Origin: Candidatus Saccharimonadales bacterium
Lineage (GTDB): Bacteria; Patescibacteriota; Saccharimonadia; Saccharimonadales; JACDBH01
Direction: 5' to 3'
Assembly: GCA_041752595.1 (NCBI GenBank)
Contig: JBGSWE010000003.1
Coordinates: forward strand, 13,720 to 77,719
Length of the DNA: 64,000 nt
Shown here: positions 1-64,000 of the stretch, one piece after another
Layout of the letters: every line of letters starts with the position of its first letter
How positions within the stretch are numbered: the stretch's first letter is position 1
Made by a program: the position numbers and the translations under genes
The notes under the pieces: generated by a model
What the model saw: the letters and a program-made list of their open reading frames with translations, nothing else
Databases searched by the model: none
Told to the model about the DNA's origin: nothing

Positions 1-176
1 TAGCTGTCTTTTAAAATAATTTCACCGGTTTCGGTGTAACCTACAACCTCTACTATTCCATTATTAGGATCGTAGGCAACAGCCTCTGAGACTACTGTAG
101 TCAATACACGCTTAAGAGCCGACTCATTAGGTTCGGCTGTTTGATTATAATCTGGTGTAAATTCTGCGTTGCTCAT
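1..176 (-). CDS. hypothetical protein, N-terminal part only (gene runs off the left edge)
   Basis: Minus-strand ATG at 174-176 opens a frame (MSNAEFTPDYNQTAEPNESALKRVLTTVVSEAVAYDPNNG...) that stays open to position 1. Absent from the ORF track because it is truncated. Confidence 0.4.
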   Translation of the reverse strand, partial: MSNAEFTPDYNQTAEPNESALKRVLTTVVSEAVAYDPNNGIVEVVGYTETGEIILKDS

Positions 177-199
177 ATATAAATGTCTAAAAGTGGAGG

Positions 200-288
200 A
201 GGGCTTGATTTTGACGGTTTGTAATTGGTTTTAGACAAAGTAGCCTAAAATTAACAAACTGGAGCAAATGCTCTAAAAATCAAGCCCT
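200..288 (-). repeat. long-range inverted repeat with 13-bp arms enclosing 63 nt
   Basis: AGGGCTTGATTTT (200-212) is the exact reverse complement of AAAATCAAGCCCT (276-288). It lies in the 3' region downstream of the minus-strand gene 445-843. Confidence 0.6.
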
Positions 289-296
289 TGGTCGCC

Positions 297-345
297 CCTC
301 AGAAAGAGTTTACATGCGTTAAAGCACTTCTTCCTCTTTCTGAGG
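297..345 (-). repeat. perfect 12-bp hairpin
   Basis: CCTCAGAAAGAG (297-308) and CTCTTTCTGAGG (334-345) are exact reverse complements with a 25-nt loop. Confidence 0.6.
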
Positions 346-354
346 AGCTAGGGT

Positions 355-442
355 GTCCCAAGTGTTGTCAGGCGGCCCTGAGCACTTTGTTGGGACTGTC
401 CCAAGTGTTGTCGGGTGGCCCCGGAACACTTTTGGTTGGGAC
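355..442 (-). repeat. two tandem copies of a GC-rich hairpin unit (about 42-45 nt each)
   Basis: Units at 355-396 and 398-442 both start GTCCCAAGTGTTGTC and end (T)TGGGAC. The GTCCCAA/TTGGGAC arms pair. They begin 3 nt past the stop of the minus-strand ORF 445-843. Confidence 0.65.
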
Positions 443-444
443 GA

Positions 445-843
445 TCATTCGTAGAGAGGATTCACGAATGTGAATGAATCTTCTGATGAGACGGCGCGAG
501 CGTCGAAGCTGTCTTCGGTGATGATGGCGGTCTTCTCGTCGTCTGAGAAGAGATTGGAAAGGTCGATTGCCGAAGCAAACAGGGTCTTCAGGACTTTGGT
601 GACTTGAGCTTCTGTGACATCGGGGTTCATCTCGATGATGAGCTTGGTGTCGAACAACGTGATGTCGATGATTTCACCGGAGCCTTGCAAGCCACGAGCG
701 GAAGCAAGAAGCCATATGCGTGAAGAGACGGTGTTCTTGATGTTTGCGTAGCTCAGCTGCACGATTGTGCCGTCACGAAGTTTTCGGATTTGGGTGACGA
801 CGAAGGTTGCCTCGAAACATGGAACAACGTATTCGGTCTTCAT
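445..843 (-). CDS. hypothetical protein (132 aa) in a GC-elevated cassette
   Basis: ORF track. Strong SD (TAGGAGGA) lies 6 nt upstream of the ATG at 843. No recognisable motif. Confidence 0.6.
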   Translation of the reverse strand: MKTEYVVPCFEATFVVTQIRKLRDGTIVQLSYANIKNTVSSRIWLLASARGLQGSGEIIDITLFDTKLIIEMNPDVTEAQVTKVLKTLFASAIDLSNLFSDDEKTAIITEDSFDARAVSSEDSFTFVNPLYE

Positions 844-968
844 GTGAATCCTCCTAAGGATGTGGTAAGGTGCTATCTCTGGGTTGAGATTGGTAAATAA
901 TACGCTTAAAACCGCTAAAGTTCAAGTATATAATTGCAAAAAGTATAAAAATGTTCTAAAATAGGGCT

Positions 969-1538
969 ATGAACCACTGTCCAGAGAATGCACCAATCGA
1001 AGATTCGTCTGAATCATTTGACGATTTAGTTCAGCGCGAGGCGGAGCTACGCGTTAGTGCTTTGCAACATGTAACCGATGTTTATCGTCAGGCTCTTTAC
1101 GGACCAGACCCAAATAGTTATTTGCAAGGATTTAGCGTACAGCCTGTTCCAGATTCGCTAGGCTTTAAGATGGATTCTAAAAAACCGTTTTTTAATGATG
1201 GTGATAATTCTCTAGAACCCTATCATTTAAGATTGTATGTACCAGCTGAAGAAGCTGGAACTGAATGGGTACAAAAATTTTGGGCACAGTATGAACAACA
1301 CGGTAGCAAGAGCCCGTTATATTATGTTGATGCTGATCAATATGAATTAGTTTCAAACACCAACGATCCGACAGAAGAAATTCCTCGACTCGACCTAGAG
1401 TATGTTGAGGTCGAACAGGCAAGTATAGACAAGCTTATTGAGCATGAGGTACTAGGTCGAAAAGCAGCCATACAAGGCTTAAGCCGCTTAATTACTGCCA
1501 TTCGTGACGATTATGAACTTGTTCCATTTAGGCAATAA
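969..1538 (+). CDS. hypothetical protein (189 aa)
   Basis: ORF track. Host-like composition. Directly upstream of the AAA+ ATPase gene. Confidence 0.55.
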   Translation: MNHCPENAPIEDSSESFDDLVQREAELRVSALQHVTDVYRQALYGPDPNSYLQGFSVQPVPDSLGFKMDSKKPFFNDGDNSLEPYHLRLYVPAEEAGTEWVQKFWAQYEQHGSKSPLYYVDADQYELVSNTNDPTEEIPRLDLEYVEVEQASIDKLIEHEVLGRKAAIQGLSRLITAIRDDYELVPFRQ

Positions 1539-1625
1539 AACTAAGTATTTTCCGCTTACGCTTGCTATAGATACGATTTTTAACTATCTTTAGATTAATA
1601 AAAGTCAGCGGAGCCAAAACTAACA

Positions 1626-3101
1626 GTGTCTGAACAATTTAGTAGCAATATAGAAAAATACAGAGATCCTAGCATTTCTGTATGTTGTGAAAACATCGCA
1701 CAAATAGAGGAATTGTCATGGTCCGACAACTACTCAGTGCCAATTATCTATGAGATGGACATAGAGGGGCCTATAAACCAGGTCATAGTAATGCTAAAAG
1801 GCTCATCGGAAAAGGGAGGTGAGTTCGGGTTTGCTGCTCAATTAACACTAGAAGACCCAATTGCAGGCGAAGATGTAGAGGAACGCACAAGTGCAATTGT
1901 TTCGTTGATAGGATCGTTTGCAGATAAGTATTATGGTATTAATACCAGTGATAATGACAAAGGATATGTAGTCACATACACAGATCAGGATAATGATAGC
2001 TTTAGTTTTTTTGTTGGACTAGATAGCGATAATGACTCGATTTTAATCGGAACTTGTCGGATAGATGATATAGATAACGTTAATTTCGATAGTGCAGGTG
2101 ATTTGCGGCATGGGTTAGATGCTTTTACTCCGTCATTTGATGCATTTTGTGAAATTTTAGAGTGTTTTATACAAGATTTCTATAAAGCTAGGGGGCACAA
2201 CCAAGATTTGGTACTTAATTCGCTTATACACAGTTTTATGCCTGAGCTTGAATATCATGAAGAGGTTGATGAAGAAGTTGTTGAGCCAGACGAAGAAGTT
2301 ATCGATGAACAACCCTACCCATTACTTCACAATATTGGCGGGCTAGAGAGTCAAAAACGAGAATTACAAGAATTTATAGATGAACTTAGGTATCCAGAAG
2401 TTTTGCAGGCATGGGGTGTTGAAAGACGAGGAGGTTTGTTGTTGTATGGGCCCTCCGGAACAGGGAAGACTATGATAGTACAATCTCTGGCTAACGAACT
2501 TGACGCAGAACTAAGAACTTTTTCTGCTGCCGACATACACGGCATGTATGTTGGTGACTCGGAAAAAGGGGTTAAGAAAATATTTAGTGATGCATCAGTA
2601 GTTACTGAACCAACAATCTTATACTTTAATGAAATTGACGGGATAATAAGTAGTAAGGGTGAAAATTCAAATTCAACAAATTTAAGAGCTGCTGCAGTTT
2701 TTAAACAATGCGCTGAAGATATTGTAAAGACAAACCCATTGGTTATATTGGTTGCCGATACTAATCATCCTGATAGGATCGATGATGCACTGCTTAGAGC
2801 AGGCAGATTTGATATGAGGCTTCATATCCCACTTCCGGACCTATTCGGATTGGCCGAGATAATTAATGACAAGATATTTAGGACAGTAACAACAACTGAC
2901 AGAGATGTTTTTGATGTTCATGGGATCGAACCTAAAAAACTAGCTCAACTATGCGAAGGCATGAGTGGCACTGACATCGAACTAATTATTAAAGGCATGA
3001 TTATTAGAAAAGCCTTAGAAGAGTTGCGAGCAGGGCAAACACCAGACCCAATTGATCAGCAACAGTTTATGCGCAGTATTCAAGCATATCGAACAAAGTA
3101 G
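1626..3101 (+). CDS. AAA+ ATPase (classic AAA clade) with an uncharacterised ~250-aa N-terminal domain
   Basis: Walker A LYGPSGTGKT, Walker B ILYFNEIDG, and RAGRFDMRLHIPLPD (second region of homology / Arg finger). GTG start. Confidence 0.85.
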   Translation: MSEQFSSNIEKYRDPSISVCCENIAQIEELSWSDNYSVPIIYEMDIEGPINQVIVMLKGSSEKGGEFGFAAQLTLEDPIAGEDVEERTSAIVSLIGSFADKYYGINTSDNDKGYVVTYTDQDNDSFSFFVGLDSDNDSILIGTCRIDDIDNVNFDSAGDLRHGLDAFTPSFDAFCEILECFIQDFYKARGHNQDLVLNSLIHSFMPELEYHEEVDEEVVEPDEEVIDEQPYPLLHNIGGLESQKRELQEFIDELRYPEVLQAWGVERRGGLLLYGPSGTGKTMIVQSLANELDAELRTFSAADIHGMYVGDSEKGVKKIFSDASVVTEPTILYFNEIDGIISSKGENSNSTNLRAAAVFKQCAEDIVKTNPLVILVADTNHPDRIDDALLRAGRFDMRLHIPLPDLFGLAEIINDKIFRTVTTTDRDVFDVHGIEPKKLAQLCEGMSGTDIELIIKGMIIRKALEELRAGQTPDPIDQQQFMRSIQAYRTK

Positions 3102-3215
3102 TAACTAAAAGAGCTATTGACGAGATAATTAGCACTCGGGTATGATGAGTGCTGATTGGGGGTATTTACGAGAATTCCTAATCTTAAATTTAATCACAGA
3201 ATAATAGGAGTAAAT

Positions 3216-3509
3216 ATGAACGTACCGATTTCGCCGTTAAATGATTATGTAGTTGTGGTTGTAGAACCTGCAGAAAGTAAAACCAAAAGTGGACTGTATT
3301 TGCCAGAAGCAGCAAAAGAGAAGCCGCAAGCGGCAACTGTTGTTGCAGTTGGTCCAGGTAAGGTGGGCGATGATAACGAAAGAATCAAGATATCTGTAAA
3401 AGTTGGTGACAAGGTTATTTATGGTGGTTATAGCCATACAGAGGTTAAGATTGATGGCACAAACTACGTGCTTGTGAGCGAAGACAACATTTACGCAATT
3501 GTTAATTAA
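3216..3509 (+). CDS. groES: co-chaperonin GroES
   Basis: MNVPISPLNDYVVVV...KSGLYLPEAAKEKPQAATVVAVGPG... is the Cpn10 pattern. SD AGGAG precedes the ATG at 3216. Sits immediately upstream of groEL. Confidence 0.93.
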   Translation: MNVPISPLNDYVVVVVEPAESKTKSGLYLPEAAKEKPQAATVVAVGPGKVGDDNERIKISVKVGDKVIYGGYSHTEVKIDGTNYVLVSEDNIYAIVN

Positions 3510-3521
3510 GGGGAGAATATA

Positions 3522-5171
3522 ATGGCTAAAAAAGTATTTTATGACGAAGACGCAAGACGTAGGGTTTTAGAGGGTGCACGGATTTTATACGAAGCAGTTA
3601 AAACTACTATGGGGCCAAAGGGTCGTAATGTTGTTATTAGCAAAAGTTACGGTGGTCCAACTGTTACCCATGATGGCGTGACAGTTGCAAAGGGTGTTGA
3701 TATTGCAGATGTAGATGATGAAACTTTGGGTTATAAAGTTGGTGCCGAGCTTATAAAACAAGCCGCCAACAAAATGAATGATGTCGCAGGTGATGGCACT
3801 ACGACGGTTACAGTACTGACTTATCATATTTTGCACGAAGCCAATAAGTTGATTGCTGCTGGACATAATCCAATGCTACTTAGAAAGGGCTTGGAAGCTG
3901 CAGCACACGACGTCATAAAAGCCCTCGATGGTCTAAAAGAAGACATAGTTGGTAAAAAAAGTCGTGTTGCAGAAGTCGCAACTATATCAGCTGGTGACGC
4001 CGAAATAGGTAAATTAATCGCTGATGTTATAGATAAGGTTGGAAAAGACGGTGTAGTTACTGTAGAAGAAGGCCAAGGACTTGATCTAGAAAGCGAAGTT
4101 GTAGAAGGTTTTACTTTTGACCGTGGATTTATAAGCGCTTATTTAGTGACTGACACATCACGCATGGAAGCTGTTCTAGATAAACCACAAATCTATATTA
4201 CTGATAAAAAGATCAGCTCAATTCAAGAATTCTTGCCAGTACTAGAACGCGTTGCTCAAAGTGGTAAAAAAGATCTAGTAATTATCGCAGAGGATGTTGA
4301 CGGCGAAGCACTTGGCACTTTAGTTCTAAACAAACTAAAAGGCGTACTGAATGTAGTTGCTATCAAAGCTCCAGCTTTTGGTGATAGACGAAAAGATATC
4401 TTGAATGATATTGCCGTATTAACTGGTGGTGTCGTTAACACAGCCGACTTGCATGAGACTTTTGATGTTGAAGGCGAAGATTACCTCGGTACCGCTCGTA
4501 AGGTAATAGTAACCAAAGACGAAGCTACGATTATTGAGGGTGGTGGTGCAAACGCAGCTGTTAAAGCGCGGGTTGCTCAAATTACTTCACAAGCTAGCTC
4601 TGCAAGTAATGAATACGACCGTGAGCAGCTAGAAAAACGCCGCGCAGCTCTTAGTGGTAAAGTTGCTGTAATTAAAGTTGGTGGGGCTACCGAAACCGAG
4701 ATAGAAGAAAAGAAATTCCGAGTCGACGACGCCGTAGCTGCAGTCAAAGCTGCGCTTGATGAGGGAATAGTTGCAGGAGGTGGAGTAACACTCATTAATT
4801 TAGCCACAACAATTAAAAATTCTAGCTCAGAAGATGCCACTGTTACTGCCGGTAAAACAATACTTATTAATGCACTAGAACAGCCATTTAGGATTCTGTT
4901 AACAAATGCAGGGCTAAATGCTGACGAATGGTTACCTCAAGTTAAAAAAGGTAAGTCAGGACAGGGCGTAGACGTTAATAACCCTAGCAAACTAGTGGAT
5001 ATGAAGTCTGCTGGAGTAGTTGATCCTGCACGCGTTACAAAAGAGGCAGTCCAGAATGCCGTTTCTATCGCTGGTACAGCTATCACCATGGGCGCTTTAG
5101 TAGTCGATGTACCAGAACCTAAAGCCGCAGCTCCTGATATGTCAGGTATGGGCGGAATGATGGGAATGTAG
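3522..5171 (+). CDS. groEL: chaperonin GroEL
   Basis: AGDGTTTVTVLT, the VAAVKAPGFGDRRK-like AIKAPAFGDRRK, and a C-terminal GGM repeat (MSGMGGMMGM). Confidence 0.98.
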   Translation: MAKKVFYDEDARRRVLEGARILYEAVKTTMGPKGRNVVISKSYGGPTVTHDGVTVAKGVDIADVDDETLGYKVGAELIKQAANKMNDVAGDGTTTVTVLTYHILHEANKLIAAGHNPMLLRKGLEAAAHDVIKALDGLKEDIVGKKSRVAEVATISAGDAEIGKLIADVIDKVGKDGVVTVEEGQGLDLESEVVEGFTFDRGFISAYLVTDTSRMEAVLDKPQIYITDKKISSIQEFLPVLERVAQSGKKDLVIIAEDVDGEALGTLVLNKLKGVLNVVAIKAPAFGDRRKDILNDIAVLTGGVVNTADLHETFDVEGEDYLGTARKVIVTKDEATIIEGGGANAAVKARVAQITSQASSASNEYDREQLEKRRAALSGKVAVIKVGGATETEIEEKKFRVDDAVAAVKAALDEGIVAGGGVTLINLATTIKNSSSEDATVTAGKTILINALEQPFRILLTNAGLNADEWLPQVKKGKSGQGVDVNNPSKLVDMKSAGVVDPARVTKEAVQNAVSIAGTAITMGALVVDVPEPKAAAPDMSGMGGMMGM

Positions 5172-5177
5172 GATTTT

Positions 5178-5198
5178 GAGAGGGGAACATCCCCTCTC
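5178..5198 (+). terminator. GC-rich hairpin just after the groEL stop
   Basis: GAGAGGGG (5178-5185) and CCCCTCTC (5191-5198) pair with a 5-nt loop. No U-tract follows, so terminator function is uncertain. Confidence 0.4.
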
Positions 5199-5270
5199 AA
5201 CGTGCCGGGCATCAGTAAAGCCGAATTCTAGGACTACACTCCCCTGAGTTTCGCTTGAAATTGGTGGAGT

Positions 5271-5305
5271 AAATGAGGCGGATTTAAAATCTGGCCTCAT
5301 TTTTA
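5271..5305 (+). terminator. rho-independent terminator
   Basis: AAATGAGGC (5271-5279) pairs with GCCTCATTT (5294-5302). The stem runs into a T tract. Confidence 0.6.
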
Positions 5306-5329
5306 CTTTTGTGGGGTAGAATAATTGCA

Positions 5330-5545
5330 ATGAGTGAAATAAGTAATTTTGATTCTGAGTTTGATTTTGGCACTTTGCAGGTTGATCTTAATGAAGGTAT
5401 TAAGGGGGTAGAAGCGGATATGACTACAAATCTCCTTGGTATAATTCGTGTCATTCAACTAAACTCTAGTCCATTTATAGCTTTTGCAGAGATTTCTCGA
5501 GAAGCTGGCGATGTGGAGCTTAGGCGCCCCAAGTCAGGAAAGTAA
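5330..5545 (+). CDS. small hypothetical protein (71 aa; start uncertain)
   Basis: ORF track 5309-5545, with an internal ATG at 5330 (MSEISNFDSEFDF...). No motif. Confidence 0.35.
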   Translation: MSEISNFDSEFDFGTLQVDLNEGIKGVEADMTTNLLGIIRVIQLNSSPFIAFAEISREAGDVELRRPKSGK

Positions 5546-5616
5546 AGTAAATATCTTGATGATGTTATTGCCTTAACTGCCAGAATATCGTACAATCATA
5601 CAAAAGGGAGAAATTT

Positions 5617-6135
5617 GTGGCAGTATTCAAGAAAAAAAATAGCAATTCAGTATTACCAGAAGTTGATGAATACTATCAAGCAGAACGACGCGATCGTGGT
5701 TGGTTGGCTTGGTTGCTAGCAATTATTTCGGTTATTGTTGTAGTACTTATAGTTATTGCACTGTTTTTTGCGGGTCGTTGGCTAGTAGATACAATTAACG
5801 GCGACGATAATAATGAACAGGTTGGTGTGTCTGTTAATGATGGCGCAACAAATTCTAATGACGAAAACATAAAAGTAGATGGCGGAGCAGCAGAACCAGT
5901 AGTACCTGAAAACGAGCCAGAAAGTAAGCAGACGGACTCTAGTACCGGTAACCAGAACGACCAAGGTACAGTACAGGCTCCTGCTCAAACGGAAACCCCA
6001 AGCTCAACTCCTGTTACGGGCGACGACGAACTACCTAGCACCGGTCCAGCTAGCTTGGTTAGTACATTTTTGGCCGTAAGTATTGTTGCCGGTGGGCTAC
6101 ATTACGTAGTTAGCCGCAAGCGAATTTCCAACTAA
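5617..6135 (+). CDS. LPXTG-motif cell-wall-anchor protein with an N-terminal TM segment
   Basis: The C-terminus LPSTG + hydrophobic stretch (PASLVSTFLAVSIVAGGLHYVV) + SRKRISN is a canonical sortase sorting signal. An N-terminal TM is also present. GTG start. Confidence 0.75.
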   Translation: MAVFKKKNSNSVLPEVDEYYQAERRDRGWLAWLLAIISVIVVVLIVIALFFAGRWLVDTINGDDNNEQVGVSVNDGATNSNDENIKVDGGAAEPVVPENEPESKQTDSSTGNQNDQGTVQAPAQTETPSSTPVTGDDELPSTGPASLVSTFLAVSIVAGGLHYVVSRKRISN

Positions 6136-6159
6136 ACCTACTATTTTTATTTACTAAGC

Positions 6160-6990
6160 TTAATTACTCGAGTTAGCAAAGTAATTGATTTCATTGACTA
6201 TAGCTAGAAGTGCTTGAGCTTTAACCTGTTCGTCTGAAATTGATTGTGCTGCTTCGTAGGCTACTGCTATAAGTGATTTATCATCTGTTGCCTGAATCAT
6301 CATCATAGTAGTGTTAAACTTTTCTTCAGGTGTCTGATTGAGGTGAGATATTAAAGGTGTTAATTGTTGCAAAGCTTGTTGCTTGATATCATCTAGGCCT
6401 GAACCGCTGCTTAATCCACCACGACCAGTAAAAACCTGTGGCATTGCATCTTCTGTCATTATTGAAGAAGCAACCTCCGGAGTGTCGGTATTTTCGGTAG
6501 GCATATCTTCTACCACGTGCGTACTAAGATCTGTATATCCCATATTTTCTGTTTGAGAAGGTTCAGGAAATTCTGGTTGCATTGGCTCAGGTACTGACTC
6601 TGAGTATGATTCTTCCATATTAGTTGTCGGTAGTGGTTCATCAACTTGAGCTTCTGGTTCTGGTAAAGAAACTTCAGGTGGTTCAGGGGCTGAAGGAGCA
6701 CCAACCATATCGTTATATGCAGGGCTAATATGTGGTTGTTCGCCTGCATCAGAAGCTGGTTCTGTAGTTGCTTCTTCTGTGGGTTGTGCTGCAACTGGAT
6801 CTGTCATTATATAATCTTCAACTGGCACGATAGTAGAAGCTACTGATGGTGCTTGAGCTGCGCTGTTGTCTTGTGCTTGAGAAGCTGGCAATACGCCATC
6901 GATACTTACATTTTGATCATTTGTTGCGGTTGTTGTTTGATCAACAACAGGTGCTACTTGATTATTGTTATTTCCAAAAATTCCCACCAC
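6160..6990 (-). CDS. hypothetical acidic Pro/Glu-rich protein (276 aa)
   Basis: ORF track. Low-complexity PE-rich middle and a structured C-terminal ~80 aa. Confidence 0.55.
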   Translation of the reverse strand: MVGIFGNNNNQVAPVVDQTTTATNDQNVSIDGVLPASQAQDNSAAQAPSVASTIVPVEDYIMTDPVAAQPTEEATTEPASDAGEQPHISPAYNDMVGAPSAPEPPEVSLPEPEAQVDEPLPTTNMEESYSESVPEPMQPEFPEPSQTENMGYTDLSTHVVEDMPTENTDTPEVASSIMTEDAMPQVFTGRGGLSSGSGLDDIKQQALQQLTPLISHLNQTPEEKFNTTMMMIQATDDKSLIAVAYEAAQSISDEQVKAQALLAIVNEINYFANSSN

Positions 6991-7078
6991 TTTTCTCCTG
7001 ATATGCTTAGATCTATTCTAATATTCCTCTACAATGTAGCATAAGCACTATTATTTTTATATAGGGAGATCAAACAAG

Positions 7079-8119
7079 ATGCTAGATGATTTAAAATATA
7101 TCCACGAGAAAGATGCTCAAGACGCGCTTGGGATTGCTGAAAAACAGTGGCAACAGTTGGAACACGTGTTTGATTTAGGTGATTGGCAAACAGATAATAC
7201 CAAAATCGAAAATATTGTGTTTGCTGGAATGGGTGGTTCTGCTCTAGCCGCACTCATTAGTCAATCTTGGCCCGGATACAACCTGCCTTTTGAAATCACT
7301 CGTGAATATCAAATTCCTGCGTATGTTTCAGAGAAAACCCTTTTTATTGCTAGTAGTTATTCTGGCAATACTGAAGAAACTATAGAAGCCCTGGAACATG
7401 CAAAAGATAAAGGAGCAAACATTGTTGTTATTGCTTCTGGCGGTAAAATGCAGGAGCTTGCACAACAGTACGGCTATCCGTTTGCGCAAATACCAAACGG
7501 TATGCAACCGCGTCACGCGGCTCTGTACAGCCTTAAAGCACTAGTAACGGTACTCGAACGAGCTGGATTAGTTGCAGCAAATAGCGCGGAAGCTTCATTA
7601 CATCAAGCTAGTTTATTTATAAAAAACGCTGTTATGTTATGGCGCCCCGACGTTAAAACTAGTGATAATCCGGCCAAGCAACTAGCACTTGAACTTAGTG
7701 GTAAATCTCCTGTGATTTATGCCGGTCCAGAATTATGGCCAGTTGCGTATAAGTGGAAAATAAGTATGAATGAAAACGCCAAGAACGTAGCCTGGTGCAA
7801 TGCTTTCCCTGAATTTAATCATAATGAATTCTTGGGTTGGACATCTCATCCTGTTGATAAGCCATATGCAGTAATTGAGCTTAAGAGTAATTTAGAATAC
7901 CAACGAGTAACAAAAAGGTTTGAAGTAACTAATAAACTACTAAGTGGTAGATGGCCAAACCCACATGTCGTAGAAGCTAAAGGAGGAACGCTACTTGAGC
8001 AGTTGCTGTATGTTATTGCTATGGGCGATTTCGTATCTATTTATTTAGCACTATTAAATGGTTTAAACCCAACACCAGTTGATTTGATTGAAAAGTTCAA
8101 AGCTGAACTGAATAACTAG
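7079..8119 (+). CDS. bifunctional phosphoglucose/phosphomannose isomerase (SIS domain)
   Basis: GMGGSALAA... and FIASSYSGNTEETIEA...IVVIASGG form the SIS pattern. Length and C-terminal region fit the PGI/PMI family. Confidence 0.8.
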   Translation: MLDDLKYIHEKDAQDALGIAEKQWQQLEHVFDLGDWQTDNTKIENIVFAGMGGSALAALISQSWPGYNLPFEITREYQIPAYVSEKTLFIASSYSGNTEETIEALEHAKDKGANIVVIASGGKMQELAQQYGYPFAQIPNGMQPRHAALYSLKALVTVLERAGLVAANSAEASLHQASLFIKNAVMLWRPDVKTSDNPAKQLALELSGKSPVIYAGPELWPVAYKWKISMNENAKNVAWCNAFPEFNHNEFLGWTSHPVDKPYAVIELKSNLEYQRVTKRFEVTNKLLSGRWPNPHVVEAKGGTLLEQLLYVIAMGDFVSIYLALLNGLNPTPVDLIEKFKAELNN

Positions 8120-8186
8120 ATTATTTTAACTTCTTTGATCATGGACAAATCGCTAAAGACGATTCGGATTGATATAATCAGTCATT

Positions 8187-8693
8187 ATGAATCGAGTTGT
8201 AGTTATTGGTTGTCCGGGTGCTGGTAAGACTTATTTTTCACGCGAATTAGCAAGAAAAACTGATTTACGGGTTATTCATATGGATGGTTATTTTCATGAG
8301 GAAGATAAAGATTATTTGAATAATCGTGAAGCCTGGCGTGAAAAAGTGAGGGAACTCGCCAAAGACGATAAGTGGATTATGGAAGGCAACTATAAGTCCG
8401 ATACTTTTGACATTAGATTCCCCGTTGCTGATGTAATTATTCATATGGACTTTCCTAGGTATATAACAGTTCCCAGGGTTCTAAAACGTCGCGTACAGTA
8501 TAGAAATAAACACAGGGAAGAAATGCCAGATACATGGGTAGAGAAAATCGATCCAGCCTTTTTTAAATATGTGCTTCGCTATCACAAAGCAGATCGTCCC
8601 GATGTTCTTCGTCGCTTAAAAGAGTATCCCGATAAGAGGGTAGTTACTTTGAAAAGCCCAAGGGCTGCTAGGCGTTACCTCGGATCACAATAG
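8187..8693 (+). CDS. P-loop kinase-like ATPase (adenylate kinase / topology-modulation FlaR-like)
   Basis: N-terminal P-loop VIGCPGAGKTYFSRELA. Small size of 168 aa. Confidence 0.6.
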   Translation: MNRVVVIGCPGAGKTYFSRELARKTDLRVIHMDGYFHEEDKDYLNNREAWREKVRELAKDDKWIMEGNYKSDTFDIRFPVADVIIHMDFPRYITVPRVLKRRVQYRNKHREEMPDTWVEKIDPAFFKYVLRYHKADRPDVLRRLKEYPDKRVVTLKSPRAARRYLGSQ

Positions 8694-8720
8694 AGCAATA
8701 AGATTATTCTTGTACGAGTA

Positions 8721-9121
8721 CTTAGATACCTGGAATGCCTCTTTCAAGTAGATCTTCTTTGGTTTCGAATTCTAAATAGTTTTGAGTTAGTTCTTCACCT
8801 TGCGCTATATCACGCTCTGCAACTAAATAGGCATTTTCGTAATTTTGGTCTTGGGTTAGGTTTGCCTCAGTAGGAATGGTTTATGAATTTTGAAACATCA
8901 AAATCTACGTGCCACATTTGTGTAGGCTGGTCAAAAAAACCCCACCACCTTAACTCAACTTTTTCTTTTTCACTTAATTTATCGAATTCTGTTTGAGTAA
9001 TATTCAAATCGAGAGCGGGGCTGGCCGTATATATCAATTCATCTTTTTTAATGTCTTGGTCAGCAAATAGTCCAATACCATGCTTACTAGAATTATCTAA
9101 CTTATATTTGATATGAATCAT
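8721..9121 (-). pseudogene. SET-domain protein gene disrupted by two single-nucleotide frame shifts
   Basis: Frame 1 (9121->8870) ends ...FINHSY then TGA. The next frame (8868->8821) reads EANLTQDQNYENAYLV. A third frame (8819->8721) reads AERDIAQGEELTQNYLEFETKEDLLERGIPGI*. Joined, they give a full SET fold (GIGLFA...NHS...GEELT.NY). Confidence 0.7.
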
Positions 9122-9175
9122 ATCAAAAGTATATCATTCAGCTCTTTTGAATAAATTAAGTCGACCTAAAGCTAT

Positions 9176-9204
9176 TTGTATATAATTGTTTTAAATGATA
9201 TAAT
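9176..9204 (+). promoter_or_regulatory. sigma70-type promoter of the small-TM cassette
   Basis: TTGTAT (9176-9181), 17-nt spacer, TATAAT (9199-9204). Confidence 0.55.
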
Positions 9205-9289
9205 ATAGTTATAGTTTCACAACTCGGTGAATCTCGATGTGCTTGGCAATGCTAGGTACACACTTTTCCCTAAGGAGGGAGGTGATTTA

Positions 9290-9517
9290 ATGTTGGAAAG
9301 ATTTGAAAACGCGTGGTTTGGTCTGGTGATTTTCATCATTGCTTGGTGCATTTTCGGCATCGCAGGCTTGATTCCTTGGGATTACTCCCAAGTAGATCCA
9401 AACTGGGAATGGCATATGAATACTCATAACGCTTGGTTGGCTTGGGGACTTTTCGTCACCCTTGCTGCAACAGCTTTTGGGTTCTTTGCCTACGCCGTCA
9501 AGCGTTGGACTGACTAG
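9290..9517 (+). CDS. small two-TM membrane protein (75 aa)
   Basis: SD AAGGAGGGAGG lies upstream of the ATG at 9290. Two hydrophobic helices, Trp-rich loop. GC is higher than the flanks. Confidence 0.65.
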   Translation: MLERFENAWFGLVIFIIAWCIFGIAGLIPWDYSQVDPNWEWHMNTHNAWLAWGLFVTLAATAFGFFAYAVKRWTD

Positions 9518-9742
9518 CCAGCACTTCAATAACTCTGCCCAGAGTATAAATCTTACGCAAGTAAGAAAGTGGTTAATGGAGAAATCCATTGTCTGCAAGG
9601 GCAAGCTATCATCTGGCAATAGATAGCTTGAGCGTACGGTCTCGATGAAATGTTAGTCTAATACCTAACTATAAGTTGAGAATAAGGCGTAAGCCAAGGG
9701 GTAGTTGAGAACTATATTTTATATATTTTTCCTACTCCTCAA

Positions 9743-9798
9743 AAAACGTCAATGAATATTTTTCATTCTGATGAGTCTAATTAAAGACGAAACGTTTT
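9743..9798 (+). ncRNA. type III hammerhead ribozyme
   Basis: AAAACGU-C / AAUGAA-UAUUU-UUCAUU / CUGAUGA / GUCU-AAUUAA-AGAC / GAA / ACGUUUU. All core positions are present, with a GUC cleavage triplet (C17 = 9750) and helices I/II/III of 6/4/7 bp. Confidence 0.88.
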
Positions 9799-9799
9799 A

Positions 9800-11032
9800 C
9801 TATTCGTAACGCAATGATTCGATGGGGTCTTTGCGGGCGGCTTTGATTGCTGGGATTGTGCCAAAAATAATACCCACAACTGCCGAAACGCCGACTGCTA
9901 CAGCAATAATTTGCCATGTTACGGCCGGTTGCAAATCTGTTGTTATCCTAAAAACTGCGTTTCCGAGTAGGGCTATAAATACACCAATCACTCCACCAAA
10001 GACACTAATTACAGCTGCTTCAATTAAGAATTGGCTGTATATCTGGCGATTTGTGGCGCCCAAGCTTTTCCTGACACCAATTTCACGAGTACGTTCAGTG
10101 ACGCTAACGAACATAATGTTCATTATTCCAATACCACCAACCAACAATGAAATAGCGGCAACACCTGCTACGAATGTTGTTGCAATAGATACTGTATCCC
10201 GAGCTATTATTTCTGTTTCGCTAGATTTTAATACAGTGAAGTCGGCTTGTCCGCCGTGAGTTATTAAGAGCTGGCTATTGGTGGCTTGAACTAGAGATTC
10301 GGGCGAAACATCTTGTTTGGGTAGTAGCATTAACTGATAGATGTTTGGTGCTCCGCCGGCCAAAGATTTAGCAACTGGAAATGGAATAAATATTGATTTA
10401 TTAAGATCTGTAACGGCACTTAGAGGGTTGGTTTTAAACTCGTCAAACACTCCACCCACGATAAAATCCTGGTCTCTGATTGATATTAGTTTACCAAGTG
10501 GTACGTTTTCCTTAAATAATTCTTCGGCTACACGTTTACCCACTACAACAACATTAGTACTAGTATCATCAAAAAACGAACCATAGACAACTTGCTGGCC
10601 TAAAACTTCTGGTAATTTGGAAGTGCTTGCAATAATTGTAGCGTCTTTGTAAGTTTCGTTTTCGAAGTTTTTTACCTGTCCAGATATTGTTGCAAGTGGA
10701 ACAACTACTTCTACATCTGGTAGTTTTTTTAATGCTTCAAAATCTTGTTCGGTTAAACTGTTGCTACCTAAGGCAGCGAGATAGTTTACGTTTGAGACAT
10801 TTCCTGACTCGTCTCTTACGGCAATTTGTCCAGAACGGACAGTAACCAGCTGCTCGTTACCAGACTGATTAGTTGATGCAACCTGGCGTCTCACGCCTTC
10901 ACCTAGCGAAACCATCATAATTACTGAGGCTACACCAATAATTATGCCCATCATTGTAAGAGTGCTTCTGAGTTTGTTGCTCCTGATTGATTCAAGAGCC
11001 ATGCGTGTATTGGTATTAAAATGGCTGGTCAT
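9800..11032 (-). CDS. ABC transporter permease, MacB/FtsX family
   Basis: N-terminal TM, large periplasmic MacB-like domain, C-terminal FtsX 3-TM block (ERTREIGVRKSLGA). Confidence 0.88.
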   Translation of the reverse strand: MTSHFNTNTRMALESIRSNKLRSTLTMMGIIIGVASVIMMVSLGEGVRRQVASTNQSGNEQLVTVRSGQIAVRDESGNVSNVNYLAALGSNSLTEQDFEALKKLPDVEVVVPLATISGQVKNFENETYKDATIIASTSKLPEVLGQQVVYGSFFDDTSTNVVVVGKRVAEELFKENVPLGKLISIRDQDFIVGGVFDEFKTNPLSAVTDLNKSIFIPFPVAKSLAGGAPNIYQLMLLPKQDVSPESLVQATNSQLLITHGGQADFTVLKSSETEIIARDTVSIATTFVAGVAAISLLVGGIGIMNIMFVSVTERTREIGVRKSLGATNRQIYSQFLIEAAVISVFGGVIGVFIALLGNAVFRITTDLQPAVTWQIIAVAVGVSAVVGIIFGTIPAIKAARKDPIESLRYE

Positions 11033-11922
11033 TTCTTAACCTTCTTTTTAGCAGGAGTTTTAGTCTTCTTAGCCTTGGGCGATTTTTTGGTCTTCTTATT
11101 GGTTAAATGTTTTCTGGCTGGTGCGGGCCGGCTAGGGATCTCATTTAGATACGCCGAAACACCCTCTAGTTGCTCATCTTCATCATTCCTGGGTTGTTCA
11201 TCACCGCCACTACGGGCTCTTTTAGGAACCTCACCTAACTTAGTTGATTCGTCATAAACAATTGATCCATCAACCACGTATAAGACTCTAGTAGCATATC
11301 TGGTTAGCTCTGGGTTGTGGGTGACCATTAGAATTGTGCTGCCAGTAGAATGCAGTTCTGCTAATAGCTCCATAACTACTTTGCTACTCAAGCTATCTAA
11401 GTTGCCAGTTGGTTCGTCCGCGATAATTAAATCTGGGTTGTTTACTAGTGCTCGTGCAATGGCCACGCGCTGGGCCTGGCCACCAGACAACGCCTTGGGA
11501 TAATAGTATTCACGGTCAGAAAGTCCTACACGTTCTAGTGCAGCTGCAGCCTGATTAAGTCTTTTAGTTCTAGACACTCCTTTGTAAGACAAGGGAAGGG
11601 CGACATTATCAAGCGCGGTTAATCTAGGCAATAAATTAAATGACTGAAAAATAAATCCAATATGATCCCTACGTGCTTTGGCCAATCTATTCGGCCTTAG
11701 TCTTGATACTACTCGGCTACTCAAGCTGTAAGTTCCATGGGTTGGACGGTCTAATAAACCGATTATATTCATAAGTGTAGATTTGCCAGAGCCGCTTGGA
11801 CCCATTATCGCAACAAATTCACCCTTAGTAACTGTTAGGCTTATTTCATCCAAAGCGACAGTGGTAGCATTACCAAATCCATACAATTTTGATACTTCTT
11901 TGAGCTCAATCACAACAGACAT
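11029..11922 (-). CDS. ABC transporter ATP-binding protein (MacB/LolD type) with a Lys-rich C-terminal tail
   Basis: Walker A GPSGSGKST, signature LSGGQAQR, Walker B LIIADEPT. Tail ...KKTKKSPKAKKTKTPAKKKVKK. 4-nt overlap with the permease gene. Confidence 0.93.
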   Translation of the reverse strand: MSVVIELKEVSKLYGFGNATTVALDEISLTVTKGEFVAIMGPSGSGKSTLMNIIGLLDRPTHGTYSLSSRVVSRLRPNRLAKARRDHIGFIFQSFNLLPRLTALDNVALPLSYKGVSRTKRLNQAAAALERVGLSDREYYYPKALSGGQAQRVAIARALVNNPDLIIADEPTGNLDSLSSKVVMELLAELHSTGSTILMVTHNPELTRYATRVLYVVDGSIVYDESTKLGEVPKRARSGGDEQPRNDEDEQLEGVSAYLNEIPSRPAPARKHLTNKKTKKSPKAKKTKTPAKKKVKK

Positions 11923-12069
11923 ATCTTATTACTATACGCATTTTTACTATCTGTTAGCAAGGTGTAAAAAATTTAATTATCAGATATAATGTTTTTACCA
12001 AAATAGTAAACTAAGTTTTTTGTTATTTAGATTATTGAAATTTGTACTTTACCTAGTGTATTTAAATGT

Positions 12070-12159
12070 GGAGAGGTCGCCTAGTGGCCTATGGCGCCGC
12101 CTTGGAAAGGCGGTTTGGGGGCAACTCCATCGAGGGTTCGAATCCCTCTCTCTCCGCCA
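12070..12159 (+). tRNA. tRNA-Ser (anticodon GGA), long variable arm, CCA encoded
   Basis: Acceptor GGAGAGG/TCTCTCC, anticodon stem CCGCC/GGCGG with loop TTGGAAA, T-arm GAGGG-TTCGAAT-CCCTC, 18-nt variable arm, 3' GCCA. Confidence 0.9.
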
Positions 12160-12164
12160 AATTT

Positions 12165-12190
12165 AAAAACCCACCTGAGTGTGGGTTTTT
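12165..12190. terminator. bidirectional rho-independent terminator
   Basis: AAAAACCCAC (12165-12174) pairs with GTGGGTTTTT (12181-12190). A/T tracts on both sides serve the tRNA (+) and the 12219-12479 gene (-). Confidence 0.75.
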
Positions 12191-12218
12191 AAATAACTAT
12201 CTGGTCAAAATATTGGAT

Positions 12219-12479
12219 TTAGCGTTTGCGGCGTCCGCTTAGTCTAGCTAAAAAGATTGACTCAACTAAGCTCCAGATAACTGCATTTGCAAGGAAAATA
12301 GCAGATGCAACACCTGTAACAAACAAGATATCTTGGCCAGTTCTAGAATCTACTAGACTTACTAATCCAGCTGTTAATAGTGAGAACACAATTAAGAATA
12401 TGTAAATGTGCTGTAATTTTTGTCTTTCGTTTGTAGATTTATTCCACTCTAACACTGCATTAAACAATGAATTATACAT
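12219..12479 (-). CDS. small membrane protein (86 aa)
   Basis: ORF track. Two hydrophobic helices and a basic C-terminus. Confidence 0.55.
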   Translation of the reverse strand: MYNSLFNAVLEWNKSTNERQKLQHIYIFLIVFSLLTAGLVSLVDSRTGQDILFVTGVASAIFLANAVIWSLVESIFLARLSGRRKR

Positions 12480-12599
12480 CGGGTGAGTCTCCTATTTATG
12501 ATAATAATATAACATTGTTTGTGTTAATTATCAACATAGTGGTATTACTATTTTGAAAGAGTGAAATATAGGAGCATAATGAAAATACAAGGAGATATT

Positions 12600-12800
12600 A
12601 TGAAAACTAAACAAACGTATTTACTTATCGGCACAGTATTGAGTTGGGCAATTGGTTATTTGGGTGCTGATAGATTTTATAAAGGTGATGTAGCTTTGGG
12701 GGTTATCAAACTCATTACTCTAGGTGGCTTTGGTGTTTGGTGGATTATAGACGCAGCAATTTGGACCTATAATTTAGGCAAATCTCTTGATAATAAATAG
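12600..12800 (+). CDS. TM2 domain-containing membrane protein
   Basis: GYLGADRFYKGDVALGVIKLITLGGFGVWWIIDA matches the TM2 pattern. SD GGAG precedes the ATG at 12600. Confidence 0.75.
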   Translation: MKTKQTYLLIGTVLSWAIGYLGADRFYKGDVALGVIKLITLGGFGVWWIIDAAIWTYNLGKSLDNK

Positions 12801-12808
12801 TTAGATGT

Positions 12809-12866
12809 TTCACTTTTCGTCTTGATCTTAGACTCATCAGCATGACAACGTAGTCATAGAAGTGAA
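12809..12866 (-). ncRNA. type III hammerhead ribozyme
   Basis: Minus strand reads UUCACUU-C / UAUGAC-UACGUU-GUCAUG / CUGAUGA / GUCU-AAGAUCA-AGAC / GAA / AAGUGAA. Full core, C17 = 12859, helices I/II/III of 6/4/7 bp. Confidence 0.88.
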
Positions 12867-12941
12867 GATAACAGACAGATAGTTTGAGGGGTTGGCGGGA
12901 GCCGAATGCCTGGTTGTCCCAAACTGACTCTGCCTGTTATC
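12867..12941 (-). other. 13-bp hairpin directly abutting the hammerhead 5' end
   Basis: Minus-strand GATAACAGGCAGA (12941-12929) pairs with TCTGTCTGTTATC (12879-12867), with one G-U pair and a 49-nt loop. No gap before helix III of the ribozyme. Confidence 0.65.
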
Positions 12942-12972
12942 CGCACTTTATCCTTTTTTGGTTTGAGGGTTT

Positions 12973-13194
12973 TTAGGCCATCATGGCTTTGATTGGTGAT
13001 TCACGGATTGGTGCACGGAACTCCTCGGCAGTAAACTCACATTTTTCATGAGTGGCGAGGCAGGCGAAATTGCACCAACATTGTCTGCGTCCATCACATC
13101 CCTCAACCAGTGCCGATCCTCGACGAATTACAATGACGCGGGCGTCACAAACGTGTGGTGACTGTGGTTTTTGTCGGCGAAACGGGAATTTCAT
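12973..13194 (-). CDS. small Cys-rich protein (73 aa)
   Basis: ORF track. Seven Cys (CDARV, GCDGRRQCWCNFAC, HEKC) suggest metal binding. GC-rich. Confidence 0.5.
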   Translation of the reverse strand: MKFPFRRQKPQSPHVCDARVIVIRRGSALVEGCDGRRQCWCNFACLATHEKCEFTAEEFRAPIRESPIKAMMA

Positions 13195-13206
13195 CGCTTC
13201 AGTTGC

Positions 13207-13476
13207 TCAGTCGACTGGGGGCTCTTCTTCATGATCATCTGCCGTTTCATCGACGTATTCACCGTTGAGCCGGTCGACGATCTCTTGCAAGAGCTCATTT
13301 GATAGGCCATCCGGCGGTACGATGATTGTACCGTTGGTGAGTACGAATTCTTCAAAGACAATTTCTCTACCCATGACATCGTTGATCAGTACATGAGCTT
13401 GTTCGATCCTGAAATCACCCTCTGCATCGAACGACAAATCATCGTCCCCATTCTGCCAGTTGATCTTCAGTTTCAT
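13207..13476 (-). CDS. small acidic protein (89 aa)
   Basis: SD AAGGAGAG precedes the ATG at 13476 (MKLKINWQNGDDD...). Acidic C-terminus (DETADDHEEEPPVD). GC-rich. Confidence 0.6.
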   Translation of the reverse strand: MKLKINWQNGDDDLSFDAEGDFRIEQAHVLINDVMGREIVFEEFVLTNGTIIVPPDGLSNELLQEIVDRLNGEYVDETADDHEEEPPVD

Positions 13477-13766
13477 ATCTCTCCTTAGCTCACTCGCCAC
13501 GGCAGGATGCCCTCTACAACTTTAGTAAAGTGTGTGTATTTGGTAACACACAAGGTGAGTAAGGAATCCAAAATAATGATTACGAACTCTTTACTAACCT
13601 TGTGCATTGATACACATTTAACTATCTATCTGCTTGTAAAATAACTACCCTAACATTCTGCTAAGGACCTAACAAGTTTAGCAATTATAGATATTTTGTC
13701 AATTTTATACTATAGTAATCCTAATTATTATATTGAACGAAGGGTGTAAGGTAGTAGACTAGAGTC

Positions 13767-14186
13767 ATGAATATGTTCAAACCAACCAAGGCAACCAATG
13801 TTTCTGAGTACTTAGCTCAGGTACCTGTGGAGCGTCAAGCATCAATTAATTTCCTGCATGCGTTTATTCAAAAATCAGCCCCATCACTGAAACCAAACTT
13901 TGCCTATAATATGCTTGGTTACGGTAGTTTTACTTACAAGAATTATAAAAAAGAAACCGTAGAGTGGCCAATTGTTGCTCTTGCCAATCAAAAAAACTAC
14001 ATAAGTATTTATGTCTGCGCAATTAATGAAGATGAGTATATTGCAGAAAAAAACAAAGACCGACTAGGAAAAGTAAGTGTTGGTAAGAGCTGCATAAGGC
14101 TAAAAGAGTTAGAAGACGTAAATCTAGAAGTACTTGGTGAAATCATTAAACTAGCAGCAAAAAACCCAGGTCTTAAGGGCGATTAA
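13767..14186 (+). CDS. DUF1801 (YdhG-like) domain protein
   Basis: NVSEYLAQVP...FLHAFIQKSAP...LGYGSF resembles the YdhG-like family pattern. Confidence 0.55.
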   Translation: MNMFKPTKATNVSEYLAQVPVERQASINFLHAFIQKSAPSLKPNFAYNMLGYGSFTYKNYKKETVEWPIVALANQKNYISIYVCAINEDEYIAEKNKDRLGKVSVGKSCIRLKELEDVNLEVLGEIIKLAAKNPGLKGD

Positions 14187-14188
14187 TA

Positions 14189-14914
14189 ATGAATAACTGC
14201 ATTAACTCAAGAGCTGATATAACACAGCTTGGTACCATTTTAGGAATTTGGGCGCATCCGGATGACGAAGTTTTTAGTATGGGTGGGATCATGGCAGCGG
14301 CTATTCAAAATGGTCAAACAGTTGCATGTATAACAGCAACTTACGGCGAAGCGGGTGTACAGGACGAGTCAAGATGGCCCGCCAATCAGCTAGCCCAAAT
14401 ACGTGAGAAAGAACTTGAAAACGCCTACGAAATACTAGGAGTACATAACCATCACTGGCTGGATTACCCTGATGGTAAGTGCTCTGAAATCGATGAAGCC
14501 ATCGTAGTTCAAAAGCTAGTTTCTTTAATAGAACTATATAAACCAGACAGTATTATGACTTTTGGACCAGACGGCATGACCGGGCACGACGATCATAAAA
14601 CTGTTTCTACCTGGACAACTCTTGCTAGAAACAAGGCTGGAAGTAAAGCAACAATTTATCATGCTATTCATACCTGCGCACAATACGATGCCCTAAAAGA
14701 GCTAGATGCTGAATTAAATATATACTTTAACGTCGAACAGCCTTGTACCTGTGAAGATACAGATTGTGCGATACATCTAGATTTAGACGACACGCTTTAT
14801 GATCAAAAACTCAGAGCACTAAGGTCAATGCCATCACAAACAGAAGCAATGCTCACAAGGTTTGAATCAAGTTTACGGGTTAGTTTTGGAGTCGAGGCCT
14901 TCGTAAAGTTTTAG
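14189..14914 (+). CDS. PIG-L/LmbE family deacetylase
   Basis: AHPDDE motif (IWAHPDDEVFSMGG) and the downstream GHDDH metal-binding motif. Confidence 0.85.
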   Translation: MNNCINSRADITQLGTILGIWAHPDDEVFSMGGIMAAAIQNGQTVACITATYGEAGVQDESRWPANQLAQIREKELENAYEILGVHNHHWLDYPDGKCSEIDEAIVVQKLVSLIELYKPDSIMTFGPDGMTGHDDHKTVSTWTTLARNKAGSKATIYHAIHTCAQYDALKELDAELNIYFNVEQPCTCEDTDCAIHLDLDDTLYDQKLRALRSMPSQTEAMLTRFESSLRVSFGVEAFVKF

Positions 14915-15453
14915 GCAGTTACAGATTTTGTTATCGAATCGAGCATGCTTTTTAGTTGAACTGAAGCCGTATCACCCTGGGCGGTGCCATCTGGGTTAAT
15001 GTCTTTATTCAGAAATAAGCTAACTTGCGGCTCTACTAAACTGGATTTTAACCTAGTCATGATGTCGGTTAGGTGCTGCAATGCACTTGCGGCTCCACTC
15101 CAGCCATATCCAACCATAGCTACTTGTTTATCTAACCAAGGTTTAGCCATCCAATCTATAGCGTTTTTTAATGCACCCGGTATGCTTGCGTTATATTCTG
15201 GACTTAAGAATATTACTATATCTGATTTAACAACTAAATCGGTCCATTTAATAACATTTGTATCAGTTATAGAAAAGCTTTCATCATTAGGGGTGTTTGG
15301 CGCATCAAAGAAGGGCATTTGTAGTTCTTTAAGATCGGCTACAGTAAACTCCAGATCATTGTAGTTATTAAGCTCCGTTTGTAATTGAGCTAGGATATTA
15401 TCAGCTATACGGCTACTTCGAACACTGCCAAGAACTATTAGGACTTTTTTCAT
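14911..15453 (-). CDS. NAD(P)H-dependent FMN reductase family oxidoreductase
   Basis: MKKVLIVLGSVRSSR... and FLSPEYNASIPGALKNAIDW are the family hallmarks. Confidence 0.85.
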   Translation of the reverse strand: MKKVLIVLGSVRSSRIADNILAQLQTELNNYNDLEFTVADLKELQMPFFDAPNTPNDESFSITDTNVIKWTDLVVKSDIVIFLSPEYNASIPGALKNAIDWMAKPWLDKQVAMVGYGWSGAASALQHLTDIMTRLKSSLVEPQVSLFLNKDINPDGTAQGDTASVQLKSMLDSITKSVTA

Positions 15454-15474
15454 ATTATCTCCAGTTTTAATGAT

Positions 15475-15756
15475 TTATAATTTTTTTGGATCTATTCCGC
15501 TTTTGGTGAGTAGGGGAGTGTTTAATTCATAGATTTTTTCGGTGCCAACTTTGCTTTCTAGCAATACTCCGGCATCTACTAATTTACTCAAGTGATGACT
15601 CATAGCAGGCTGGCTTAGCGAAGAGCATGTACTTACTTCAGCGCAGCTAGCTGTGTCGTCTCTATCACGCACCAACGTACGCACAATATCTAGCCGTGTT
15701 TTGTCAGCCAAGGCCTTAAGAATATTGATAGTGTTAGTTGGATTGCTCATACTCAC
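15475..15756 (-). CDS. ArsR/SmtB family transcriptional regulator
   Basis: LKALADKTRLDIVRTL...LSQPAMSHHLSKLVDAGVL is the wHTH pattern. Upstream of the reductase gene in the same orientation. Confidence 0.85.
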   Translation of the reverse strand: MSMSNPTNTINILKALADKTRLDIVRTLVRDRDDTASCAEVSTCSSLSQPAMSHHLSKLVDAGVLLESKVGTEKIYELNTPLLTKSGIDPKKL

Positions 15757-15844
15757 ACCATTATAGCTTAATTCAAATATTTAAATATGTAAATACTTAA
15801 ATATTTAGACAAATCAGGTATATCAGTAAGAGTTGCTATAATTA

Positions 15845-16537
15845 ATGTATATGAAACAAAAGAATTTTTGGGAAGGTGAAGTGTTGGTGCCGCCATTTGC
15901 CGTACCGTTATTTATAATAACTGGGCTATGTTTATTTTTTTACGCCATTAGGGTATTAGTTAGTGATAGCTTAGAGCTGTGGTTTCTAAACTGGAACCTA
16001 GTCCTGGCTTGGGTGCCTTTAATATTATCCGTTTTGCTAATAAAAAGTCTCAAGAAAAACCGTTGGCTTAGTTGGCAAAACCTAGGTCTTTCATTTTTAT
16101 GGCTATTATTTTTACCAAACGCCTTCTATTTGGTTACAGATTTTGTGCATCTTGATGAAAGTGACAACTTATTATTTATGCTCGATACAGTACTACTGAT
16201 GACCTATGCGCTAACTGGGTTAGTATTGGGCTGGTTTTCTGTATTTGCAGTACATAGAGAATTAAGAAAACGTCTGCAGGCAAATACAACCTATATAATT
16301 TTATTAATTATTTTTTTACTTTCTAGTTTTGCGATTTATTTGGGACGCAACCTTGGCTGGAACAGTTGGGATCTTTTGACTGACCCACTTGGGATAACAC
16401 TTGATATACTTCAGCGATTAACTAATCCTGATAAATATTCAGATACTTACTCTATTACAGGGTTATTATTTATATTTATAACAGTTATATACTGGGCATT
16501 TTATTCTTTCATTAAAGCGGTTAGTCACAAGAACTAA
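15845..16537 (+). CDS. DUF1361 family membrane protein
   Basis: Multi-TM protein with LPNAFYLVTDFVHL and GRNLGWNSWD motifs typical of DUF1361. Confidence 0.65.
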   Translation: MYMKQKNFWEGEVLVPPFAVPLFIITGLCLFFYAIRVLVSDSLELWFLNWNLVLAWVPLILSVLLIKSLKKNRWLSWQNLGLSFLWLLFLPNAFYLVTDFVHLDESDNLLFMLDTVLLMTYALTGLVLGWFSVFAVHRELRKRLQANTTYIILLIIFLLSSFAIYLGRNLGWNSWDLLTDPLGITLDILQRLTNPDKYSDTYSITGLLFIFITVIYWAFYSFIKAVSHKN

Positions 16538-16555
16538 TCTGTTATACTTTACAGC

Positions 16556-18190
16556 ATGCAACAGATTAGTGAGCTTATTGAGGCAAAAGTTTTAGAGCTT
16601 TTTGCAATTGAAGCAAGAGTTGATTTAACGCGCCCAGAAGAGCAGTATGGGGATTTTGCCACCAATATTGCCCTACAAATTGCTAAACAGCTTAATAAAA
16701 ACCCTCGTGAAATTGCCGACGAAATTGCTAGCTCATTACATCACGACGAAATATTTAAAGCTGAAGTTGCTGGTCCTGGTTTTATTAATATTACACTCAG
16801 CGACCAAGGACTTCTTAGATTGGCTAACCAGGAAACTGCTAAGGGCAGAGAAGGCGCCGTAGTAGTCATAGAAACAAACAATCCAAACCCGTTCAAAGCT
16901 ATGCATATTGGCCATGCTTTCAACTCAATCTTGGGAGATACATTGGCTAACTTTTTAGAGGCAAGTGGTGCTATAACTCACCGCGTCAGTTATCACGGGG
17001 ATATTGGACTACATGTAGGCAAGAGTATGTATAGTTTGCTCAGGTTTGTGGAAGGTGATGCAGGAAAGCTTGATACGGTTCGACAAGAAGACCGAAATAG
17101 CTTTATATCTCGTATGTATGCAGAAGGATCGCAGGCCTATAAAGAGGACCCGAGCGCCAAAGCCGAAATAGACGAGCTAACTAAACAGTCATTTACCCGT
17201 GAAGATACTTTGTACTCAGCTGTATACCAAAAAGTTTTTGATTGGAGTTTTGAACAAATAGATATTAATGTTGCACGTCTTGGCAATAAACCCATCAAGA
17301 GACGATTCTTAGAAAGCGAAGCAGAGAGTAGTGGTGTAAGTATGGTCCGTGATAACGTTCCTGATGTTTTCCAGGAAAGTGACGGGGCGCTTGTGTTTAA
17401 GGGTTCAGAGCACGGCTCGTTTGATAATGTATTTGTCAGTAGTCGTGGCACGGGTCTATATGCGGCTCGCGATCTAGGCCTGATTAAGCTTAAAAACGAG
17501 CAGTTTCACCCGCGCAGGAGTTACATAGTTACCGCAGAAGAACAGCGATCATATTTTGTGGGGGTTATTGCCGCCGCAGAATTATGTTTACCCGACACAA
17601 ATGGCCAGACTCTAAATATATCAACTGGCACTGTAAAACTTTCAACCGGCAAAATGAGTTCTCGTGACGGTGAAGTTGTTGAAATATCGTGGTTATTTGA
17701 TCAAATAGCAGAGGCCATAAGAGTTCGCGGTGGTGAACCAGATGAAGCATTGATTGCCGGTGTTCTAAGATACGAATTTTTGAAAGTTCGCATAGGTAGT
17801 GATGTTGTTTTTGATGTTAACGAAGCTGTTAGTTTGCAGGGTAACTCTGGTCCTTATTTGCAGTATGCTCATGCCAGAGCCCGTAGTATATTGAGCAAAA
17901 AAGAACCGTCAACAGATCAAATCAGTGAACTCAGTGAAGGCGAGCGCAGTCTGGTGCGTAAAATAAGTGAATACAATGTAGTAGTTATCAGGTCCATTGA
18001 AGAGTTGATGCCGCACCACATCGCCAATTATTTGTACGAACTCGCCCAAGAATTTAACCGCTTTTATGAGAACAATCGAGTAATAGATGATGGGAGGCAA
18101 GACGTGCGACTCAATTTAGTTAATAAGTACGCTAACACTTTAAAGAATGGCCTAGATTTATTAGGAATATACGCCCCAGAATCAATGTAA
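16556..18190 (+). CDS. argS: arginine--tRNA ligase
   Basis: Class I HIGH motif (AMHIGHAFNS), ArgRS N-terminal domain, C-terminal DALR anticodon-binding region. Confidence 0.93.
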   Translation: MQQISELIEAKVLELFAIEARVDLTRPEEQYGDFATNIALQIAKQLNKNPREIADEIASSLHHDEIFKAEVAGPGFINITLSDQGLLRLANQETAKGREGAVVVIETNNPNPFKAMHIGHAFNSILGDTLANFLEASGAITHRVSYHGDIGLHVGKSMYSLLRFVEGDAGKLDTVRQEDRNSFISRMYAEGSQAYKEDPSAKAEIDELTKQSFTREDTLYSAVYQKVFDWSFEQIDINVARLGNKPIKRRFLESEAESSGVSMVRDNVPDVFQESDGALVFKGSEHGSFDNVFVSSRGTGLYAARDLGLIKLKNEQFHPRRSYIVTAEEQRSYFVGVIAAAELCLPDTNGQTLNISTGTVKLSTGKMSSRDGEVVEISWLFDQIAEAIRVRGGEPDEALIAGVLRYEFLKVRIGSDVVFDVNEAVSLQGNSGPYLQYAHARARSILSKKEPSTDQISELSEGERSLVRKISEYNVVVIRSIEELMPHHIANYLYELAQEFNRFYENNRVIDDGRQDVRLNLVNKYANTLKNGLDLLGIYAPESM

Positions 18191-18217
18191 AACTGTAATT
18201 AGGAGTAAGAGTTTAAT

Positions 18218-18658
18218 ATGAAGAAAGATAAAAAAGATCACCCAACAAGCAGCGAAATAGCTCATGATTTAGTTGAAAAGGCTAAAGAAGAGCTAATTAT
18301 TCAAGAAGAAAAACGTTTGAAAAAACAGGCCAGGGGATTCACTGATTTTATTCGTGAACAAGGCGTAGTTGGCTTAGCGGTTGGTTTGGCGATTGGAACT
18401 GCATCGACATTGTTCGTGAAATCAATAGTTGATGGAATGATAACCCCTGTTGTTGGATGGTTGTTGCCTGGCGGTACCGATCTCAACAATATGTATTATT
18501 GCCTAGATACGGGTGCTAACGGTGAGTGTATAAACAGGCTTAATTACGGTGCAGTAATAAGTAGTTTTATAAGTTTTATTGCAGTTGCTGCCGTTATATA
18601 TTTTGTTGTCAAGGGTCTAAAGTTAGATAAGCTAGATAAGAAGAAAGAAACCAAATAA
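18218..18658 (+). CDS. mscL: large-conductance mechanosensitive channel MscL
   Basis: FTDFIREQGVVGLAVGLAIGTA...IVDGMITPVVG is the MscL signature. Two TM helices. Confidence 0.9.
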   Translation: MKKDKKDHPTSSEIAHDLVEKAKEELIIQEEKRLKKQARGFTDFIREQGVVGLAVGLAIGTASTLFVKSIVDGMITPVVGWLLPGGTDLNNMYYCLDTGANGECINRLNYGAVISSFISFIAVAAVIYFVVKGLKLDKLDKKKETK

Positions 18659-18700
18659 TAAACTCAGCAATATATATGATTCGTCAGGTATTATTAAGTT

Positions 18701-19978
18701 GTGGAACAAGAACAAAAAACTATTAGCCCGAAGTTAGAACCTGAGACTGGTTTTTCTTTACATGAACACGACCAAAATACTATGAAAAAAAAGTCTCGCA
18801 AGAAACTGATAATTATAGCCAGTGTATTAATTTTGCTTGTAATAACAGGTTTGTTTATATTTTTTATAACTCACGAAAAGGCTAGTGCGCCAGATGTTAA
18901 TATTACCAATTCTATAACTTCCGATAGTCCAATTGATTCAACCACAATTGAAATGTTTGCAACCGGTGACTGGATTGCTCATGATGCAATTAATGCCGAA
19001 GCCGAAACAAACGGTGTATACGATTATTCGGCAATGGTTCAAGACATGCTGCCGTATTTGAAAGCAAATGATATTAATTTTTGTAATCAAGCAACATTAG
19101 CTGGAGGGGAAGAGTTTGGCATTACAGGCTACCCGATTTTTAATGCGCCCCTAGAGTGGATTGGTGGCATGAAAGGTCTTGGCTGTAATGTAATTAACAC
19201 TGGCACAAATCATACAAACGACAAAGGACAGGCTCCTATTACCGCACAGCTTGACGAATGGGATAAGCAAAATGTACTGGCCGTTGCTGGTTCAAATCGG
19301 AACAGTGAAGAACAAAACAAGGTACGATACTTTGAGGTAAAAGGCGTTAAGTTTGCCTTTGTTTCCTATAGCACTTATTCAAATGCCCCTAATCCAAATC
19401 CATATAGTCTAAATAGATTTGCTCCAGAATTATATGAGCCACAAATCAAAGAGGCGACAGAACAGGCTGATATAGTGATTGCCAGTATGCGTTGGGGCAC
19501 AGAATATTCGTCTGGAATTAATGCAGCTCAAGAATCGGCTGCGCAAACCTTAGCTAATCTAGGGGTCGATATTGTACTAGGCCATGGTCCTCATGTTCTA
19601 GAACCTGTAAAACGATTAACGGGGCAGTCAGGTAACGAAACCATAGTTTGGTATTCGCTCGGCAATTTTTTGAACGCCCAATTAGAAACAGAAACACTAA
19701 CTGGCTGTGTAGCTACATTTTCGTTTGATATTGCCAGCAAGAAATTAACTGATTCTACCTGTTTTCCAGTTTATCAGCACTATGAATGGAGTGCAGAAGA
19801 CAAGGCAGCCGAGCGGTTATTAAGTCGTAGTAATTTCCGTATCATGCCGCTTTATAAAGCCGATGAATGGCTAGCAAAATCCCAACTTACCACAACCGTA
19901 CAGGAACAGATGGATCGTATTCAAAATATCGTGAACACATATACAAAAGTATCTGTGCAAGACTCAGACGGCTTATAA
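18701..19978 (+). CDS. CapA family (PGA_cap metallophosphatase-like) protein
   Basis: ATGDWIAHD, GTNHTNDKG, RWGTEYS and LGHGPHVLEP motifs. N-terminal TM. GTG start (ATG at MKKKSRKK is an alternative). Confidence 0.8.
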   Translation: MEQEQKTISPKLEPETGFSLHEHDQNTMKKKSRKKLIIIASVLILLVITGLFIFFITHEKASAPDVNITNSITSDSPIDSTTIEMFATGDWIAHDAINAEAETNGVYDYSAMVQDMLPYLKANDINFCNQATLAGGEEFGITGYPIFNAPLEWIGGMKGLGCNVINTGTNHTNDKGQAPITAQLDEWDKQNVLAVAGSNRNSEEQNKVRYFEVKGVKFAFVSYSTYSNAPNPNPYSLNRFAPELYEPQIKEATEQADIVIASMRWGTEYSSGINAAQESAAQTLANLGVDIVLGHGPHVLEPVKRLTGQSGNETIVWYSLGNFLNAQLETETLTGCVATFSFDIASKKLTDSTCFPVYQHYEWSAEDKAAERLLSRSNFRIMPLYKADEWLAKSQLTTTVQEQMDRIQNIVNTYTKVSVQDSDGL

Positions 19979-20758
19979 ATAATCGGGGGCTGCGGGGAGT
20001 TCAAAAAATTCTTCGAGAGTACTGACTCCAGATTTTTTCATTTCGGCAGCTAATTCTTTGCCTACCCAACGCATATGCCAAGGCTCGTATTGGTAGCCAG
20101 TAATTGCCTGTTTACCGTCTGGATATCTAATAATAAAACCATAGCTATGGGCGTTTTCTTTAAGCCACGCGCCTTCGGGCTGTGAATAAAAGCAAATCTC
20201 AAGATGGCAAGTTTGTGTAGCGTTTGTGGCGTCAAACGATAGTCCGGTTTGATGTTCTGACGTACCTGGGCGGGCACTGTAGGTATCGGCTGCTGCTTGG
20301 CCGTCCTTTGCAACGTATGAGTTGTAAAACTGTCTTTGCAAAGCTTCTGAACGGTATCCGCTTCCAAAAACCAGTGTGATATTATCTAGTTTGGCGGCTT
20401 CAAACATCGATTTTAGGTCGGCTGTAGCCTGTTTACTGAACTGCATTTGTTCTTGGCTTTCGCCCAGGCGCAACTTTACATCAGGTACTGCTAAGTCATT
20501 AGGTATATATCCAGACGGCAGTGGTCTAGTTTTATTGACCACCCACCACGGGCTTGCAGGCTCATTAATCGAATAAAGCATACTATCAAAAAATTCTTGG
20601 TCGGTTTGATTAGCAGGGTCTTGGTTGGTTGTTTGTTGAGAATTCTGATCTGTTGCAGAGCTATTTTCTTCGCCAAATACATCCTGAAATTTGAGCACAC
20701 CATAGTACATAGCAACTATTAGCAAGATTATTCCTAACGGAATTAAAAACTTCTTCAT
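19973..20758 (-). CDS. D-alanyl-D-alanine carboxypeptidase, VanY/M15B family
   Basis: GYRSEALQ, ARPGTSEHQTGLSFD and YEPWHMRWVG are the zinc-ligand motifs. N-terminal TM. Start taken at MKKFLIPLG. Confidence 0.88.
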   Translation of the reverse strand: MKKFLIPLGIILLIVAMYYGVLKFQDVFGEENSSATDQNSQQTTNQDPANQTDQEFFDSMLYSINEPASPWWVVNKTRPLPSGYIPNDLAVPDVKLRLGESQEQMQFSKQATADLKSMFEAAKLDNITLVFGSGYRSEALQRQFYNSYVAKDGQAAADTYSARPGTSEHQTGLSFDATNATQTCHLEICFYSQPEGAWLKENAHSYGFIIRYPDGKQAITGYQYEPWHMRWVGKELAAEMKKSGVSTLEEFFELPAAPDYL

Positions 20759-20884
20759 CCCGTTATAAACCACTCAACCTTACTCGTAAAAAATACGTAT
20801 GAAGCTTGGAAAATATTTTTACCGTCAATTGTTTTATAGTTTTCGCCTGGTTTAATACGGGATTCATATACATATTGTACAATA

Positions 20885-21448
20885 GTGGTAACTATGGGAA
20901 TAGAAAAGATACAACCAACCAAGCTACTTTGGATGGATTTAGAGTTTACTGGCTTTGAATACGGCAAAGATATTATCCTTGAAGTGTCAGTTGAAGTTAC
21001 TGATTTTAACTTTAAAACACTAGGTTCTTATGAGGCACGTATTAAAAATGACCCCGGTTATATGGTTGAGCGTATGAAACTCAATACATTTTGGCAAGAT
21101 CATCCAGAAAATCGTGATAATTTTTTGCAGCACAACGATGAAGGTAAGTCAGTAGAAGATGTAGAAAAAGAGCTGATTTCGTTTATAGAGCAGCATTTTG
21201 GCTCAGAACCAGCAATACTTGCCGGCAATTCTATACATTCTGATCGTTCAATGGTGCGTTCCTGTTGGCCTGCGCTAGATCTGCGCCTGCATTATCGCAT
21301 GTTAGACGTTACAAGTCTCAAAATCATCATGCAGGGCAAGTTTGGGGTCGAATACGAAAAGAGCAATACTCACAGGGCTTACGACGACATACAGGAATCT
21401 ATTGCCGAACTGCAATTTTATCTAGATTGGTTACAAAAACATGATTGA
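20885..21448 (+). CDS. orn: oligoribonuclease
   Basis: DEDDh exonuclease motifs: LLWMDLEFTG, LAGNSIHSDRSMV, HRAYDDIQESIAEL. Confidence 0.88.
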   Translation: MVTMGIEKIQPTKLLWMDLEFTGFEYGKDIILEVSVEVTDFNFKTLGSYEARIKNDPGYMVERMKLNTFWQDHPENRDNFLQHNDEGKSVEDVEKELISFIEQHFGSEPAILAGNSIHSDRSMVRSCWPALDLRLHYRMLDVTSLKIIMQGKFGVEYEKSNTHRAYDDIQESIAELQFYLDWLQKHD

Positions 21449-21809
21449 AAACCTAGATCACAAAGTAGTAGAAGAATATATATTGTCGATGCCAAACGCA
21501 CGGCTAGATTACCCATTTGGCAAGGAAGCAGCTGTCTATAAAGCGGGTAATACAGGTGATGACAAAATGTTTGCTCTCATCGCAGAGGGTTCAAATCCGG
21601 TTAGGCTAAGTCTTAAATGTGATCCACAGTTAGCAAAATTACTACGCGAAAAGTATGAGACTGTTATGGAAGGCTATCACCTGAACAAAAAGCACTGGAA
21701 CACGATTTTACTCACCGGGCAGCTGCCTTGGGACGAGGTGCAGGCGTTAATTTTGCATAGTTATATTTTGGTTACTGAGGGCGAAGATGCCCACCAGCCT
21801 AAAGCTTGA
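21441..21809 (+). CDS. MmcQ/YjbR family protein
   Basis: LDYPFG...AVYK...KMFALI...LSLKCDP...GYHLNKKHWNTILL is the family pattern. Confidence 0.8.
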   Translation: MIENLDHKVVEEYILSMPNARLDYPFGKEAAVYKAGNTGDDKMFALIAEGSNPVRLSLKCDPQLAKLLREKYETVMEGYHLNKKHWNTILLTGQLPWDEVQALILHSYILVTEGEDAHQPKA

Positions 21810-22452
21810 TAGTTTTAATCAAAGGTAAAACGGCATCTCTTTGTTTATTTAAGCCGTCAGGGTACTCATCCACTCCAACAAGAGGAAATTCTATTAAGTA
21901 AGAATTTTCTGTAGTGGTAAAAGCCACATAATATGAGTAGCCATCACCTTCACCTTCTTGACCATATATTGCCGGCAAGTCATTCACGGGTGTTTTAGTA
22001 AATTTAGTATATTCACTTTCTACGACTTCTTTTTCTTGGTCAATTTCAAAGTACTGCAGCCATTTATTTTCTGATCTTTTATATAACAAATTAATACTAT
22101 ATAAATCTCCAAAATTTTTGCCCGTAAGCTTGGTGTTAACAGGTGTTGTTATCACATTAATTCTTGATGCATCCCAGTCTTTAGGGTGATAAAACTGTAC
22201 ATTACTACTTTTATACGTGTATGGTACCCAACCTTCAGGGTATGTATCATCAGCAGCTTCTTGTTTGTTTGCATCTGATTCAATACTATCATCTTTGTCA
22301 GTAGATAGTGTTGTGGCCGACGAACTGTTATCTGTATCAGAGTTGTTTTTTAGTACAAACACCCCAATTCCTGCAATAACCGCAACCACACTAACAATGA
22401 TAATTACTTCTGCTACCGCAAAGCCATTTGTATTCAATTTATTCATAAGCAT
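21799..22452 (-). CDS. type IV pilin-like protein (prepilin-type N-terminus)
   Basis: N-terminus ...NTNG|FAVAEVIIIVSVVAVIAGIGVFV has G/F cleavage with Glu at +5 and a hydrophobic helix. Confidence 0.65.
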   Translation of the reverse strand: MLMNKLNTNGFAVAEVIIIVSVVAVIAGIGVFVLKNNSDTDNSSSATTLSTDKDDSIESDANKQEAADDTYPEGWVPYTYKSSNVQFYHPKDWDASRINVITTPVNTKLTGKNFGDLYSINLLYKRSENKWLQYFEIDQEKEVVESEYTKFTKTPVNDLPAIYGQEGEGDGYSYYVAFTTTENSYLIEFPLVGVDEYPDGLNKQRDAVLPLIKTIKL

Positions 22453-22477
22453 AAGCTTAACATGAACTGATTTTTAT

Positions 22478-22592
22478 AAACACCGCAGGAGATAATGCTT
22501 TATCTACTATGGTGTTTGCGGGAGTCGGAGAAAAGGGATTGTTTAGGTGGGTGATTGAATCACTCAAATACATATCTTTTCTCCGCTCCCGC
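22478..22592 (-). other. conserved 3' module of cassette A (two hairpins)
   Basis: Hairpin I, 22518-22592: GCGGGAG...CTCCCGC base, ~17-bp stem. Hairpin II, 22478-22517: AAACACC..AGATAA-AGCA-TTATCT..GGTGTTT then TTTAT. Near-identical flanks recur at 24223-24335. Confidence 0.7.
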
Positions 22593-22605
22593 TTTAAGTT
22601 CTCTG

Positions 22606-22773
22606 TTATTGCTTCGTGAAAAGCAGTTCGTACATACACAATACGATGAGACCAATGGCCAAAAGCACAAAGGGGATCATGAGAATTTTACCCAACGTGG
22701 GGTCTATCAATGTTCCCAAGAACTGAAGTGCCAAACCCAAGAGAACGGCAACAATGAAGAGTCGTTGTTTCAT
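22606..22773 (-). CDS. small hydrophobic protein (55 aa), last gene of cassette A
   Basis: ATG at 22773, 2 nt after the upstream stop. MKQRLFIVAVLLGLALQFLGTLIDPTLGKILMIPFVLLAIGLIVLCMYELLFTKQ*. Below the ORF-track length cut-off. Confidence 0.55.
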   Translation of the reverse strand: MKQRLFIVAVLLGLALQFLGTLIDPTLGKILMIPFVLLAIGLIVLCMYELLFTKQ

Positions 22774-22775
22774 CG

Positions 22776-23018
22776 TTAGATGAAATCTCTTGGACGCAGT
22801 CTTGTTGCTTCACGAGCGAGCTTGTGATCGCTGGGTTGACCGAAGGCAAGGTCGTATACATCGCTCAGTGAGTCGACGTCGTCGTCCTCATCTGGATAAT
22901 CGCCTTCTTCTTCGTCGGTAGCCACGAGGTCTTCTTCGTAAACATGCCAGTCTTCTTCGAGCTCAGCAGAAATTCTGTTGAGCCATTCGGGATCGTCAAA
23001 CCTATCGATTGTCGTCAT
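22776..23018 (-). CDS. small highly acidic protein (80 aa)
   Basis: SD AAAGGAGCAA upstream. Asp/Glu-rich (EEDWHVYEEDLVATDEEEGDYPDEDDDVD). Confidence 0.65.
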   Translation of the reverse strand: MTTIDRFDDPEWLNRISAELEEDWHVYEEDLVATDEEEGDYPDEDDDVDSLSDVYDLAFGQPSDHKLAREATRLRPRDFI

Positions 23019-23077
23019 CTTGCTTGCTCCTTTGGGTAGGGTTTCATCGTCAGATGAGGTTGCTCAGTGTGTTGACA

Positions 23078-23458
23078 TCATCTTCTGTCCAATTCACGGT
23101 CCATTTCGATTTCCAGTGCAACACGTGCTTGCCAATCAGCGTTGCTCGCAAAAGCTTGCTTGCGCAAGGCAAGTTCGGCTTCAGCTGCTTCGATGGTGGT
23201 GAATGCACCATGGCATGAATTGACCAAGTCATTGACTGACGCGGCCCTCTCCCATCCGGTTTTGTACCGAATTTTGATCCATGGTCCATATTTTGGACTG
23301 TACTTGACACCAGGCCAACAAGAAACTTCCTCTTGAGCATCGAGGTACAAAAACTCCTCGATACCATCAGGCGCGCCTTGATAGCTGGTGATGCACCAAA
23401 CGGTGTCTCCCGGCTTGAATGTGGCCATGAACTCTTCAACGCTGTGAATTGCGGTCAT
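23078..23458 (-). CDS. hypothetical protein (126 aa)
   Basis: SD AAGGAGCAA upstream. Its ATG overlaps the upstream stop (ATGA coupling at 23455-23458). Confidence 0.65.
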   Translation of the reverse strand: MTAIHSVEEFMATFKPGDTVWCITSYQGAPDGIEEFLYLDAQEEVSCWPGVKYSPKYGPWIKIRYKTGWERAASVNDLVNSCHGAFTTIEAAEAELALRKQAFASNADWQARVALEIEMDRELDRR

Positions 23459-23766
23459 CTGCTTGCTCCTTGGTTGGTTTCGGTGGGTGTTGCGTTGCTG
23501 TTGGCGATGTCGGTCATAGCGATGACTTTCAGGTCAGCAATTCGACACTGCAAGAGATGTTGGATTTCAACGTACTTTCCAAAACGTCGCGACCATTTGA
23601 TGATCAGGTCGACAGTCCGGCCGTTGAAGTACAAGATGTCTCGTACGCGCTGATCGGGGAAGAGTGCTTCGACGAGTGCATCGACTTCTACTTCATTGCA
23701 TTGACCCAGGTCTACTGTCTGCACTTTAGTGCCGTAGGGTTTGATGTACACGCTGTACGTGGTCAT
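23455..23766 (-). CDS. hypothetical protein (103 aa)
   Basis: SD AAAGGAGCAA upstream of the ATG at 23766 (MTTYSVYIKPYG...). The longer 196-aa ORF in the track is an upstream read-through. Confidence 0.6.
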   Translation of the reverse strand: MTTYSVYIKPYGTKVQTVDLGQCNEVEVDALVEALFPDQRVRDILYFNGRTVDLIIKWSRRFGKYVEIQHLLQCRIADLKVIAMTDIANSNATPTETNQGASR

Positions 23767-23798
23767 TTCGTTTGCTCCTTTGTAGTGGTCAGGTCTTA

Positions 23799-23972
23799 TC
23801 ATTTGAAAGAAAACAAGCATACTGTCGCAAAGAACAGAAATACGTTGCCAACGGTCAAGCTGATTGCACCACCACGCAATTTCCCTTCCGAGAAGAGAAT
23901 CACGCCGAGAGCGAAATACAAGAACGCCACAAAAATACTGGCGCAAAACAAGAAGATTTCGAATCCTGACAT
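23799..23972 (-). CDS. small two-TM membrane protein (57 aa), first gene of cassette A
   Basis: SD AAGGAGCAA upstream of the ATG at 23972 (MSGFEIFLFCASIFVAFLYFALGVILF...). Confidence 0.55.
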   Translation of the reverse strand: MSGFEIFLFCASIFVAFLYFALGVILFSEGKLRGGAISLTVGNVFLFFATVCLFSFK

Positions 23973-24132
23973 TTGGTATTGCTCCTTGGTTCGGGATCTT
24001 TCGATCAGGGTGGGTTCCAGAAGTTGTAACTGGAGCACAAACCATTTACGAATAACGGTCTATATTCCAGCTACAAATTCAGCAATACCTGTCAGACTAA
24101 CAGGGTATATAACAGAGAGCTTATTAAGTTAC

Positions 24133-24196
24133 GTTTTTAGGGAGTGTTCTCACCTAAAAACCTATAAATTGTAGCATAAAAACATCAAAATGTCAA
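24133..24196 (-). promoter_or_regulatory. cassette A promoter plus 5'-terminal stem-loop
   Basis: Minus strand: TTGACA (24196-24191), 17 nt, TACAAT (24173-24168). Then hairpin GTTTTTAGGTGAG-AACA-CTCCCTAAAAAC (24161-24133). Confidence 0.7.
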
Positions 24197-24222
24197 TGTA
24201 TAAACGTACTTGTAACACTGAT

Positions 24223-24335
24223 AAACACCACAAAAGATAATAACTTATCTACTATGGTGTTTGCGGGAGTGAGGATTGAGTAAGATTGTTTTTATAAACG
24301 ATTGCTCGTTTCAATCTTTCTTTTCTCACTCCCGC
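24223..24335 (-). other. conserved 3' module of cassette B (two hairpins)
   Basis: Hairpin I, 24263-24335: GCGGGAGTGAG/CTCACTCCCGC with an inner AAACGA-GCAA-TCGTTT. Hairpin II, 24223-24262: AAACACCA..AGATAA-GTTA-TTATCT..TGGTGTTT. The 26-nt TTATCTACTATGGTGTTTGCGGGAGT is shared with cassette A. Confidence 0.7.
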
Positions 24336-24346
24336 GAAGTTTTCTG

Positions 24347-24775
24347 TTAGCCCTTGGGAACGCAACCCTCGACAACACCGTTGTCTTCGAGGATGGTGTC
24401 GATATTGGGCATCATGCTGAGTGGACCGAATTCCCAACCTCGAGTGGTGACGTCGTAGCTGTGGCAGACTTCAATGTCGCCAAACAGATCAGCACTGTCG
24501 AAGCGCCGACTCGAGATCGAGAACCAGATGTCTGCAACAGCAAGCGTAGGGCCGTCGGTGTAGACGCGGTAACTGCCGTCGCTGCCGCCGCGATCCTTGT
24601 ATTCGACGATGATCGTCCGTTCTTCGGTGTTGGTGTAGTCGAATATGAGTACGCCGATGCCGATGATCGCGACGATGATTGCCACAAACACGGGAGCGGA
24701 ACTCATGGAGTTGTCGAACCAGAAGAAGCAAACGACGAGCGTTGCGATGATGATGAGGATGACCAGGAATGGCAT
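24347..24775 (-). CDS. membrane protein (142 aa; two N-terminal TM helices plus a soluble C-domain)
   Basis: SD GGAGGG upstream of the ATG at 24775 (MPFLVILIIIATLVVCFFWF...). GC-rich. Confidence 0.6.
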   Translation of the reverse strand: MPFLVILIIIATLVVCFFWFDNSMSSAPVFVAIIVAIIGIGVLIFDYTNTEERTIIVEYKDRGGSDGSYRVYTDGPTLAVADIWFSISSRRFDSADLFGDIEVCHSYDVTTRGWEFGPLSMMPNIDTILEDNGVVEGCVPKG

Positions 24776-24978
24776 TATATTTCCCTCCAAATGGGAAACT
24801 TGCAAAGAGGACGGAATTGTCCCTAAAGGTACTTGCTACCTTTTCGAATGTTTGGGGTACAAACTTTCGAGCCGACTCTTTAATAACAATAAAGAACCGA
24901 GCTCGAAAGCTCGACACATTTAATCATCAACACCGTTTTCGCATCATATGGTACTAACAAAAAAACTTGTAAAATTGC

Positions 24979-25038
24979 GTTTCGGGAGTAATCTCACCGA
25001 AACCAATACATTGTAGCATAAAAGTGTAAAAAAGTCAA
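24979..25038 (-). promoter_or_regulatory. cassette B promoter plus 5'-terminal stem-loop
   Basis: Minus strand: TTGACT (25038-25033), 17 nt, TACAAT (25015-25010). Then hairpin GTTTCGGTGAG-ATTA-CTCCCGAAAC (25003-24979), which covaries with cassette A. Confidence 0.7.
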
Positions 25039-25055
25039 TGGTTATATACGTAGAT

Positions 25056-25934
25056 TTACAGGGATAAAGCAGCGTAAATAGTCTTAGAAAAATCAGCTAT
25101 TGGTGCAGAAGAGCCAGAGCCTTGTCCCAAAATTGCCACAACAAACACGCGTCCATCTGGCATGGTCATTATGCCAATATCGTGATAATTCTGATCTTCG
25201 TTCCAGCCAACTTTTGTTTCCCATTTGGCTTCTGGCGCTCCGGTTTGAAGACCGCGCTTGAACTTGACTTCTTGAGTGAGCATGGCATCTAGTAAAAACG
25301 CCGTGTTTTCATCATTTAAATCACGTTTGTTTACGATGTGTTGCAGGATCAGCGCAGAATCTGAGGCCGAGGTACGTATACCGTTAAAGAATGTGCCTGT
25401 CATGCCCATATCTTTGACCCGTTGGTTTAGTGTAGCTTGGCCAATGTCGGCCATCATCGCTTCGCCGCAGGGGCTATTTGATTCACGAATCATTTTGTCT
25501 ATGCATTCTTTTCTGGTAAATCCACCGGTTAATATTTCGTCTGGGTTCATGTCGCCGTTTTGGATATCTAATAATGACAGGTAAGCGACATAAATTTTGT
25601 ACAGACTGGCTGCAAAGATGACCTCATTCGGAGTATTCTCTGCGATTGTTTGCTTGCTTTGGGCGTCGTAAACAGCAATGCTGTAATCGGCTGATTGGTT
25701 TTCTACCCAAGTGTTTATAACTGGCTGGAGGTCTGGCGAAGTATAAACAGGTTTGGATTCGGCAGGATCTGTAACAGTTTGGCTTGAAGTAGCTTGGGGT
25801 GCTTCAACTTTGTTTTTTTGACTAAAGATAAACCAGCTCACGCCAACCGCAATTAAAACCAGCACGCCAACAAAAAGCCAGCGCTTGGAAACGGATTTTT
25901 TGCTTTGTTTGGGTGAATATGAGTAGTAGGCCAT
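25056..25934 (-). CDS. class A beta-lactamase-like serine hydrolase, membrane-anchored
   Basis: N-terminal TM and an S-x-x-K motif (FAASLYKIYV). Overall class A/transpeptidase-like layout. Confidence 0.65.
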   Translation of the reverse strand: MAYYSYSPKQSKKSVSKRWLFVGVLVLIAVGVSWFIFSQKNKVEAPQATSSQTVTDPAESKPVYTSPDLQPVINTWVENQSADYSIAVYDAQSKQTIAENTPNEVIFAASLYKIYVAYLSLLDIQNGDMNPDEILTGGFTRKECIDKMIRESNSPCGEAMMADIGQATLNQRVKDMGMTGTFFNGIRTSASDSALILQHIVNKRDLNDENTAFLLDAMLTQEVKFKRGLQTGAPEAKWETKVGWNEDQNYHDIGIMTMPDGRVFVVAILGQGSGSSAPIADFSKTIYAALSL

Positions 25935-25969
25935 AACTAGTTAGATATTATACCTGTTAAAATATATAC

Positions 25970-27577
25970 ATGCAGACGTATAGTTATGATTCTGGGGTAA
26001 AACCACGCCGCAAGCGTATATATATTTATATTGCATTAGTAATTACCCTGATTGTTTTGGGAATTGTAATAGTTAGATATTTTGCACCAACAAGCGTAGA
26101 GCAGTCTGTAAATCAGCTCCAGTTTGACGACAGTGTTTCAGAATCAGAAAAAAAGATTATTCAGGACGCAATCCGTGAACAGAATATTTCTGTAGACGGA
26201 TCGGTTTCGCTTGGTGTAGAAATGTCATATGCGCCGGGTGTATCGCCAAACCAATACCTAGAAGCATATTTACCAGTAACAGCTTTTTATAACTCCAAGC
26301 AGAATGTTAACTCTGGCGAACTTGGAAATGAGCAATTATTTATGCCCAGCAGTACTGATGCCAAAGTTAAATCCGATATAACTAAGTTTGTTGATGCTAA
26401 CAAACAAGATACTAGCAATATAACCATCGGATCTGTAGAAAATATTGAGACAGAAATTTCTGATAAAGAAATCGCACTTATTCCAGCCTCTTTACTTACA
26501 GATAAAGTGAAGCTATTAAAAATGGATGAAACAGGCTATTATCTTGATGCATTTAATACTGGCGCTTTGTTTCGTTATGCAACATTCACTGGGGATTCCA
26601 TAGATCAATTAGCTAGCCTTAAACTTAACGATCTGCCCACTAAAGACAGGGTGTTTAGAGTAAACATGACAGGAGTTACTGCGCTTACAAGAGTGATGCA
26701 AAAGAAACTGGCTACAGTTAGTGGTCCACTTTATTTTAGCGAATTAATTGGCGACTTTTTGGCTGATGCAGATATTACGCATGTATCTAATGAAGTTTCT
26801 TTTAGGGCGGGCTGTCAGTACAGTAACACCCTGTTTTGCTCACCACCTGAGTTTATAGAGACTCTCAAAGATAGTGGTGTAGATCTGGTTGAACTAACTG
26901 GTAATCACAATAACGATAACGGCAGTATTTATAACCAAGAAAGTATCAATTTGTATCGTAGTTTGGGTATGGCTACATTTGGTGGTGGAATTAATTCCGC
27001 TGAAGCTGCCAAACCTTATCTTGCCGACCAAAAGGGAAGCAAGGTTGCATTTATTGGTTATAACATGGCTGATGGGGCTGGCAGTGGAGCTATTGCCGGC
27101 GAATCTAGCGCCGGTGCTAATTTTTATACAGAAGCAAAAGCCGAATCCGATATTCGAACCGCCAAACAAAACGCACAGTTTGTGGTTGTAAATATTCAGT
27201 ATGCCGAATGCCAGGCGTACCCGACTGGTTATGTAGAGTACCCAGAGTGTGATGGTCCAATTGGTGGCCAACAAGAGGCATTTCGTAAAATGATAGATTT
27301 GGGTGCTGATATGGTTGTAGGATCTTCTGCGCACCAACCTCAAACCTACGAAATTTATAACGGCAAATCAATTTACTATGGGCTTGGTAATTTATATTTT
27401 GATCAAACTCAGTGGCCAGGTACAGAAAGAGGCATAATACTAACTCACTACTTTGTTGCTGGTAAACTAATCCAAACAAAATTATCACCAACAAGGTACG
27501 ACAAAAGCCTACAAACACGCCTTTTGGATGATGCGGAATCTGTAAAACTGTTGGACCGCCTAAATGCTGCTAGGTAA
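25970..27577 (+). CDS. CapA family (PGA_cap) protein, second paralog
   Basis: N-terminal TM. TGNHNNDNG, VNIQYAE and VGSSAHQPQTYE metallophosphatase-like motifs. Confidence 0.78.
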   Translation: MQTYSYDSGVKPRRKRIYIYIALVITLIVLGIVIVRYFAPTSVEQSVNQLQFDDSVSESEKKIIQDAIREQNISVDGSVSLGVEMSYAPGVSPNQYLEAYLPVTAFYNSKQNVNSGELGNEQLFMPSSTDAKVKSDITKFVDANKQDTSNITIGSVENIETEISDKEIALIPASLLTDKVKLLKMDETGYYLDAFNTGALFRYATFTGDSIDQLASLKLNDLPTKDRVFRVNMTGVTALTRVMQKKLATVSGPLYFSELIGDFLADADITHVSNEVSFRAGCQYSNTLFCSPPEFIETLKDSGVDLVELTGNHNNDNGSIYNQESINLYRSLGMATFGGGINSAEAAKPYLADQKGSKVAFIGYNMADGAGSGAIAGESSAGANFYTEAKAESDIRTAKQNAQFVVVNIQYAECQAYPTGYVEYPECDGPIGGQQEAFRKMIDLGADMVVGSSAHQPQTYEIYNGKSIYYGLGNLYFDQTQWPGTERGIILTHYFVAGKLIQTKLSPTRYDKSLQTRLLDDAESVKLLDRLNAAR

Positions 27578-27596
27578 AGCACGGGGTATTAATTTG

Positions 27597-28232
27597 TTAT
27601 TTAATGCCCAAAATAATAACACTACTTTTGAAGCTATTTTCTAAGATTTTTTTGCTTTCATCGCTGACTGCAGATTTGTAGGCAGTACTAAGATCTCGGT
27701 TGTAGGCAACTAATGATTCGTTAAGAATTCTATTAAATACTTCATCAAAACGGTTGTTGGTAGCGGCAGCCTCGAGTTCTGCATCAACAGATGCCTTTTT
27801 GCTCAGTGCCAACTCTTCTTTTTCTAGTTTTGCTCCTCTAGTTTCAAGATAGGCTATCAGCTTTTGCTGTTGTGTAGTAGTGCTAAGACTGGCGTTGTAG
27901 GCTAGTGCACGTATTTCAGGATCGTTGGCTTTGGTTTTGCCTAAATCGGCAACTCGTATTAGTTCCTGTTGCTGAAGTGCTAAATCTTTAAGTCCCTGTA
28001 TATCGCCTTTGCCTGCATTAGCAAGAATTGTGCCAACAACAGATGCGATGATAATTAAAATTAATGCCCCTCCAGCTACAATAATTATGCGCTTTTTGAA
28101 TGATCCACCACCCATGCCAGAGGTTTTGTTCGGTTGACTTGGGTTAGTTATAAAGTCGTAGGGGTTTTGTTGTGGGGTTTGTTGCATCGGGTCCATAGCT
28201 TGTATTTTAGCAAAAATAAGCATAACTATCAC
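27597..28232 (-). CDS. hypothetical membrane-anchored protein (start uncertain)
   Basis: ORF track. Gln/Pro-rich N-terminus, one TM (IIIVAGGALILIIIASVVGTIL), helical C-domain. Confidence 0.55.
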   Translation of the reverse strand: MIVMLIFAKIQAMDPMQQTPQQNPYDFITNPSQPNKTSGMGGGSFKKRIIIVAGGALILIIIASVVGTILANAGKGDIQGLKDLALQQQELIRVADLGKTKANDPEIRALAYNASLSTTTQQQKLIAYLETRGAKLEKEELALSKKASVDAELEAAATNNRFDEVFNRILNESLVAYNRDLSTAYKSAVSDESKKILENSFKSSVIILGIK

Positions 28233-28263
28233 CTATTAACCCTTACCTATATACTATTGTCAT

Positions 28264-30018
28264 ATGGATGCTGTAACGGAGATAAAAGCCAAGTTACTTA
28301 TTGAGGACGTGATTTCCGAGTACGTCCAGTTAAGGCGCTCTGGGCGTAATCTAAAGGGTTTAAGCCCGTTTGGCAACGAAAAAACACCAAGTTTTATGGT
28401 TAGTCCAGAAAAACAAATTTGGCACGACTTTAGTTCTGGCAGGGGCGGCGATATGTTTACCTTCATTCAAGAGGTTGAAGGTTTAGATTTTAAGGAAACC
28501 TTAGAACTTTTAGCCCGAAAGGCCGGTGTAGACTTGGATCAGTTTAAGGGTAATTCTAAAAGTAACGCCAAAGAAAAAGATCGATTATACGAAGCAATCG
28601 AATTAGCAACTAGATTTTATCAAGCTCAGCTCAAAAACTCTTCTCAGGCACTAGAATATTTATTGAAAAAACGCGCCTTCACAAAAGAAACCGTGCTTTT
28701 GTTCAAGCTCGGCTATTCGCCAAATACTGGTGATGCTTTGTATACATTTTTAAAATCAAAGGGCTTTTCTGATCAAGAAATGACCCGAGCAGGGCTTATT
28801 ACTAAACGCTACCGTGGCCCCGGTGACATGTTCCGCGGTCGTATCATGGTACCGTTATCGGACGCGCAAGGTAGGGTGGTTGGCTTTACAGCGCGTCAGC
28901 TTATTGATAACAAAGAATCTCCAAAATATATCAATACTCCAGCCACTCTTTTATATGACAAGGGCAGACAAGTGTATGGCTTGCATCTTGCAAAGGATTC
29001 TATACGAAAAATTGGCTATAGCGTCGTAACCGAAGGTAATTTAGATGTAATCGCTAGTCATCAAGCCGGAGTAAACAATGTTGTCGCATCAGCTGGAACT
29101 GCTTTGACCGAATCGCATCTTAAGGATTTGAGTCGCTATGCGGGCGATATTAGATTTGCATTTGATGCTGATAAGGCAGGCATAAACGCAACTGAACGGG
29201 CAATTCCGCTTGCTCAGAAGGTAGGTGTTAACGTCAGTATTATTACAATTCCAAACGGCAAAGACCCTGACGAACTTGTAAGACAAGACCCTAAGCTTTG
29301 GCAAGAAGTTATCGACAAACATCAGTACGCAGTTGATTGGCTTATCGATCGCTACCAAGCCGAGCTTGATATAGAAAGCGGTAAAGGAAAACGTGAATTT
29401 ACGGATATAGTTCTAAATATTATAAGGGGCCTAAGCGATCAAGTAGAGCAAGATCACTATATTTCTGTATTAGCCAAAATAACTGGTGTGAGCGCTGATG
29501 CAATGAGGTCAAAATTGAATAATAAGTCGCTAGCAGCACCAAAACGTCTAAAAAAATCCAACATTCCAAGCAGCAAAGATACCAAGGAAATAATTGAACA
29601 ACGTAAAACCGAGCAACACTTGTTGGCATTATTATTAATGCAGCCCCAACTCAGAAATTACGCTCCTGCACTTACTGACGAAATGTTTTCTGACGATAAA
29701 TCAAAACAGCTTTATATATTTTTGAAAGAAAATCCAGATTTTACCGGGGAGGCAAAAGAGTTAAAAGCATTGCAATCTATCGCAGATTATGTAAAAATTA
29801 CTTCATTACTATTCGATGAGTTATATCGATCGCTCGAGATTACAGAACTTCAGTACGAAGTCACTCGATTGCAAGAACGCTTGGTTGCGCAGTACGTCAA
29901 ACACCAAAAACAAATTATTAACGAAAAATTAGAGTCAGCTGACGACTTAGAAATTCGCCGTCTTTTGACAGCCGATAAAGAACTCAACAACTTATTAAAA
30001 CTAACCAGAAGGAATTAA
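28264..30018 (+). CDS. dnaG: DNA primase
   Basis: CHC2 zinc-finger region (GLSPFGNEKTPSFMVSPEKQIWHDFSSG), TOPRIM (VVTEGNLDVIASHQAG...FDADKAG). Confidence 0.95.
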   Translation: MDAVTEIKAKLLIEDVISEYVQLRRSGRNLKGLSPFGNEKTPSFMVSPEKQIWHDFSSGRGGDMFTFIQEVEGLDFKETLELLARKAGVDLDQFKGNSKSNAKEKDRLYEAIELATRFYQAQLKNSSQALEYLLKKRAFTKETVLLFKLGYSPNTGDALYTFLKSKGFSDQEMTRAGLITKRYRGPGDMFRGRIMVPLSDAQGRVVGFTARQLIDNKESPKYINTPATLLYDKGRQVYGLHLAKDSIRKIGYSVVTEGNLDVIASHQAGVNNVVASAGTALTESHLKDLSRYAGDIRFAFDADKAGINATERAIPLAQKVGVNVSIITIPNGKDPDELVRQDPKLWQEVIDKHQYAVDWLIDRYQAELDIESGKGKREFTDIVLNIIRGLSDQVEQDHYISVLAKITGVSADAMRSKLNNKSLAAPKRLKKSNIPSSKDTKEIIEQRKTEQHLLALLLMQPQLRNYAPALTDEMFSDDKSKQLYIFLKENPDFTGEAKELKALQSIADYVKITSLLFDELYRSLEITELQYEVTRLQERLVAQYVKHQKQIINEKLESADDLEIRRLLTADKELNNLLKLTRRN

Positions 30019-31137
30019 ATGCCAGAAGATCCAAAGATCGCCAAAGATGCTAAATTACAAGAATCAAAAAAGAAACTATTAGTTAAGGGCAAAAAAGACG
30101 GTAAACTTGATCAGCGTGATATTTTTGCAGCTATTGCAGACACGCCTGAAAACGTCGATTTACTAGATTCGCTATATACAGAACTTGGCGAAGAAAATAT
30201 TGAACTCGTTGCCGCAACCGAGCCATCGGCAGAAGATTTTGACGATAAATGGACTGGTGAAGACGGCGAAGAAATTATTCTCGATGACAAAGTTTATCTA
30301 GATGACATTGCCGACGACTCAGTACGTTTGTACTTACGCGAGATTGGTAAAATTCCACTTCTTACATCAGAACAAGAGCTCACACTCGCACACCGCGTAG
30401 TTGCCGGAGAAAAAAAGGCCAAAGACGAAATGGCCGAAGCTAATATGCGATTAGTTGTTTCTATCGCTAAGCGCTACGTTGGTCGTGGTTTGGACCTACT
30501 CGATCTTATTCAAGAAGGAAACACAGGGCTACTTAGAGCTGTCGAAAAGTTTGATCCAGATAAAGGTTTCAAGTTTTCTACCTATGCAACTTGGTGGATT
30601 CGCCAAGCTATTACAAGGGCGATTGCTGACCAGGCTCGTACGATTCGTATCCCTGTGCACATGGTTGAGACAATCAACAAATTACTACGTACGCAGCGCC
30701 GCTTAACACAAGAACTTAACCGCGAGCCAACCAACGAAGAAATTGCTAAGGAAATGGAAATCGACGTCGAAAAAGTCGAGCACATCATGAAGATCAAGCA
30801 AGATATTTCATCACTTGACGCAAGTGTGCGTGACGACGAAGAAGACAGTGTGCTTGGTGATTTCATTGAAGACGAAGACACTGCATCACCAGAAGAATCT
30901 GCAGCCGGCCAATTACTTAAAGAGCAGGTTAAAGATTTGCTAGGTAGCCTAACTGAGCGCGAACAAAAAATTCTAAAACTACGCTTTGGGCTAGAAGACG
31001 GTAAAAGTCATACCCTAGAGGAAGTTGGTCAAGAATTTAGTGTTACCCGCGAGCGTATTCGTCAGATCGAAGCCAAAGCGCTTGCCAAACTTCGCAAGCA
31101 CAAAGACTCTAAAAAACTCCTCGACTACATCAAGTAG
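30019..31137 (+). CDS. rpoD: RNA polymerase sigma factor RpoD/SigA
   Basis: Region 2 ([30 protein letters not shown]), region 3, and region 4 ([24 protein letters not shown]). Immediately follows dnaG. Confidence 0.96.
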
Positions 31138-31140
31138 AAC

Positions 31141-31716
31141 TTATAGTAAAAAATCCGCTTCTATTAGCACACGATCTAGCTCTTGAATCATAGTCATCGG
31201 GTCTTTGTCGTTGTTTACCGTATAGTCTGCATTAGCAATCGGACCACCTTTTTCGATGTTTTCAATCTCGGCGTATTCTCTGGCCGTAACCTCGGCCTCA
31301 TTTAAGGGCCTAATTGGTCTATGTGCCAAGCGTTCATGACGCGTTTTCCTGGGTGCAGTAATTGCAACAATCAGACATTTGTCACCAAAGTGTTGTTTGA
31401 CAACTTTGTATTCACTCCAACTGTATAGTCCATCTGCCACTACTTTGTCATGAGTTTTTAGTAGCTCTTCAATTTTAGGAATTATACGTAGTGCAATTGC
31501 CGCCATACCGTCTTTCGCGCGGAACTCTTCGCGTACAATCTTTTCCCAAGTTTCAGATGTCTCGCCGTTATGACGACGCTTGGTTTCTTCCACTACAACA
31601 CCACCAAAATACACAGAAGGAATATTTTTTGTTGCGAGATAGTCAATGCAAGTGCTTTTGCCAGCACCAGACATACCAACTATAAATAAAATTGACGGAG
31701 CACTCACTTTAGTCAT
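31141..31716 (-). CDS. P-loop nucleotide kinase-like protein (CoaE/dNMP kinase-like)
   Basis: P-loop VGMSGAGKST. Size and layout of small nucleotide kinases. Specificity not assignable. Confidence 0.55.
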   Translation of the reverse strand: MTKVSAPSILFIVGMSGAGKSTCIDYLATKNIPSVYFGGVVVEETKRRHNGETSETWEKIVREEFRAKDGMAAIALRIIPKIEELLKTHDKVVADGLYSWSEYKVVKQHFGDKCLIVAITAPRKTRHERLAHRPIRPLNEAEVTAREYAEIENIEKGGPIANADYTVNNDKDPMTMIQELDRVLIEADFLL

Positions 31717-31756
31717 TACGCCTATTGTAACAGGGATACGATATACTTTACCAATA

Positions 31757-31785
31757 TTGACAAAACAGGTAAAATTTGCTAGAAT
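31757..31785 (+). promoter_or_regulatory. consensus-like sigma70 promoter
   Basis: TTGACA (31757-31762), 17 nt ending in TGC, TAGAAT (31780-31785). Confidence 0.6.
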
Positions 31786-31824
31786 ATGTCTATTAAAGTA
31801 TAGAAGTCACTAGAATACTAAAAT

Positions 31825-32925
31825 ATGATTATTGATACTCAAAATGAAGCACAATTTGTTCAAGAGAACCTCGATAGCGTAAGGCGTGAAATACACGCGC
31901 GTCACACTCATCAGTTAAATGAGCAAAAAGACGCACTTGTTTCGAATCCAAACGTAAGACAAATCTTAGGTGAAGTAGCGCAAATTCGCGGTGTTGAGTC
32001 AGATACTGAATACGAAGATTTTGCAGGTCTCTATACTTCTATGCGATCTGTGTTTGATTTTCGCACCAAAGCAGACGGTTCTTACGGTGAACGATGGGAT
32101 GCAGAAGCTAATGCAAAAGAATTCTTAAGTAGCTGTAGCCCAGAACTCACAGAGAAAATTTATTCACTTGCTGAACAATTCGGTCTTACAGGTGATACAG
32201 TTCCTACGGATAAAAAAGCTAAAGCGGCGGTAATTTTGGGTGGTGGAGGCAAATCGCCACTTGACAGAACTCAGTACGCAGCCGACCTGATAGCCGGGGA
32301 TAAACTAGATCCAGACTATATAATTTCTTTAGGAAGTGAACGTCCTATTGATGAAAAACGTGACGACAAGGGTGAGAACGAATACGATCGTGCTGGTGAT
32401 TATGCAAAAAGTGCAAAAACAGAGTATGACTTGATGGTATGTGCCGCACAAGAAGTATTTGATGCTGAGATTTCCGACAAAGATGTTATTGAGTGGTCTG
32501 ACCCAGAAATAATGGGTGGTTTGCCTAGAATTCATAAGATTGCATACATTAAAGCAACAGAGTTTCATCCACCAATTTTTATTATATCTTCTGCAATCCT
32601 CACTTATCCATTTCGTGCCACACAAGTTAATGGTGTAGATAAAGAAGTAGTACGGAATCGTGCTAACACAGAAGATACTTTTGCTACGCTTGCTAAGATG
32701 ACCGGCTTTGAGCCAGGTAGCAAACTTGTAGCCATAACTAATGCGCACTTTAAGCCATTTCAAGGTGCTGCGGCATCGGGTCAACTTGGCGAATATGGAA
32801 TGGATACAGAAGTTGTTGGATATGATCCTGGGCGCTACAATAACTCACCTAAGCGTACGGACGAACTTTTGCAAGAAATGCTTACAACAGCAAGTTCTCT
32901 TACTAAAGCAACTAAAAATTTATAG
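31825..32925 (+). CDS. hypothetical protein (366 aa)
   Basis: ORF track. AAVILGGGGKSPLDRTQYAADLI weakly recalls DUF218/YdcF-like proteins. Not assignable by eye. Confidence 0.5.
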   Translation: MIIDTQNEAQFVQENLDSVRREIHARHTHQLNEQKDALVSNPNVRQILGEVAQIRGVESDTEYEDFAGLYTSMRSVFDFRTKADGSYGERWDAEANAKEFLSSCSPELTEKIYSLAEQFGLTGDTVPTDKKAKAAVILGGGGKSPLDRTQYAADLIAGDKLDPDYIISLGSERPIDEKRDDKGENEYDRAGDYAKSAKTEYDLMVCAAQEVFDAEISDKDVIEWSDPEIMGGLPRIHKIAYIKATEFHPPIFIISSAILTYPFRATQVNGVDKEVVRNRANTEDTFATLAKMTGFEPGSKLVAITNAHFKPFQGAAASGQLGEYGMDTEVVGYDPGRYNNSPKRTDELLQEMLTTASSLTKATKNL

Positions 32926-33195
32926 AATAAGCATTCTATAAGATTTCTCACTTCATCAAACTGCGATGTGTGACTAAATGGGAGTGCGTTATTTAATAAT
33001 CCGGATTTGGTATCAACTTTGTTGTTCTTGATACTTCATAAGGTGAGGGAGGCGTACTTTTGAGTACGAGTCGCATGCGACTAATCTTTATTTTGTGTTG
33101 CAACAAGTTGGCTCTAGCAAAACGCGGCTAGAGGCGGTGGCTTAATCGGAAGCCGATTGGTGCCAATACACGGTGAACTAAGGAGATTTTGAACT

Positions 33196-33795
33196 ATGCA
33201 AGCTATTAAACAATTAAACCCAGTCATTAGAGCGGTCGCAGTGATTACAGCAGTTATGGCGCTGGCAACAGGCGCAACTTTTGCAGCACTAAGTGATTCG
33301 GCAACACTAACAGGCAACACTATTGGTACAGCCACGGCAAATGCTAATTTGTTACTTTGGGATGGAGACAGCTTTGAGCCCGCAGCCCCAGGATTTGAAG
33401 TTACCGACTTAGTCCCAGGTGAAGAATCTGAGCCATTTAACTTTTACTTTAAAAACGATGGTAATATAGAATTGGATCTAACAGCAAGCGTGCCAGTTCT
33501 ACCTGAACTGAGCGATGGAATCACAGCAAGTGATGTAACGCTCACGTTCTATGGATCTTGTGATGATGCTCCCGTGCCAGCTACATTAGCAGCATTAATT
33601 GCTGGAGATGTGGAATTACCATGTAACCCACTTGAAGTAGGTGCACAAGGTGTAATTGGCGAAACTGACAACGATGCCAACTACTGGGTAACAGTAACGG
33701 TAGACGAATCTGTTGCACTAGATGAAACTAGCGAATCAGTTGGTGCGTTTGACATCATCTTTGATGGAGTAGCTCCTGTCGTAGAGGAAAGTTAA
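33196..33795 (+). CDS. TasA/camelysin-like secreted protein with a SipW-cognate-type signal peptide
   Basis: Signal region ...AVITAVMALATGATFAALSDSATLTGNTI resembles the TasA-type (A)F(S/N)D signal. SD AAGGAG. Followed by a SipW-like peptidase gene. Confidence 0.65.
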   Translation: MQAIKQLNPVIRAVAVITAVMALATGATFAALSDSATLTGNTIGTATANANLLLWDGDSFEPAAPGFEVTDLVPGEESEPFNFYFKNDGNIELDLTASVPVLPELSDGITASDVTLTFYGSCDDAPVPATLAALIAGDVELPCNPLEVGAQGVIGETDNDANYWVTVTVDESVALDETSESVGAFDIIFDGVAPVVEES

Positions 33796-33820
33796 GGCAT
33801 AGAACCTTAAGTAGCAAGCT

Positions 33821-34687
33821 ATGACCGGCAAATTCCGTAAAGCCTTAAGTCTAAGTGTGACCGCGCTGTTCATTGTGTTCAGCGCGGTCATGCTGGCTTT
33901 TGTTTTGCCAACCGGCTGGAAGGCATTATCAGTGCAAACGGGCAGTATGGAGCCTTCGATTAGCCCAGGAGATTTAGTGCTTGTTCGTAATATTCCAGCT
34001 GCCAACTACCAGACTGGGGACGTTATTACATTTGTAAACCCCGAGAATAAGCAGCAGACAATAACACACCGCATTGTTGGTATAAATGAAGGTTCGCGCC
34101 GAGTGTATGTAACCAAGGGCGATGCAAATGACCAACCTGACCGCCCTTTTAATGAAACTCAAGTAGTAGGTAAAACTATTTTTACGGTACCGTTTTTGGG
34201 TAGGCTAGTAGATTTTATGCACACAATCCCAGGTTTGATATTAGTAATTTACATCCCAGCAATTTGGATGATAAGCATAGAAACAAAGCGCTTAACTGCT
34301 TATTATCGCCGTATTAAACCTTATAGTTTGTATGGTAATAAAAGACCACATGGTTCATATATGCCAGCAATAATGTTTGCGAGCACTCTCGTATTAGCAA
34401 TTACGTTGACTGTTTCGGTGCCAGTCTATGCAGCAATGAAAACCCGCGTAACATTAACCGGAAATACAATAACCTTGAAATCTGTAAAAGAAGATAACAA
34501 TGTGGTTACCTGCAAAAATAAGACCAATGTGAATATCAACAGCACCACTAACCAATCAGCATATTCAGACAATGTTTCTATAAATGGTAATACTAGTACA
34601 GGCTCAGCAACGAGTGGCAATGCAAGCAATACGAGCTCTACTTCTATCGGTATTAATGTAACAAACGGTAGTTGTAAACCAACATAG
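33821..34687 (+). CDS. signal peptidase I, SipW/archaeal-ER type, with extra C-terminal TM and an Asn/Ser/Thr-rich tail
   Basis: Catalytic Ser box TGSMEPSISPGDLVLV, ITHRIVGI, TKGDANDQPD. C-terminal NST-rich low-complexity tail. Confidence 0.8.
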   Translation: MTGKFRKALSLSVTALFIVFSAVMLAFVLPTGWKALSVQTGSMEPSISPGDLVLVRNIPAANYQTGDVITFVNPENKQQTITHRIVGINEGSRRVYVTKGDANDQPDRPFNETQVVGKTIFTVPFLGRLVDFMHTIPGLILVIYIPAIWMISIETKRLTAYYRRIKPYSLYGNKRPHGSYMPAIMFASTLVLAITLTVSVPVYAAMKTRVTLTGNTITLKSVKEDNNVVTCKNKTNVNINSTTNQSAYSDNVSINGNTSTGSATSGNASNTSSTSIGINVTNGSCKPT

Positions 34688-34734
34688 TTTAACAATATTG
34701 ACTAAGTAATTAATCTGTGATATAATATAGTTAA

Positions 34735-35469
34735 ATGCATAGTTCACAATCTAACTTAGTTGAGCAGATGATACCAACTCCCTTTATCGAGGAGATTGTT
34801 TCGCCGCATACAATTAGTGAAGAAGCACGTCAGTCACAGCTTTTGGTGTTAAATCACGAGGTAGCCCTGCAAAGACAAGGTATACCACTTGGTGATTTAG
34901 CAGTAGGTAGCTTATTAATCAAACATGTAGAAGATTCATACAAAATAATAACAGACGAGCAAACTGGATTATTAAACCGTAAGGGCATGGAGCTTTGGTA
35001 CGAGCGTTATTGCCCAGAAGTATTTGGTGTTATATTTGCCGATGGACGCAATTTTAAACGAGTAAACAAAGTTTATGGTCATGATACTGGCGACCTAGTA
35101 ATACAAAATATTGGGCACCAAGTTGCGTCTAAGTTCCGTATTGGTAATCCTGACAATGCCCACAAGCAACAAAGAAAAGATCCTAATACCAGAGATGCTC
35201 TTGGTATTGTGCGTTGGGGAGGCGATGAGTTTATGATGATTGTTGATTTGACTAGTGTACTAGAATCGCAACGACAAGCAACTCTTAGTATGCTTCAGGA
35301 TCGTTTGCGTAATTTCGGAACAATTACAGATGAAAAAACGGGTAATGAAATCAAAATAGAAATTGACTCTGCCGGTATGATTGGACTTAAGAGTGATCAA
35401 AAGTCACTTAAATTCTACCGTGATCAGCTAGATGCCCAAGTTTCTGAACTAAAAGCTAGCCGTAGCTAA
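34735..35469 (+). CDS. GGDEF-domain diguanylate cyclase
   Basis: GLLNRKG..., GHDTGDLVIQ, and active-site RWGGDEFMMIV. Confidence 0.85.
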   Translation: MHSSQSNLVEQMIPTPFIEEIVSPHTISEEARQSQLLVLNHEVALQRQGIPLGDLAVGSLLIKHVEDSYKIITDEQTGLLNRKGMELWYERYCPEVFGVIFADGRNFKRVNKVYGHDTGDLVIQNIGHQVASKFRIGNPDNAHKQQRKDPNTRDALGIVRWGGDEFMMIVDLTSVLESQRQATLSMLQDRLRNFGTITDEKTGNEIKIEIDSAGMIGLKSDQKSLKFYRDQLDAQVSELKASRS

Positions 35470-35524
35470 AAAAGTTAAATATGCTTTTGTTTAGTTTATA
35501 TAACAGAGTTAAGCTTCATAGTAT

Positions 35525-36109
35525 ATGGAGCTACAAAGTGGAGAACGCAAAAAGCGATTAAAGCGAACGGTAGTTACTAACGCTGGACTAATGCTGTTTT
35601 CTGCTGTAGTTTCTGTGGCTAGTGGTAACACTGCATTTATTGCAGAGGCAACTCATGATGCTGCTGATACTGTTACTCACGGCGGGAGATATTATGCAGA
35701 AGTAAACGGCGTTAACCAGAGTGGACGAAATTTCCAGCGATTTAGTAAAGCCAGTATGTTTATATTGAGTGGCTTGTCTGCCTTTACGGCTGCTCGTTTA
35801 GGAGTGGATTTATTTAACGGTATTGAAGACTCGGGGCAACAATGGGGTGAGCTAGTTGCTTCTGGAGTTGTTGCTGCCGGTAATATCTATGCATACAAGC
35901 AAATGAATGCAGTAGAAGAACATAGTATTGCATCGTCTCATAGCCACCGTCATGCGCGTATAGATATGGTAGCTTCGGTTGGCTTATCTACATTCATTGC
36001 GGTTGATTCATTAGGATTGGATGGAGCTAGCGAACTGGGCGGTGCATTTTTTGCTGGGTATACAGCCTACGAATTGTTCCCAACCGAAAAAAGACTACAC
36101 AGCCACTAA
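35525..36109 (+). CDS. membrane protein, cation-diffusion-facilitator-like N-terminal region (short)
   Basis: NAGLMLFSAVVSVASGNTAFIAEATHDAADTVTH resembles CDF TM1-TM2 (HxxxD). The protein is only 194 aa. Confidence 0.35.
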   Translation: MELQSGERKKRLKRTVVTNAGLMLFSAVVSVASGNTAFIAEATHDAADTVTHGGRYYAEVNGVNQSGRNFQRFSKASMFILSGLSAFTAARLGVDLFNGIEDSGQQWGELVASGVVAAGNIYAYKQMNAVEEHSIASSHSHRHARIDMVASVGLSTFIAVDSLGLDGASELGGAFFAGYTAYELFPTEKRLHSH

Positions 36110-36151
36110 CCAAGCTTGTTTTAACCACTTTTTAGGTGTATAAAAAATGCA

Positions 36152-36700
36152 ATGTCAGATTTTGAAGTAACCACCCCATTATTATCAGATGATATCACGG
36201 CTATTTCTGATGCAATGCAGCTAGGTATTGCAGACGAACTACCATTTTGGGGGCTGATAAAGGGCTATGATATTAATGTATTTCCTGAAGGCGCTGATAA
36301 TGATGGAGTTCCATATATAAAAATCGAACATCTTGGCGGGAAATCCTTGGTAGAGTATCAGCTTGCCCCGCCTCCAGAAGTTATAAATCCAATGGTTGTT
36401 ATTGAACCAAATGAATCTGGTGATATTATCGCTAGGGCAGTTATGGGGCGCATGGTTGTGACTTCAAGCGCTTATCTTATGAAGATAGGTGTTAGAGATG
36501 GAATACCCATAAGCACTAATCAAATTCAGGTCGATGTACTAGATAGAGAAGCAGTAATGACGGTTAATGAATCGCTTGGGATTAATCCTGTTCATGGTGA
36601 GTATGACGATACCGCTTACAGATTTATTAGGAATAAAGCTTACGAAGAACTTCGTTTAGGCTACGTTGCTCAGTTTGCTAGACAATATCTTGCCGCTTAA
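36152..36700 (+). CDS. hypothetical protein (182 aa)
   Basis: ORF track. No motif recognised. Confidence 0.5.
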   Translation: MSDFEVTTPLLSDDITAISDAMQLGIADELPFWGLIKGYDINVFPEGADNDGVPYIKIEHLGGKSLVEYQLAPPPEVINPMVVIEPNESGDIIARAVMGRMVVTSSAYLMKIGVRDGIPISTNQIQVDVLDREAVMTVNESLGINPVHGEYDDTAYRFIRNKAYEELRLGYVAQFARQYLAA

Positions 36701-36738
36701 GATTTTTATCTTCTTATATACAGCGTATACTTGTATAG

Positions 36739-39423
36739 ATGGCTGAAGCGAGGAAAAAATTAGCAATTATTGACGGTAAGAGCGTGTTTTATCGTGGTTA
36801 TTATGCCATGCCAAATCTCAGCACCAAGGACGGTACGCCCACTGGCGGTGTTTATGGCTTTGCTGCCATGTCGCTAGAACTAATTAAGAAACTCAAACCA
36901 GATTATGTTGCCGTAGCTTGGGATAAACCAAAGACGAATATTCGTTCGCGCCTAGCAATCTATCCGGGCTATAAGGCTGGGCGCAAGCCTGCACCACCGG
37001 ATTTTTATGCTCAGATACCGATTTTGCATGACTTACTCAAAACGTTTAGTTGGCCACTCTACGAACTAGACGATTACGAAGCCGACGACATTATGGCTAG
37101 CATGGCTCGTCAGGCTGATGCCGCGGGGCTAGAAACCATGCTTATTTCGTCCGATATGGACATGTTGCAGGCTGTTAATGAACATACGCATATGTATGCA
37201 CTCAAAAAAGGCTTTAGTAATATTGAGCGCTTTGATATTGAAGCATTTGAAGCAAAATACGGCATTACGGTCGAGCAGTTTCTAGATCTAAAGTCACTTA
37301 AAGGGGATAGCTCGGATAATATCCCTGGTGTACCAGGCATCGGCGAAAAAACTGCCGTTCAACTACTACAGGATTATAAAGACATTGATGGCATTTATGA
37401 CAACCTCGCACTTCTCAAAGAAACAGTTCGAAAAAAGCTAGAGGCCGGCCGTGATTCAGCAATCATGAGCAAAAAAGTTGCCCGACTTTTTGATGACGCA
37501 CCGATAACACTTGACTTAGAGGCCATGGACACACGTGATCTAGACGTTCACGCACTTAAATCACTCTTAACGTCCTTAGAGTTTAGGAGTTTGCTGCGCA
37601 ATCTACCTGATTATATGCAGGTTTTAGACGGTGACGGAGAGGTGCAACATTCTGGCTTGCAAACAAGTGCAGGTGAAATTATTCCACTAAAAACAGCAGT
37701 AATTGATTCTGAAGACAAGCTAAATAATCTTAAGCTTGTGGGCAACGAGATAATTATCCATTCGTTTGCTAAGGGAGCTCACGGCAGGGATCCGCAAATA
37801 CTAATACTGGCGGACGCTAAGACAGCATATGTGTTTGATATTCCTAAATTAAATAAAAAATCCTTAGTCTCATATATAAATTCTCATCTATCAAATCTCA
37901 CTTTTGTTGGTTATGACATTAAGTCATCACTCAAGGTACTCATGGATATTGGAGTAGAAACTCTACCAGTAGTCTCCCACGATGTATTAGTTGGAGCTTT
38001 TCTAATTAATTCAATTAGACGAGAGCGAGCGCTGAGCGAGTTAGCTTTTTCTGACCTAGGTTATGGCGGTTCTAGTCTTGACGATTTATCACCAGAAGAT
38101 TTAACGGAGCGGGCCGGTGAAATTGTGGCAGTTATTTGGGCACTCAAAAATTTCCAGGCTGAATCAATAAGTGAGCTAACAAAGATAATTAAGCTAAGTG
38201 ACGAGGTAGAGTGGCCAGTAATCCCAGTTTTAGCCCGCATGGAGTATGAGGGAATTGGACTGGATGAACAGTACTTAAGTGTTATGAGCGTAGAGCTGGC
38301 CGATAAAATTAGTGACATTGAACAAACAATCTATGGTCATGCCGATCAAGAGTTTAATATCTCTAGCCCGTCTCAGTTATCCGACATATTATTTGTAAAA
38401 TTGAACCTGCCAAGTAAACTGAGCAAAAAGGGCAAAGCTGGGCATTTTAGCACCGCAACCGATGTATTGAATAGGTTACGTGACCTGCATCCAATTATTA
38501 GCGACATAGAGCTATACCGTGAGTACACTAAACTCAAAAGTACATATGTTGATGCCTTGCCTAAACTAATCGATAACGCAGGACGCATCCACACTACATT
38601 TAGCTTGACTACGGCAGCAACCGGGAGACTAAGCTCGGTAGATCCAAATTTACAGAACATTCCTGTTCGGACTGAGCTTGGCAAAAAAATACGAACTGCA
38701 TTTGTAGCTAAACCAGGCCATGTTTTTGTTAGCGCAGATTACAGTCAGTTTGAACTACGTTTGGCGGCAGAACTTAGTGGTGACGAGGAAATGATTGAGG
38801 CATTTAATAAAGATCAAGACATTCATGCTCTAACTGCAGCGGCCGTTATGAACATTAACCCGGAAGAAGTCACCAAAGAGATGCGCTACCGTGCAAAAGC
38901 TGTTAATTTTGGCATCATGTACGGCCAGGGACCGCATGGTTTGGCCGAGCAAACTGGAATGGGTTTTGCCGAAGCGAAAGAGTTTATTACTAAATACTTT
39001 ATAGTTCGTCCCAAACTCAAGCAATACATGGAGCATTTACGCAAAATGGCACTCGAGAAAGGTTATGTTGAAACAATTCTAGGCCGCCGTCGCCCTACGC
39101 CTGACGTGCAAAGTAGCAACTTTATGGTGCGTGAAGGCGCTTACCGCCAAGCTATTAATATGCCAATACAGGGTAGTGCTGCAGATTTAACAAAACTCGC
39201 TATGGTGGCCCTGGAAGCTAAGTTCAAAGTTGAAAGTAAAAAGTTTAAAGTTGAACCAAGGCAACTACTACAAATTCATGACTCCATTTTGGTTGAGTGC
39301 GCAGAGGAAGATGCAGAACACGTAGGCAAGCTTATAAAAGAAACAATGGAAGGTGTCTACCCGGACCTGGGAGTTAAAATTAAAGCAGATGTAAGTGTTG
39401 GCAATAATTGGGGAGAATTATAA
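36739..39423 (+). CDS. polA: DNA polymerase I
   Basis: 5' nuclease domain (GVYGF..., LKGDSSDNIPGVPGIGEKTA). Pol A motifs (DYSQFELRLAAELSGD, RYRAKAVNFGIMYGQ, QIHDSILVE). Confidence 0.97.
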   Translation: MAEARKKLAIIDGKSVFYRGYYAMPNLSTKDGTPTGGVYGFAAMSLELIKKLKPDYVAVAWDKPKTNIRSRLAIYPGYKAGRKPAPPDFYAQIPILHDLLKTFSWPLYELDDYEADDIMASMARQADAAGLETMLISSDMDMLQAVNEHTHMYALKKGFSNIERFDIEAFEAKYGITVEQFLDLKSLKGDSSDNIPGVPGIGEKTAVQLLQDYKDIDGIYDNLALLKETVRKKLEAGRDSAIMSKKVARLFDDAPITLDLEAMDTRDLDVHALKSLLTSLEFRSLLRNLPDYMQVLDGDGEVQHSGLQTSAGEIIPLKTAVIDSEDKLNNLKLVGNEIIIHSFAKGAHGRDPQILILADAKTAYVFDIPKLNKKSLVSYINSHLSNLTFVGYDIKSSLKVLMDIGVETLPVVSHDVLVGAFLINSIRRERALSELAFSDLGYGGSSLDDLSPEDLTERAGEIVAVIWALKNFQAESISELTKIIKLSDEVEWPVIPVLARMEYEGIGLDEQYLSVMSVELADKISDIEQTIYGHADQEFNISSPSQLSDILFVKLNLPSKLSKKGKAGHFSTATDVLNRLRDLHPIISDIELYREYTKLKSTYVDALPKLIDNAGRIHTTFSLTTAATGRLSSVDPNLQNIPVRTELGKKIRTAFVAKPGHVFVSADYSQFELRLAAELSGDEEMIEAFNKDQDIHALTAAAVMNINPEEVTKEMRYRAKAVNFGIMYGQGPHGLAEQTGMGFAEAKEFITKYFIVRPKLKQYMEHLRKMALEKGYVETILGRRRPTPDVQSSNFMVREGAYRQAINMPIQGSAADLTKLAMVALEAKFKVESKKFKVEPRQLLQIHDSILVECAEEDAEHVGKLIKETMEGVYPDLGVKIKADVSVGNNWGEL

Positions 39424-40031
39424 TGAGCGAAAATGTTACAACGATACAATCCTATGAAGATCATACCCAGGAATATATAGATGGTACGCCTCAAGAAGTA
39501 AGTGGTACAGTTAAAGATTGGATAGATACTTCTTTAGCCCTAATACCAGAACAAGGCGAAATTCTTGAACTCGGAAGTGCTTTTGGTAGAGATGCAGCTT
39601 ATATGGAAGAACGAGGTTTTATTGTCCATAGGACTGACGTCGTACAGGGTTTTGTTAAGTTGTTGCGTTCACAAGGTCATCAAGCTCGGTCATTAAATGC
39701 TTTGACCGGCGAACTTGGTAGTCCATATGATATGGTTTTTGCTAATGCAGTACTGCTTCATTTTACACCTGAGGAGACAGGAAGAGTTGTCCAAAAAGTC
39801 CATAAGTCGTTAAGTCCAAATGGTGTTTTTGCTTTTACACTCAAACAAGGACTCGGAGAAGAAATTTCTGTAGAAAAACTAGGAGCGCCAAGGTATTTTA
39901 ACTATTGGCAACCAGATGCTCTTGTAGATGTTATTGAGGGTGCTGATTTTGAAGTCGTACAACTAAATGATGCCGACAGCTCAAATCGCACCGACGTGAC
40001 TTGGTTACATGCCATAGCACGCAAAAAATAG
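39423..40031 (+). CDS. class I SAM-dependent methyltransferase
   Basis: Motif I ILELGSAFGRDA. The ATG overlaps the polA stop (TAATG). Confidence 0.75.
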   Translation: MSENVTTIQSYEDHTQEYIDGTPQEVSGTVKDWIDTSLALIPEQGEILELGSAFGRDAAYMEERGFIVHRTDVVQGFVKLLRSQGHQARSLNALTGELGSPYDMVFANAVLLHFTPEETGRVVQKVHKSLSPNGVFAFTLKQGLGEEISVEKLGAPRYFNYWQPDALVDVIEGADFEVVQLNDADSSNRTDVTWLHAIARKK

Positions 40032-40048
40032 GGTAAGATGTAAGTATA

Positions 40049-40651
40049 ATGATTAAGGCTATAATTTTTGATTGTTTTGGCGTACTTGTTCAGCGCGAAG
40101 GTCATGAGTTCTATAAATCCGCCAAAGACAAAGCAACGCAACACAAGATAACTGACCTAGAACGCGAAGCAGACCTAGGTGGAATATCGGAAGAAGAGTT
40201 TAATAAAAAGGTTGCAGAACTAACAGGATCTACGCCAGCAGAAGTTGCCGCAGAGACGTCAAAATATCGCCACAACCAAGAGCTATTGGATTTTGCCCAA
40301 ACTTTACGAAAGAACTATAAAGTATCGATTATCACAAATGTCAGCAAGGGGACATTAAAAAGATTCTTTACTGACGATGAGTTAAATAGACTGTTTGATG
40401 ACGTTGTTATATCTAGTGAAGTGGGCTTAGTTAAACCAGACCCCGAAATATTTTCTTTGGCTGGACGCCGCTTAGCTCTAAGACCCGAAGAGTGTATATT
40501 TATCGACGATACAGCAATAAACTGCTTGGCTGCCTCACAGTCTGGCATAAAAGCCATCGCTTACCTAGGTAATTCTCACACAATAAAAATGATTAATGTT
40601 TTACTAGCATATGAAAAAGATGAATCATCAATTAGACAAAATAATAGTTGA
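40049..40651 (+). CDS. HAD family hydrolase (paralog 1)
   Basis: Motif I IIFDCFGVL, motif II ITNVS, motif III/IV KPDPEIF...IFIDD. Confidence 0.85.
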   Translation: MIKAIIFDCFGVLVQREGHEFYKSAKDKATQHKITDLEREADLGGISEEEFNKKVAELTGSTPAEVAAETSKYRHNQELLDFAQTLRKNYKVSIITNVSKGTLKRFFTDDELNRLFDDVVISSEVGLVKPDPEIFSLAGRRLALRPEECIFIDDTAINCLAASQSGIKAIAYLGNSHTIKMINVLLAYEKDESSIRQNNS

Positions 40652-40728
40652 CGTTATGACGTCATGACTCTATAATGTCAATGAGTATTTAATTTAGTCT
40701 AAATAATTATGAATGAAATGAGAATGAA

Positions 40729-41010
40729 ATGAGCAATTTAACCAATAAGTCTCAAAATGAAAAAACAACAATTTACCTTGATCCAAAGGTTAAAAAAAGC
40801 GTTCAATACTATGCCCTTCGTGATGACTCTAGTTTGTCAAAAATTATCAATGATAAGCTGTATGAATACCTTGAAGACATGGCAGACATTGCAGCGCTTG
40901 AAGAAGCAAACAATGATAATGAAATGCCTATACCTCTTGATCAAGCCATTAAAGAATTGGGATTTGATATAAATGAACTACACCGTCGAGCTCAGACCCA
41001 AGGTAAGTAA
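40729..41010 (+). CDS. ribbon-helix-helix type II antitoxin
   Basis: TTIYLDPKVKKSVQYYALRDDSSLSKIINDKLYEYL is an RHH pattern. Overlaps the RelE/ParE toxin gene by 38 nt. Confidence 0.65.
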   Translation: MSNLTNKSQNEKTTIYLDPKVKKSVQYYALRDDSSLSKIINDKLYEYLEDMADIAALEEANNDNEMPIPLDQAIKELGFDINELHRRAQTQGK

Positions 41011-41230
41011 AGACCTCAAAAAAATAGACAAACGCGATGCAATACGTATAGCTGAACGAATAGTAGCATTGTCTTATAATCCCTTTCCTCTCGCATCTAC
41101 AAAGATGGTTGGCCAAGACGCATATCGGCTTCGAGTAGGCGACTATAGGGTTCTATACGAAGTTCATAACCATATACTTCTAGTTCATGTCTTAAGAGTA
41201 GGCCACCGTAAACAAATTTATAAGGACTAA
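40973..41230 (+). CDS. RelE/ParE family type II toxin
   Basis: YRLRVGDYRVLYEVHNHILLVHVLRVGHRKQIY is the family signature. Confidence 0.85.
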   Translation: MNYTVELRPKVSKDLKKIDKRDAIRIAERIVALSYNPFPLASTKMVGQDAYRLRVGDYRVLYEVHNHILLVHVLRVGHRKQIYKD

Positions 41231-41234
41231 TAAC

Positions 41235-41402
41235 ATGACACATATATACACTCAAAAACTTAGAAAAGTAGGTAATGATGTTGGCTTTACTATACCAAAG
41301 TCAATAGTTGAGAAATACGATATAAAAATTGGGGATCCCGTTATGATAACTTTTGAAGTAAAAAATGGGGTCAATAAAGCAGTGGTAACAATTCTAAGAT
41401 GA
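41235..41402 (+). CDS. AbrB/MazE (SpoVT-AbrB) domain protein, 55 aa
   Basis: MTHIYTQKLRKVGNDVGFTIPKSIVEKYDIKIGDPV... is a swapped-hairpin barrel pattern. Below the ORF-track cut-off. Its stop overlaps the next ATG (ATGA). Confidence 0.6.
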   Translation: MTHIYTQKLRKVGNDVGFTIPKSIVEKYDIKIGDPVMITFEVKNGVNKAVVTILR

Positions 41403-41974
41403 TTAAGGCTATAATTTTTGATTGTTTCGGCGTACTGGCCGAAGATGCTTGGCTACCTTTTAAGCGCAAATACATCGGCGATAACCAAGAGGTCGCAGAT
41501 GCTATCACTAATCTGGGCCTACAAAATGAATATGGAGTTATTAATAACGATCAATATTTTGCCGAGTCAGCAAAGCTTATGGGCGTTGACGAACAAGAAC
41601 TACGAGCAATATTAGGCAAACGTGTTCCAAATTTAGAACTTTTTGAGTTTATAAAGATATCACTCAAGCCAAAGTACAAAATCGGTCTACTGAGCAATGC
41701 TAACTATGATATTTTAAGTGAACTATTTTCACCTGCTCAGGCTGAGTTTTTTGATGCTGACGTGTTGTCTTATAAAGATAAACTTATTAAGCCAGACCCA
41801 CGAATGTTTCAGCTTATTGCCGAGAGGCTAAGATGTGATGTTGATGAATGCGTATTCATAGATGATGTCGAGCGCTACTGCGTGGCTGCTGAAAGTATAG
41901 GCATGAAAACAGTTTTATACAAAGATACAAACCAAGCAATTGCGGCTATCCGCTCAATTCTTAGAAGCCAATAA
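41399..41974 (+). CDS. HAD family hydrolase (paralog 2)
   Basis: Motifs IIFDCFGVL, LLSNAN, KPDPRMF, VFIDD. Confidence 0.85.
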   Translation: MIKAIIFDCFGVLAEDAWLPFKRKYIGDNQEVADAITNLGLQNEYGVINNDQYFAESAKLMGVDEQELRAILGKRVPNLELFEFIKISLKPKYKIGLLSNANYDILSELFSPAQAEFFDADVLSYKDKLIKPDPRMFQLIAERLRCDVDECVFIDDVERYCVAAESIGMKTVLYKDTNQAIAAIRSILRSQ

Positions 41975-42034
41975 TCGGTATAAGTAAGCAGTCTTACACT
42001 ACGAGGGTAAGTTATCGTGTTAGGCTATGAGTAG

Positions 42035-42862
42035 ATGAAAAAACAGATTACAACAATCCCTTCAGTAAAGTTAAACAACGACTTTATGATTCCACAAGTT
42101 GGCTATGGCATGTGGCAGGTAAAAAATAGGAAAGAGTGTATTGATGTAGTAACGTCCGCAGTAGAAGCCGGCTATCGTCATTTTGATACTGCTCAAGTTT
42201 ATGGAAACGAAGAATACTTGGCCGAAGGATTTAAGGCGGCAAAATTAGAGCGCAAAGATGCCTTTATTACTACCAAAATATTTATTAATAATTTTCTGAG
42301 ATTAGAAAAAAGCTTAGACACATCACTAGAAAAACTTGGCACCGACTACGTGGATTTGTTGTTGCTTCATTTTCCGGTTACCGGTCTTCGCAAAAATGCC
42401 TGGAAAAATCTTGAGGTAGCGCACAAAAAGGGCAAAGCTCGATCAATTGGCGTTAGTAACTATACAATTCGCCATCTGAAGCAGCTTCTAAAATACGCAA
42501 CTATTATTCCGGCCGTCAACCAAGTAGAGTTGCATGTATTCTTGCAACAACCCGAGTTACTAAGCTTTTGCAAAGAGCATGGTATTGTAGTGCAAGCTTA
42601 TTCGCCACTAGCACACGGACAGGGTATGGATGATCCAGTTCTGCTCTCTATCGCTGACAAACACAACAAAACAGCGGCTCAGATTATGCTGCGTTGGTGT
42701 ATAGAAGTTGGTACCATACCACTGCCTAAATCAATTACGCCAGAGCGCATAAAACAAAATATTGATATCTTCGACTTCAAACTAGACGCCGAAGATCTGC
42801 AGGCAATAAAGGGATTAGAAAAAGGTCTAAGGACCTGTTGGGACCCTACCAAAACTCCCTAA
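42035..42862 (+). CDS. aldo/keto reductase
   Basis: GYRHFDTAQVYGNE, GVSNY, NQVELH and LPKS are AKR family motifs. Confidence 0.9.
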   Translation: MKKQITTIPSVKLNNDFMIPQVGYGMWQVKNRKECIDVVTSAVEAGYRHFDTAQVYGNEEYLAEGFKAAKLERKDAFITTKIFINNFLRLEKSLDTSLEKLGTDYVDLLLLHFPVTGLRKNAWKNLEVAHKKGKARSIGVSNYTIRHLKQLLKYATIIPAVNQVELHVFLQQPELLSFCKEHGIVVQAYSPLAHGQGMDDPVLLSIADKHNKTAAQIMLRWCIEVGTIPLPKSITPERIKQNIDIFDFKLDAEDLQAIKGLEKGLRTCWDPTKTP

Positions 42863-43794
42863 GAATCTATAGGTTCGTTAGTTCTTTCTAGGCGTCGTTC
42901 AATAATTTTGTCTAATAGATGAAGTCGATGAGCTATAAAATCTCGGGCCTCTTCTGCTTTAGGAGATAGCGATTCTGCTCTAAATACTCCTAAGCGGTCT
43001 ACAATAAATTCTTCGTAAATTTGACGTAGCTGTGTAAGCCCAAAGATATCGGCTCCTTCAATAATTTTTTCGCTATTTTTAAATCCTGGGATGCTCTTAC
43101 CGGGCATTGCAAAATCTCGAACTTGGCGAGCGACACCGATGGTAGTGATAGAAGGGTCAAGTTTCATAGCTGCCTCTGAGGCACCAGCATAAAAAGCTTC
43201 ATGTCGCACTTCATCACGTATTACAAACCCCAAGGCTCGACGTACTACTCCAAGAGATTTAGGAATTCTAACCATTGTATTGCGGTGGGATACTTTTGTA
43301 GCAGGTTCTTGTATTCCTGGGTAAATAAAACTCTCCACCGTAGATGCAGGCTGCGGTGTTTCGGGGTAGCGCATCATAGTCATGCGTGCTCGTTCAAGTG
43401 CTTGCATATTAAAACCGAGCTTATGCATTAAGAGGCTAATTGTTGGCGCATGTCGTCCTTCGTCAGCCGTCCAAAAATGCGACCATTCAAGCAAGGGGTG
43501 GCCCTTTGGAACGCGCCTTTGAATAGTACTGGTGTATTCAGGCAACCCTTCCTCGGTAAGTAGATTCACGAATAGTGCTGCTGATGTGGCTGGATCAATT
43601 TGTGTTTCTGGGTCTCGTAAATCAATTACCCCATCACCTATTAATTGTTGTAATTCATCAGCAAAATCATAAGGGAAATATTCTTTCTCACTATGTAGGT
43701 GAGCACTTGCAAGGCTGCCAATCTGATCACTTAGTTCTCTTAAGAACATTTCATCAGTGTGTCCCAAATCTGGTAAGTCTATTTTCTCTGCCAT
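42859..43794 (-). CDS. acyl-ACP desaturase-like di-iron (ferritin-like) protein
   Basis: TEEGLPEY, WTADEGRHAPTIS and DEVRHEAFY are the paired EXXH di-iron motifs of soluble desaturases. Confidence 0.75.
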   Translation of the reverse strand: MAEKIDLPDLGHTDEMFLRELSDQIGSLASAHLHSEKEYFPYDFADELQQLIGDGVIDLRDPETQIDPATSAALFVNLLTEEGLPEYTSTIQRRVPKGHPLLEWSHFWTADEGRHAPTISLLMHKLGFNMQALERARMTMMRYPETPQPASTVESFIYPGIQEPATKVSHRNTMVRIPKSLGVVRRALGFVIRDEVRHEAFYAGASEAAMKLDPSITTIGVARQVRDFAMPGKSIPGFKNSEKIIEGADIFGLTQLRQIYEEFIVDRLGVFRAESLSPKAEEARDFIAHRLHLLDKIIERRLERTNEPIDS

Positions 43795-43798
43795 ACTG

Positions 43799-44044
43799 CT
43801 ATTTTACACCTCCTATGCGAATAAATAATTTTTTGTCAGTGTCGAGTTCTTTTTTTAGCTTATGCAACAGCGGGCGCAGACTACCAGCTAAACCTGCTGA
43901 TGCGGTTGTAATAGTAATGCTGTGAGCCTGCACGCTTACACTTACATCGCTACTGAATGTCTTGCGTATAAAAGTCTTGATAGCCTCTATCTCTGGTGGT
44001 TCATCAAAATTACGCTTTCCCAAAATGTCTTGCAAACTATCCAT
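43799..44044 (-). CDS. DUF721/DciA-like small protein
   Basis: ATG at 44044 (MDSLQDILGKR...). VSVQAHSITITTASAGLAGSLRPLLHKLKKEL resembles the DUF721 pattern. Confidence 0.45.
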   Translation of the reverse strand: MDSLQDILGKRNFDEPPEIEAIKTFIRKTFSSDVSVSVQAHSITITTASAGLAGSLRPLLHKLKKELDTDKKLFIRIGGVK

Positions 44045-44167
44045 AATATAAGTGTACACCAGATAGGTGGTTAATAAATAAGTGGACAAGTCCAGAGATT
44101 ATTTACTTGTTAATTTTACAACTGCGCATACAATTAGAATCAAGGTCATTTACATAAGCAATATTTT

Positions 44168-45025
44168 ATGCCTCGCAATGTCGTCATTGAAACAATAAAA
44201 ACCCCAATATATCGTGGAGAATACGAGACTAGTCTTTATCGTGGGAGCCGTCCAAATGGCATGGCTAGTGACTTTGAGGATGTAATAGTTTTAGCTCCTG
44301 GCTGGCTTGGTAGTGGTACATTACATTTTGCTGCATCTACGTTAGCTAGGCATGGTCATGATGTTGCTGTTGTGCAGCACGGCAAACGATCTTGGCTTGC
44401 TCACAATGCAGTACGCTCACAAAATGTTCATTTTGCTGCCAGAGCTGCTTCACAAGCTACAGGCAAGAGAGGTGTAATATTTATCGGTCATTCAAATGGC
44501 GGTCAAGATATTCACCATGCGTCAGCCAAAGCCATCGAGCGTCAACAAGCCGAACCGGATAACAGCGAACTATACGTTGTAAGAGCGGTTGGCGCTATGG
44601 CCAGTGCAGGGCTGAGTGGTCGTCAACTTGATCTTCGTAGCCTCGGTAGTGAAGCAATAGGCGCATCTCATAATCTCGTAAGACATCCCAACGAAGAGCT
44701 TGCAATAGTTGGACGTTCGCTATGGAATTTTATTAAAGACCCAATACTTGCGGCTGCTGAGGGTATAAGTGCTGCGAGGTGTGATGTTAGGCCACAAGCA
44801 GGACAATTCGTAGGCAATGAAGGTGTTCGAGCATATGTAGAAGAGTACATGGACCACGATGGTGTTATACCTATGCCAGTAGAACGTGGCGGATACCTTA
44901 TTCGGTCTGGTACTCATATGACGCCACTAATTGACGAGGGTATCATGCCAGAATTAGCCGTTAGTTTGTATGAACAGCAGGATCTTACCGCTCACGAGTT
45001 ACGAGTATTTCACGCAGCTGCTTGA
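44168..45025 (+). CDS. alpha/beta hydrolase
   Basis: Nucleophile elbow GHSNGG (IFIGHSNGGQD). Confidence 0.7.
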   Translation: MPRNVVIETIKTPIYRGEYETSLYRGSRPNGMASDFEDVIVLAPGWLGSGTLHFAASTLARHGHDVAVVQHGKRSWLAHNAVRSQNVHFAARAASQATGKRGVIFIGHSNGGQDIHHASAKAIERQQAEPDNSELYVVRAVGAMASAGLSGRQLDLRSLGSEAIGASHNLVRHPNEELAIVGRSLWNFIKDPILAAAEGISAARCDVRPQAGQFVGNEGVRAYVEEYMDHDGVIPMPVERGGYLIRSGTHMTPLIDEGIMPELAVSLYEQQDLTAHELRVFHAAA

Positions 45026-45037
45026 TACAATAAGTAC

Positions 45038-45916
45038 ATGCCAGAGTTACCAGAGGTAGAGACAGTACGGCGCGGACTGCATAAGTTAATTATTGGAAAA
45101 ACCGTTAAAACAGTTGATTTTGATTGGCCCAAGGGGTTTCCAAACACCCTAGGAGACGTAAGCCAATTTTTAATTGCTGCTAATATTACTAATGTTCGTC
45201 GCCGTGCCAAAGTGTTGCTAATTGATTTAGACACCAATTACAGCTTGGTTGTTCATTTAAAAATGACCGGGCAAATGGTCTACGTGGGTGAGCAAAAATT
45301 CGGGGCGGGTCATCCAAATGATTCGCTTATAAATAAGCTTCCAGACAAAAGCACCAGAGTTATTATCAAATTTAGCGATGATACAAATCTTTACTTTAAC
45401 GATCAGCGCAAATTTGGTTGGATGAAACTAATACCCACAATCGAAATCCCAAACATAGATTTTATGAAAAAAGTCGGGCCCGAACCTCTTGAATCTGGGT
45501 TTACGAATAAAGTATTTTTAGAGCGAATTAAAAAGCGCAAAAACACATCTGTTAAAGCAGCTATTTTAGATCAAACAACACTTGCTGGTGTTGGTAATAT
45601 TTACGCCGATGAAAGCCTGTGGGGAGCCAAAATTCACCCAGCCAGTAAGGTCGTTGAAATTAGTGATGCAAAACTAAAACTACTTCAAAAAGAAATTATA
45701 TATGTACTAAAATTATCAATAGAAAAAGGTGGCTCGACTGATAGAAATTATGTTAATGTAGAAGGCAAAAAGGGTAGCTACATTGAGTTTGCAAAAGTTT
45801 TTAGGCGTGAAGGACTGGATTGCCCAAGACACCTGGGTACAGCAATTATAAAAATTAGGGTTGCTGGCCGCGGTACGCACATTTGTCCTAAATGCCAAAA
45901 GCTACAAAATAGCTAG
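45038..45916 (+). CDS. mutM: formamidopyrimidine-DNA glycosylase
   Basis: MPELPEVETVRRGL N-terminus, H2TH region, C-terminal zinc finger (CPRH...CPKC). Confidence 0.93.
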   Translation: MPELPEVETVRRGLHKLIIGKTVKTVDFDWPKGFPNTLGDVSQFLIAANITNVRRRAKVLLIDLDTNYSLVVHLKMTGQMVYVGEQKFGAGHPNDSLINKLPDKSTRVIIKFSDDTNLYFNDQRKFGWMKLIPTIEIPNIDFMKKVGPEPLESGFTNKVFLERIKKRKNTSVKAAILDQTTLAGVGNIYADESLWGAKIHPASKVVEISDAKLKLLQKEIIYVLKLSIEKGGSTDRNYVNVEGKKGSYIEFAKVFRREGLDCPRHLGTAIIKIRVAGRGTHICPKCQKLQNS

Positions 45917-45955
45917 TAATCAGATAAATACGAGAGGTGTTATGATAGGTCTAAT

Positions 45956-46870
45956 ATGGTAGAAGTATTAACTGGCGGTAATGATTTTGGTCGCAAGGCT
46001 GAGTTAAAACGTATTACAACTGAATTTGCTACAAAATATGGCGATTTTGGTCTAGAAATAATCGATGCATCAGAAGTTGAATTAGGTAGGTTAATCGAGT
46101 GCGTATCCAGCCTGCCATTTTTGGCACAAAGGCGCATGATAATTCTTATAAATCCTGCAGGTAATAAATCACTAATTGAATCACCCGAAAAGCTCCTAGA
46201 AGCCGTCGCCGAAACAACCGATCTAATAATTGATGAACGTAAGTTCGATAAACGACTCAATCTATTTAAGACACTTAAAAAACAGGCCCAAATAAAGGAA
46301 TTTACCGAACTAGATGAGAGGGGCTTAGCATCTTGGCTAGTAACTGAAGCAGACAAACGTGGTGGTCATTTGGGCGCTAATGATGCTAACTACATTATTA
46401 ATCGTCTAGGCACCAACCAACTCGGTCTCTCTCAAGAGCTAGATAAGTTATTAACATTCGACCCTAAGATTACTAAAACTAGTATAAATTTACTCACTGA
46501 ACAATTGCCGCAAAGTAGTGTGTTTGATCTTCTGGATGCTGCATTTTCCGGTAACAAAAAACGTACTATAGAGCTATATCAGGATCAACGCATGCAACAA
46601 ATAGAACCGCAATATATCATGGGTATGATTGCATGGCAGGTACATATATTAGTATTAGTTAAACTAAACGAAAAAGACGGTCCTGAATCAATTGCAAGCG
46701 CTTCGAAGCTTAACCCATATGTGGTGCGTAAAACACTTGGACTGACCAAAAACCTGACCAGTGGTCACGTTAAAGAACTGTCCAATAAGGCCCTATCGCT
46801 AGATATAAGACTCAAAACAGAGACGATAGACGCCGATGACGCCGTACAACACTTTCTGCTCACCATTTAG
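45956..46870 (+). CDS. holA: DNA polymerase III subunit delta
   Basis: Size and N-terminal pattern (...SSLPFLAQRRMIILINP...) plus a helical C-domain typical of HolA. Confidence 0.6.
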   Translation: MVEVLTGGNDFGRKAELKRITTEFATKYGDFGLEIIDASEVELGRLIECVSSLPFLAQRRMIILINPAGNKSLIESPEKLLEAVAETTDLIIDERKFDKRLNLFKTLKKQAQIKEFTELDERGLASWLVTEADKRGGHLGANDANYIINRLGTNQLGLSQELDKLLTFDPKITKTSINLLTEQLPQSSVFDLLDAAFSGNKKRTIELYQDQRMQQIEPQYIMGMIAWQVHILVLVKLNEKDGPESIASASKLNPYVVRKTLGLTKNLTSGHVKELSNKALSLDIRLKTETIDADDAVQHFLLTI

Positions 46871-46900
46871 CATTGAATGTCCTACTAAAGCATAAGAGTA

Positions 46901-46929
46901 TTGACAAAATGGCCAATATTTGCTATAAT
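46901..46929 (+). promoter_or_regulatory. perfect-consensus sigma70 promoter
   Basis: TTGACA (46901-46906), 17 nt ending in TGC, TATAAT (46924-46929). Confidence 0.7.
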
Positions 46930-46956
46930 TTAAGAAGTTAAATTAAAACAAAAAAT

Positions 46957-48729
46957 ATGAGTGAACAGTACCTTGATCAACAAGCAGCTATAGACGTTAA
47001 TCCACAGATAAGCATGGAACGTATACAAAATGCGACTCCTGAAGATATCCATGGAGCTTTTAACCACTTTACAGATCTATATGTAGATCGAAAAAGTCGA
47101 ATTGGACAAGAATGGCATGACGAAAGTCAAAAGCTTGGATTAGATGATGTAGATCCAAATGACTACGATGCGCAAGATGCTATAGATGAAAAAATAGACG
47201 CCACTGAATTAGGTGCCGAACAGCGCAAAAATGAAGTTGATAACCGTGCTTCACACTCTGCTTATAAATTATATGAAGATTGGCTACAAGCCCCTGAAGC
47301 AGAGCGGGGTAGTTATCATAGATACGTCCAGAATAGGGCGCGCAACTTTACGGGCGAGCCAGGTAGCAACGAGGCTATTGAGTTATTGGAAGCTAATAGA
47401 TGGGTACGTGATCATTATCAAGACAGCTTACGCGGTTATTATGAATCGCAATCTAATCCAATCGTCTTAGGTTACGAAGCGCCTCAACAAGAAGAATCCA
47501 CAGAAAAAGAGAAATTGGCCCAAGAAGAAAGAGCAGGTCAAATTCTTGAAGATATGCACACACTAGAAACAGTGCGGACCAAAGCAGAAGTCTACATGCC
47601 TATGGACCAAGAGGCAAAACAACAGATTATGCTGACAAAGGTAGAGCATTATTCGCCACAAATGGCACCCGGAACAGAAGTATATACAGTGCCAGATTTT
47701 ATGAAACCAGTTATTGATGGCTCAAAAGTTGCAATAAAAGAAGAAAGCTACGACATAACACAAAGACACATAAGTGATTTTTATATGCGTAAGACTCATG
47801 AGATTCCAGGATGGGACAAGCAGTTGATAGGTCTTACGAGTGAATTTTTACTTACTGCACACGGCAAGGAACTAGTAGAAAGCTTAGGAATAACTTCACT
47901 CGACATGCTTACACCTGAACAGGCTGTGAAGCTTAGTATTTCTTTTGTGCAAGCTGTATCAAAATATACACTTGATTCAGCCGGTAGACCAGATGGCAAA
48001 AGAGCCGATGGAATGTCTGCGGTGGATTTGTTACGGGAAGGCATAGACAGAAAAGATGACCCAGAATGGGAAGGCAATGGAGTGTGTCGTAATGTAGCTG
48101 CCAATGTAAAATTGGTGTTCGACGCACTCAAGGAGAATCAAGTTGAACAAAGTATGTTGCGTAATACTTACACTACAATGGATACTGGCTATAACGGTGA
48201 CGGTACATATGTCCAGGCACGTAGAGAGGTTGAGGAAATGGATGGTGGACATGCTTGGAATTCATTTATTACGATAGGCAAAGATGGTTCAGCTAATGTT
48301 ACTACCGTGGATGCAACATGGGCGTTAGAGGAAGATGCCTCAACAGCTCTAGAGCACATGGATTATACGGTTTTTCGCTCAGTTGGGTTAGTAAGTGAAT
48401 TAGCTGTTCAAAGCAAAAATCCTGACGCAGTAGGTTTTTTGGCGGTTTACTTCAATAAGATGGTTAAAGATGCGCGTAAAGAATACGGCTATTCAGCCCA
48501 ACAGACAAAAGACCTTGAGCAGTTTGCGTTTACAAAGTATATGGAGTTTGTAGGCAAACACCCAGAGGTTATTCAGCCCGATAGGTATGACCTTGTTCCG
48601 GACGACGTAGTTCGCCGTGCCCTAGGTAGTCTTAAGAGCGAGCTTAGTGATAGTGAAAGAGAAATCTTAACTAATATGCTCGATGCTGGCATGATTGAAT
48701 ACGACGGAACCCGAACCCGCGCAGCCTAG
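46957..48729 (+). CDS. large hypothetical protein with a transglutaminase-like Cys-His-Asp core
   Basis: EGNGVCRNVAANV (Cys), DGGHAWNSFI (His) and TVDATW (Asp), in the order and spacing of transglutaminase-like cysteine peptidases. Confidence 0.5.
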   Translation: MSEQYLDQQAAIDVNPQISMERIQNATPEDIHGAFNHFTDLYVDRKSRIGQEWHDESQKLGLDDVDPNDYDAQDAIDEKIDATELGAEQRKNEVDNRASHSAYKLYEDWLQAPEAERGSYHRYVQNRARNFTGEPGSNEAIELLEANRWVRDHYQDSLRGYYESQSNPIVLGYEAPQQEESTEKEKLAQEERAGQILEDMHTLETVRTKAEVYMPMDQEAKQQIMLTKVEHYSPQMAPGTEVYTVPDFMKPVIDGSKVAIKEESYDITQRHISDFYMRKTHEIPGWDKQLIGLTSEFLLTAHGKELVESLGITSLDMLTPEQAVKLSISFVQAVSKYTLDSAGRPDGKRADGMSAVDLLREGIDRKDDPEWEGNGVCRNVAANVKLVFDALKENQVEQSMLRNTYTTMDTGYNGDGTYVQARREVEEMDGGHAWNSFITIGKDGSANVTTVDATWALEEDASTALEHMDYTVFRSVGLVSELAVQSKNPDAVGFLAVYFNKMVKDARKEYGYSAQQTKDLEQFAFTKYMEFVGKHPEVIQPDRYDLVPDDVVRRALGSLKSELSDSEREILTNMLDAGMIEYDGTRTRAA

Positions 48730-48785
48730 AATAATAAAACCACCCCAAGGCGGGGCGGTTATTAACCATTTTCTATCAATTCTAA

Positions 48786-49130
48786 CTATTTCTTTTTTGC
48801 TGGGGCTTTTTTAGCTGCAGGTTTCTTAGCAACTGGCTTCTTAGGAGCGGCTTTTTTTGCTGGAGCTTTTTTGGTTGTAGTTGGCTTAACACCGGCTGCT
48901 TTTGAGGCTTTTGCAAGCTGTTTCTTCTTGCGGGCTACTTTGTTCTTATGAATTAGGCCCTTTTTGTGGGCTTTGTCTAGGTTGCTCTCTGCCTTGGATT
49001 TGCTTGAAGCAGTAGGCTTCTTTAAGAATCCTTTTAGTGAGCTACGCAAACTGCGCTTGGTTTTGGCGTTTCTAACGGTGGCTTTGCGAGTTGTTTTGAC
49101 ACGCTTTTTTGCTGATTTGATAATTGGCAT
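48786..49130 (-). CDS. rpsT: 30S ribosomal protein S20 with an Ala/Lys/Pro-rich C-terminal extension
   Basis: MPIIKSAKKRVKTTRKATVRNAKTKRSLRSSLK is the S20 N-terminus. Tail ...KKAPAKKAAPKKPVAKKPAAKKAPAKKK. Confidence 0.85.
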   Translation of the reverse strand: MPIIKSAKKRVKTTRKATVRNAKTKRSLRSSLKGFLKKPTASSKSKAESNLDKAHKKGLIHKNKVARKKKQLAKASKAAGVKPTTTKKAPAKKAAPKKPVAKKPAAKKAPAKKK

Positions 49131-49325
49131 TTAACTTTTTCCTTATTGCTTATGGTTGTTGAGACTCTAGTCCAAAACTATACAGTAAATTGATAAGTGT
49201 TGTAAAGAGGGGCAAAGTCGACAATCTAGTCAACTTCTTATGAATCACCTAAAGAATATCTTGTTTTGTTATTCCGTTTATGGTATCGTGCCATAGAAGT
49301 ACTACTAAAATAAACAAACAAAAAA

Positions 49326-51227
49326 ATGGATCAAAACCCCGACCAGTCACAGGCAACACCAAAACAGCAGCTTGTTGAGCGCGTCCGTGCCGCAACTAAC
49401 GTTCTGGTAACGGTTCGCTCTAACCCGAATGTCGACGAACTGTCGGCGGCGATTGGTTTAACTTTGATGCTAAACAAGCTAGGCAAGCATGCTACAGCGG
49501 TGTTTAGTGGTAGTGTTCCTTCGACTATTGAGTTTTTGAAACCAGAAAACACAATTGAGCAAAACACCGATAGTTTGCGTGATTTTATAGTTTCACTTGA
49601 TAAGAGTAAGGCAGATAAATTACGTTACAAGGTTGAAGAAAACGTAGTTAAAATCTTTATAACTCCCTACAGAACATCAATTACTCAAGATGATTTAGAA
49701 TTTACCCAAGGCGATTTCAACGTAGATGTTGTATTGGCGCTAGGTGTGTCTGTGCGTGAAGAGCTGGATCAGGCTGTTACCGCGCATGGCCGAATATTAC
49801 ATGATGCAACGGTTGCAACAGTTACTGCTGGACAACAAGAATCTTCGCTAGGTGTAATAAACTGGCAAGAACCAGGCGCCAGCTCGCTTTGCGAAATGCT
49901 TGTTAGTATCAGCGAAGCCTTTCAGGGTGGGATTATAGACGAACAGATGGCTACAGCCTTTTTGACAGGTATCGTTGCCGAAACCGAACGGTTTAGTAAC
50001 CAAAAAACAACTCCAAAAGTTATGACAATGTCGGCCCAACTCATGGCTGCAGGCGCTAACCAGCAGCTGATTGCTAACGAACTCCAAAAAGTAGCAGAAT
50101 TACCAGTTGATTCACCGGTTGACGTACCTCACGATGACCCACTCCCAGAGGCTGTTACAGCAGATGACGGCTCATTGACTATTAATCACCAAGAGGACAA
50201 CAATTCTCCTGAAGCCAAGCCAGAACTGGAGCAGGAACAACAACCACCGGCGGAGTTGCCAGAAGTTCAAGAGCAACAATACAGGGGTGACCAGCCTCAA
50301 GCTCCTGAGTATCAAGACCCATCTCTAGAAGTTCGCGAAAATATTGAACAAAATGACGATGCATTTATAGCACCGCTTATACCTTCTGAATCTGGTGATT
50401 CGTACGAACCATTACTGCAAGAACAAGATAACCACCATTATGGTGAGCAGAGCAATATTCAGCCAACAATGCCGGTAGATATATTTGCCCCGACAATCGA
50501 ACCAGGTGATCAAGCCAAGCTAGACGAAAATCAAATACATATAGACGATCACGGCAACATGATGCGTAGCGATGGGCCACCTCAACCCCATCACAAAGTT
50601 ATAAACCCATTGCCCGACGAACCGTCCAGTCCGCTAAGCCTAGACGATCAACCACCAATCCTAGAAGAGCAGTTACCAGACTTAAGTGCTTTGTTGAGCC
50701 AGCCGGAAGTTCATGCCGAAATTAGTGATGTTAAGGTTACAGAAACAGTTCAGCCACTGGAGGCTCCAGTAATGCCTGAGCTTGACCTGCCAACCTTGCC
50801 AGATGCACAACCTGCACCACCACAGCCAACACCAGCACCTTTAGAGTTGTCTCAACCTGCACCACCTACACCGCCAGTCATCCAGGAAACAGTTGAACCA
50901 CCTAAACCGGTGGTCCCAGACGAAACTACATTACTAGACATAGAGAAGTCCGTACATAGTCCACACCTTGGAGGTACCGAGCCTGCTCCAGAGGAGATAG
51001 TAGATAATGCTCGTACTGCAGTACATAGTGCAATCAACCAAGCTGGCTATGATCCAAATAGGCCGGAGCCTCGGACGGATTTGGGTGCCCAACCACTTGG
51101 GGTACCGCCAACTCTATCGCAGCCTGTAGTGGGCGGTATTGATCCGTCGGTGGTACCTAGTGCTGTTGACCAGAGTAGTGCACTACCCCCACCTCCGATA
51201 CCCCCGCCAATGATGCCAATGCAGTAA
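49326..51227 (+). CDS. DHH-family-like protein with degenerate motifs and a long Pro-rich C-terminal region
   Basis: The N-terminal ~250 aa are laid out like NrnA-type DHH/DHHA1, but the DxD and DHH positions are replaced (NVDE, TAGQQ). The C-terminal ~350 aa are P/Q/E-rich. Confidence 0.4.
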   Translation: MDQNPDQSQATPKQQLVERVRAATNVLVTVRSNPNVDELSAAIGLTLMLNKLGKHATAVFSGSVPSTIEFLKPENTIEQNTDSLRDFIVSLDKSKADKLRYKVEENVVKIFITPYRTSITQDDLEFTQGDFNVDVVLALGVSVREELDQAVTAHGRILHDATVATVTAGQQESSLGVINWQEPGASSLCEMLVSISEAFQGGIIDEQMATAFLTGIVAETERFSNQKTTPKVMTMSAQLMAAGANQQLIANELQKVAELPVDSPVDVPHDDPLPEAVTADDGSLTINHQEDNNSPEAKPELEQEQQPPAELPEVQEQQYRGDQPQAPEYQDPSLEVRENIEQNDDAFIAPLIPSESGDSYEPLLQEQDNHHYGEQSNIQPTMPVDIFAPTIEPGDQAKLDENQIHIDDHGNMMRSDGPPQPHHKVINPLPDEPSSPLSLDDQPPILEEQLPDLSALLSQPEVHAEISDVKVTETVQPLEAPVMPELDLPTLPDAQPAPPQPTPAPLELSQPAPPTPPVIQETVEPPKPVVPDETTLLDIEKSVHSPHLGGTEPAPEEIVDNARTAVHSAINQAGYDPNRPEPRTDLGAQPLGVPPTLSQPVVGGIDPSVVPSAVDQSSALPPPPIPPPMMPMQ

Positions 51228-51313
51228 AAGAATAGATTGGGTTTGATAGAAAATAGGTAATAATTCGATGAGCTTATCTAAATTCTATTATTTATCATCT
51301 ATACTTAAGTCTT

Positions 51314-51988
51314 ATGGATGGAATTGTTTTAGTAAATAAACCGATTGGTTGGACTAGTTTTGATGTGGTCGCCAAGATTCGTGGCCAAATAAAACAAGAG
51401 ACTGGCGCCAAAAAACCAAAGGTAGGTCATACCGGCACTCTCGACCCTCTTGCCACCGGTCTACTTATAATTGTTGTTGGCGAATACTGTAAACGTGCCG
51501 GGGAATTCAGCAAGCTTGATAAGGAATACGAAACTGAACTAACTTTGGGTGTTACCTCCACAACAGATGATAATGAGGGTGAAAAGTCTGTTACGAGTGA
51601 TAAAATCCCCAGCCTAGAAGAGGTTAACGCTACTTTGAATACATTTGTTGGTGAGCAAATGCAATTGCCACCAGCCTTTAGTGCGATTAAAGTCGACGGC
51701 AAAAGAGCCTATAAACTTGCCAGGGAAGGCAAAGAGGTGCAACTAAGCCCCAGACCCGTGACAATAAGCAGCATTAATCAAGTAAATTATGAATATCCTA
51801 AGATCTTTTTTACTGTGTCTGTTTCGTCAGGAACTTATATTCGGAGCCTAGCTAGGGATATTGGTCAAAAACTAGGAACTGGGGCTTTTATGAGTAATTT
51901 GCGCCGCACCACTGTTGGAGAATTCAAGCTAACCGATGCTATTGAAGTGGTAGATTTTACCACCGAATCAATAAAAAAGCTTAAATAG
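51314..51988 (+). CDS. truB: tRNA pseudouridine(55) synthase
   Basis: Catalytic motif GHTGTLDPLATGLL. Also PPAFSAIKVDGKRAY. Confidence 0.93.
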   Translation: MDGIVLVNKPIGWTSFDVVAKIRGQIKQETGAKKPKVGHTGTLDPLATGLLIIVVGEYCKRAGEFSKLDKEYETELTLGVTSTTDDNEGEKSVTSDKIPSLEEVNATLNTFVGEQMQLPPAFSAIKVDGKRAYKLAREGKEVQLSPRPVTISSINQVNYEYPKIFFTVSVSSGTYIRSLARDIGQKLGTGAFMSNLRRTTVGEFKLTDAIEVVDFTTESIKKLK

Positions 51989-52023
51989 TTTGTTTATTTA
52001 ACAAAGTGTGTTATAATATTGCT

Positions 52024-52374
52024 ATGAATGAGAACTCTGGTTCTGGCTCTTCTGAAACAGATGACAACTCAAATATGCGTATTAGATCTGTTCTAACGCA
52101 CTCTCTACTCAAGAAATTACATGAATTAAAACATCAATCAAGTCATGACAGAGCCAAAAAACGTCAGGTTGCAACAAGAGCGCTTATTGACGCAGTTGAG
52201 CGACATCCTGCTTCTAAATCTAACATCATTGTTTTCCCCGTTAGAGGCAACGTGCCAACACAAGAGGATATAAGTAGAATATTTGATGAAAACGAAGAAC
52301 AAGCTGAAATGGGTAAGGTCATTCCTTTTCGTACACCACAAACCGATAGCGATACCCCACCATTTATTTCTTGA
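52024..52374 (+). CDS. hypothetical protein (116 aa)
   Basis: ORF track. The ATG at 52024 lies only a few nt after a TATAAT-like box (possibly leaderless). Confidence 0.4.
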   Translation: MNENSGSGSSETDDNSNMRIRSVLTHSLLKKLHELKHQSSHDRAKKRQVATRALIDAVERHPASKSNIIVFPVRGNVPTQEDISRIFDENEEQAEMGKVIPFRTPQTDSDTPPFIS

Positions 52375-52420
52375 ATCAACCTCTTGCGTAAAGAGTTGTC
52401 ATCTGATAGAATAGTAAAAC

Positions 52421-52687
52421 ATGATAAGTAGTGAGAACAAACAGAAGGTTATTGCAAACATGCAAACCAGCAAGAATGACACCGGTTCACCGGTTGTTCA
52501 GGTTGGTATTTTGACAGCACGCATCACCGAATTAACAGAGCATCTTAAGGTCAACAAAAAGGACCACATGGCACGCCGTGGGTTGCTGCAAATGGTTGGC
52601 ACACGCAAGAAACTACTACGTTACGTTTCTGAAAAAGATACCCAGGCTTACCTGGACACCGTACAAAAACTCGGTTTACGCAAGTAA
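52421..52687 (+). CDS. rpsO: 30S ribosomal protein S15
   Basis: DTGSPVVQVGILTARITELTEHLKVNKKDHMARRGLLQMVGTRKKLLRY is the S15 signature. Confidence 0.95.
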   Translation: MISSENKQKVIANMQTSKNDTGSPVVQVGILTARITELTEHLKVNKKDHMARRGLLQMVGTRKKLLRYVSEKDTQAYLDTVQKLGLRK

Positions 52688-52700
52688 TTGTACCTTTCTA

Positions 52701-52722
52701 GGTTGCACTAAAATGTGCAACC
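52701..52722 (+). promoter_or_regulatory. hairpin in the rpsO-pnp intergenic leader
   Basis: GGTTGCAC (52701-52708) pairs with GTGCAACC (52715-52722), 13 nt after the rpsO stop. Confidence 0.5.
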
Positions 52723-52847
52723 ACTGAAATGCACAAAGCTAACACGAACCGGCTTTAGGTGATAGAGCACAGCTATACGGCCCGCGACGCATTTCCGGCA
52801 TGTATATCTGAACCCTGTCACCTACCGGTCTAACGAAAGGATCAACT

Positions 52848-54986
52848 GTGGGATCAACCATAAATCCACTAAACAAAGAAATAATTAGCGTAGAGACCGA
52901 TCTATGCGGCAAAAAACTCAAACTAGAGATAAATCGTGTTGGTTTCCGAACTAGCGCTTCTGTTTTAGTAACTTACGGAGATACCGTAGTGCTAGGTACA
53001 GCGATGGTTGGCAGCGGAACCGTAAAGGGGATGGACTATTTCCCGCTATCAATTGATTATGAAGAAAAGATGTATGCTGCTGGCAAAATCAGTGGCTCAC
53101 GTTTTATTAAGCGAGAAGGCCGACCTTCCGACGATTCAATCCTAATAGGTCGCCTAATTGATCGTCCAATTCGACCACTTTGGCCCAAGGGTTATCGAAA
53201 TGAAGTTCAGGGTGTTGCAAGTGTGCTCAGCATGGATCCCGATTTTAGACCAGATATGATTGCCATGATTGCCATGTCGACTGCATTCATGTTGACTGGT
53301 GCGCCATTTGAAGGCCCTGTAGCAGGACTTCGTGTTGGTATAAACAAAGAGGGTAAGTTTGAAGCATTTATGCCACTAGCCGATCTAGAAACAGGCAAAC
53401 TTGATTTGGTTGTTGCAGGTACCGAAAAGGGCATAATGATGGTAGAGGCTGGTGCTAGTGAAGTATCAGAGCAAGAAGTTGTAGATGCTATGGAGTTTGC
53501 TCTCAAAGCTTTTCAGCCTGCAATTAAACTACAAAAGGAACTGGTTAAAAAAGTCGGCGTATCAGCCATGGAATATGAATTGGTTAAGCCAGATGCCGAT
53601 ATACAAAAACGCGTCGATACTTGGGCAGCTGGTAAAATGGGCGCCAATTTGCGTGCTGGATATCCAGAACGCAACCAGCTCGTATCAGAACTACGCATCT
53701 CAATGCATGATCATTTTGCGCCCGAAATTGGCGAAGAAGCCTACAGTGCATTAAAAGACGAATACGACGAAGCATTTACGACCGCATTACACAAAGACGT
53801 TCGCGACGGTATCGTCAAAGAGTCAATCCGACCCGATGGCCGTAAAACTACCGAAATCCGAACTTTGAGTTCTGAAGTTGGGTTGTTGCCCCGAGCACAC
53901 GGCTCGAGCATCTTTACTCGTGGACTTACTCAGGCTATGAACATAGTCACGCTTGCTCCGCTAAGCTATGTTCAATTAGTTGATACCATGGAAAAAGAAG
54001 GCGAGCGCCGCTATTTACACCACTACAACGCACCTGGTTATACAGTTGGAGAGGTTAGACGACTTGGTTCACCAGGACGACGCGAAATTGGTCACGGCTA
54101 TTTGGCGGAACGTGCACTAACTGCTGTATTGCCAACAGAGGCTGAGTTTCCATATACTATTCGTTCGGTAACAGAGATAATGTCACAAAACGGCTCAACC
54201 AGTATGGCGGCTACATGTTCAAGCACACTAGCTCTTATGGATGCTGGTGTACCACTAAAGCGCCCAGTTTCTGGTATTGCAATGGGTCTTATGATGGACG
54301 GCGATAAGCCATACATTATGAGTGATATTGCTGATGCGGAAGATTTTGCTGGTGACATGGACTTTAAGGTTACTGGAACAACCGAAGGAATCACAGCACT
54401 TCAAATGGATATGAAAGTGCACGGTTTGCCAGTAAAAGTATTGTCTCAGGCTCTTGAGCAAGGCAAAATAGGCAGAAACCACATCTTGAAGCACATGCTC
54501 GAAACAATTAAAGAACCTCGCGACAAAATGAGCCCATATGCTCCGCGTGTTGAAGCGATCAAAATTAATCCAGATAAAATTCGTGAAATCATTGGTAAAG
54601 GTGGTGAAGTTATTCAGAAGATTACCGCCGAAACAGGTACCGAAATTGATATTAAAGACGACGGTACTGTGATGATTTCTAGTCCTAATAGTGCCTCAAT
54701 TGACGCCGCTATCAAGTGGATCAAAGGCATTGCAGACGATCCAGAAGTTGGTTCAATCTATGAGAACGTACCAGTAGTTAATATTATGGACTTCGGTGCT
54801 TTCGTACAGATTTTACCTGGCAAAGATGGACTAGTTCACGTGTCAGAAATATCCGAAGACCGGGTAGAAAAGGTTAGTGACGTCTTGAAAGAAGGTCAGT
54901 TAGTAACCGTTAAGTTAGTTGCTATTGATGAACGTGGCCGCTTACAGCTATCAATGAAAGAAGCCGCCCGCGAAGCCAAGAAGTAG
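52848..54986 (+). CDS. pnp: polyribonucleotide nucleotidyltransferase (PNPase)
   Basis: Two RNase PH domains, KH (IREIIGKGGEVIQKI) and S1 (GAFVQILPGKDGLVHVSEIS). GTG start. Confidence 0.96.
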   Translation: MGSTINPLNKEIISVETDLCGKKLKLEINRVGFRTSASVLVTYGDTVVLGTAMVGSGTVKGMDYFPLSIDYEEKMYAAGKISGSRFIKREGRPSDDSILIGRLIDRPIRPLWPKGYRNEVQGVASVLSMDPDFRPDMIAMIAMSTAFMLTGAPFEGPVAGLRVGINKEGKFEAFMPLADLETGKLDLVVAGTEKGIMMVEAGASEVSEQEVVDAMEFALKAFQPAIKLQKELVKKVGVSAMEYELVKPDADIQKRVDTWAAGKMGANLRAGYPERNQLVSELRISMHDHFAPEIGEEAYSALKDEYDEAFTTALHKDVRDGIVKESIRPDGRKTTEIRTLSSEVGLLPRAHGSSIFTRGLTQAMNIVTLAPLSYVQLVDTMEKEGERRYLHHYNAPGYTVGEVRRLGSPGRREIGHGYLAERALTAVLPTEAEFPYTIRSVTEIMSQNGSTSMAATCSSTLALMDAGVPLKRPVSGIAMGLMMDGDKPYIMSDIADAEDFAGDMDFKVTGTTEGITALQMDMKVHGLPVKVLSQALEQGKIGRNHILKHMLETIKEPRDKMSPYAPRVEAIKINPDKIREIIGKGGEVIQKITAETGTEIDIKDDGTVMISSPNSASIDAAIKWIKGIADDPEVGSIYENVPVVNIMDFGAFVQILPGKDGLVHVSEISEDRVEKVSDVLKEGQLVTVKLVAIDERGRLQLSMKEAAREAKK

Positions 54987-54998
54987 TATTAAGGATAA

Positions 54999-55598
54999 AT
55001 GAGTTATTTTAATAAACCAGTTATATTAATGTTTTTAGGTGTTCCTGGGTCGGGCAAAAGTTATTTTGCAAAAGGAATTGCCGATAAACTAAATGGCATA
55101 CGCATAAACGGCGACTCAATGCGTCTTGCGATGTTTGGTTCTTTAGAAGAAATCGATAGAATATATCAAACCGAGGATAGGCGAAAATTAAACGAATATG
55201 TTTTTGGTGGGTTAGACTATGTCGCAGAGCAGATACTATCTAGAGGTTGTGATGTTGTATATGATGCCCATCAAAATAAACGAGTAGACAGAGAAACCGT
55301 AGAGGCAATTGCGCAACGACAAAATGCAATCCCTATAGTTGTTCGGGTTAGTACACCCGAACAACTTGCGTTTGAACGTACGCAAACTAGAGAAGCGCAG
55401 ATTGATCAAAGACAGATGTCCCCAGAACGAGCACGTGATGCCATTGAGCGCCATAATGCTAGCACTGATCACCCAGTGCCTTCAGAAAATGTTGTAGATA
55501 TAGATGGCCAACAGTCTTTTAAGGAACAATTCTTAATATTTGAAGATTATGTCAAAGGAATAATTAGTGGACAAACAAGCCAAGCTCGACCAAATTAA
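54999..55598 (+). CDS. P-loop ATPase/kinase-like protein
   Basis: Walker A GVPGSGKSYFAK. Small AAA_33/zeta-toxin-like kinase layout. Confidence 0.55.
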   Translation: MSYFNKPVILMFLGVPGSGKSYFAKGIADKLNGIRINGDSMRLAMFGSLEEIDRIYQTEDRRKLNEYVFGGLDYVAEQILSRGCDVVYDAHQNKRVDRETVEAIAQRQNAIPIVVRVSTPEQLAFERTQTREAQIDQRQMSPERARDAIERHNASTDHPVPSENVVDIDGQQSFKEQFLIFEDYVKGIISGQTSQARPN

Positions 55599-56127
55599 GG
55601 CAGATATTATCAAGAATAATGTCTGCCCAGATTTGGCTCGTACGGCCAACCAGCTAGTGATGGACGATGGTAATCCCGATGCAGAAATTATTTTCATCGG
55701 CGAGGCACCAGGTAAGAAAGAGGATGAGCAAGGTATTCCATTCGTAGGAGCAGCCGGCAAGTTCTTGAACGAAATGTTGGCCAGTATCAATCTGAGCCGA
55801 GAGGACATTTACATAACAAACATCGTAAAGTATCGACCACCGAATAATCGGGATCCAAACAACGATGAAAAAACGGCATTTTTACCCTATTTAGAAAAAC
55901 AAATAGCGGTTATAGAGCCAAAACTGATTATCACCCTAGGCAGGCATAGCATGGATGCTATTCTGCCCGGGCTGAAAATCAGCCAAGTACATGGTGAGCC
56001 CAGGCCTTATAATGGAGTAGTATTTATACCTCTTTATCATCCTGCGGCAGCACTATACAACGGGGCATTGCGTCAGACATTATTAACAGATTTTGCGCGC
56101 ATTCCCGACATTCTTATGAAAATCTAA
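55567..56127 (+). CDS. uracil-DNA glycosylase, family 4
   Basis: GEAPGKKEDEQGIPFVGAAGKFLNEML and the HP motif (PLYHPAA). GTG start overlapping the upstream gene by 32 nt. Confidence 0.88.
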   Translation: MDKQAKLDQIKADIIKNNVCPDLARTANQLVMDDGNPDAEIIFIGEAPGKKEDEQGIPFVGAAGKFLNEMLASINLSREDIYITNIVKYRPPNNRDPNNDEKTAFLPYLEKQIAVIEPKLIITLGRHSMDAILPGLKISQVHGEPRPYNGVVFIPLYHPAAALYNGALRQTLLTDFARIPDILMKI

Positions 56128-56160
56128 TATCAAATTCTTAAAGAAAGGAAAATAAAAGAT

Positions 56161-58266
56161 ATGGATAATAAACCAAAAAATGACCAGCCAAATAAAGGTG
56201 GTCAAAATCGCTCGAGATCTAACCAACAAGGTAATGGACAACAGCGAAATAACAAACAACAGGGCCAGCCGCAAGGCAATGGCGCTAAAAAATCTAGCCG
56301 AGGCGCAGCAATGCGTGCCCAAAAACGCGTAAATGAAGACGCAACACGTCAGATTAACGCAGTACTGGCAACCACTAAACCACAAGAAGGCAAACAGCGC
56401 GCCAACATTATTGACGACACGCCACGCCTTAAAGTTATAGGACTCGGTGGCATGGACGGTGGCGGTTCAAAAAACATGATGCTAGTCGAATATCAAAACG
56501 ACGCAGTTATTATTGATGCTGGTAACGAGCTAGGCATAGACTTGCCTGGAATTAACTACGGGATACCAGATACAACATACTTAGAGACAATTAAACACAA
56601 ACTTCGTGCATATATCATTACGCACGGTCACCTTGATCATATTGGTGCATTGCCACACATAGTACCACTGTACCCAGCCCCAATTTACGGTAGTACATTT
56701 ACTATCGGCCGCGTTCACGAAATTTTCGAGAATTTTGGCATGCCACTTCCTGAAGGCTTTGAACTAAAAACCGTCATGATGAACGAGGATACCCACGAAA
56801 AGCTCAAAATTGGCGCATTCTTTGTAGAGTTGGTTCGAGTCACACACTCAATTCCAGGTTCTACAGTAGTAGTACTTGATACACCAGTAGGTCGTATCAT
56901 TAATACCGGCGACTTCAAGCTTGATCCAGACCCACTCGACCACGAACGTACCGATACGGCTCGTCTTATAGAGCTTGGCAACGAAGGGGTTTTGGCTTTA
57001 TTTAGTGAAAGCACAACCGCCGATCGAGCAGGTCGAACACCATCTGAAAGTGTCATCGAACAATCTTTTGTAGACATTATGGAAAGAGCTCCAGGGCGAA
57101 TTTTTGTTGGTCTATTTAGCACCAACATGAACCGTGTCCAGATGATCATTAATGCCGCTATTCATCACAACAAAAAGATTGCTATGGACGGCCGTAGCAT
57201 GGTTAGTACACTAGAAATGGCAGTACGTCATGGCTTTATGAAGGTTCCAAAAGGAACTTTTGTGCCAATTGCCAGTGTTCCAAATATGAAAGACACCGAT
57301 GTTGTAGTTGTGTGTACTGGTTCACAAGGCGAGCCAAGCTCTGCTTTGCAGCGTATGGCTAATGGTGAACATCGCCATATTAAACTCAAAGAACAAGATA
57401 CCGTTGTTCTTTCTAGCTCACCTATTCCAGAAAGTGGAAATGATAAGAAAGTTGGAGATATGGTAGACGGTCTAATGCAGAAGGGTGTTCATGTTTATGA
57501 GCACAGGTATCATGAGTTGGATAACGTTGGACCACTTCATACATCGGGACATGCTTCTCAGGAAGAATATGCTGAAATGATTAATTTCACCAAGCCACAG
57601 TTCTTCGTTCCTATCTACGGCCCATATAGATCCAAGCAACGACACCTTGAACTCGCCGTTCAAGAGGGTATACCACGTAAGAATACTGCAAATGTGGGCA
57701 ATGGTGTTGTTCTTTCCTTTACGTCTGACAGCATGGAAATTGACGGTCAGGTACCAAACGGCACCATACTAGTTGACCAAACTGGCGCTATTGTTAGCTC
57801 TGTTGTAATCAAAGACCGTCTAGTTTTGGCCGAAGAAGGCCTGGTTGCAGTAATCCTTACTATAGATAGAAAGACCGGTCAGCTCATGACAAGTCCAGAT
57901 ATCATCAGTCGTGGATTCATATATATGCGCGACAACGAAGAACTCATGAATGGTTTCAGGGCTGAGCTACGTCGGGCGGTGCAACAGCGCTTCAAGCGAG
58001 TTGATTTAGACCGCTTCAAGGCAGAGCTCAAAGATCACATTACTCACTACTTGTTCGAAGCAACAGGTCGTAGCCCAATTGTCATCCCAGTTGTCAATAT
58101 CGTAGGTGGCGGCAAAGTAGAAACAAGAGTAAATGGCAACAACAATGGAAATGGCAATGGCCACCAAGAAGTTGTTCAAAAATCTCCAGAAGAAGTTGCG
58201 GCAGACCAGCAAAGACGCTTCCAAGAAATGCGTGCCAAGCTACTCAATACCGACCAACAGGATTAG
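56161..58266 (+). CDS. rnj: ribonuclease J with a basic Gln/Asn/Gly-rich N-terminal extension
   Basis: Metallo-beta-lactamase motif THGHLDHIGALP, beta-CASP, RNase J C-terminal domain. The first ~70 aa are low-complexity and basic. Confidence 0.93.
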   Translation: MDNKPKNDQPNKGGQNRSRSNQQGNGQQRNNKQQGQPQGNGAKKSSRGAAMRAQKRVNEDATRQINAVLATTKPQEGKQRANIIDDTPRLKVIGLGGMDGGGSKNMMLVEYQNDAVIIDAGNELGIDLPGINYGIPDTTYLETIKHKLRAYIITHGHLDHIGALPHIVPLYPAPIYGSTFTIGRVHEIFENFGMPLPEGFELKTVMMNEDTHEKLKIGAFFVELVRVTHSIPGSTVVVLDTPVGRIINTGDFKLDPDPLDHERTDTARLIELGNEGVLALFSESTTADRAGRTPSESVIEQSFVDIMERAPGRIFVGLFSTNMNRVQMIINAAIHHNKKIAMDGRSMVSTLEMAVRHGFMKVPKGTFVPIASVPNMKDTDVVVVCTGSQGEPSSALQRMANGEHRHIKLKEQDTVVLSSSPIPESGNDKKVGDMVDGLMQKGVHVYEHRYHELDNVGPLHTSGHASQEEYAEMINFTKPQFFVPIYGPYRSKQRHLELAVQEGIPRKNTANVGNGVVLSFTSDSMEIDGQVPNGTILVDQTGAIVSSVVIKDRLVLAEEGLVAVILTIDRKTGQLMTSPDIISRGFIYMRDNEELMNGFRAELRRAVQQRFKRVDLDRFKAELKDHITHYLFEATGRSPIVIPVVNIVGGGKVETRVNGNNNGNGNGHQEVVQKSPEEVAADQQRRFQEMRAKLLNTDQQD

Positions 58267-58301
58267 CTGACTGTTTGTGGTAATGATATGCTTAAGCATA
58301 T

Positions 58302-59633
58302 ATGTTTACCGCTAGTCAGAAATTTCTTAAGAAGTATTATGTACCCGTAGTAGCTCTCGTTGTAGTCATTGGAATGGGTGTAGTTGCTGTAATCGTGCGC
58401 GCGGCACCAACTGTAGTTGTATTCGAGGCAGAAACCGGACAACTGAGTCAAAACATCCAACAAATAAATGACACTCAAGCTTCTGGTGGATCAGCTTTAG
58501 AATTCAAAGATTTACAAAATCCTCCAGTAGTTACCTGTAATCTAAACGCAACTACTGCAAATTTTGCAGCCCAAGTATCCGCCGCACAGCCAGGGCAAAC
58601 TATTTGTTTGGCAACAGGGAACTATGGTCAATGGGGTGGAACAAACAAGGCAATAACTATTCGGCCGGCAGTTGATGCTATGCCTAGTATGAGCTTTGAA
58701 TTTAGGCAAGATGATGGCAACTTTACTATCGATAGTATAGATATAGCTGGCGGGGCATTTCTAAACTACTCTGATGGTAATGGTCCAAAAAATATTACAA
58801 TCCGCAATTCTGCTTTTAAAAGTTCGATTATGTTTGATGGCCCATTAGATTCAAACATTCTATTGGACAATAATACTCACATTAATATTAATTTTGCAGG
58901 GCCAAACAATGCCGTTACCTGTGGAGCGACTCCAGCAGCAATACACTTTCCGTACAATAGTGGTACAAAAGTTTCAGGTGTCACAATTCAAAACTCATTG
59001 TTTAAAGGTGGTAACAAAGACGGTATTCAGACTGGAATAGGTGTTAATGTAATAAATAATGAGTTTGATGATATTGGTGAACATGGTGCGCGCTGCGGTG
59101 ATTATAACGACACGCCTCATACGGACTCAATACAACTTTTAGGTGCTAACAGAAGTGTAATTAGAGGCAATTATTTCCATAACGTAGTCACGGGCATAGT
59201 AGCTTATGATGGTATTTCCAATGCAACTATTGAAAATAATGTAGTAGAAACAATTTCCCGACCAGACGGCATAGAGTTGTTGTCTGATACGAACTCAATT
59301 GTTAGGAATAATGTTGTTGTGTACAAAACCGGTTGTGGCAATGGTTCGAATGTTTGTGGCGGTATATTTATAGGCCGAAAATCTGCCGATCCGCCAGGGG
59401 TTGGAACTGTTGTTGAAAACAATATTGCAAGCTATATCTCAATAAATAGTGGTTCGACTACAGCATCAAATAGAAACAACATGCTTAGAAGTGACACTAC
59501 TGGTTCTAATTTTATAGGTGTGCCAAGTTATGTTGGGGGATCAAATCCAACTATTTTTGATCAATTTGAATTATCTCCAGCATCACCAGGAATAGGTAGG
59601 GCAACCGACGGTGGAAACGTCGGAATAAGATAG
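58302..59633 (+). CDS. right-handed parallel beta-helix repeat protein, N-terminal TM anchor
   Basis: Repeated I(R/Q/E)NN/NS turns (IRNSAF, IQNSLF, INNEFD, IRGNYF, IENNVV, VRNNVV, VENNIA). Confidence 0.7.
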   Translation: MFTASQKFLKKYYVPVVALVVVIGMGVVAVIVRAAPTVVVFEAETGQLSQNIQQINDTQASGGSALEFKDLQNPPVVTCNLNATTANFAAQVSAAQPGQTICLATGNYGQWGGTNKAITIRPAVDAMPSMSFEFRQDDGNFTIDSIDIAGGAFLNYSDGNGPKNITIRNSAFKSSIMFDGPLDSNILLDNNTHININFAGPNNAVTCGATPAAIHFPYNSGTKVSGVTIQNSLFKGGNKDGIQTGIGVNVINNEFDDIGEHGARCGDYNDTPHTDSIQLLGANRSVIRGNYFHNVVTGIVAYDGISNATIENNVVETISRPDGIELLSDTNSIVRNNVVVYKTGCGNGSNVCGGIFIGRKSADPPGVGTVVENNIASYISINSGSTTASNRNNMLRSDTTGSNFIGVPSYVGGSNPTIFDQFELSPASPGIGRATDGGNVGIR

Positions 59634-59751
59634 TCAACACCGACCAAGAAGACTAAATACAAATACGTGATACAAAACCTGTATTTGCGAAAAATTACAT
59701 TTTGTAGTATAAATATGCTATCCTCGTCCACTATATATTAGGAGCGATAAT

Positions 59752-60483
59752 ATGGGGAAGTACAAGAAAAAAATACTGCCAATACTTGCGGTGAGCATGC
59801 TTATTGCGGGTTATGGGTGCAGTACAGAAGAAGAGTCCAAACCCGATTTGGGTCCTGACGGTTGTCCATCTGGCACTTTTGAAGATGTATTCAGCAAGGA
59901 CCAAATGCGTCAGTACTATACATGCAGTTACGGCATTGTAGACAATTACTTAGCTGCAACTTTTACGGATGTTCCGTCACCGCTTTATTACTTCATTGAT
60001 TTTGATGATAAGGTCGAGTCGGAATGTAAAGGTGGTCCAGTTACTGATTCGTCTTTTCAGTATTGTCCCGCTGAAAGAACAGTGTATATTGGCGCTAAGG
60101 AAATGTGGGATGGATATTCAGGTCCTCGTGGCGACATGGACATGACAGCCAGCCTCTTTCATGAGGTCGGGCATCATATTCAAGCTGTTGCGAACGCTTA
60201 TGCTCAAACACAAGAGGAGCAAATTGCCAAAGAAGTGCAGGCTGATTGTGTTATGGGTGACGGTGTGCGTTATATGAATGGAGTCGGCGCGCTTGAGTAT
60301 GAAGACGACATTGGTGACACTCAGTCACTCATTGAGTTTTTAGCCGATACCAAGTCTGATAGTGAACAGACACACGGTCGTGTAGAAGATAGGGCTAGAG
60401 CATTCAATGCTGGTTTTACCGATGGAATTGCTGCTTGCAACCAGTTCTTTAAAGAGATTTGGCGGCCAGTCACGCAAAACTAG
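59752..60483 (+). CDS. neutral zinc metallopeptidase-like lipoprotein
   Basis: Lipobox LIAGYGC. HEVGHHIQ zinc site and downstream EVQADCVMG (YpfJ-like family pattern). Confidence 0.75.
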   Translation: MGKYKKKILPILAVSMLIAGYGCSTEEESKPDLGPDGCPSGTFEDVFSKDQMRQYYTCSYGIVDNYLAATFTDVPSPLYYFIDFDDKVESECKGGPVTDSSFQYCPAERTVYIGAKEMWDGYSGPRGDMDMTASLFHEVGHHIQAVANAYAQTQEEQIAKEVQADCVMGDGVRYMNGVGALEYEDDIGDTQSLIEFLADTKSDSEQTHGRVEDRARAFNAGFTDGIAACNQFFKEIWRPVTQN

Positions 60484-60492
60484 GCGGTACAT

Positions 60493-60536
60493 ACGTAAGA
60501 AGTCTCTCGTTTGAGCGAGCGAGAGACTTCTTACGT
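60493..60536 (+). terminator. perfect 17-bp hairpin after the metallopeptidase gene
   Basis: ACGTAAGAAGTCTCTCG (60493-60509) pairs with CGAGAGACTTCTTACGT (60520-60536), followed by an A/T-rich tract. Confidence 0.65.
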
Positions 60537-60547
60537 ATAATTTATAA

Positions 60548-60599
60548 TTGACTAAATAACAAAAAAAGCTTAATATATAATTTAACTCTACCAGAGTTA
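60548..60599 (+). promoter_or_regulatory. cassette C promoter plus conserved 5' hairpin
   Basis: TTGACT (60548-60553), 17 nt, TAATAT (60571-60576), overlapping TATAAT. Then TAACTCT-ACC-AGAGTTA (60583-60599), identical to 61531-61547. Confidence 0.6.
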
Positions 60600-60640
60600 C
60601 AACATAGTGTTGTTCATAGTTAGTACCTTTAGGAGGATAC

Positions 60641-61252
60641 GTGAAGTTCCGTTGGACACGAGGTTTATTCCCCGTAGTTTTCATCACTCTTTTGGCGGCT
60701 TGTTCAGAAGGAGAATCAAACAGGGACACAGAACCTGCTGATACTGCAGCCGAAACAGAATCCACGCAACCCCCGCTGGGCTGTGCTGGTACTGGTCCTA
60801 TCAACAGTGACTGCTCATCAGATACTGTTCCTGATGATACTACCCCTACGGGTGGTACGCCTCTTTGGCGGTATGAAGATTGCGAAGACGCTATTGGTAG
60901 TGCCTGCACCGACACGCTATTGACCGCCTTTGCTAAGTGGGGTGAAAACATACCTTTGCTTTACGTTGATGAAGATGCGGGCTGGGAAGGTGCCTATCTT
61001 GGCGAATTTGCTGATGAGAAATACCCCGCAGAAAACTTGAATGCTCTCGTGCTTTATGCGTGCGCAGACATCGAAGCACCGTCAGCTGACGAAGATGGTG
61101 AAGAGGGTTGGTTTTCTGCACAGTTCAAGTTTTACACCAATCTTGATGCCAGCGCGAGCCATGAACTGTTTGATGCTGCAATGGAATACATCTGTCCCGA
61201 CCTCGGTTGGGTACGGGCCTACGACTACGATGGCTGGATTCCTGAACAATAA
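60641..61252 (+). CDS. acidic Cys-containing lipoprotein (203 aa), GC-rich
   Basis: SD AGGAGG, GTG start. Lipobox LLAAC. Confidence 0.65.
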   Translation: MKFRWTRGLFPVVFITLLAACSEGESNRDTEPADTAAETESTQPPLGCAGTGPINSDCSSDTVPDDTTPTGGTPLWRYEDCEDAIGSACTDTLLTAFAKWGENIPLLYVDEDAGWEGAYLGEFADEKYPAENLNALVLYACADIEAPSADEDGEEGWFSAQFKFYTNLDASASHELFDAAMEYICPDLGWVRAYDYDGWIPEQ

Positions 61253-61289
61253 GCATCTGAACAACAAGAATTCTGCGCAACTGAACACC

Positions 61290-61356
61290 TGGTAGGGGCT
61301 AATCGCTGTAGGTGGTAAATCGAGTGTGTACTCACATCTCAACTTACCACCTACAG
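61290..61356 (+). other. conserved 3' module of cassette C
   Basis: TGGTAGGGGCTAATCGC, then a 13-bp hairpin CTGTAGGTGGTAA/TTACCACCTACAG (61306-61356) with an inner GAGT..ACTC. Counterpart at 62091-62156. Confidence 0.6.
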
Positions 61357-61363
61357 CACCCCA

Positions 61364-61415
61364 TCCACCTTTTTTGTAAATATCACAATATTAAATGAAG
61401 GTGGATTTTTCTTTT
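61364..61415 (+). terminator. rho-independent terminator
   Basis: TCCACCTT (61364-61371) pairs with AAGGTGGA (61398-61405), followed by TTTTTCTTTTC. Confidence 0.6.
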
Positions 61416-61521
61416 CTTTAGAAAATAAACAGCATCTAAAATTAAAAATTATTAGTATATGATGCCAAGCTACTCAACAACGATGAGCGAGACTATTTGT
61501 AATAATGTAATTAAAATGTTA

Positions 61522-61547
61522 TATTATGCTTAACTCTACCAGAGTTA
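61522..61547 (+). promoter_or_regulatory. cassette D -10 box plus conserved 5' hairpin
   Basis: TATTAT (61522-61527), then TAACTCT-ACC-AGAGTTA (61531-61547). No convincing -35. Confidence 0.5.
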
Positions 61548-61585
61548 GCGCTACGGCGTGAGGGATGCTACTAGAAAAGGCACAG

Positions 61586-62089
61586 ATGTCCACTTTTGCT
61601 GGTTGTAAGTATAAGTTGCTTGCGGTTGTTGCAGGCCTTGCGGTTGTCTTCGCGGCATGCGGAGGGAACAATGAAGAACCGGTTGAAACAGAAAGTACTT
61701 CGGAAACTGGCACTTCTGGAGGTTCGGGTTCAGTTGTAATCATTAAGGGGAAACCATTCACCTGCGATAAGGTTATTGGTGGAGAATGTAATCCAGAAAT
61801 TCAGGCCGTGTTTGACAGGTACAAAGAGAACATCGATGTATTTGCGAACAAGGGTGGTATGGGTCCATACTTCAACAACAGCTCTTATGAGGATGTGGCC
61901 TTTGCTGGGTTGGTTGCATGCACGTTCCTCGATAGGGGTGAGAATGCATACATTGATTTCATGTTGACCGACTCCGCCTTCTCTGAACTACAAAGCATCG
62001 AGATCCTACCGGTTTGGTTTGAGGCTCAAGATTCATTGTGCCCCAGTGGTTCAATGGTGGCTCCTGGCGACTTTGCACCAACGCCGTAA
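61586..62089 (+). CDS. Cys-containing lipoprotein (167 aa from ATG 61586), GC-rich
   Basis: Lipobox VFAAC. Cys placement parallels the 60641 protein. The ORF track start 61565 is an alternative. Confidence 0.6.
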   Translation: MSTFAGCKYKLLAVVAGLAVVFAACGGNNEEPVETESTSETGTSGGSGSVVIIKGKPFTCDKVIGGECNPEIQAVFDRYKENIDVFANKGGMGPYFNNSSYEDVAFAGLVACTFLDRGENAYIDFMLTDSAFSELQSIEILPVWFEAQDSLCPSGSMVAPGDFAPTP

Positions 62090-62090
62090 A

Positions 62091-62156
62091 TGGTAGGGGT
62101 AATCGCCGGAAGTGGCAAGATGGTTGAGTACATCACTCATAAATCCTGCCACTTCC
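62091..62156 (+). other. conserved 3' module of cassette D
   Basis: TGGTAGGGGTAATCGC, then a 10-bp hairpin GGAAGTGGCA/TGCCACTTCC (62108-62156) with an inner GAGT..ACTC. The stem sequence differs from cassette C but pairing is kept. Confidence 0.6.
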
Positions 62157-62233
62157 GAGCGAACCCACCCACCGCAATCGCTCTTAAGCGTTAAATATTG
62201 CAGTGGGTTTTTACTTTTACGACAATTAGCATA

Positions 62234-62262
62234 TTGACAAAATACGAACAATCTGCTACAAT
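62234..62262 (+). promoter_or_regulatory. consensus-like sigma70 promoter
   Basis: TTGACA (62234-62239), 17 nt ending in TGC, TACAAT (62257-62262). Confidence 0.65.
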
Positions 62263-62268
62263 GTAGTT

Positions 62269-62514
62269 ATGTCAGAACAAAATAAACAGAGCTCAGATCA
62301 ATGGATTGCGAACGAAGCCCATGGCGATAGCCACCTCAGACATTTGATTCAAAGACGAGAAGAATTGTATCTAGATGCTGCACAGCTTGGCGAGCATAGA
62401 AGTGGCTACAAGAATAGCGGTGATCAAAATAGACAAGACGAATTAGATGAAGTGCAATCAGAAATTATTGATCGCAAAGACTATCTAGGCATAGATCGAT
62501 TGATTGAACCATAA
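62269..62514 (+). CDS. small hypothetical protein (81 aa)
   Basis: ORF track. Charged, no motif. Confidence 0.45.
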   Translation: MSEQNKQSSDQWIANEAHGDSHLRHLIQRREELYLDAAQLGEHRSGYKNSGDQNRQDELDEVQSEIIDRKDYLGIDRLIEP

Positions 62515-62542
62515 GTGGTATAATATTTTTATAGGTATCAAA

Positions 62543-64000
62543 ATGGCAAAAAAGAAAAAACGAAAATCAAAAGTACAAGAATATAGAGAACCAAATCTGT
62601 TTTGGCGACAGTCTGCAGCTGTGCTGTTGTTTGTTGCGGCTGGATTCCTGGTGCTAGGTGGTTTTGGGGCTGGTGGAAGTTTGCCTGTAAATGTTTTTAG
62701 TGGTTTTTATTGGACATTTGGTTGGGCGGCTTGGCTTGCTCCTATTGCTCTTATATATTTTGGCGTCCTGAAGTTTAAAAACGAGGACCATAAAGTACCA
62801 CTGAGCTACAGCTTTAGCATGATATTTCTAATCACGTTTTTGTCGGGGCTGTTATTTACGGCTTTTGCAGATTTACAAACTAACAACTCATACACAGGTG
62901 GCTATGGCGGTAAGGTTGGTGAGCTTTTTGGTGATATGGCATTAACTGCTCTTAGTCCAGCCCTAGCGAGCATATTATTTTTTACTCTAGCATTACTCGC
63001 ATTATTCTTTAGTTTTGGTATTTCACCATTGGTACTTGGTAAATTAACAGAGTTGTTTAAGCGCAAAGAAAACGAAAATGAAGAATCAGAAATGGAAGCA
63101 CTCAGCTCGGCAGCATCAATGCGTAATTTCCAGCTAAAAGAAGGTGTGCCAGTAGAGCACCACAAAGGTTCTGCTGCGACACTCAAAAACACTGCGAATG
63201 CTAAACTAACCGCCAAAGAGGATCATTCAGCCCTTACGGCTGTAGCTGATCCAAATTGGCAATTTCCTGGGCTTGAATTATTAAACCAAAAACAGGACAA
63301 AGCCGACCCGGGTGATGTAAACGCAAATGCAAATACAATCCAGGAAACACTTGAACACTTTAATATCAATGTCGAGATGGAAGGCGCCAACATTGGTCCG
63401 CGCGTAACTCAATATACGCTCAAGCCGCCAGCAGGAGTAAAGCTTAGTAAAATTACAGCACTCGATAGCAATATCGCACTAGAACTTGGTGCTAATGCGG
63501 TGCGTATGGAAGCGCCAATTCCTGGCCAAAAAGCTGTCGGCGTTGAAGTGCCAAATGTTAAATCGGCCACTGTTCGTGTATCAAGCATCTTAAGTGCTCA
63601 AGAGTGGAAAAGCCTAAACAGTCCACTAGGAATTGTTATAGGTAAAGATATTGCAGGGACACCAATTGTTGGAAGCTTAGACAAGATGCCTCACATGTTA
63701 GTAGCCGGTCAAACTGGATCAGGTAAGTCTGTAATGATTAATGCAATCTTAACTAGCTTGTTATATAGGAATAGTCCGTCAGATCTTAAGCTAATATTGG
63801 TTGACCCAAAACAGGTTGAAATGACGCCATATGCAGATATTCCACATCTTTTAACTCCTATCATTACTGAACCTGAGAAATGTATTAGCGCCCTCAAATG
63901 GGCGGTAGCAGAAATGGAACGCCGTTATCGTACGCTTGCAGAGAACAAAAAGCGCAATATTGCCGAATATAACAATGTCATGAAAGAAGAAGGCATGCCC
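62543..64000 (+). CDS. ftsK: DNA translocase FtsK/SpoIIIE (5' part; continues past the right edge)
   Basis: ATG at 62543, frame open to 64000. N-terminal TM helices, then PHMLVAGQTGSGKSVMINAIL (Walker A) and LILVDPKQVEM. Confidence 0.92.
   Translation, partial: MAKKKKRKSKVQEYREPNLFWRQSAAVLLFVAAGFLVLGGFGAGGSLPVNVFSGFYWTFGWAAWLAPIALIYFGVLKFKNEDHKVPLSYSFSMIFLITFLSGLLFTAFADLQTNNSYTGGYGGKVGELFGDMALTALSPALASILFFTLALLALFFSFGISPLVLGKLTELFKRKENENEESEMEALSSAASMRNFQLKEGVPVEHHKGSAATLKNTANAKLTAKEDHSALTAVADPNWQFPGLELLNQKQDKADPGDVNANANTIQETLEHFNINVEMEGANIGPRVTQYTLKPPAGVKLSKITALDSNIALELGANAVRMEAPIPGQKAVGVEVPNVKSATVRVSSILSAQEWKSLNSPLGIVIGKDIAGTPIVGSLDKMPHMLVAGQTGSGKSVMINAILTSLLYRNSPSDLKLILVDPKQVEMTPYADIPHLLTPIITEPEKCISALKWAVAEMERRYRTLAENKKRNIAEYNNVMKEEGMP

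Follow-up and report, generated by a model that had tools for sequence, protein, structure and literature searches.

What does a hammerhead ribozyme do at the very end of a small bacterial gene cassette? The question arises twice in the window, a stretch of 64,000 nucleotides from a Candidatus Saccharimonadales genome. Both hammerheads claimed in an earlier note on this DNA are confirmed by intact cores and by matches to RF00008 and to a family model, R1. HH1 (type III; 9743-9798, + strand) scored 46.5 bits against RF00008 (E 5e-7) and 56.9 bits against R1; HH2 (type III; 12809-12866, - strand) scored 36.5 bits (E 3e-4) and 60.6 bits, respectively. Both fall under the RF00008 gathering score of 48.5 bits, and the 64-kb window contains no further RF00008 matches. 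Each has the full core CUGAUGA...GAAA, three stems, and a legal cleavage triplet (GUC and UUC), with cleavage predicted after C9750 (GUC^A) in HH1 and after C12859 (UUC^U) in HH2. Because their loops are atypical and their scores are the lowest in the family described below, these two are less surely active than consensus members.

At both sites, the ribozyme is the last element before a convergent gene that lies outside the cassette, at the distances given earlier. HH1 ends 1 nt from the stop codon of a MacB/FtsX-type ABC permease gene (9800..11032, - strand; Pfam MacB_PCD and FtsX), and HH2 ends 8 nt from that of a small TM2-domain gene (12561..12800, + strand; Pfam TM2). The statement that neither junction has a canonical terminator was also borne out, as no terminator-like site was found at either one.

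The two window cassettes

Cassette 1 (+ strand) begins with a promoter region that is a prediction only (9108..9210, + strand), comprising a promoter-like site, TTGATA-18-TATCAT (9108-9137), and an AT-rich stretch containing TATAAT (9178-9207). Its single ORF (9290..9517, + strand), with the Shine-Dalgarno sequence AAGGAGGGAGG upstream, encodes a 75-aa protein with two TM segments. The structured 3' UTR (9532..9738, + strand) has seven predicted hairpins, the last at 9697-9738, and the tail folds at -65.5 kcal/mol (z -4.13). In relatives, other genes come after the permease gene, without a hammerhead.

Cassette 2 (- strand) has a promoter-like site, TTGACA-16-TAAACT with an upstream TG (13675..13702, - strand), whose -35 and -10 boxes are kept in the orthologous cassette of a syntenic relative (L179) and throughout the leader alignment. 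A conserved, structured 5' leader follows (13500..13671, - strand; 90 bits with leader model R2). In order, it contains a 5'-terminal stem-loop (13648-13666, - strand), a 14-mer (TTACAAGCAGATAG, family consensus TGACAAGCAGACAG; 13626..13639, - strand), the long hairpin P2 (13544-13611, - strand), which shows compensatory changes across 12 leaders, and UGUGU/ACACA and AGAGGGCAUCC elements. ORF1 (13207..13476, - strand) encodes an 89-aa acidic protein and ORF2 (12973..13194, - strand) a 73-aa basic, Cys-rich protein. The long 3' hairpin (12860..12948, - strand; MFE -37.4 kcal/mol, z -4.96) is conserved in L179; its 3' arm, CUAUCUGUCUGUUAU, is complementary to the leader 14-mer and continues into the 5' strand of HH2 stem III.

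None of the three proteins matched Pfam, PHROG, or NCBIfam. The 75-aa protein has one homolog (P0123, 58% identity), which likewise adjoins a PGI gene. The 89-aa protein is nearly an orphan; its syntenic homolog, P0125, shows 45% identity by phmmer and 40% by global alignment, with codon-position differences of 32/27/53. The ORF2 motif CDGRRQCWC...EKCEFTAE is kept in L179. Since diverged homologs thus exist elsewhere, all three ORFs, as the earlier note had claimed, are real genes. Its claim of strongly structured 3' tails also held, as 0/200 shuffles folded as well as either tail. GC elevation is clear in cassette 2 (0.48-0.53 versus about 0.40) but slight in cassette 1.

Comparison with relatives indicated that cassette 2 and its hammerhead are present or absent as a unit. 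In L179, the leader, both ORFs, the hairpin, and the hammerhead (R1 66.4 bits, with a compensatory stem II change) are all kept at the same DUF1801 junction, with the leader more strongly conserved than the coding region, while relatives L173-L177 lack every part. Downstream of the unit in L179 lies a tRNA-Ser gene where the window has the TM2 gene; the latter, being absent from this syntenic relative, is not a core gene.

A saccharibacterial hammerhead family

HH1 and HH2 belong to a large family that lacks annotation and is almost confined to Saccharibacteria. It numbers about 100 copies in MAGs of Candidatus Saccharibacteria; when one genome per species was scanned for the pattern, 89 stretches were retrieved, nearly all from Saccharibacteria. 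In an alignment of 84 copies, all three stems covary, and each stem III pair shows 30 to 52 double-sided changes. At the cleavage site, 60 copies carry C, 19 carry U, 18 carry A, and none carries G. Eight members rescanned with RF00008 scored 36-41 bits, all below threshold. Some loci hold several copies: in L015, two cassettes stand face to face with one hammerhead each, and three tandem paralog units in L087 each have their own. Extrapolation from such loci suggests roughly ten or more hammerheads per 1-Mb genome.

The architecture first described for the window (own promoter, small GC-elevated ORFs, structured tail, terminal hammerhead) generalizes to about 100 members. In the common layout, a hairpin of about 80-110 nt follows a co-oriented gene and precedes the hammerhead. 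The hammerhead and the gene upstream of it share an orientation in 80/98 copies (median gap, about 105 nt), and an opposite/opposite arrangement was seen 4 times, where about 31 were expected. In 65/99 copies, the hairpin's 3' arm ends 0-5 nt from the cleavage site; the hairpin therefore overlaps stem III. The 130 nt after the stop codon fold at -47 kcal/mol in hammerhead-tailed genes versus -30 kcal/mol in other genes (p 1e-23). Hammerhead-tailed genes also exceed their neighbors by 6.9 GC points (64/70 positive, p 5e-12); convergent neighbors show no difference. Among 65 cargo proteins, Pfam matches comprised 20 families, almost all in a single protein each, so most cargo proteins have no Pfam match.

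Neighborhood counts, based on a home-made gene caller, did not bear out the idea that the ribozymes target the 3' ends of convergent core genes. The downstream gene is convergent in 38 of 96 copies and co-oriented in 40; a further 14 copies lie in divergent intergenic regions, some of which may reflect missed small ORFs. Convergent junctions are enriched about 2-fold and are not universal. Convergent genes in these compact genomes are tightly packed (median spacing 19 nt; 37% at <=3 nt with no hammerhead present), so the 1-8 nt to the stop codon is ordinary spacing, and the unit in L179 faces a tRNA gene. The hammerhead belongs to the upstream cassette, and both window hammerheads are the terminal element of self-contained accessory gene cassettes of a type found across Candidatus Saccharibacteria.

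One cassette subfamily, including cassette 2, shares a conserved structured leader of about 170 nt. The leader model retrieved 27 leaders, 24-25 of which have a hammerhead 0.5-1.6 kb downstream. Across cassettes, the leader 14-mer is complementary to the 3' arm far beyond what mismatched controls show (p 1.4e-9). Subfamily hairpins fold better in the sense than in the antisense direction (-42.8 versus -33.1 kcal/mol, p 0.001) and contain more G-U pairs (13.5% versus 5.6%). Such strand-specific, G-U-compatible substitutions point to selection at the RNA level.

A proposed role at the 3' end of the message

Because hairpin and hammerhead close the 3' end of gene units, the ribozyme probably cuts and caps messages. 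The explanation that we rate at slightly better than even is that the hammerhead defines and insulates the 3' end of the cassette mRNA. A cassette consists, from 5' to 3', of its own sigma-70-type promoter, a leader (in one subfamily), one or two GC-rich, mostly orphan ORFs, the hairpin, and the compact type III hammerhead. RNA polymerase would read through the hairpin and then the ribozyme, which would fold and cut after the NUH site, a few nucleotides beyond the hairpin. The cassette mRNA would keep a fixed 3' end, with a 2',3'-cyclic phosphate directly behind a very stable hairpin, and should withstand 3' exonucleases. Read-through RNA would be severed with a 5'-OH and would no longer be part of the message. 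A strongly promoted cassette would in this way be insulated from the downstream gene, convergent or co-oriented. In the leader subfamily, the 5' UTR 14-mer could pair with the 3' arm beside the cleavage site and may close or regulate the message.

The earlier proposal of a terminator substitute or insulator stands in part. The hammerhead does go with the upstream cassette, and one leader cassette has, in place of the hairpin and hammerhead, a GC hairpin with a U run that resembles a terminator. However, the window genome has ordinary intrinsic terminators (e.g., after tRNA-Ser, ~12160-12190), so a terminator substitute is not needed in general. Also counting against 3'-end definition are the low stem III probability in equilibrium folding and the outcome of the sequestration test, both described below, and the 14 copies in divergent intergenic regions. 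The family provides a concrete handle on the function of bacterial hammerheads.

Alternative explanations

The hairpin, hammerhead, and 14-mer inverted repeats could instead delimit a DNA cassette that is mobile or exchangeable, with conserved ends that serve recombination or transposition and a ribozyme that is a passenger or serves the life cycle of the element itself. The GC-elevated, mostly orphan cargo and the tandem paralog units of L087 are consistent with this idea, as are the variable islands found at both window junctions among relatives. The unit is also patchy: it is present in the window and in L179 (66% permease identity to the window) and absent from the closer relatives L173-L176 (69-75%). 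In many genomes, the conserved 14-mer forms an inverted repeat around the ORF, and three cassettes begin right after a tRNA 3' end (L019, L042, and L051). However, promoter and hammerhead fall outside the repeat pair, and the strand-specific hairpin changes argue for constraint on RNA. The two window copies have nothing in common beyond the ribozyme core and so show no trace of a recent transposition in the window; cassette 2 has been passed down at a single site, over a time in which its protein drifted to about 40-45% identity. Cassette GC follows that of the host (slope 0.87) rather than a common donor pool, PHROG matches are few (5 families, each in 1/65 proteins), and a set of 2.9 million viral contigs contains only 3 family members. 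Integron attC core sites were found in 0/96 copies. We consider a mobile boundary unlikely as the main account, while it is compatible with 3'-end definition as the origin of the cassettes.

A service to the downstream gene appears quite improbable. Instead of making the upstream 3' end, the hammerhead would trim the 5' UTR of a co-transcribed downstream message, serving as a site of processing between cistrons or as a natural counterpart of the RiboJ insulator. In favor of this role, a co-oriented gene comes next in 40/96 copies, typically about 75 nt away, a cleaved type III hammerhead remains on the 5' end of the downstream fragment, and bacterial hammerheads have been proposed to process polycistronic phage transcripts (PMC3088659). 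Against it, 38/96 copies, both in the window among them, have a convergent gene as their only downstream gene, and the long hairpin and GC-rich cargo are always upstream. The L179 hammerhead stays with its upstream cassette while the downstream neighbor differs, and the gap to the next co-oriented gene has promoter-like signals at the level of the positive control, divergent genes.

It is equally doubtful that the element is a regulated switch, in which cleavage would be decided, and expression tuned, by whether the stem III 5' strand pairs with the base of the hairpin or the 3' arm pairs with the leader 14-mer, in the manner of hok/sok or icaR: the overlap with stem III, the 14-mer complementarity, and an AGUG/CACU hairpin extension common to the window and L179 fit such a switch, as does equilibrium folding of hairpin plus hammerhead, where the hairpin competes for the 5' strand of stem III (mean stem III probability 0.21; HH2, 0.004) in models that leave aside hammerhead tertiary contacts and co-transcriptional order, but the 14-mer leader occurs in only about a quarter of cassettes, and when sequestration of the cleaved 3' end was assessed from pairing of its last 8 nt, the result did not surpass the swapped-sequence control.

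Comparison with known systems

The family shares with type III hammerheads (RF00008) the catalytic core, the three-stem topology with stem III open, and the NUH site. It differs in its very short loops (stem I of 6-7 bp with a GUGU-type loop; stem II GUCC-AAAA-GGAC) and in that all rescanned copies, the eight members as well as the window pair, score below the gathering threshold. Like other bacterial hammerheads, it adjoins small proteins of unassigned function (PMC3088659, PMC6155905). The suggestion of an undescribed use in bacteria was overstated, as hammerheads beside small nonconserved ORFs and a possible role in mRNA processing have been discussed since 2011 (PMC3088659, PMC6155905, PMC6765202). 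Unlike those hammerheads, family members occur singly in each unit, invariably on the 3' side of the gene and after a long hairpin, and are flanked by housekeeping genes rather than prophage or integrase contexts.

Ribozyme-made 3' ends and insulators are known from eukaryotic co-transcriptional cleavage elements, engineered 3' hammerhead, HDV, and twister cassettes, and RiboJ; in the glmS ribozyme, the 5'-OH product is degraded by RNase J1. As in these systems, self-cleavage is predicted to part the message from downstream RNA, leaving the upstream product with a 2',3'-cyclic phosphate and the downstream one with a 5'-OH. In contrast, the saccharibacterial elements would occur naturally and act constitutively in bacterial 3' UTRs, on many unrelated genes, with no evident ligand control. 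Like intrinsic (Rho-independent) terminators and 3'-stabilizing hairpins such as REP elements, they lie just past the stop codon at the end of the transcription unit, where the hairpin would protect the 3' end; unlike them, they lack a U tract and have a hairpin 4-5 times longer, and the end would come from RNA cleavage rather than polymerase release.

Integron gene cassettes resemble these units in their ORFs, which are small, mostly orphan, and unusual in composition and have a long imperfect palindrome behind each of them, and in occasional short tandem runs. The saccharibacterial units differ in lacking attC core sites, in having their own promoters, in being dispersed among core genes, and in a palindrome that carries RNA-type (G-U) constraints and is followed by a ribozyme. 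Finally, long-range 5'-3' mRNA pairing is known from the hok/sok fold-back (tac-fbi) and the icaR 3' UTR-5' UTR interaction. In the leader subfamily, a conserved 5' UTR segment is similarly complementary to the very last nucleotides that the message would have after processing. Here, however, the pairing is a prediction, the cargo proteins are diverse rather than a toxin family, and the 3' end would be made by a ribozyme rather than by exonuclease trimming.

Two sub-threshold hammerheads and their family

A permissive Rfam scan of the 64-kb window retrieved exactly two type III hammerhead matches (RF00008): HH1, at 9743-9798 on the plus strand (46.5 bits), and HH2, at 12809-12866 on the minus strand (36.5 bits). 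Both score under the RF00008 gathering threshold of 48.5 bits; thus, a default scan lists tRNA-Ser only. A 35-bit match to the Rfam family Plastid-psbl-rps4 at 12122-12156 on the minus strand was discarded as an artifact, being the antisense of the tRNA-Ser T-arm. Each window hammerhead has three helices and carries the complete core (CUGAUGAG...CGAAA) with an A-U pair closing stem III, in agreement with the type III definition (C3-U4-G5-A6-N7-G8-A9 ... G12-A13-A14, plus an A15.1-U16.1 pair). The cleavage triplets, GUC in HH1 and UUC in HH2, are both legal N-U-H sequences with a base other than G at position 17, and cleavage is predicted after C9750 and C12859, respectively. A compensatory change in stem II separates HH2 from its ortholog in the related locus L179. 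Fast hammerhead cleavage at physiological Mg2+ requires a tertiary contact between the loops of stems I and II. These loops are longer and different in the window copies compared with the very short, semiconserved loops (GYGU, AAAA) of the family.

The part shared by both window copies (TCATNCTGATGAGTC, a gap, and GACGAAA) was used as a search pattern against a database holding one genome per species. The scan returned 89 stretches, nearly all from Candidatus Saccharibacteria metagenome-assembled genomes (MAGs); the few unrelated matches were located within open reading frames (ORFs). RNAalifold applied to 84 aligned copies recovered the three hammerhead stems, with I and II capped and III open. 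Double-sided changes numbered 30-52 per stem III pair, and the first pair of stem I (1.1-2.1), seen as C-G, U-A, or A-U, also covaries heavily. Across the family, CUGAUGA is intact in 97 of 100 copies, with the allowed N7 variant in two and a C3 change in one, and the cleavage-site base H17 is C in 60, U in 19, A in 18, and never G.

A covariance model built from the family alignment scores members at 44-80 bits, gives the window copies 57 and 61 bits, and adds 14 further copies in the fetched loci, with up to three per 8 kb. When eight consensus members were rescanned with RF00008, they reached only 36-41 bits. The sub-threshold RF00008 scores reflect a divergent subfamily and not a broken motif. 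Annotation at the Rfam gathering threshold would miss every copy checked (the eight members and the window's two). The literature searched for hammerheads in Saccharibacteria, TM7, Patescibacteria, or CPR contained nothing relevant. Three weaker matches (19-32 bits by the family model) occur on one strand within 1.7 kb of a Nitrosopumilaceae (archaeal) MAG contig (L030; 542-598, 1807-1863, and 2181-2237, all minus strand) and are probably a separate hammerhead cluster.

Hammerheads mark the end of an upstream unit

The hammerheads, small ORFs, structured tails, and terminator-free junctions described in the earlier note were confirmed by the Rfam scan, ORF calls, shuffled controls, and a terminator scan, respectively. 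Its claim of raised GC clearly holds for cassette 2, the unit closed by HH2; in cassette 1, closed by HH1, the increase is slight. The noncoding tails of both cassettes fold far better than shuffled sequences (z scores of -4.1 and -5.0). Likewise, the folding energy of the 130 nt after the stop codon is -47 kcal/mol upstream of hammerheads and -30 kcal/mol behind the remaining genes of the same loci (p 1e-23). In most family copies, one long hairpin stops 0-5 nt short of the cleavage site, and the last 50 nt before cleavage are pyrimidine rich (Y 66-68%, G 9-16%). The simple terminator scan, which missed a classical bidirectional intrinsic-terminator hairpin (AAAAACCCAC...GUGGGUUUUU) after tRNA-Ser at 12157-12195, found no terminator-like site at 9518-9800 or 12800-12972. 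The sequence after the window hairpins is not U rich and so lacks the form of an intrinsic terminator (a short GC-rich hairpin and a U tract). Ordinary terminators are also present in this genome.

Gene orientations and spacings around the family were counted in the fetched loci with our own simple gene caller. With both neighbors on the hammerhead strand, 40 copies were observed (about 31 expected from gene-pair orientations); with only the upstream gene on that strand, i.e., at convergent junctions, 38 (about 18 expected); with only the downstream gene co-oriented, 14 (about 16 expected); and with both neighbors opposite, 4 (about 31 expected). The upstream gene was co-oriented in 80 of 98 copies, at a median distance of about 105 nt from stop codon to ribozyme. 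Taken together, the neighbor orientations, the upstream spacing, the folded tail, and the position of the hairpin place the hammerhead at the end of an upstream unit. Family hammerheads are approximately twofold enriched at convergent junctions, which are nevertheless not the rule.

The earlier note further proposed that each hammerhead is aimed at the 3' end of a convergent gene. The stop codon of the opposite-strand MacB/FtsX permease gene lies 1 nt from the end of HH1, and that of a small TM2-domain gene lies 8 nt from the end of HH2. Elsewhere in the family, too, the hammerhead is often 0-3 nt from the stop codon of a convergent neighbor. However, hammerhead-free convergent pairs in the fetched Saccharibacteria loci are spaced alike (median gap of 19 nt, with 37% at ≤3 nt or overlapping). 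We therefore reject targeting of convergent stop codons; the 1-nt and 8-nt distances are normal compaction. Because the gaps are so short, most convergent 3' ends in these loci have no room for a terminator.

Several loci contain more than one unit. In L015, two family hammerheads lie face to face, 33 nt apart (4529-4590, plus strand; 4623-4685, minus strand), and each closes its own convergent cassette, with upstream ORFs of 76 and 359 amino acids (aa). In L087 (1950-4759, minus strand) and L021 (495-6295, minus strand), three gene-hairpin-hammerhead units follow one another in a stretch of less than 8 kb; the L087 cargo genes are three paralogs (30-56% identity) with one ribozyme each.

Cassettes occupy variable slots in a conserved gene order

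The window shares with related loci the core order ArgRS, DUF1361, HTH, FMN reductase, PIG-L, DUF1801, a variable slot, tRNA-Ser, ABC ATPase, permease, a second variable slot, PGI, and GroEL, and the two slots are the sites of the two window cassettes. In L173 to L177 (permease 69-75% identical), the slots hold other genes and no hammerhead; in L095, which is more distantly related, the permease gene directly abuts PGI. The cassette 2 slot of L173, a 75%-identity relative, is filled by genes for a heliorhodopsin, a DNA glycosylase, and a DUF1295 protein (3561-4325). In L179 (permease 66% identical), an ortholog of cassette 2 adjoins DUF1801, with the same promoter boxes, the 5' hairpin, the two ORFs, the 3' hairpin, and a 66-bit hammerhead all retained. 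Downstream of that hammerhead, a convergent tRNA-Ser gene replaces TM2. Between the window and L179, the proteins have diverged more than the noncoding elements.

The unit is thus whole in L179 and missing from L173 to L177. The leader, ORFs, hairpin, and hammerhead are inherited or lost together, and L179 keeps the cassette but has another neighbor, so that the ribozyme is tied to the upstream cassette and not to the neighbor. Exact-protein look-ups with the cassette proteins and DUF1801 returned the same organism only (Logan SRR28170465-67) and no strain-level empty site. Scanning metagenomes with the permease yielded distant relatives alone (≤53% identity), and their 644 kb contained no hammerhead. 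The cassettes mark a variable and probably exchangeable part of Saccharibacteria genomes. In L019 (2377-2450), L042, and L051, the cassette promoter (-35 box GATTGAC) begins right behind the terminal CCA of a tRNA gene; these three cases hint that tRNA 3' ends may be preferred cassette sites.

Cargo genes are GC-rich orphans

Upstream of HH1, cassette 1 encodes a 75-aa protein with two transmembrane segments (9290-9517, plus strand). Upstream of HH2, cassette 2 encodes an 89-aa acidic protein (13207-13476, minus strand) and a 73-aa basic, Cys-rich protein (12973-13194, minus strand). None of the three matched Pfam, PHROG, or NCBIfam. The 75-aa protein has one homolog (58% identity), on a contig (L178) that ends 105 nt past the stop codon, before any hammerhead site could be judged. 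The same-length homolog of the 89-aa protein (45% identity by phmmer, 40% by global alignment) differs from it in excess at third codon positions, and the 73-aa ORF, which includes the segment RRQKPQSPH..CDGRRQCWC, has the motif CDGRRQCWC...EKCEFTAE kept in its homolog. Word-based searches returned next to nothing for either the 89-aa or the 75-aa protein, and the syntenic 89-aa homolog was recovered by full HMMER search only. The diverged homologs, codon-position bias, and kept Cys motif show that the window cargo genes are real. The acidic protein also weakly resembles the repeat unit of the large multirepeat proteins P0124, P0126, and P0127.

Across the family, 65 upstream proteins formed only three small similarity clusters. 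They matched 20 Pfam families, almost all by a single protein, and so most cargo proteins have no Pfam match. PHROG contributed five families with one protein each, and PADLOC matches were sporadic. With matches to Pfam, PHROG, NCBIfam, and PADLOC scattered or absent, the idea of the cargo as a phage or defense gene set gained no support. The GC content of upstream genes exceeds that of other genes in the same locus by 6.9 points (64/70 positive; p 5e-12), with GC3 15 points higher, whereas convergent neighbors show no GC difference from the locus. A common GC-rich donor pool was rejected, since cassette GC tracks host GC (slope of 0.87, constant offset), which argues against a single foreign source.

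A conserved leader with a complementary 14-mer

A 5' leader of ~170 nt is common to cassette 2 and roughly a quarter of the family. Its first elements are the conserved -35 box and extended -10 box; then come, in order, a small hairpin, a 14-mer (TGACAAGCAGACAG; in the window TTACAAGCAGATAG, at 13626-13639), a long hairpin with compensatory changes in 19 of 28 pairs, a UGUGU/ACACA element, and a further hairpin upstream of the ribosome-binding site. A leader model scores the cassette 2 leader (13500-13671, minus strand) at 90 bits and finds 27 copies, the window's included; in this set, which carries ascertainment bias, 24-25 of the 27 are followed 0.5-1.6 kb downstream on the same strand by a family hammerhead. 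Rfam scans of the window region and of six loci that carry the leader matched no family to it. The analysis thus ties a leader RNA without an Rfam match in these scans to hammerhead cassettes.

The 3' hairpin beside the ribozyme has a 3' arm complementary to the 14-mer, and in 65 cassettes the complementarity between the 5' untranslated region and this arm is well above that of mismatched pairs (p 1.4e-9). The local 5' arm of this 3' hairpin resembles the 14-mer as a degenerate copy, in which A-to-G and C-to-U differences keep G-U pairs. Strand asymmetry of the 3' hairpin is weak family-wide (-2.9 kcal/mol) and strong only in the 14-mer subfamily, where the sense strand is ~10 kcal/mol more stable (p 0.001). 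The G-U-preserving changes and sense-strand stability indicate that the constraint on the 14-mer and hairpin is of an RNA type. The 14-mers may additionally function as DNA elements that flank the cargo as inverted repeats.

A candidate role in 3'-end formation

Judged from the sequences, the most economical reading is that the hammerhead would make the 3' end of the cassette mRNA just behind a protective hairpin and would sever read-through RNA. This reading is favored by the fixed position of the hammerhead, its linkage to the upstream unit, and the face-to-face L015 cassettes that each own a hammerhead. It is likewise favored by promoter-like signals, at the level of positive controls, in the gap before co-oriented downstream genes. 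In one leader-type cassette (L089; 5483-6160, plus strand), the hairpin and hammerhead give way to a GC-rich, terminator-like hairpin and its short U run, which also speaks for this reading.

Several observations count against 3'-end formation or fail to support it, among them the atypical loops of the window copies and the ordinary terminators in the genome. In equilibrium folding, the mean stem III probability is 0.21 (0.004 for HH2), since the base of the hairpin competes for stem III. Snapping back of the cleaved 3' end into a blunt hairpin was not clearly above the swapped control (pairing of the last 8 nt of ~0.5), and one leader-type cassette (L034; 3200-3830, plus strand) keeps the leader and the hairpin, 3' arm included, with a hammerhead truncated after the start of stem I and no longer working.

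A much broader proposal, which we hold to be improbable, is that Saccharibacteria possess a genome-wide modular system for accessory genes. A leader and a hairpin-hammerhead trailer with complementary 14-mers would bound autonomous cassettes, the ribozyme and not a terminator would make the mRNA 3' end, and these ends would double as handles for swapping cargo between genomes. If true, the system would be an RNA-defined counterpart of integron cassettes and the first general physiological role for bacterial hammerheads.

Comparison with known systems

Saccharibacteria have small genomes, and some members are now culturable with their hosts. From this one lineage, the family offers a large, internally consistent natural data set in which the ribozyme position is fixed and the cargo is of one kind, namely GC-rich orphan genes. 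A vague question about hammerhead function thereby becomes specific experiments, and because the question is made testable, the family has real interest for biologists who work on ribozymes or CPR.

Identity of the cassette hairpins with integron attC sites was rejected, as the core sites are absent: R'' (RYYYAAC) and R' (GTTRRRY), which lie at the base of an attC palindrome, were both present in 0 of 96 hairpins, and R' was in the 3' arm of none. Integron cassettes are promoterless and arrayed by intI and attI, whereas the Saccharibacteria cassettes own conserved -35 and -10 boxes, and those in the window stand singly between core genes (PGI, ABC transporter, DUF1801). In the prophage clusters of Perreault et al. 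(2011), several ribozymes flank genes in prophage regions, often near integrases. In contrast, the window hammerheads are flanked by housekeeping genes, IMG/VR contains only three true family members, and the family does not have the arrangement of prophage clusters, although short tandem runs do occur (L021, L087).

Bacterial hammerheads adjoining small nonconserved ORFs, often in prophages, were described in 2011 and in later reviews, with the cutting of long transcripts into gene-length mRNAs proposed as a possible role (PMC3088659, PMC6155905, PMC6765202). Bacterial DNA contains hundreds of hammerheads whose biological role is still called "largely elusive," with only glmS understood (PMC6765202). 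New here are a lineage-wide, sub-threshold hammerhead family, a single 3' hammerhead position behind a long hairpin, GC-rich orphan cargo located among core genes and not in prophages, and a conserved leader with a complementary 14-mer.

What the first reader, a model, noticed from the sequence alone, without database searches (positions are those of the whole stretch)
9743..9798. Complete type III hammerhead ribozyme on the plus strand, ending 1 nt from the stop codon of a convergent ABC permease gene
Read 5'->3' on the plus strand, the segment is AAAACGU-C / AAUGAA-UAUUU-UUCAUU / CUGAUGA / GUCU-AAUUAA-AGAC / GAA / ACGUUUU.

Every invariant hammerhead position is present:
- C3-A9 at 9768-9774
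- G10.1-C11.1 at 9775/9788
- G12-A13-A14 at 9789-9791
- A15.1-U16.1 at 9792/9749
- a classic GUC triplet with C17 at 9750

Helix I (6 bp, closed), helix II (4 bp, closed) and helix III (7 bp, open) give exactly the type III topology. The predicted cut is after 9750.

The element lies in non-coding sequence, at the far 3' end of a small cassette (promoter 9176-9204, 75-aa two-TM ORF 9290-9517, 225 nt of structured non-coding RNA). Its last base (9798) is 1 nt from the TAG (9800-9802) of the convergent MacB-type permease gene. I am not aware of hammerheads being described in this genomic role or in this kind of reduced genome.
Basis: partly seen in the sequence, partly recalled or inferred. Interest (0 to 1): 0.85.

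Follow-up and report, generated by a model that had tools for sequence, protein, structure and literature searches.

The report
Hammerhead ribozyme pair ending small-gene transcripts
The flagged 56 bases are almost certainly a genuine self-cutting hammerhead RNA, one of two in this window and part of a large, mostly unannotated family in ultra-small (Patescibacteria/CPR) bacteria that sits just after small orphan genes, most likely trimming the ends of their transcripts.

Summary
Window 9743-9798 (+) matches the full Rfam Hammerhead_3 model at 46.5 bits. That is 2 bits below the gathering score, with E 5e-7 for the whole window. It has the same 6/4/7-bp architecture, and its helices I and III differ by compensatory changes.

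A search of 185,579 species genomes with only the core plus helix II gave 102 matches. Seventy of them are complete type III hammerheads, overwhelmingly in Patescibacteria/CPR genomes. An 80-sequence alignment shows strong covariation, with 16 of 18 pairs changed on both sides.

The elements sit after the stop of a same-strand, usually orphan, small gene. A stable hairpin often abuts them on the 5' side. The 3' end frequently lies 0-9 nt from a convergent gene's stop codon, as both do here.

Best reading: co-transcriptional self-cleavage defines a hairpin-capped mRNA 3' end and detaches read-through RNA. Catalysis and function are untested. Bacterial intergenic hammerheads are already known, so this is a new member of a known kind. 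The CPR-wide family is the more interesting by-product.

The parts
9743..9798 (+). HH1, a type III hammerhead. Helix III 5' strand 9743-9749; C17 at 9750 (predicted cut after 9750); helix I hairpin 9751-9767; core CUGAUGA 9768-9774; helix II hairpin 9775-9788; GAA 9789-9791; helix III 3' strand 9792-9798.
   Evidence: Sequence. Rfam RF00008 at 46.5 bits, E 5e-7 over the window. Own CM R1 at 56.1 bits, though HH1 is a training member. Strict motif hit in 0 of 300 shuffles.
12809..12866 (-). It reads UUCACUU-C / UAUGAC-UACGUU-GUCAUG / CUGAUGA / GUCU-AAGAUCA-AGAC / GAA / AAGUGAA. The predicted cut is after C17 at 12859.
   Evidence: Own motif scan. Rfam RF00008 at 36.5 bits, E 3.3e-4 over the window, full model. 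The hammerhead fold is essentially the MFE, -12.0 against -12.1.
9697..9739 (+). Stable hairpin (AGGGGUAG...CUACUCCU, -13.5 kcal/mol) ending 3 nt before HH1. After cleavage it would sit 11 nt from the new 3' end.
   Evidence: MFE folds. Hairpins abutting the hammerhead are enriched across the family.
12867..12941 (-). Long imperfect hairpin (75 nt, -28.5 kcal/mol) directly abutting the 5' end of HH2.
9518..9742 (+). 225-nt structured 3' UTR between the 75-aa ORF and HH1. No Rfam match.
   Evidence: z = -4.1 on the + strand against -1.0 on the - strand. No Rfam family at E <= 1.
9290..9517 (+). 75-aa orphan ORF with a strong Shine-Dalgarno sequence (AAGGAGG). It is the gene whose transcript HH1 would end.
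   Evidence: No Pfam family. Only two protein clusters among 5.8 billion. A gene is called here on independent assemblies.
9176..9204 (+). Putative promoter of cassette 1: TTGTAT, 17 nt, TG-n-TATAAT.
   Evidence: Read from the sequence. Not listed by the consensus scan because the -35 matches only 3 of 6. Inferred.
13207..13476 (-). 89-aa acidic orphan ORF, the gene upstream of HH2. About 340 nt separates its stop from HH2. The 73-aa ORF at 12973-13194 was not called as a gene on an independent assembly.
   Evidence: no relatives; gene calls.
13675..13702 (-). Promoter-like site for cassette 2: TTGACA, 16 nt, TAAACT, with TG.
   Evidence: 10 of 12 matches. Function inferred.
9800..11032 (-). 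Convergent MacB-type ABC permease gene. Its TAG stop (9800-9802) lies 1 nt from the 3' end of HH1.
12561..12800 (+). Convergent TM2-domain gene. Its TAG stop (12798-12800) lies 8 nt from the 3' end of HH2.

Best explanation
HH1 (9743-9798, +) and HH2 (12809-12866, -) are genuine type III hammerhead self-cleaving ribozymes. They belong to a compact (about 50-58 nt) family that is abundant in Patescibacteria/CPR genomes.

Each is transcribed as the last element of a small orphan-gene transcription unit. The order is promoter, ORF of 75 or 89 aa, long structured 3' UTR, stable hairpin, hammerhead.

Proposed mechanism, step by step:
1. As RNA polymerase reads through, the ribozyme folds.
2. It cuts after C17 (after 9750 in HH1, after 12859 in HH2).
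3. The upstream mRNA is left with a defined 3' end: a hairpin plus a tail of about 8-11 nt carrying a 2',3'-cyclic phosphate.
4. The ribozyme body stays on the downstream RNA, which starts with a 5'-OH.

In this window the downstream RNA would be antisense to the convergent permease and TM2 genes. Cleavage therefore disconnects the mRNA from read-through antisense RNA and substitutes for an intrinsic terminator, which is not detectable at either site. In co-directional contexts elsewhere, the same module would cut polycistronic RNA into separate units.

Shown: motif, significance, second copy, family covariation, strand specificity, genomic placement, hairpin enrichment.
Inferred: transcription through the element, catalysis, and the consequences for RNA stability or termination.
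For: Identity:
- Full-length Rfam Hammerhead_3 matches for both copies.
- The strict motif is absent from 300 shuffles.
- The two copies share the core and helix II but differ by compensatory changes in helices I and III.

Family:
- A genome-collection scan used only CUGAUGA + GUCU-loop-AGAC + GAAA. It put no requirement on helices I or III.
- It gave 102 matches, of which 70 are complete type III hammerheads.
- In an 80-sequence alignment, 92.6% of cells are paired. The covariation score is 0.76, against 0.21 when shuffled (0 of 500 shuffles as high) and <=0.135 for slid controls. Sixteen of 18 pairs change on both sides.
- RNAalifold independently recovers the three-way junction.

Strand specificity:
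- 19 U-G pairs at one helix I position would be C-A mismatches on the other strand.
- The 3' UTR folds at z -4.1 on the sense strand against -1.0 on the antisense strand.

Placement:
- Among intergenic copies with both neighbours called, 50 of 61 follow a same-strand gene.
- 31 are followed by a co-directional gene and 19 by a convergent gene.
- Distances to a convergent stop of 0-9 nt recur in at least 12 loci besides the two here.

Hairpin:
- The 70 nt upstream of the hammerhead have mean z -2.8, against -1.3 downstream (Wilcoxon p 1.6e-5).
- In 76% of loci the last upstream helix ends <=3 nt from helix III, against 49% and 34% in controls.
- A positional profile peaks 5-17 nt before C17.

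Terminators: none is detected near either hammerhead.

Precedent: clustered bacterial and prophage hammerheads that flank hypothetical genes cleave long transcripts in vitro and were proposed to process polycistronic RNA (PMC3088659; PMC6765202).
Against: - No cleavage assay or transcript data exists for this organism.
- Both copies score below the Rfam gathering threshold (46.5 and 36.5 against 48.5).
- HH1 is AU-rich. Its hammerhead fold is 1 kcal/mol above an alternative that sequesters part of the core, with P(HH helices) about 0.07 in the nearest-neighbour ensemble.
- The loop-loop tertiary contact needed for fast cleavage at physiological Mg2+ could not be identified. Both window copies have larger loops than the family consensus.
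- Most sequences in the covariation alignment were chosen by a scan that required pairing, so the percent-paired figure is inflated. The 70-of-102 result is the unbiased one.
- The hairpin enrichment is moderate, and MFE end effects inflate the controls.
- No orthologous loci were found in which to test conservation of HH1 or HH2 themselves.
Confidence: 0.65

Rival explanations
1. The hammerheads are real and active, but they serve the cassette rather than the host. The orphan-gene plus hammerhead units would be remnants or cargo of phage-like or other mobile DNA. The ribozyme would do the element's own RNA processing, such as timing or stability control during infection, or possibly cleavage-ligation.
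For: - Genes upstream of the 81 family copies are almost all orphans. Only about 17 Pfam and 13 PHROG families are hit, each by a single member.
- Both window ORFs have essentially no relatives among 5.8 billion proteins.
- A tRNA-Ser gene lies between the two cassettes.
- Relatives of the neighbouring permease in 80 metagenome loci carry no hammerhead, so HH1 is a lineage-specific addition.
- Bacterial hammerheads are classically associated with prophages.
- Three or four CPR-like type III copies occur in IMG/VR viral contigs.
Against: - No integrase, repeats or other mobile-element hallmarks flank the cassettes. The only similarity between the two cassettes is the hammerhead core.
- PHROG hits among upstream genes are scattered, with no enrichment.
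- In viral contigs the same core pattern is overwhelmingly type I (106 of 122), not the CPR type III form.
- The two window copies are in inverted orientation, so they cannot excise a common RNA segment.
Confidence: 0.2
2. The sequence acts mainly as a structure, not a catalyst. The hairpin plus three-way junction would be a bidirectional terminator or RNA-stabilising palindrome shared by the two convergent genes. The hammerhead core would be inactive or incidental.
For: - HH1 helix III is an A-tract/U-tract pair (AAAACGU/ACGUUUU). On the antisense strand the structure is followed by UUUUUU.
- For HH2, the abutting hairpin read on the + strand is followed by UAUCCUUUUUU. It could therefore terminate the TM2 gene.
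- The elements sit 1 and 8 nt from convergent stop codons.
Against: - A structural role does not explain absolute conservation of the 13 invariant catalytic-core positions across 80 sequences while the helices vary freely.
- Across the family, flanks of the hairpin show no A-tract or U-tract signature: 3.3 A per 10 nt upstream, and helix III 3' strands are A-rich.
- Most copies lie between co-directional genes.
- The terminator scan finds nothing at either site.
- U-G pairs make the fold strand-specific.
Confidence: 0.08
3. Chance resemblance: an AT-rich intergenic sequence that happens to match the hammerhead descriptor.
For: The Rfam score is below gathering. The isolated 56-mer does not fold better than shuffles (z -1.2).
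Against: - E 5e-7 for the window.
- 0 of 300 shuffles contain the strict motif.
- A second, compensatorily different copy lies 3 kb away.
- There are dozens of relatives with covariation.
Confidence: 0.02

Closest known systems
Type III hammerhead ribozymes (Rfam RF00008, Hammerhead_3)
   Same: Identical catalytic core (C3-A9, G12-A14, A15.1-U16.1, H17). Helices I and II are closed and helix III is open. The alignment to the model is full-length.
   Different: Both window copies, and most CPR relatives, score below the curated gathering threshold. Only 3 of about 40 copies in 18 loci pass it. The CPR form is very compact: helix I of 6-7 bp with a 4-6 nt loop, and helix II of 4 bp, usually with a GAAA or AAAA loop. 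It is encoded in DNA genomes of bacteria, not in viroids, satellites or retrozymes.
Clustered bacterial and prophage hammerheads flanking hypothetical genes (Perreault et al. 2011, PMC3088659)
   Same: Intergenic location. Neighbouring genes are variable and mostly unannotated. Several copies occur within a few kb on one strand (for example 4 in L062, 3 each in L010, L025, L060, L093). The proposed role is cutting long transcripts into gene-length RNAs.
   Different: Those examples are mostly type II or type I in prophages of well-studied phyla. Here the type is III and the hosts are CPR bacteria. In viral contigs the same core pattern is 87% type I. The recurrent 5'-abutting hairpin and the tight apposition to convergent stop codons did not come up in the passages of that paper I searched.
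Ribozyme-based insulators and 3'-UTR ribozymes (twister in bacterial 3' UTR reporters; the synthetic RiboJ design, from my own knowledge)
   Same: A self-cleaving ribozyme combined with a hairpin standardises transcript ends and uncouples neighbouring RNA segments. 3'-UTR ribozymes alter expression in reporters (PMC6765202).
   Different: RiboJ is an engineered 5'-UTR device with the hairpin downstream of the ribozyme. Here the arrangement is natural, at the 3' end, with the hairpin upstream so that it stays on the 5' product.
Intrinsic (Rho-independent) terminators
   Same: Position at the end of a transcription unit. The resulting RNA would end in a stable hairpin followed by a short pyrimidine-rich tail.
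   Different: The end would be made by RNA self-cleavage, not by polymerase release. There is no U-tract. The product would carry a 2',3'-cyclic phosphate, and polymerase would continue downstream.

Membership tests
Hammerhead ribozyme (class) | Conserved catalytic core: C3 U4 G5 A6 N7 G8 A9, G12 A13 A14, the A15.1-U16.1 pair, and a non-G at position 17 | tested here: met
   HH1 has CUGAUGA at 9768-9774, GAA at 9789-9791, A9792-U9749 and C9750. HH2 has the same core with a UUC triplet.
Hammerhead ribozyme (class) | Three helices radiating from the core, supported by covariation | tested here: met
   Helices of 6/4/7 bp in both copies. In the 80-sequence family alignment, 16 of 18 pairs change on both sides, and the covariation score is 0.76 against 0.21 shuffled. 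RNAalifold recovers the junction. Caveat: most aligned sequences were picked by a pairing-dependent scan. The unbiased figure is 70 of 102 core-only matches being complete.
Hammerhead ribozyme, type III topology | Helices I and II closed by loops; helix III open and carrying the 5' and 3' ends | tested here: met
Rfam RF00008 Hammerhead_3 | Bit score at or above the curated gathering threshold (48.5) | tested here: not met
   HH1 scores 46.5 bits and HH2 36.5 bits. E-values of 5e-7 and 3.3e-4 are still significant. Typical CPR relatives also mostly fall below the threshold. This is a database cut-off, not a biochemical criterion.
Hammerhead ribozyme (class) | Site-specific Mg2+-dependent self-cleavage giving 2',3'-cyclic phosphate and 5'-OH ends | not testable with these tools
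   No experiment or transcript-end data is available.
Natural (full-length) hammerheads | Tertiary contact between loops or bulges of helices I and II | tested here: inconclusive
   HH1 loops UAUUU and AAUUAA could form a 3-bp AUU/AAU contact. No convincing pairing is visible in HH2 (UACGUU and AAGAUCA). Helices I and II differ by two base pairs, the geometry that Perreault et al. associate with a pseudoknot in type III. This rests on inspection only.
Clustered bacterial/prophage hammerheads (Perreault 2011) | Several copies close together flanking variable, mostly hypothetical genes | tested here: met
   Two copies lie 3 kb apart in the window. Fifteen related loci have 2-4 copies within 8 kb. 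Upstream genes are unrelated orphans.
Clustered bacterial/prophage hammerheads (Perreault 2011) | Prophage context | tested here: inconclusive
   No phage hallmark genes lie next to the window cassettes. PHROG hits in the family are scattered. A few CPR-like copies occur in viral contigs.
Intrinsic terminator | G+C-rich hairpin followed directly by a U-tract | tested here: not met
   The scan finds none at either site. HH1's hairpin is followed by CAAAAAACG. Family-wide tails are YCUGUY-like, not U-tracts.

The most novel reading that the evidence does not exclude
CPR/Patescibacteria may have adopted a compact 'hairpin + type III hammerhead' module as a general, protein-independent way to make mRNA 3' ends and to punctuate operons. 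It would partly stand in for intrinsic terminators and for RNase-based processing in these reduced genomes. It would also explain why the module is wedged within 0-9 nt of convergent stop codons. If so, self-cleaving RNA would be a routine part of gene-expression architecture in a major bacterial radiation, not a phage curiosity. The family would also be largely invisible to standard annotation, because most copies fall below the Rfam threshold.
Probability: 0.25. Interest if true: 0.75.

Novelty: new member of a known kind. Interest (0 to 1): 0.42.

Why it matters
The biological role of genomically encoded bacterial hammerheads is still described as largely elusive (PMC6765202).

This window gives two clean, simple cases. 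Each has one promoter, one small ORF, one hairpin, one ribozyme and a convergent gene. The consequence of cleavage (3'-end definition, mRNA stability, suppression of antisense read-through) could be measured directly.

The wider by-product matters more than the single element. It is a covarying type III family concentrated in CPR genomes, mostly below the Rfam threshold, and often paired with a 5' hairpin. This suggests that ribozyme-made RNA ends may be common in these reduced genomes, and that current annotation undercounts them.

If the element is only another intergenic hammerhead next to orphan genes, it is a routine addition to a well-known class.

Tried and rejected
1. Synteny through the neighbouring permease. 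Eighty metagenome loci encoding relatives (30-53% identity) were scanned with the family model and none has a hammerhead. HH1 is therefore not linked to the ABC transporter, and no orthologous copy was obtained.

2. Homologues of the two upstream ORFs. The 75-aa protein has one distant relative, on a 688-bp contig too short to reach the 3' UTR. The 89-aa protein has none. Ortholog-level covariation could not be tested. The only other assemblies carrying the locus are 100% identical.

3. Gene-family enrichment upstream of the family's hammerheads. All-against-all BLAST, Pfam and PHROGs show no shared family.

4. A mobile element bounded by the two inverted hammerheads. The only repeat between the cassettes is the 21-nt ribozyme core.

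5. The hairpin as a terminator. No A-tract or U-tract flanks it family-wide, and there are no terminator calls.

6. A third hammerhead. The relaxed hit at 433-511 (+) is not supported by Rfam or by the family model. A filter-off scan of the window with the family model finds only HH1 and HH2.

7. Organism name. Cluster look-ups gave no names. The assignment to Saccharibacteria rests on 72.6% identity of the window's Cpn60 to a Saccharibacteria MAG, and on helix I sequences resembling Saccharibacteria copies.

8. Loop-loop pseudoknot. Inspection was inconclusive.

9. My first positional hairpin test suffers from MFE end effects. The offset profile is cleaner but shows only about two-fold enrichment.

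Full report
**1. The observation**

The 56 bases at 9743-9798 (+) read exactly as reported.

The convergent ORF at 9800-11032 (-) carries MacB_PCD and FtsX domains. It ends with TAG at 9800-9802, 1 nt from the element.

Rfam's default gathering scan of the window reports only a tRNA. The Hammerhead_3 match scores 46.5 bits against a gathering score of 48.5. With E-value reporting, the match covers the whole model (1-54). E is 1.8e-9 locally and 5e-7 for the whole window.

A descriptor scan of my own found the strict architecture (helices >=6/4/7 bp) in none of 300 Markov shuffles of the window.

**2. A second copy**

The same scan, and Rfam at E 3.3e-4, found a second type III hammerhead on the minus strand at 12809-12866. 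It has the same core and the same helix II (GUCU/AGAC). Helices I and III have the same lengths (6 and 7 bp) but different, mutually compensating sequences.

Its 3' end lies 8 nt from the TAG of a convergent TM2-domain gene, 12561-12800 (+).

A filter-off search of the window with a family covariance model finds only these two.

**3. The family**

I scanned one genome per species (185,579 species) for CTGATGAGTCT-N4-9-AGACGAAA. This pattern specifies the core and helix II only. It gave 97 loci and 102 matches.
- 70 matches have complete helices I and III in type III topology.
- 10 are type I.
- 22 are not hammerheads and look like chance matches.

Locus labels for the type III copies:
- About 40 are labelled Saccharibacteria/Saccharimonadales, Shapiro-, Taylor-, Woese-, Doudna- or Nomurabacteria, Paceibacterota, Minisyncoccia or 'Patescibacteria group'.
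- 12 are unnamed 'bacterium' bins.
- 9 are bins labelled Gammaproteobacteria or Pseudomonadales. Two of these (L064, L099) carry a hammerhead and upstream gene nearly identical to those of a Shapirobacteria MAG (L098), so the labels are doubtful.
- Only about 6 come from other lineages.

Scanning the fetched loci by structure added further copies with other helix II sequences, giving 87 distinct sequences.

An 80-sequence MAFFT alignment has 13 invariant core columns. On the hammerhead structure:
- 92.6% of cells pair.
- 16 of 18 pairs change on both sides.
- The covariation score is 0.76, against 0.21 in shuffles and <=0.135 for slid partners.

RNAalifold predicts the same junction unaided.

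Caveat: the added copies were selected for pairing. The clean statistic is therefore the 70 of 102.

Nineteen U-G pairs at one helix I position make the fold specific to the sense strand.

In IMG/VR viral contigs the same pattern is 106 type I, 8 type III and 8 with no hammerhead. The CPR type III form is thus a distinct population.

Only 3 of about 40 copies in 18 CPR loci reach the Rfam gathering score. Threshold-based annotation therefore misses most of them, including both copies here.

**4. Context**

Among intergenic family copies with both neighbours called, 50 of 61 follow a same-strand gene. Of those, 31 are followed by a co-directional gene and 19 by a convergent one. The upstream stop is typically 30-230 nt away.

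Distances of 0-9 nt between the hammerhead's 3' end and a convergent stop codon recur in a dozen or more independent loci. The 1-nt and 8-nt spacings in this window are therefore the rule for this family, not an oddity.

Fifteen loci have 2-4 copies within 8 kb, often one after each small ORF.

The upstream proteins are unrelated to each other and almost devoid of Pfam or PHROG matches. The two window ORFs (75 aa and 89 aa) are orphans among 5.8 billion proteins.

Relatives of the permease in 80 metagenome loci have no hammerhead.

**5. A hairpin partner**

The 225-nt 3' UTR before HH1 folds far better than shuffles on the sense strand only (z -4.1 against -1.0).

Across 87 family copies:
- The 70 nt upstream have mean z -2.8, against -1.3 downstream (p 1.6e-5).
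- Inspection shows a stable hairpin whose 3' arm usually ends 0-3 nt before helix III. This holds in 76% of loci, against 49% and 34% in two controls.
- An offset profile, free of differential end effects, peaks 5-17 nt upstream of C17 at about twice background.

The window follows the pattern. Hairpin 9697-9739 ends 3 nt before HH1, and hairpin 12941-12867 abuts HH2.

The hairpin flanks show no A-tract or U-tract signature. No intrinsic terminator is called near either hammerhead.

This hairpin association is my own preliminary observation and needs an unbiased census.

**6. Mechanism**

Established hammerhead chemistry predicts a cut 3' of C17, giving a 2',3'-cyclic phosphate and a 5'-OH.

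With type III topology, nearly the whole ribozyme stays on the downstream fragment. The upstream mRNA would end in the hairpin plus a short tail.

I therefore read the module as a transcript-end maker and separator.
- In convergent settings such as both sites here, it would give the small-gene mRNA a protected, defined 3' end. It would also detach any read-through RNA that is antisense to the neighbouring gene.
- Between co-directional genes, it would cut polycistronic RNA.

This matches the role proposed for clustered bacterial and prophage hammerheads (PMC3088659). It also matches the view that 3'-UTR ribozymes can tune expression (PMC6765202).

Transcription, catalysis and the downstream consequences are all inferred.

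The hammerhead fold is energetically accessible:
- HH2: -12.0 kcal/mol against an MFE of -12.1.
- HH1: -8.8 kcal/mol against an MFE of -9.8.

HH1 is AU-rich, and its tertiary loop contact is unresolved.

**7. Rivals**

- A selfish or phage-derived cassette role is compatible with the orphan genes and the lineage-specific presence. It lacks any mobile-element hallmark.
- A purely structural terminator role fails to explain the invariant catalytic core, and it lacks U-tracts.
- Chance is excluded by the second copy and the family.

**8. Comparison and novelty**

The element is a hammerhead by every sequence and structure criterion I could test. It narrowly fails the Rfam score cut-off, and its activity is untestable here.

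Intergenic bacterial hammerheads next to hypothetical genes are known, so the element itself is a new member of a known kind.

I found no paper in the held library that mentions hammerheads or self-cleaving ribozymes together with CPR, Patescibacteria, Saccharibacteria, TM7, Parcubacteria or Microgenomates. The library omits most subscription journals, so this is absence of evidence only.

The window is probably from a Saccharibacteria genome. Its Cpn60 is 72.6% identical to that of a Saccharibacteria MAG, and helix I resembles Saccharibacteria copies.

**9. Verdict**

Interest is moderate at 0.42. The single element is ordinary for a specialist. The CPR-wide, under-annotated family with its hairpin partner and tight packing against convergent genes is worth a dedicated follow-up.

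Noticed in passing
It is in inverted orientation to the first, 3 kb away, and ends 8 nt from the stop of a convergent TM2-domain gene.
   Followed up: yes
L003-L099 (genome-contig loci), e.g. L062:203-2171, L093:1952-4066, L060:4261-7438: A compact type III hammerhead family is concentrated in Patescibacteria/CPR MAGs. There are often 2-4 copies per 8 kb, one after each small orphan ORF. Most copies score below the Rfam gathering threshold.
   Followed up: yes
window 9697-9739 (+) and 12867-12941 (-); family loci: A stable hairpin commonly ends 0-3 nt before helix III of these hammerheads. After cleavage it would cap the upstream RNA. I did not see this mentioned in the passages I searched of the two papers I consulted.
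   Followed up: partly
window 9518-9742 (+): The 225-nt 3' UTR has strand-specific, strongly non-random folding (z -4.1 against -1.0 antisense) and no Rfam match. It could be an independent small RNA whose 3' end the hammerhead makes.
   Followed up: partly
window 12867-13206 (-): About 340 nt separates the 89-aa ORF from HH2. It contains a 73-aa Cys-rich ORF (12973-13194) that an independent gene call did not accept, so coding status is unresolved.
   Followed up: partly
window 12070-12159 (+) and 12161-12194: A tRNA-Ser(GGA) is followed by a perfect 14-nt inverted repeat (ATTTAAAAACCCAC / GTGGGTTTTTAAAT). This is a bidirectional terminator-like palindrome shared with the convergent 86-aa membrane ORF (12219-12479, -).
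   Followed up: no
window 13476-13702 (-): A long (about 200 nt) leader lies between the promoter-like site and the 89-aa ORF. It contains an inverted repeat (13516-13538 / 13581-13603) and may be a regulatory 5' UTR.
   Followed up: no
L100-L219 (IMG/VR viral contigs): The same core + helix II pattern in viral contigs is almost entirely type I hammerheads. They fall into a few highly repeated sequence families, e.g. GGTTAACTGATGAGTCTT... and TGTCACTGATGAGTCTGTGAAATCCAGACGAAACACTTTGTGTCTGACA.
   Followed up: partly
L064, L099 versus L098: MAGs labelled 'uncultured Gammaproteobacteria' carry a hammerhead, hairpin and upstream gene nearly identical to those of a Candidatus Shapirobacteria MAG. 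This suggests wrong taxonomic labels on some TPA bins.
   Followed up: no
L029:1137-1191 (-): A CPR-style type III hammerhead sits in a bin labelled Candidatus Pacearchaeota (DPANN archaeon). It is either a mis-binned contig or evidence that the family extends to ultra-small archaea.
   Followed up: no
L030:4909-4977 (+): A DUF3800-IX RNA (RF02968) passes the Rfam gathering score in the same 8-kb locus that carries three hammerheads.
   Followed up: no
window 8867-9121 (-) and 5617-6135 (+): An 84-aa SET-domain ORF lies immediately upstream of cassette 1. A 172-aa repetitive protein with a weak LPXTG-anchor match lies nearby.
   Followed up: no

Follow-up and report, generated by a model that had tools for sequence, protein, structure and literature searches.

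Genes and features of the locus

The window analysed here, a stretch of 64,000 nucleotides from a Candidatus Saccharimonadales bacterium, carries two type III hammerhead motifs within 3.1 kb and on opposite strands, referred to below as HH1 (plus strand) and HH2 (minus strand; Table 1). HH2, the subject of this study, lies downstream of a gene for a small acidic protein and is 8 nt from the stop codon of a TM2-domain gene that converges on it, as had been claimed from the letters alone (the open reading frame ends at 12800 and the motif starts at 12809). HH1 closes a small orphan-gene unit (a 96-aa ORF at 9227-9517), and only 1 nt separates it from the stop codon of the permease gene that converges on it. 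Each hammerhead of the window thus borders the stop codon of a convergent gene. A search for terminator-like sites downstream on the ribozyme strand found none at HH1 or HH2. On the minus strand, HH2 is placed exactly where the 3' end of an mRNA would be needed.

The 89-aa protein encoded upstream of HH2 has no homologue among 5.8 billion proteins. Its AlphaFold model, computed from the single sequence, is weak (pLDDT 69.9) and finds no PDB match at E below 0.001. The genes upstream of the hammerheads likewise have no match in Pfam, PHROGs or PADLOC. The sequence-only reading had assigned the 89-aa gene to a minus-strand operon extending from 13476 to 12973. The gene itself was recovered by an independent call, but the second, cysteine-rich ORF of the proposed operon was left uncalled by the Logan gene caller, so that the operon may be one gene with a long 3' UTR; the interval 12973-13194 would alternatively be part of an untranslated region of roughly 340 nt. 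A promoter-like site at 13702-13675, recognized by its match to the consensus, could drive the minus-strand unit that ends at HH2.

Pfam and PHROG searches with a set of ORFs from the 8-14 kb region revealed neither an integrase nor a phage structural gene, and the PHROG matches in this region are weak ones to the TM2 protein and to a kinase-like ATPase. Repeats resembling att integration sites were not found.

Table 1. Features of the HH1 and HH2 regions, in coordinates of the window
Feature	Position	Strand	Basis or remark
Type III hammerhead HH1	9743..9798	+	RF00008 46.5 bits, E=2e-9
Hairpin 5' of HH1	about 9697-9740	+
tRNA-Ser(GGA), bordering the variable region of HH2	12070..12159	+
Convergent TM2-domain gene	12561..12800	+	Pfam TM2 E=2.3e-13
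Type III hammerhead HH2	12809..12866	-	sequence, full-length RF00008 match, descriptor scan, MFE fold of the 58-mer
HH2 helix III, 5' strand UUCACUU	12866-12860	-
HH2 C17	12859	-	predicted cut between 12859 and 12858
HH2 helix I stem-loop, UAUGAC/GUCAUG with loop UACGUU	12858-12841	-
HH2 core CUGAUGA	12840-12834	-
HH2 helix II stem-loop, GUCU/AGAC with loop AAGAUCA	12833-12819	-
HH2 core GAA	12818-12816	-
HH2 helix III, 3' strand AAGUGAA	12815-12809	-
Long hairpin: 13-bp outer stem (12941-12929 with 12879-12867) and inner stem-loop	12867..12941	-	inverted repeat, folds
AAGUG, copy of the start of the helix III 3' strand	12945..12949	-	pairing used in MFE folds of the 176-nt context and of the 5' product
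Possible second ORF, 73 aa, Cys-rich	12973..13194	-	mechanical ORF; no family matches
89-aa cargo gene, acidic (pI 4.05), ribosome-binding site AAGGAG	13207..13476	-	ORF list; gene call on an independent Logan contig
Promoter-like site, TTGACA, 16 nt, TAAACT, with TG	13675..13702	-	consensus scan 10/12; consensus match only

A canonical type III hammerhead

HH2 is a complete type III hammerhead on the minus strand, and the earlier reading of it matched ours base for base: the minus-strand sequence, the positions of the core, the UUC triplet and helices I, II and III of 6, 4 and 7 bp were all confirmed. Helix III is open, while helices I and II are capped by loops. The motif holds 11 of 11 conserved core nucleotides (C3 U4 G5 A6 N7 G8 A9 and G12 A13 A14 are in place) together with 17 base pairs. 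A15.1 and U16.1 are paired as A12815 with U12860, and the pairs that flank the core, a U1.1.G2.1 wobble and G10.1-C11.1, are present without a mispair. The rules of acceptance, on pairing next to the core and on open and closed helices, were taken from PMC3088659. Folded by itself, the 58-mer adopts the hammerhead secondary structure as its MFE fold.

The cleavage triplet UUC conforms to the NUH rule, C17 being a nucleotide other than G; UUC is not the most active triplet under this rule. Loop I (UACGUU) has the U at position 1 and the GU at positions 4-5 that are typical of the sequence subtype described below. Loop II is A-rich, as is usual for the subtype, but has 7 nt where 4 nt are typical, which leaves the tertiary contacts uncertain, and no Watson-Crick pseudoknot between the two loops is evident in the sequence. 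For rapid cleavage at low Mg2+ a hammerhead depends on such contacts between its loops I and II. Judged from its sequence, HH2 is a canonical type III hammerhead by every structural criterion applied, the curated Rfam score being the one exception. We regard it as almost certainly a real hammerhead motif and as probably capable of cleaving itself.

Statistical significance and covariation

A covariance-model match had been proposed as a check on HH2. The RF00008 model aligns end to end exactly at 12809-12866 of the minus strand, with 36.5 bits and an E value of 1.6e-6 for the 301 nt searched (about 3e-4 when scaled to the whole window), but the score is 12 bits under the curated gathering threshold of 48.5 bits, which is a cut-off for annotation and not a biochemical criterion. 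A default Rfam run therefore lists nothing at HH2; run on the 64-kb window, it reported a single feature, a tRNA. HH2 is in this respect a case in which standard Rfam thresholds overlook genuine hammerheads in candidate-phyla bacteria.

A descriptor scan over both strands of the 64 kb returned HH2 and the motif at 9743-9798 as the only ones with helices of 6/4/7 bp, and 200 shuffled windows contained on average 0.015 matches each, even at a looser threshold of 4/3/4 bp. A third candidate at 433-511 was set aside as weak: it has G in place of A15.1, lies antisense inside an ORF and gives no covariance-model match. A chance likeness to the hammerhead consensus has in its favour the score under the gathering threshold; against it stand the complete core with its 17 base pairs, the rarity of matches in shuffled windows at looser criteria, the fit of loop I to the subtype pattern and a second copy 3 kb away that carries compensatory changes. 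We consider the probability of chance origin negligible, and the RF00008 scores, the descriptor scan and covariation effectively refute it.

Comparison of the two copies bears out what had been read from them earlier. Helix II is identical in HH1 and HH2, helix I shows one compensatory change, and helix III is wholly different in sequence and nevertheless complementary. Outside the ribozymes, no sequence common to the two modules was found. The complete divergence of helix III with complementarity retained indicates time spent under constraint since a common ancestor, possibly in a phage. The claim that such covariation marks a functional RNA could be upheld and extended with larger sets. When four distinct Saccharibacteria hammerheads are aligned, 95.6% of the cells are paired and 13 of the 17 pairs are changed on both sides, as compared to 33-44% paired in slid controls. 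For 38 hammerheads of the subtype the paired fraction is 90.2% (34-44% in slid controls), in an alignment fitted to a covariance model, which favours the structure. Since no orthologue of HH2 occurs in the sampled relatives, the covariation holds at the level of the class only.

Occurrence in Saccharibacteria

The neighbouring permease has homologues under the name Candidatus Saccharibacteria, and the relatives share a gene order of DUF1361 - HTH - FMN reductase - PIG-L - DUF1801 - [variable] - tRNA-Ser - ABC ATPase - permease - [variable] - PGI - ... - GroEL. HH1 and HH2 occupy the two variable slots that flank the conserved ABC-transporter pair. In eleven look-ups among permease homologues, relatives whose permease is 72-76% identical keep the synteny and have no hammerhead in either slot, even with filters off, and the contig of the closest homologue (79%) stops short of the hammerhead site. 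Only one of the homologues looked up for HH2 orthologues carries hammerheads (L085, permease 73% identical to that of the window). Here, two 115-nt direct repeats that are 100% identical flank one ORF at a distance of 798 nt. In each repeat a 60-nt hairpin leads directly into a type III hammerhead, and the 3' end of helix III is also the end of the repeat; the second repeat is about 20 nt from a convergent tRNA-Ser gene, the same tRNA as in the region of HH2.

A further case comes from permease-anchored scans of genomes and metagenomes, in which the matches listed were mostly distant homologues that served as negative controls. In a distant Saccharibacterium (L016), a hammerhead follows a 158-aa orphan gene beside the permease; as read from the sequence, a short hairpin precedes it and a terminator-like hairpin with a U-tract follows. 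The five Saccharibacteria hammerheads follow genes that are unrelated to each other and match no family. Absent from close relatives and combined with unrelated orphan cargo, the modules are accessory and sporadic, and the HH2 unit was probably acquired horizontally into a variable region of the chromosome. Nothing relevant on hammerheads in Saccharibacteria or Patescibacteria was found in the searchable literature.

The repeats of L085 bring to mind cassette mobility through RNA circles, in which the modules would bound small gene cassettes that are cut out, between two ribozymes, as RNA and circularized or reverse-transcribed, as in eukaryotic retrozymes. Identical repeats that enclose one ORF and end at the 3' end of helix III would suit such a process, as would the association of the modules with unrelated cargo genes at insertion hot spots. 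HH1 and HH2, however, lie on opposite strands and therefore cannot release a unit; no gene for a reverse transcriptase, integrase or ligase is seen nearby, att-like repeats were not found, and the L085 repeat itself could be a duplication or an assembly artefact. Moreover, a search by Perreault et al. for bacterial products that are circular or spliced was negative (PMC3088659). We consider this explanation highly improbable.

The same subtype in phage contigs

A pattern for the core and helix II matched more than 120 phage contigs. Within these, a covariance model built from the four distinct Saccharibacteria hammerheads detected 47 further full type III hammerheads, several contigs having two to four of them on one strand. 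The model found no hammerhead in 644 kb of unrelated bacterial loci and, in 540 kb of Saccharibacteria and CPR loci, only its own five source hammerheads, which score as they do by construction; the next-best match reached 18.7 bits. One weak match, in L011, was dismissed as it lies inside groEL. Exact-pattern scans of viral contigs for the helix I and II sequences of HH2, HH1 and L085 gave no matches.

The subtype defined in this way has a helix I of 6 bp with a 6-nt loop (typically U at position 1 and GU at positions 4-5) and a helix II of 4 bp with an A-rich loop. The phage copies are intercistronic, with about 25-45 nt between the ribozyme and a stop codon on its upstream side and about 16-45 nt to a start codon on its downstream side. 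Bacterial hammerheads have been described as flanking small non-conserved genes, often in prophages, and as cleaving in vitro and in vivo; their roles have been called elusive, with mRNA processing and effects on the 3' UTR among the suggestions (PMC3088659, PMC6155905, PMC6765202).

These observations bear on the main rival to a function in the host, namely that HH2 is a passenger brought in by mobile DNA, of a phage or otherwise, in which modules of this kind lie between cistrons, and that it is intact because the insertion is recent and without any role selected in the host. The abundance and intercistronic placement of the subtype in phage contigs are consistent with this, and so are the absence from relatives of the insertions that contain HH1 and HH2, the orphan nature of the cargo genes and the matches of TM2-domain proteins to phage families. 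Given an orphan cargo and a possibly recent insertion, the intactness of HH2 proves little. On the other hand, a small genome holds two different copies that are both perfect, both retain a 5' hairpin and both sit precisely at the ends of convergent genes, and their helix III has diverged completely while remaining complementary, although that constraint may have acted in a phage. We regard the passenger explanation as unlikely, yet as the one to be taken most seriously among the alternatives; the regulatory reading discussed below and the RNA circles are less likely.

A hairpin adjoining the ribozyme

The 13-bp hairpin reported directly 5' of HH2 was recovered from the sequence, from folding and by a search for inverted repeats. 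It abuts the 5' end of the ribozyme with a gap of 0 and stacks on helix III. Upstream of the hairpin, AAGUG (12949-12945) has the same sequence as the first nucleotides of the helix III 3' strand and can pair with CACUU (12864-12860), which lengthens the hairpin across the 5' strand of helix III. Many phage copies, like HH2, show this pairing clearly, whereas HH1 and L085 do not.

The computed energies, which are nearest-neighbour values and leave out the tertiary contacts of a hammerhead, favour the extended hairpin before and after cleavage. In the uncleaved 176-nt context of HH2 the MFE fold with the extended hairpin has -46.8 kcal/mol versus -43.0 kcal/mol with the hammerhead helices enforced. 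The predicted 5' product has -37.4 kcal/mol with the AAGUG pairing and -30.0 kcal/mol with its tail held free, so that the extension is worth 7.4 kcal/mol, as compared to 5.6 kcal/mol for an intermolecular helix III. In the predicted product, 6 of the 7 nt of the helix III 5' strand are paired upstream. The sequence-only reading had expected an upstream mRNA that ends in a stable stem plus 8 free nucleotides. The stable stem is supported, whereas the tail has to be revised, as the predicted AAGUG pairing leaves an overhang of 1 nt.

The same numbers admit an opposite reading. As long as the RNA is uncut, the AAGUG pairing is predicted to surpass the hammerhead fold in stability by about 3.8 kcal/mol, and it could therefore work against the ribozyme instead of aiding it. 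HH2 would then be an element of negative or conditional control, in which the AAGUG and the hairpin compete with helix III to make cleavage tunable, and in which cutting lowers upstream expression or mainly destroys antisense read-through. That the extended hairpin is not only the more stable fold but also transcribed first agrees with such a role, as does the finding that ribozymes in bacterial 3' UTRs can alter reporter expression (PMC6765202). The competing pairing is short, however (5 bp and a G.U), the energies omit the tertiary contacts, no domain for ligand binding or sensing is present, and an mRNA whose 3' end is buried in a hairpin should be more stable, not less. A controlling role therefore seems quite improbable to us.

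On the minus strand no U-tract follows the hairpin. On the plus strand, in contrast, the fold is followed by the U-rich tract CACUUUAUCCUUUUUUGG, and by this modelled structure the hairpin could terminate the convergent TM2 gene; it may even exist chiefly as the terminator of that gene. An origin as an integron attC-like or tRNA att-site hairpin was considered and rejected: the GATAAC...GUUAUC ends fit an attC core in part, but no att repeat of tRNA-Ser was found and no integrase was seen.

A hairpin at this position is not peculiar to HH2. We surveyed 51 distinct hammerheads for the best hairpin ending 0-11 nt before N17 and obtained a median energy of -20.1 kcal/mol, as compared to -7.7 kcal/mol at random anchors in the same loci (p=1.7e-9) and -7.55 kcal/mol at anchors 40 nt after stop codons (p=7.6e-8), in statistics that rest on related phage sequences and are not fully independent. 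Without an 11-member family that shares one hairpin sequence, the comparison with random anchors still gives p=1e-7. In 25 of 48 cases the 3' arm of the hairpin ends 0-2 nt from N17 and hence overlaps the 5' strand of helix III. In the predicted 5' products, 4.46 of the 7 nt of this strand are paired upstream on average, versus 3.19 of 7 at random positions (p=6e-4). The surveyed hairpins are not followed by U-tracts and are therefore not terminators on the ribozyme strand. These results support the 5'-adjacent hairpin as a general feature of this hammerhead subtype. Neither the association nor the strand mimic was found described in a limited search of the literature; if confirmed, they would be a more interesting result than HH2 itself.

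A model for 3'-end formation

Taken together, HH2 and its hairpin can be read as a two-part module that closes a small transcription unit and acts as a self-cleaving device for 3'-end formation, a reading that we consider probable on balance. According to this model, RNA polymerase would read through the hairpin, which for want of a U-tract on the minus strand should be a poor terminator there. HH2 would then fold and cut after C12859. With cleavage, helix III would become intermolecular (about -5.6 kcal/mol) and would be outcompeted by the intramolecular pairing of AAGUG with CACUU (about -7.4 kcal/mol). If this pairing wins over helix III, the 3' fragment is released and cleavage becomes irreversible. 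The mRNA would be left with an extended hairpin, a 1-nt C overhang and a 2',3'-cyclic phosphate, an end that may resist 3' exonucleases, while the read-through RNA antisense to the TM2 gene would be detached with a 5'-OH and presumably degraded. Whether formation or protection of the 3' end is the role for which HH2 was selected is a separate matter, and one on which we lean slightly to the negative side of even.

More tentatively, the combination of hairpin and hammerhead may be a portable, protein-independent 3'-end device common to phages and ultra-small (CPR) bacteria, in which the cut falls just 3' of a hairpin and capture of the freed helix III 5' strand by an upstream mimic of the 3' strand would make cleavage irreversible and leave an end that is terminator-like and resistant to exonucleases. 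We put this forward as a possibility that is more doubtful than the reading of the single locus. If true, it would give bacterial and phage hammerheads a concrete function and would explain why they travel with small accessory genes. Hammerheads are chemically among the best-understood ribozymes, and yet reviews still leave their roles in bacteria and phages largely unexplained. The HH2 locus is unusually clean in this context, with one small gene, one hairpin and one ribozyme that ends 8 nt short of a convergent gene; the genome is tiny and has little sequence to spare. Together with the hairpin statistics, it turns a vague idea of 'mRNA processing' into a question that can be addressed on a construct of 180 nt.

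Comparison with known systems

HH2 is a further example of a known ribozyme class. It is like the type III class of RF00008 in its catalytic core, the A15.1-U16.1 pair, H17, the open helix III and the capped helices I and II, and like the subtype within RF00008 in a 6-bp helix I with a 6-nt U-rich loop and a 4-bp helix II that starts from G10.1-C11.1 and carries an A-rich loop. With these lengths of helices I and II, we take the subtype to resemble the hammerhead of satellite tobacco ringspot virus. The viral type, however, belongs to a circular RNA replicon and has a GUC triplet, whereas HH2 is found on a bacterial chromosome as a single copy per transcript, with UUC and a loop II of 7 nt.

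The closest counterparts are the hammerheads of bacteria and phages. As in the published cases (PMC3088659, PMC6155905, PMC6765202), HH2 is accompanied by small non-conserved ORFs, resides in accessory DNA and has another ribozyme within a few kb. It differs from the phage- and prophage-associated hammerheads (Perreault et al. 2011, PMC3088659) in lacking their proximity to an integrase or prophage. The 47 hammerheads of the phage contigs belong to the same sequence subtype, and most also have a 5' hairpin. They sit between co-directional genes, whereas HH1 and HH2 each end a unit at a convergent stop codon.

Two systems with different machinery offer analogies. In glmS, as Collins et al. 2007 is cited in PMC6765202, self-cleavage yields a 5'-OH fragment for decay by RNase J1, and the antisense read-through fragment at HH2 may by analogy share such a 5' exonuclease fate. 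The glmS ribozyme acts in the 5' UTR, depends on a metabolite and has a different fold, and at HH2 it is the upstream fragment that would be kept.

Processing of the early mRNAs of phage T7 by RNase III gives upstream mRNAs with a stable hairpin at the 3' end that shields them from 3' exonucleases. If our model is right, HH2 would arrive at a similar hairpin-ended mRNA by non-homologous means: the RNA would cut itself immediately 3' of the hairpin and not inside it, leaving a 2',3'-cyclic phosphate and requiring no protein.

Insertion hot spots of the window

Two intervals of the window stand out as insertion hot spots, the permease-PGI junction and the interval between tRNA-Ser and DUF1801, and the content of both differed in every relative examined. 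Across the relatives the cargo comprises HTH genes, heliorhodopsin, a DNA glycosylase and orphan genes, and the permease-PGI slot of the window also carries a short ORF with a SET domain alongside a kinase-like ATPase.

Features of the window and of other hammerhead loci
Feature	Position	Strand	Details
Hot spot, permease-PGI junction	window 8120-9799		
Hot spot, tRNA-Ser-DUF1801 interval	window 12160-13766		
Structured stretch 5' of HH1	window 9600-9742	+	
HH2-adjacent hairpin, other strand	window 12867-12965	+	U-rich tract UUUAUCCUUUUUUGG after hairpin
Imperfect palindrome	window 13549-13604	-	26-nt arms, 77% complementary, 4-nt loop
Rejected hammerhead-like string	window 433-511	+	antisense within ORF 445-843
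Hammerhead of L016	L016:11334-11388	-	locus extends downstream to about 11270
Hairpin-hammerhead direct repeats of L085	L085:1575-1689 and L085:2373-2487		100% identical, 115 nt each

Structured RNA around the window's hammerheads

The 225-nt stretch that separates the 96-aa ORF from HH1, the plus-strand type III hammerhead, is strongly structured and contains several hairpins. Folding of window 9600-9810 gave z=-4.7, and Rfam returned no match for the structured stretch. It may be an extended, structured 3' UTR, or else HH1 may free it as a small RNA.

The hairpin next to HH2, the minus-strand hammerhead, could together with its U-rich tract act on the plus strand as an intrinsic terminator of the convergent TM2 gene, in which case the TM2 transcript would include the antisense of HH2. 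Further upstream of HH2, the leader of about 190 nt that runs from the promoter-like site to the 89-aa orphan gene contains the imperfect palindrome, which may be a regulatory hairpin.

A further hammerhead-like string possesses CUGAUGA and GAA but has G at 15.1 and weak 4-bp helices; it was judged a chance match.

Hammerheads in phages and other Saccharibacteria

In several phage contigs from IMG/VR (L132, L149, L160 and L162), a conserved hairpin, (G)GGUGUCUUCAAAGACACC, directly precedes 11 hammerheads, and no U-tract follows it in these contigs. Each carries two to four ribozymes, located between small genes.

About 25 nt past the hammerhead of L016, a distant Saccharibacteria locus, inspection of the sequence revealed a terminator-like hairpin with a U-tract. 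Ribozyme and terminator would thus share one 3' region, so that the ribozyme there could not simply be a terminator substitute.

The repeats of L085, another Saccharibacteria locus, each consist of a 60-nt hairpin and a type III hammerhead, and the boundary of the repeat coincides precisely with the 3' end of helix III. They lie 798 nt apart with a 107/134-aa ORF between them, and a convergent tRNA-Ser gene is found about 20 nt from the second copy. Such identical copies could reflect a duplication or an assembly artefact. As two ribozymes on the same strand, they could set free an RNA of unit length, and their arrangement resembles that of retrozymes.
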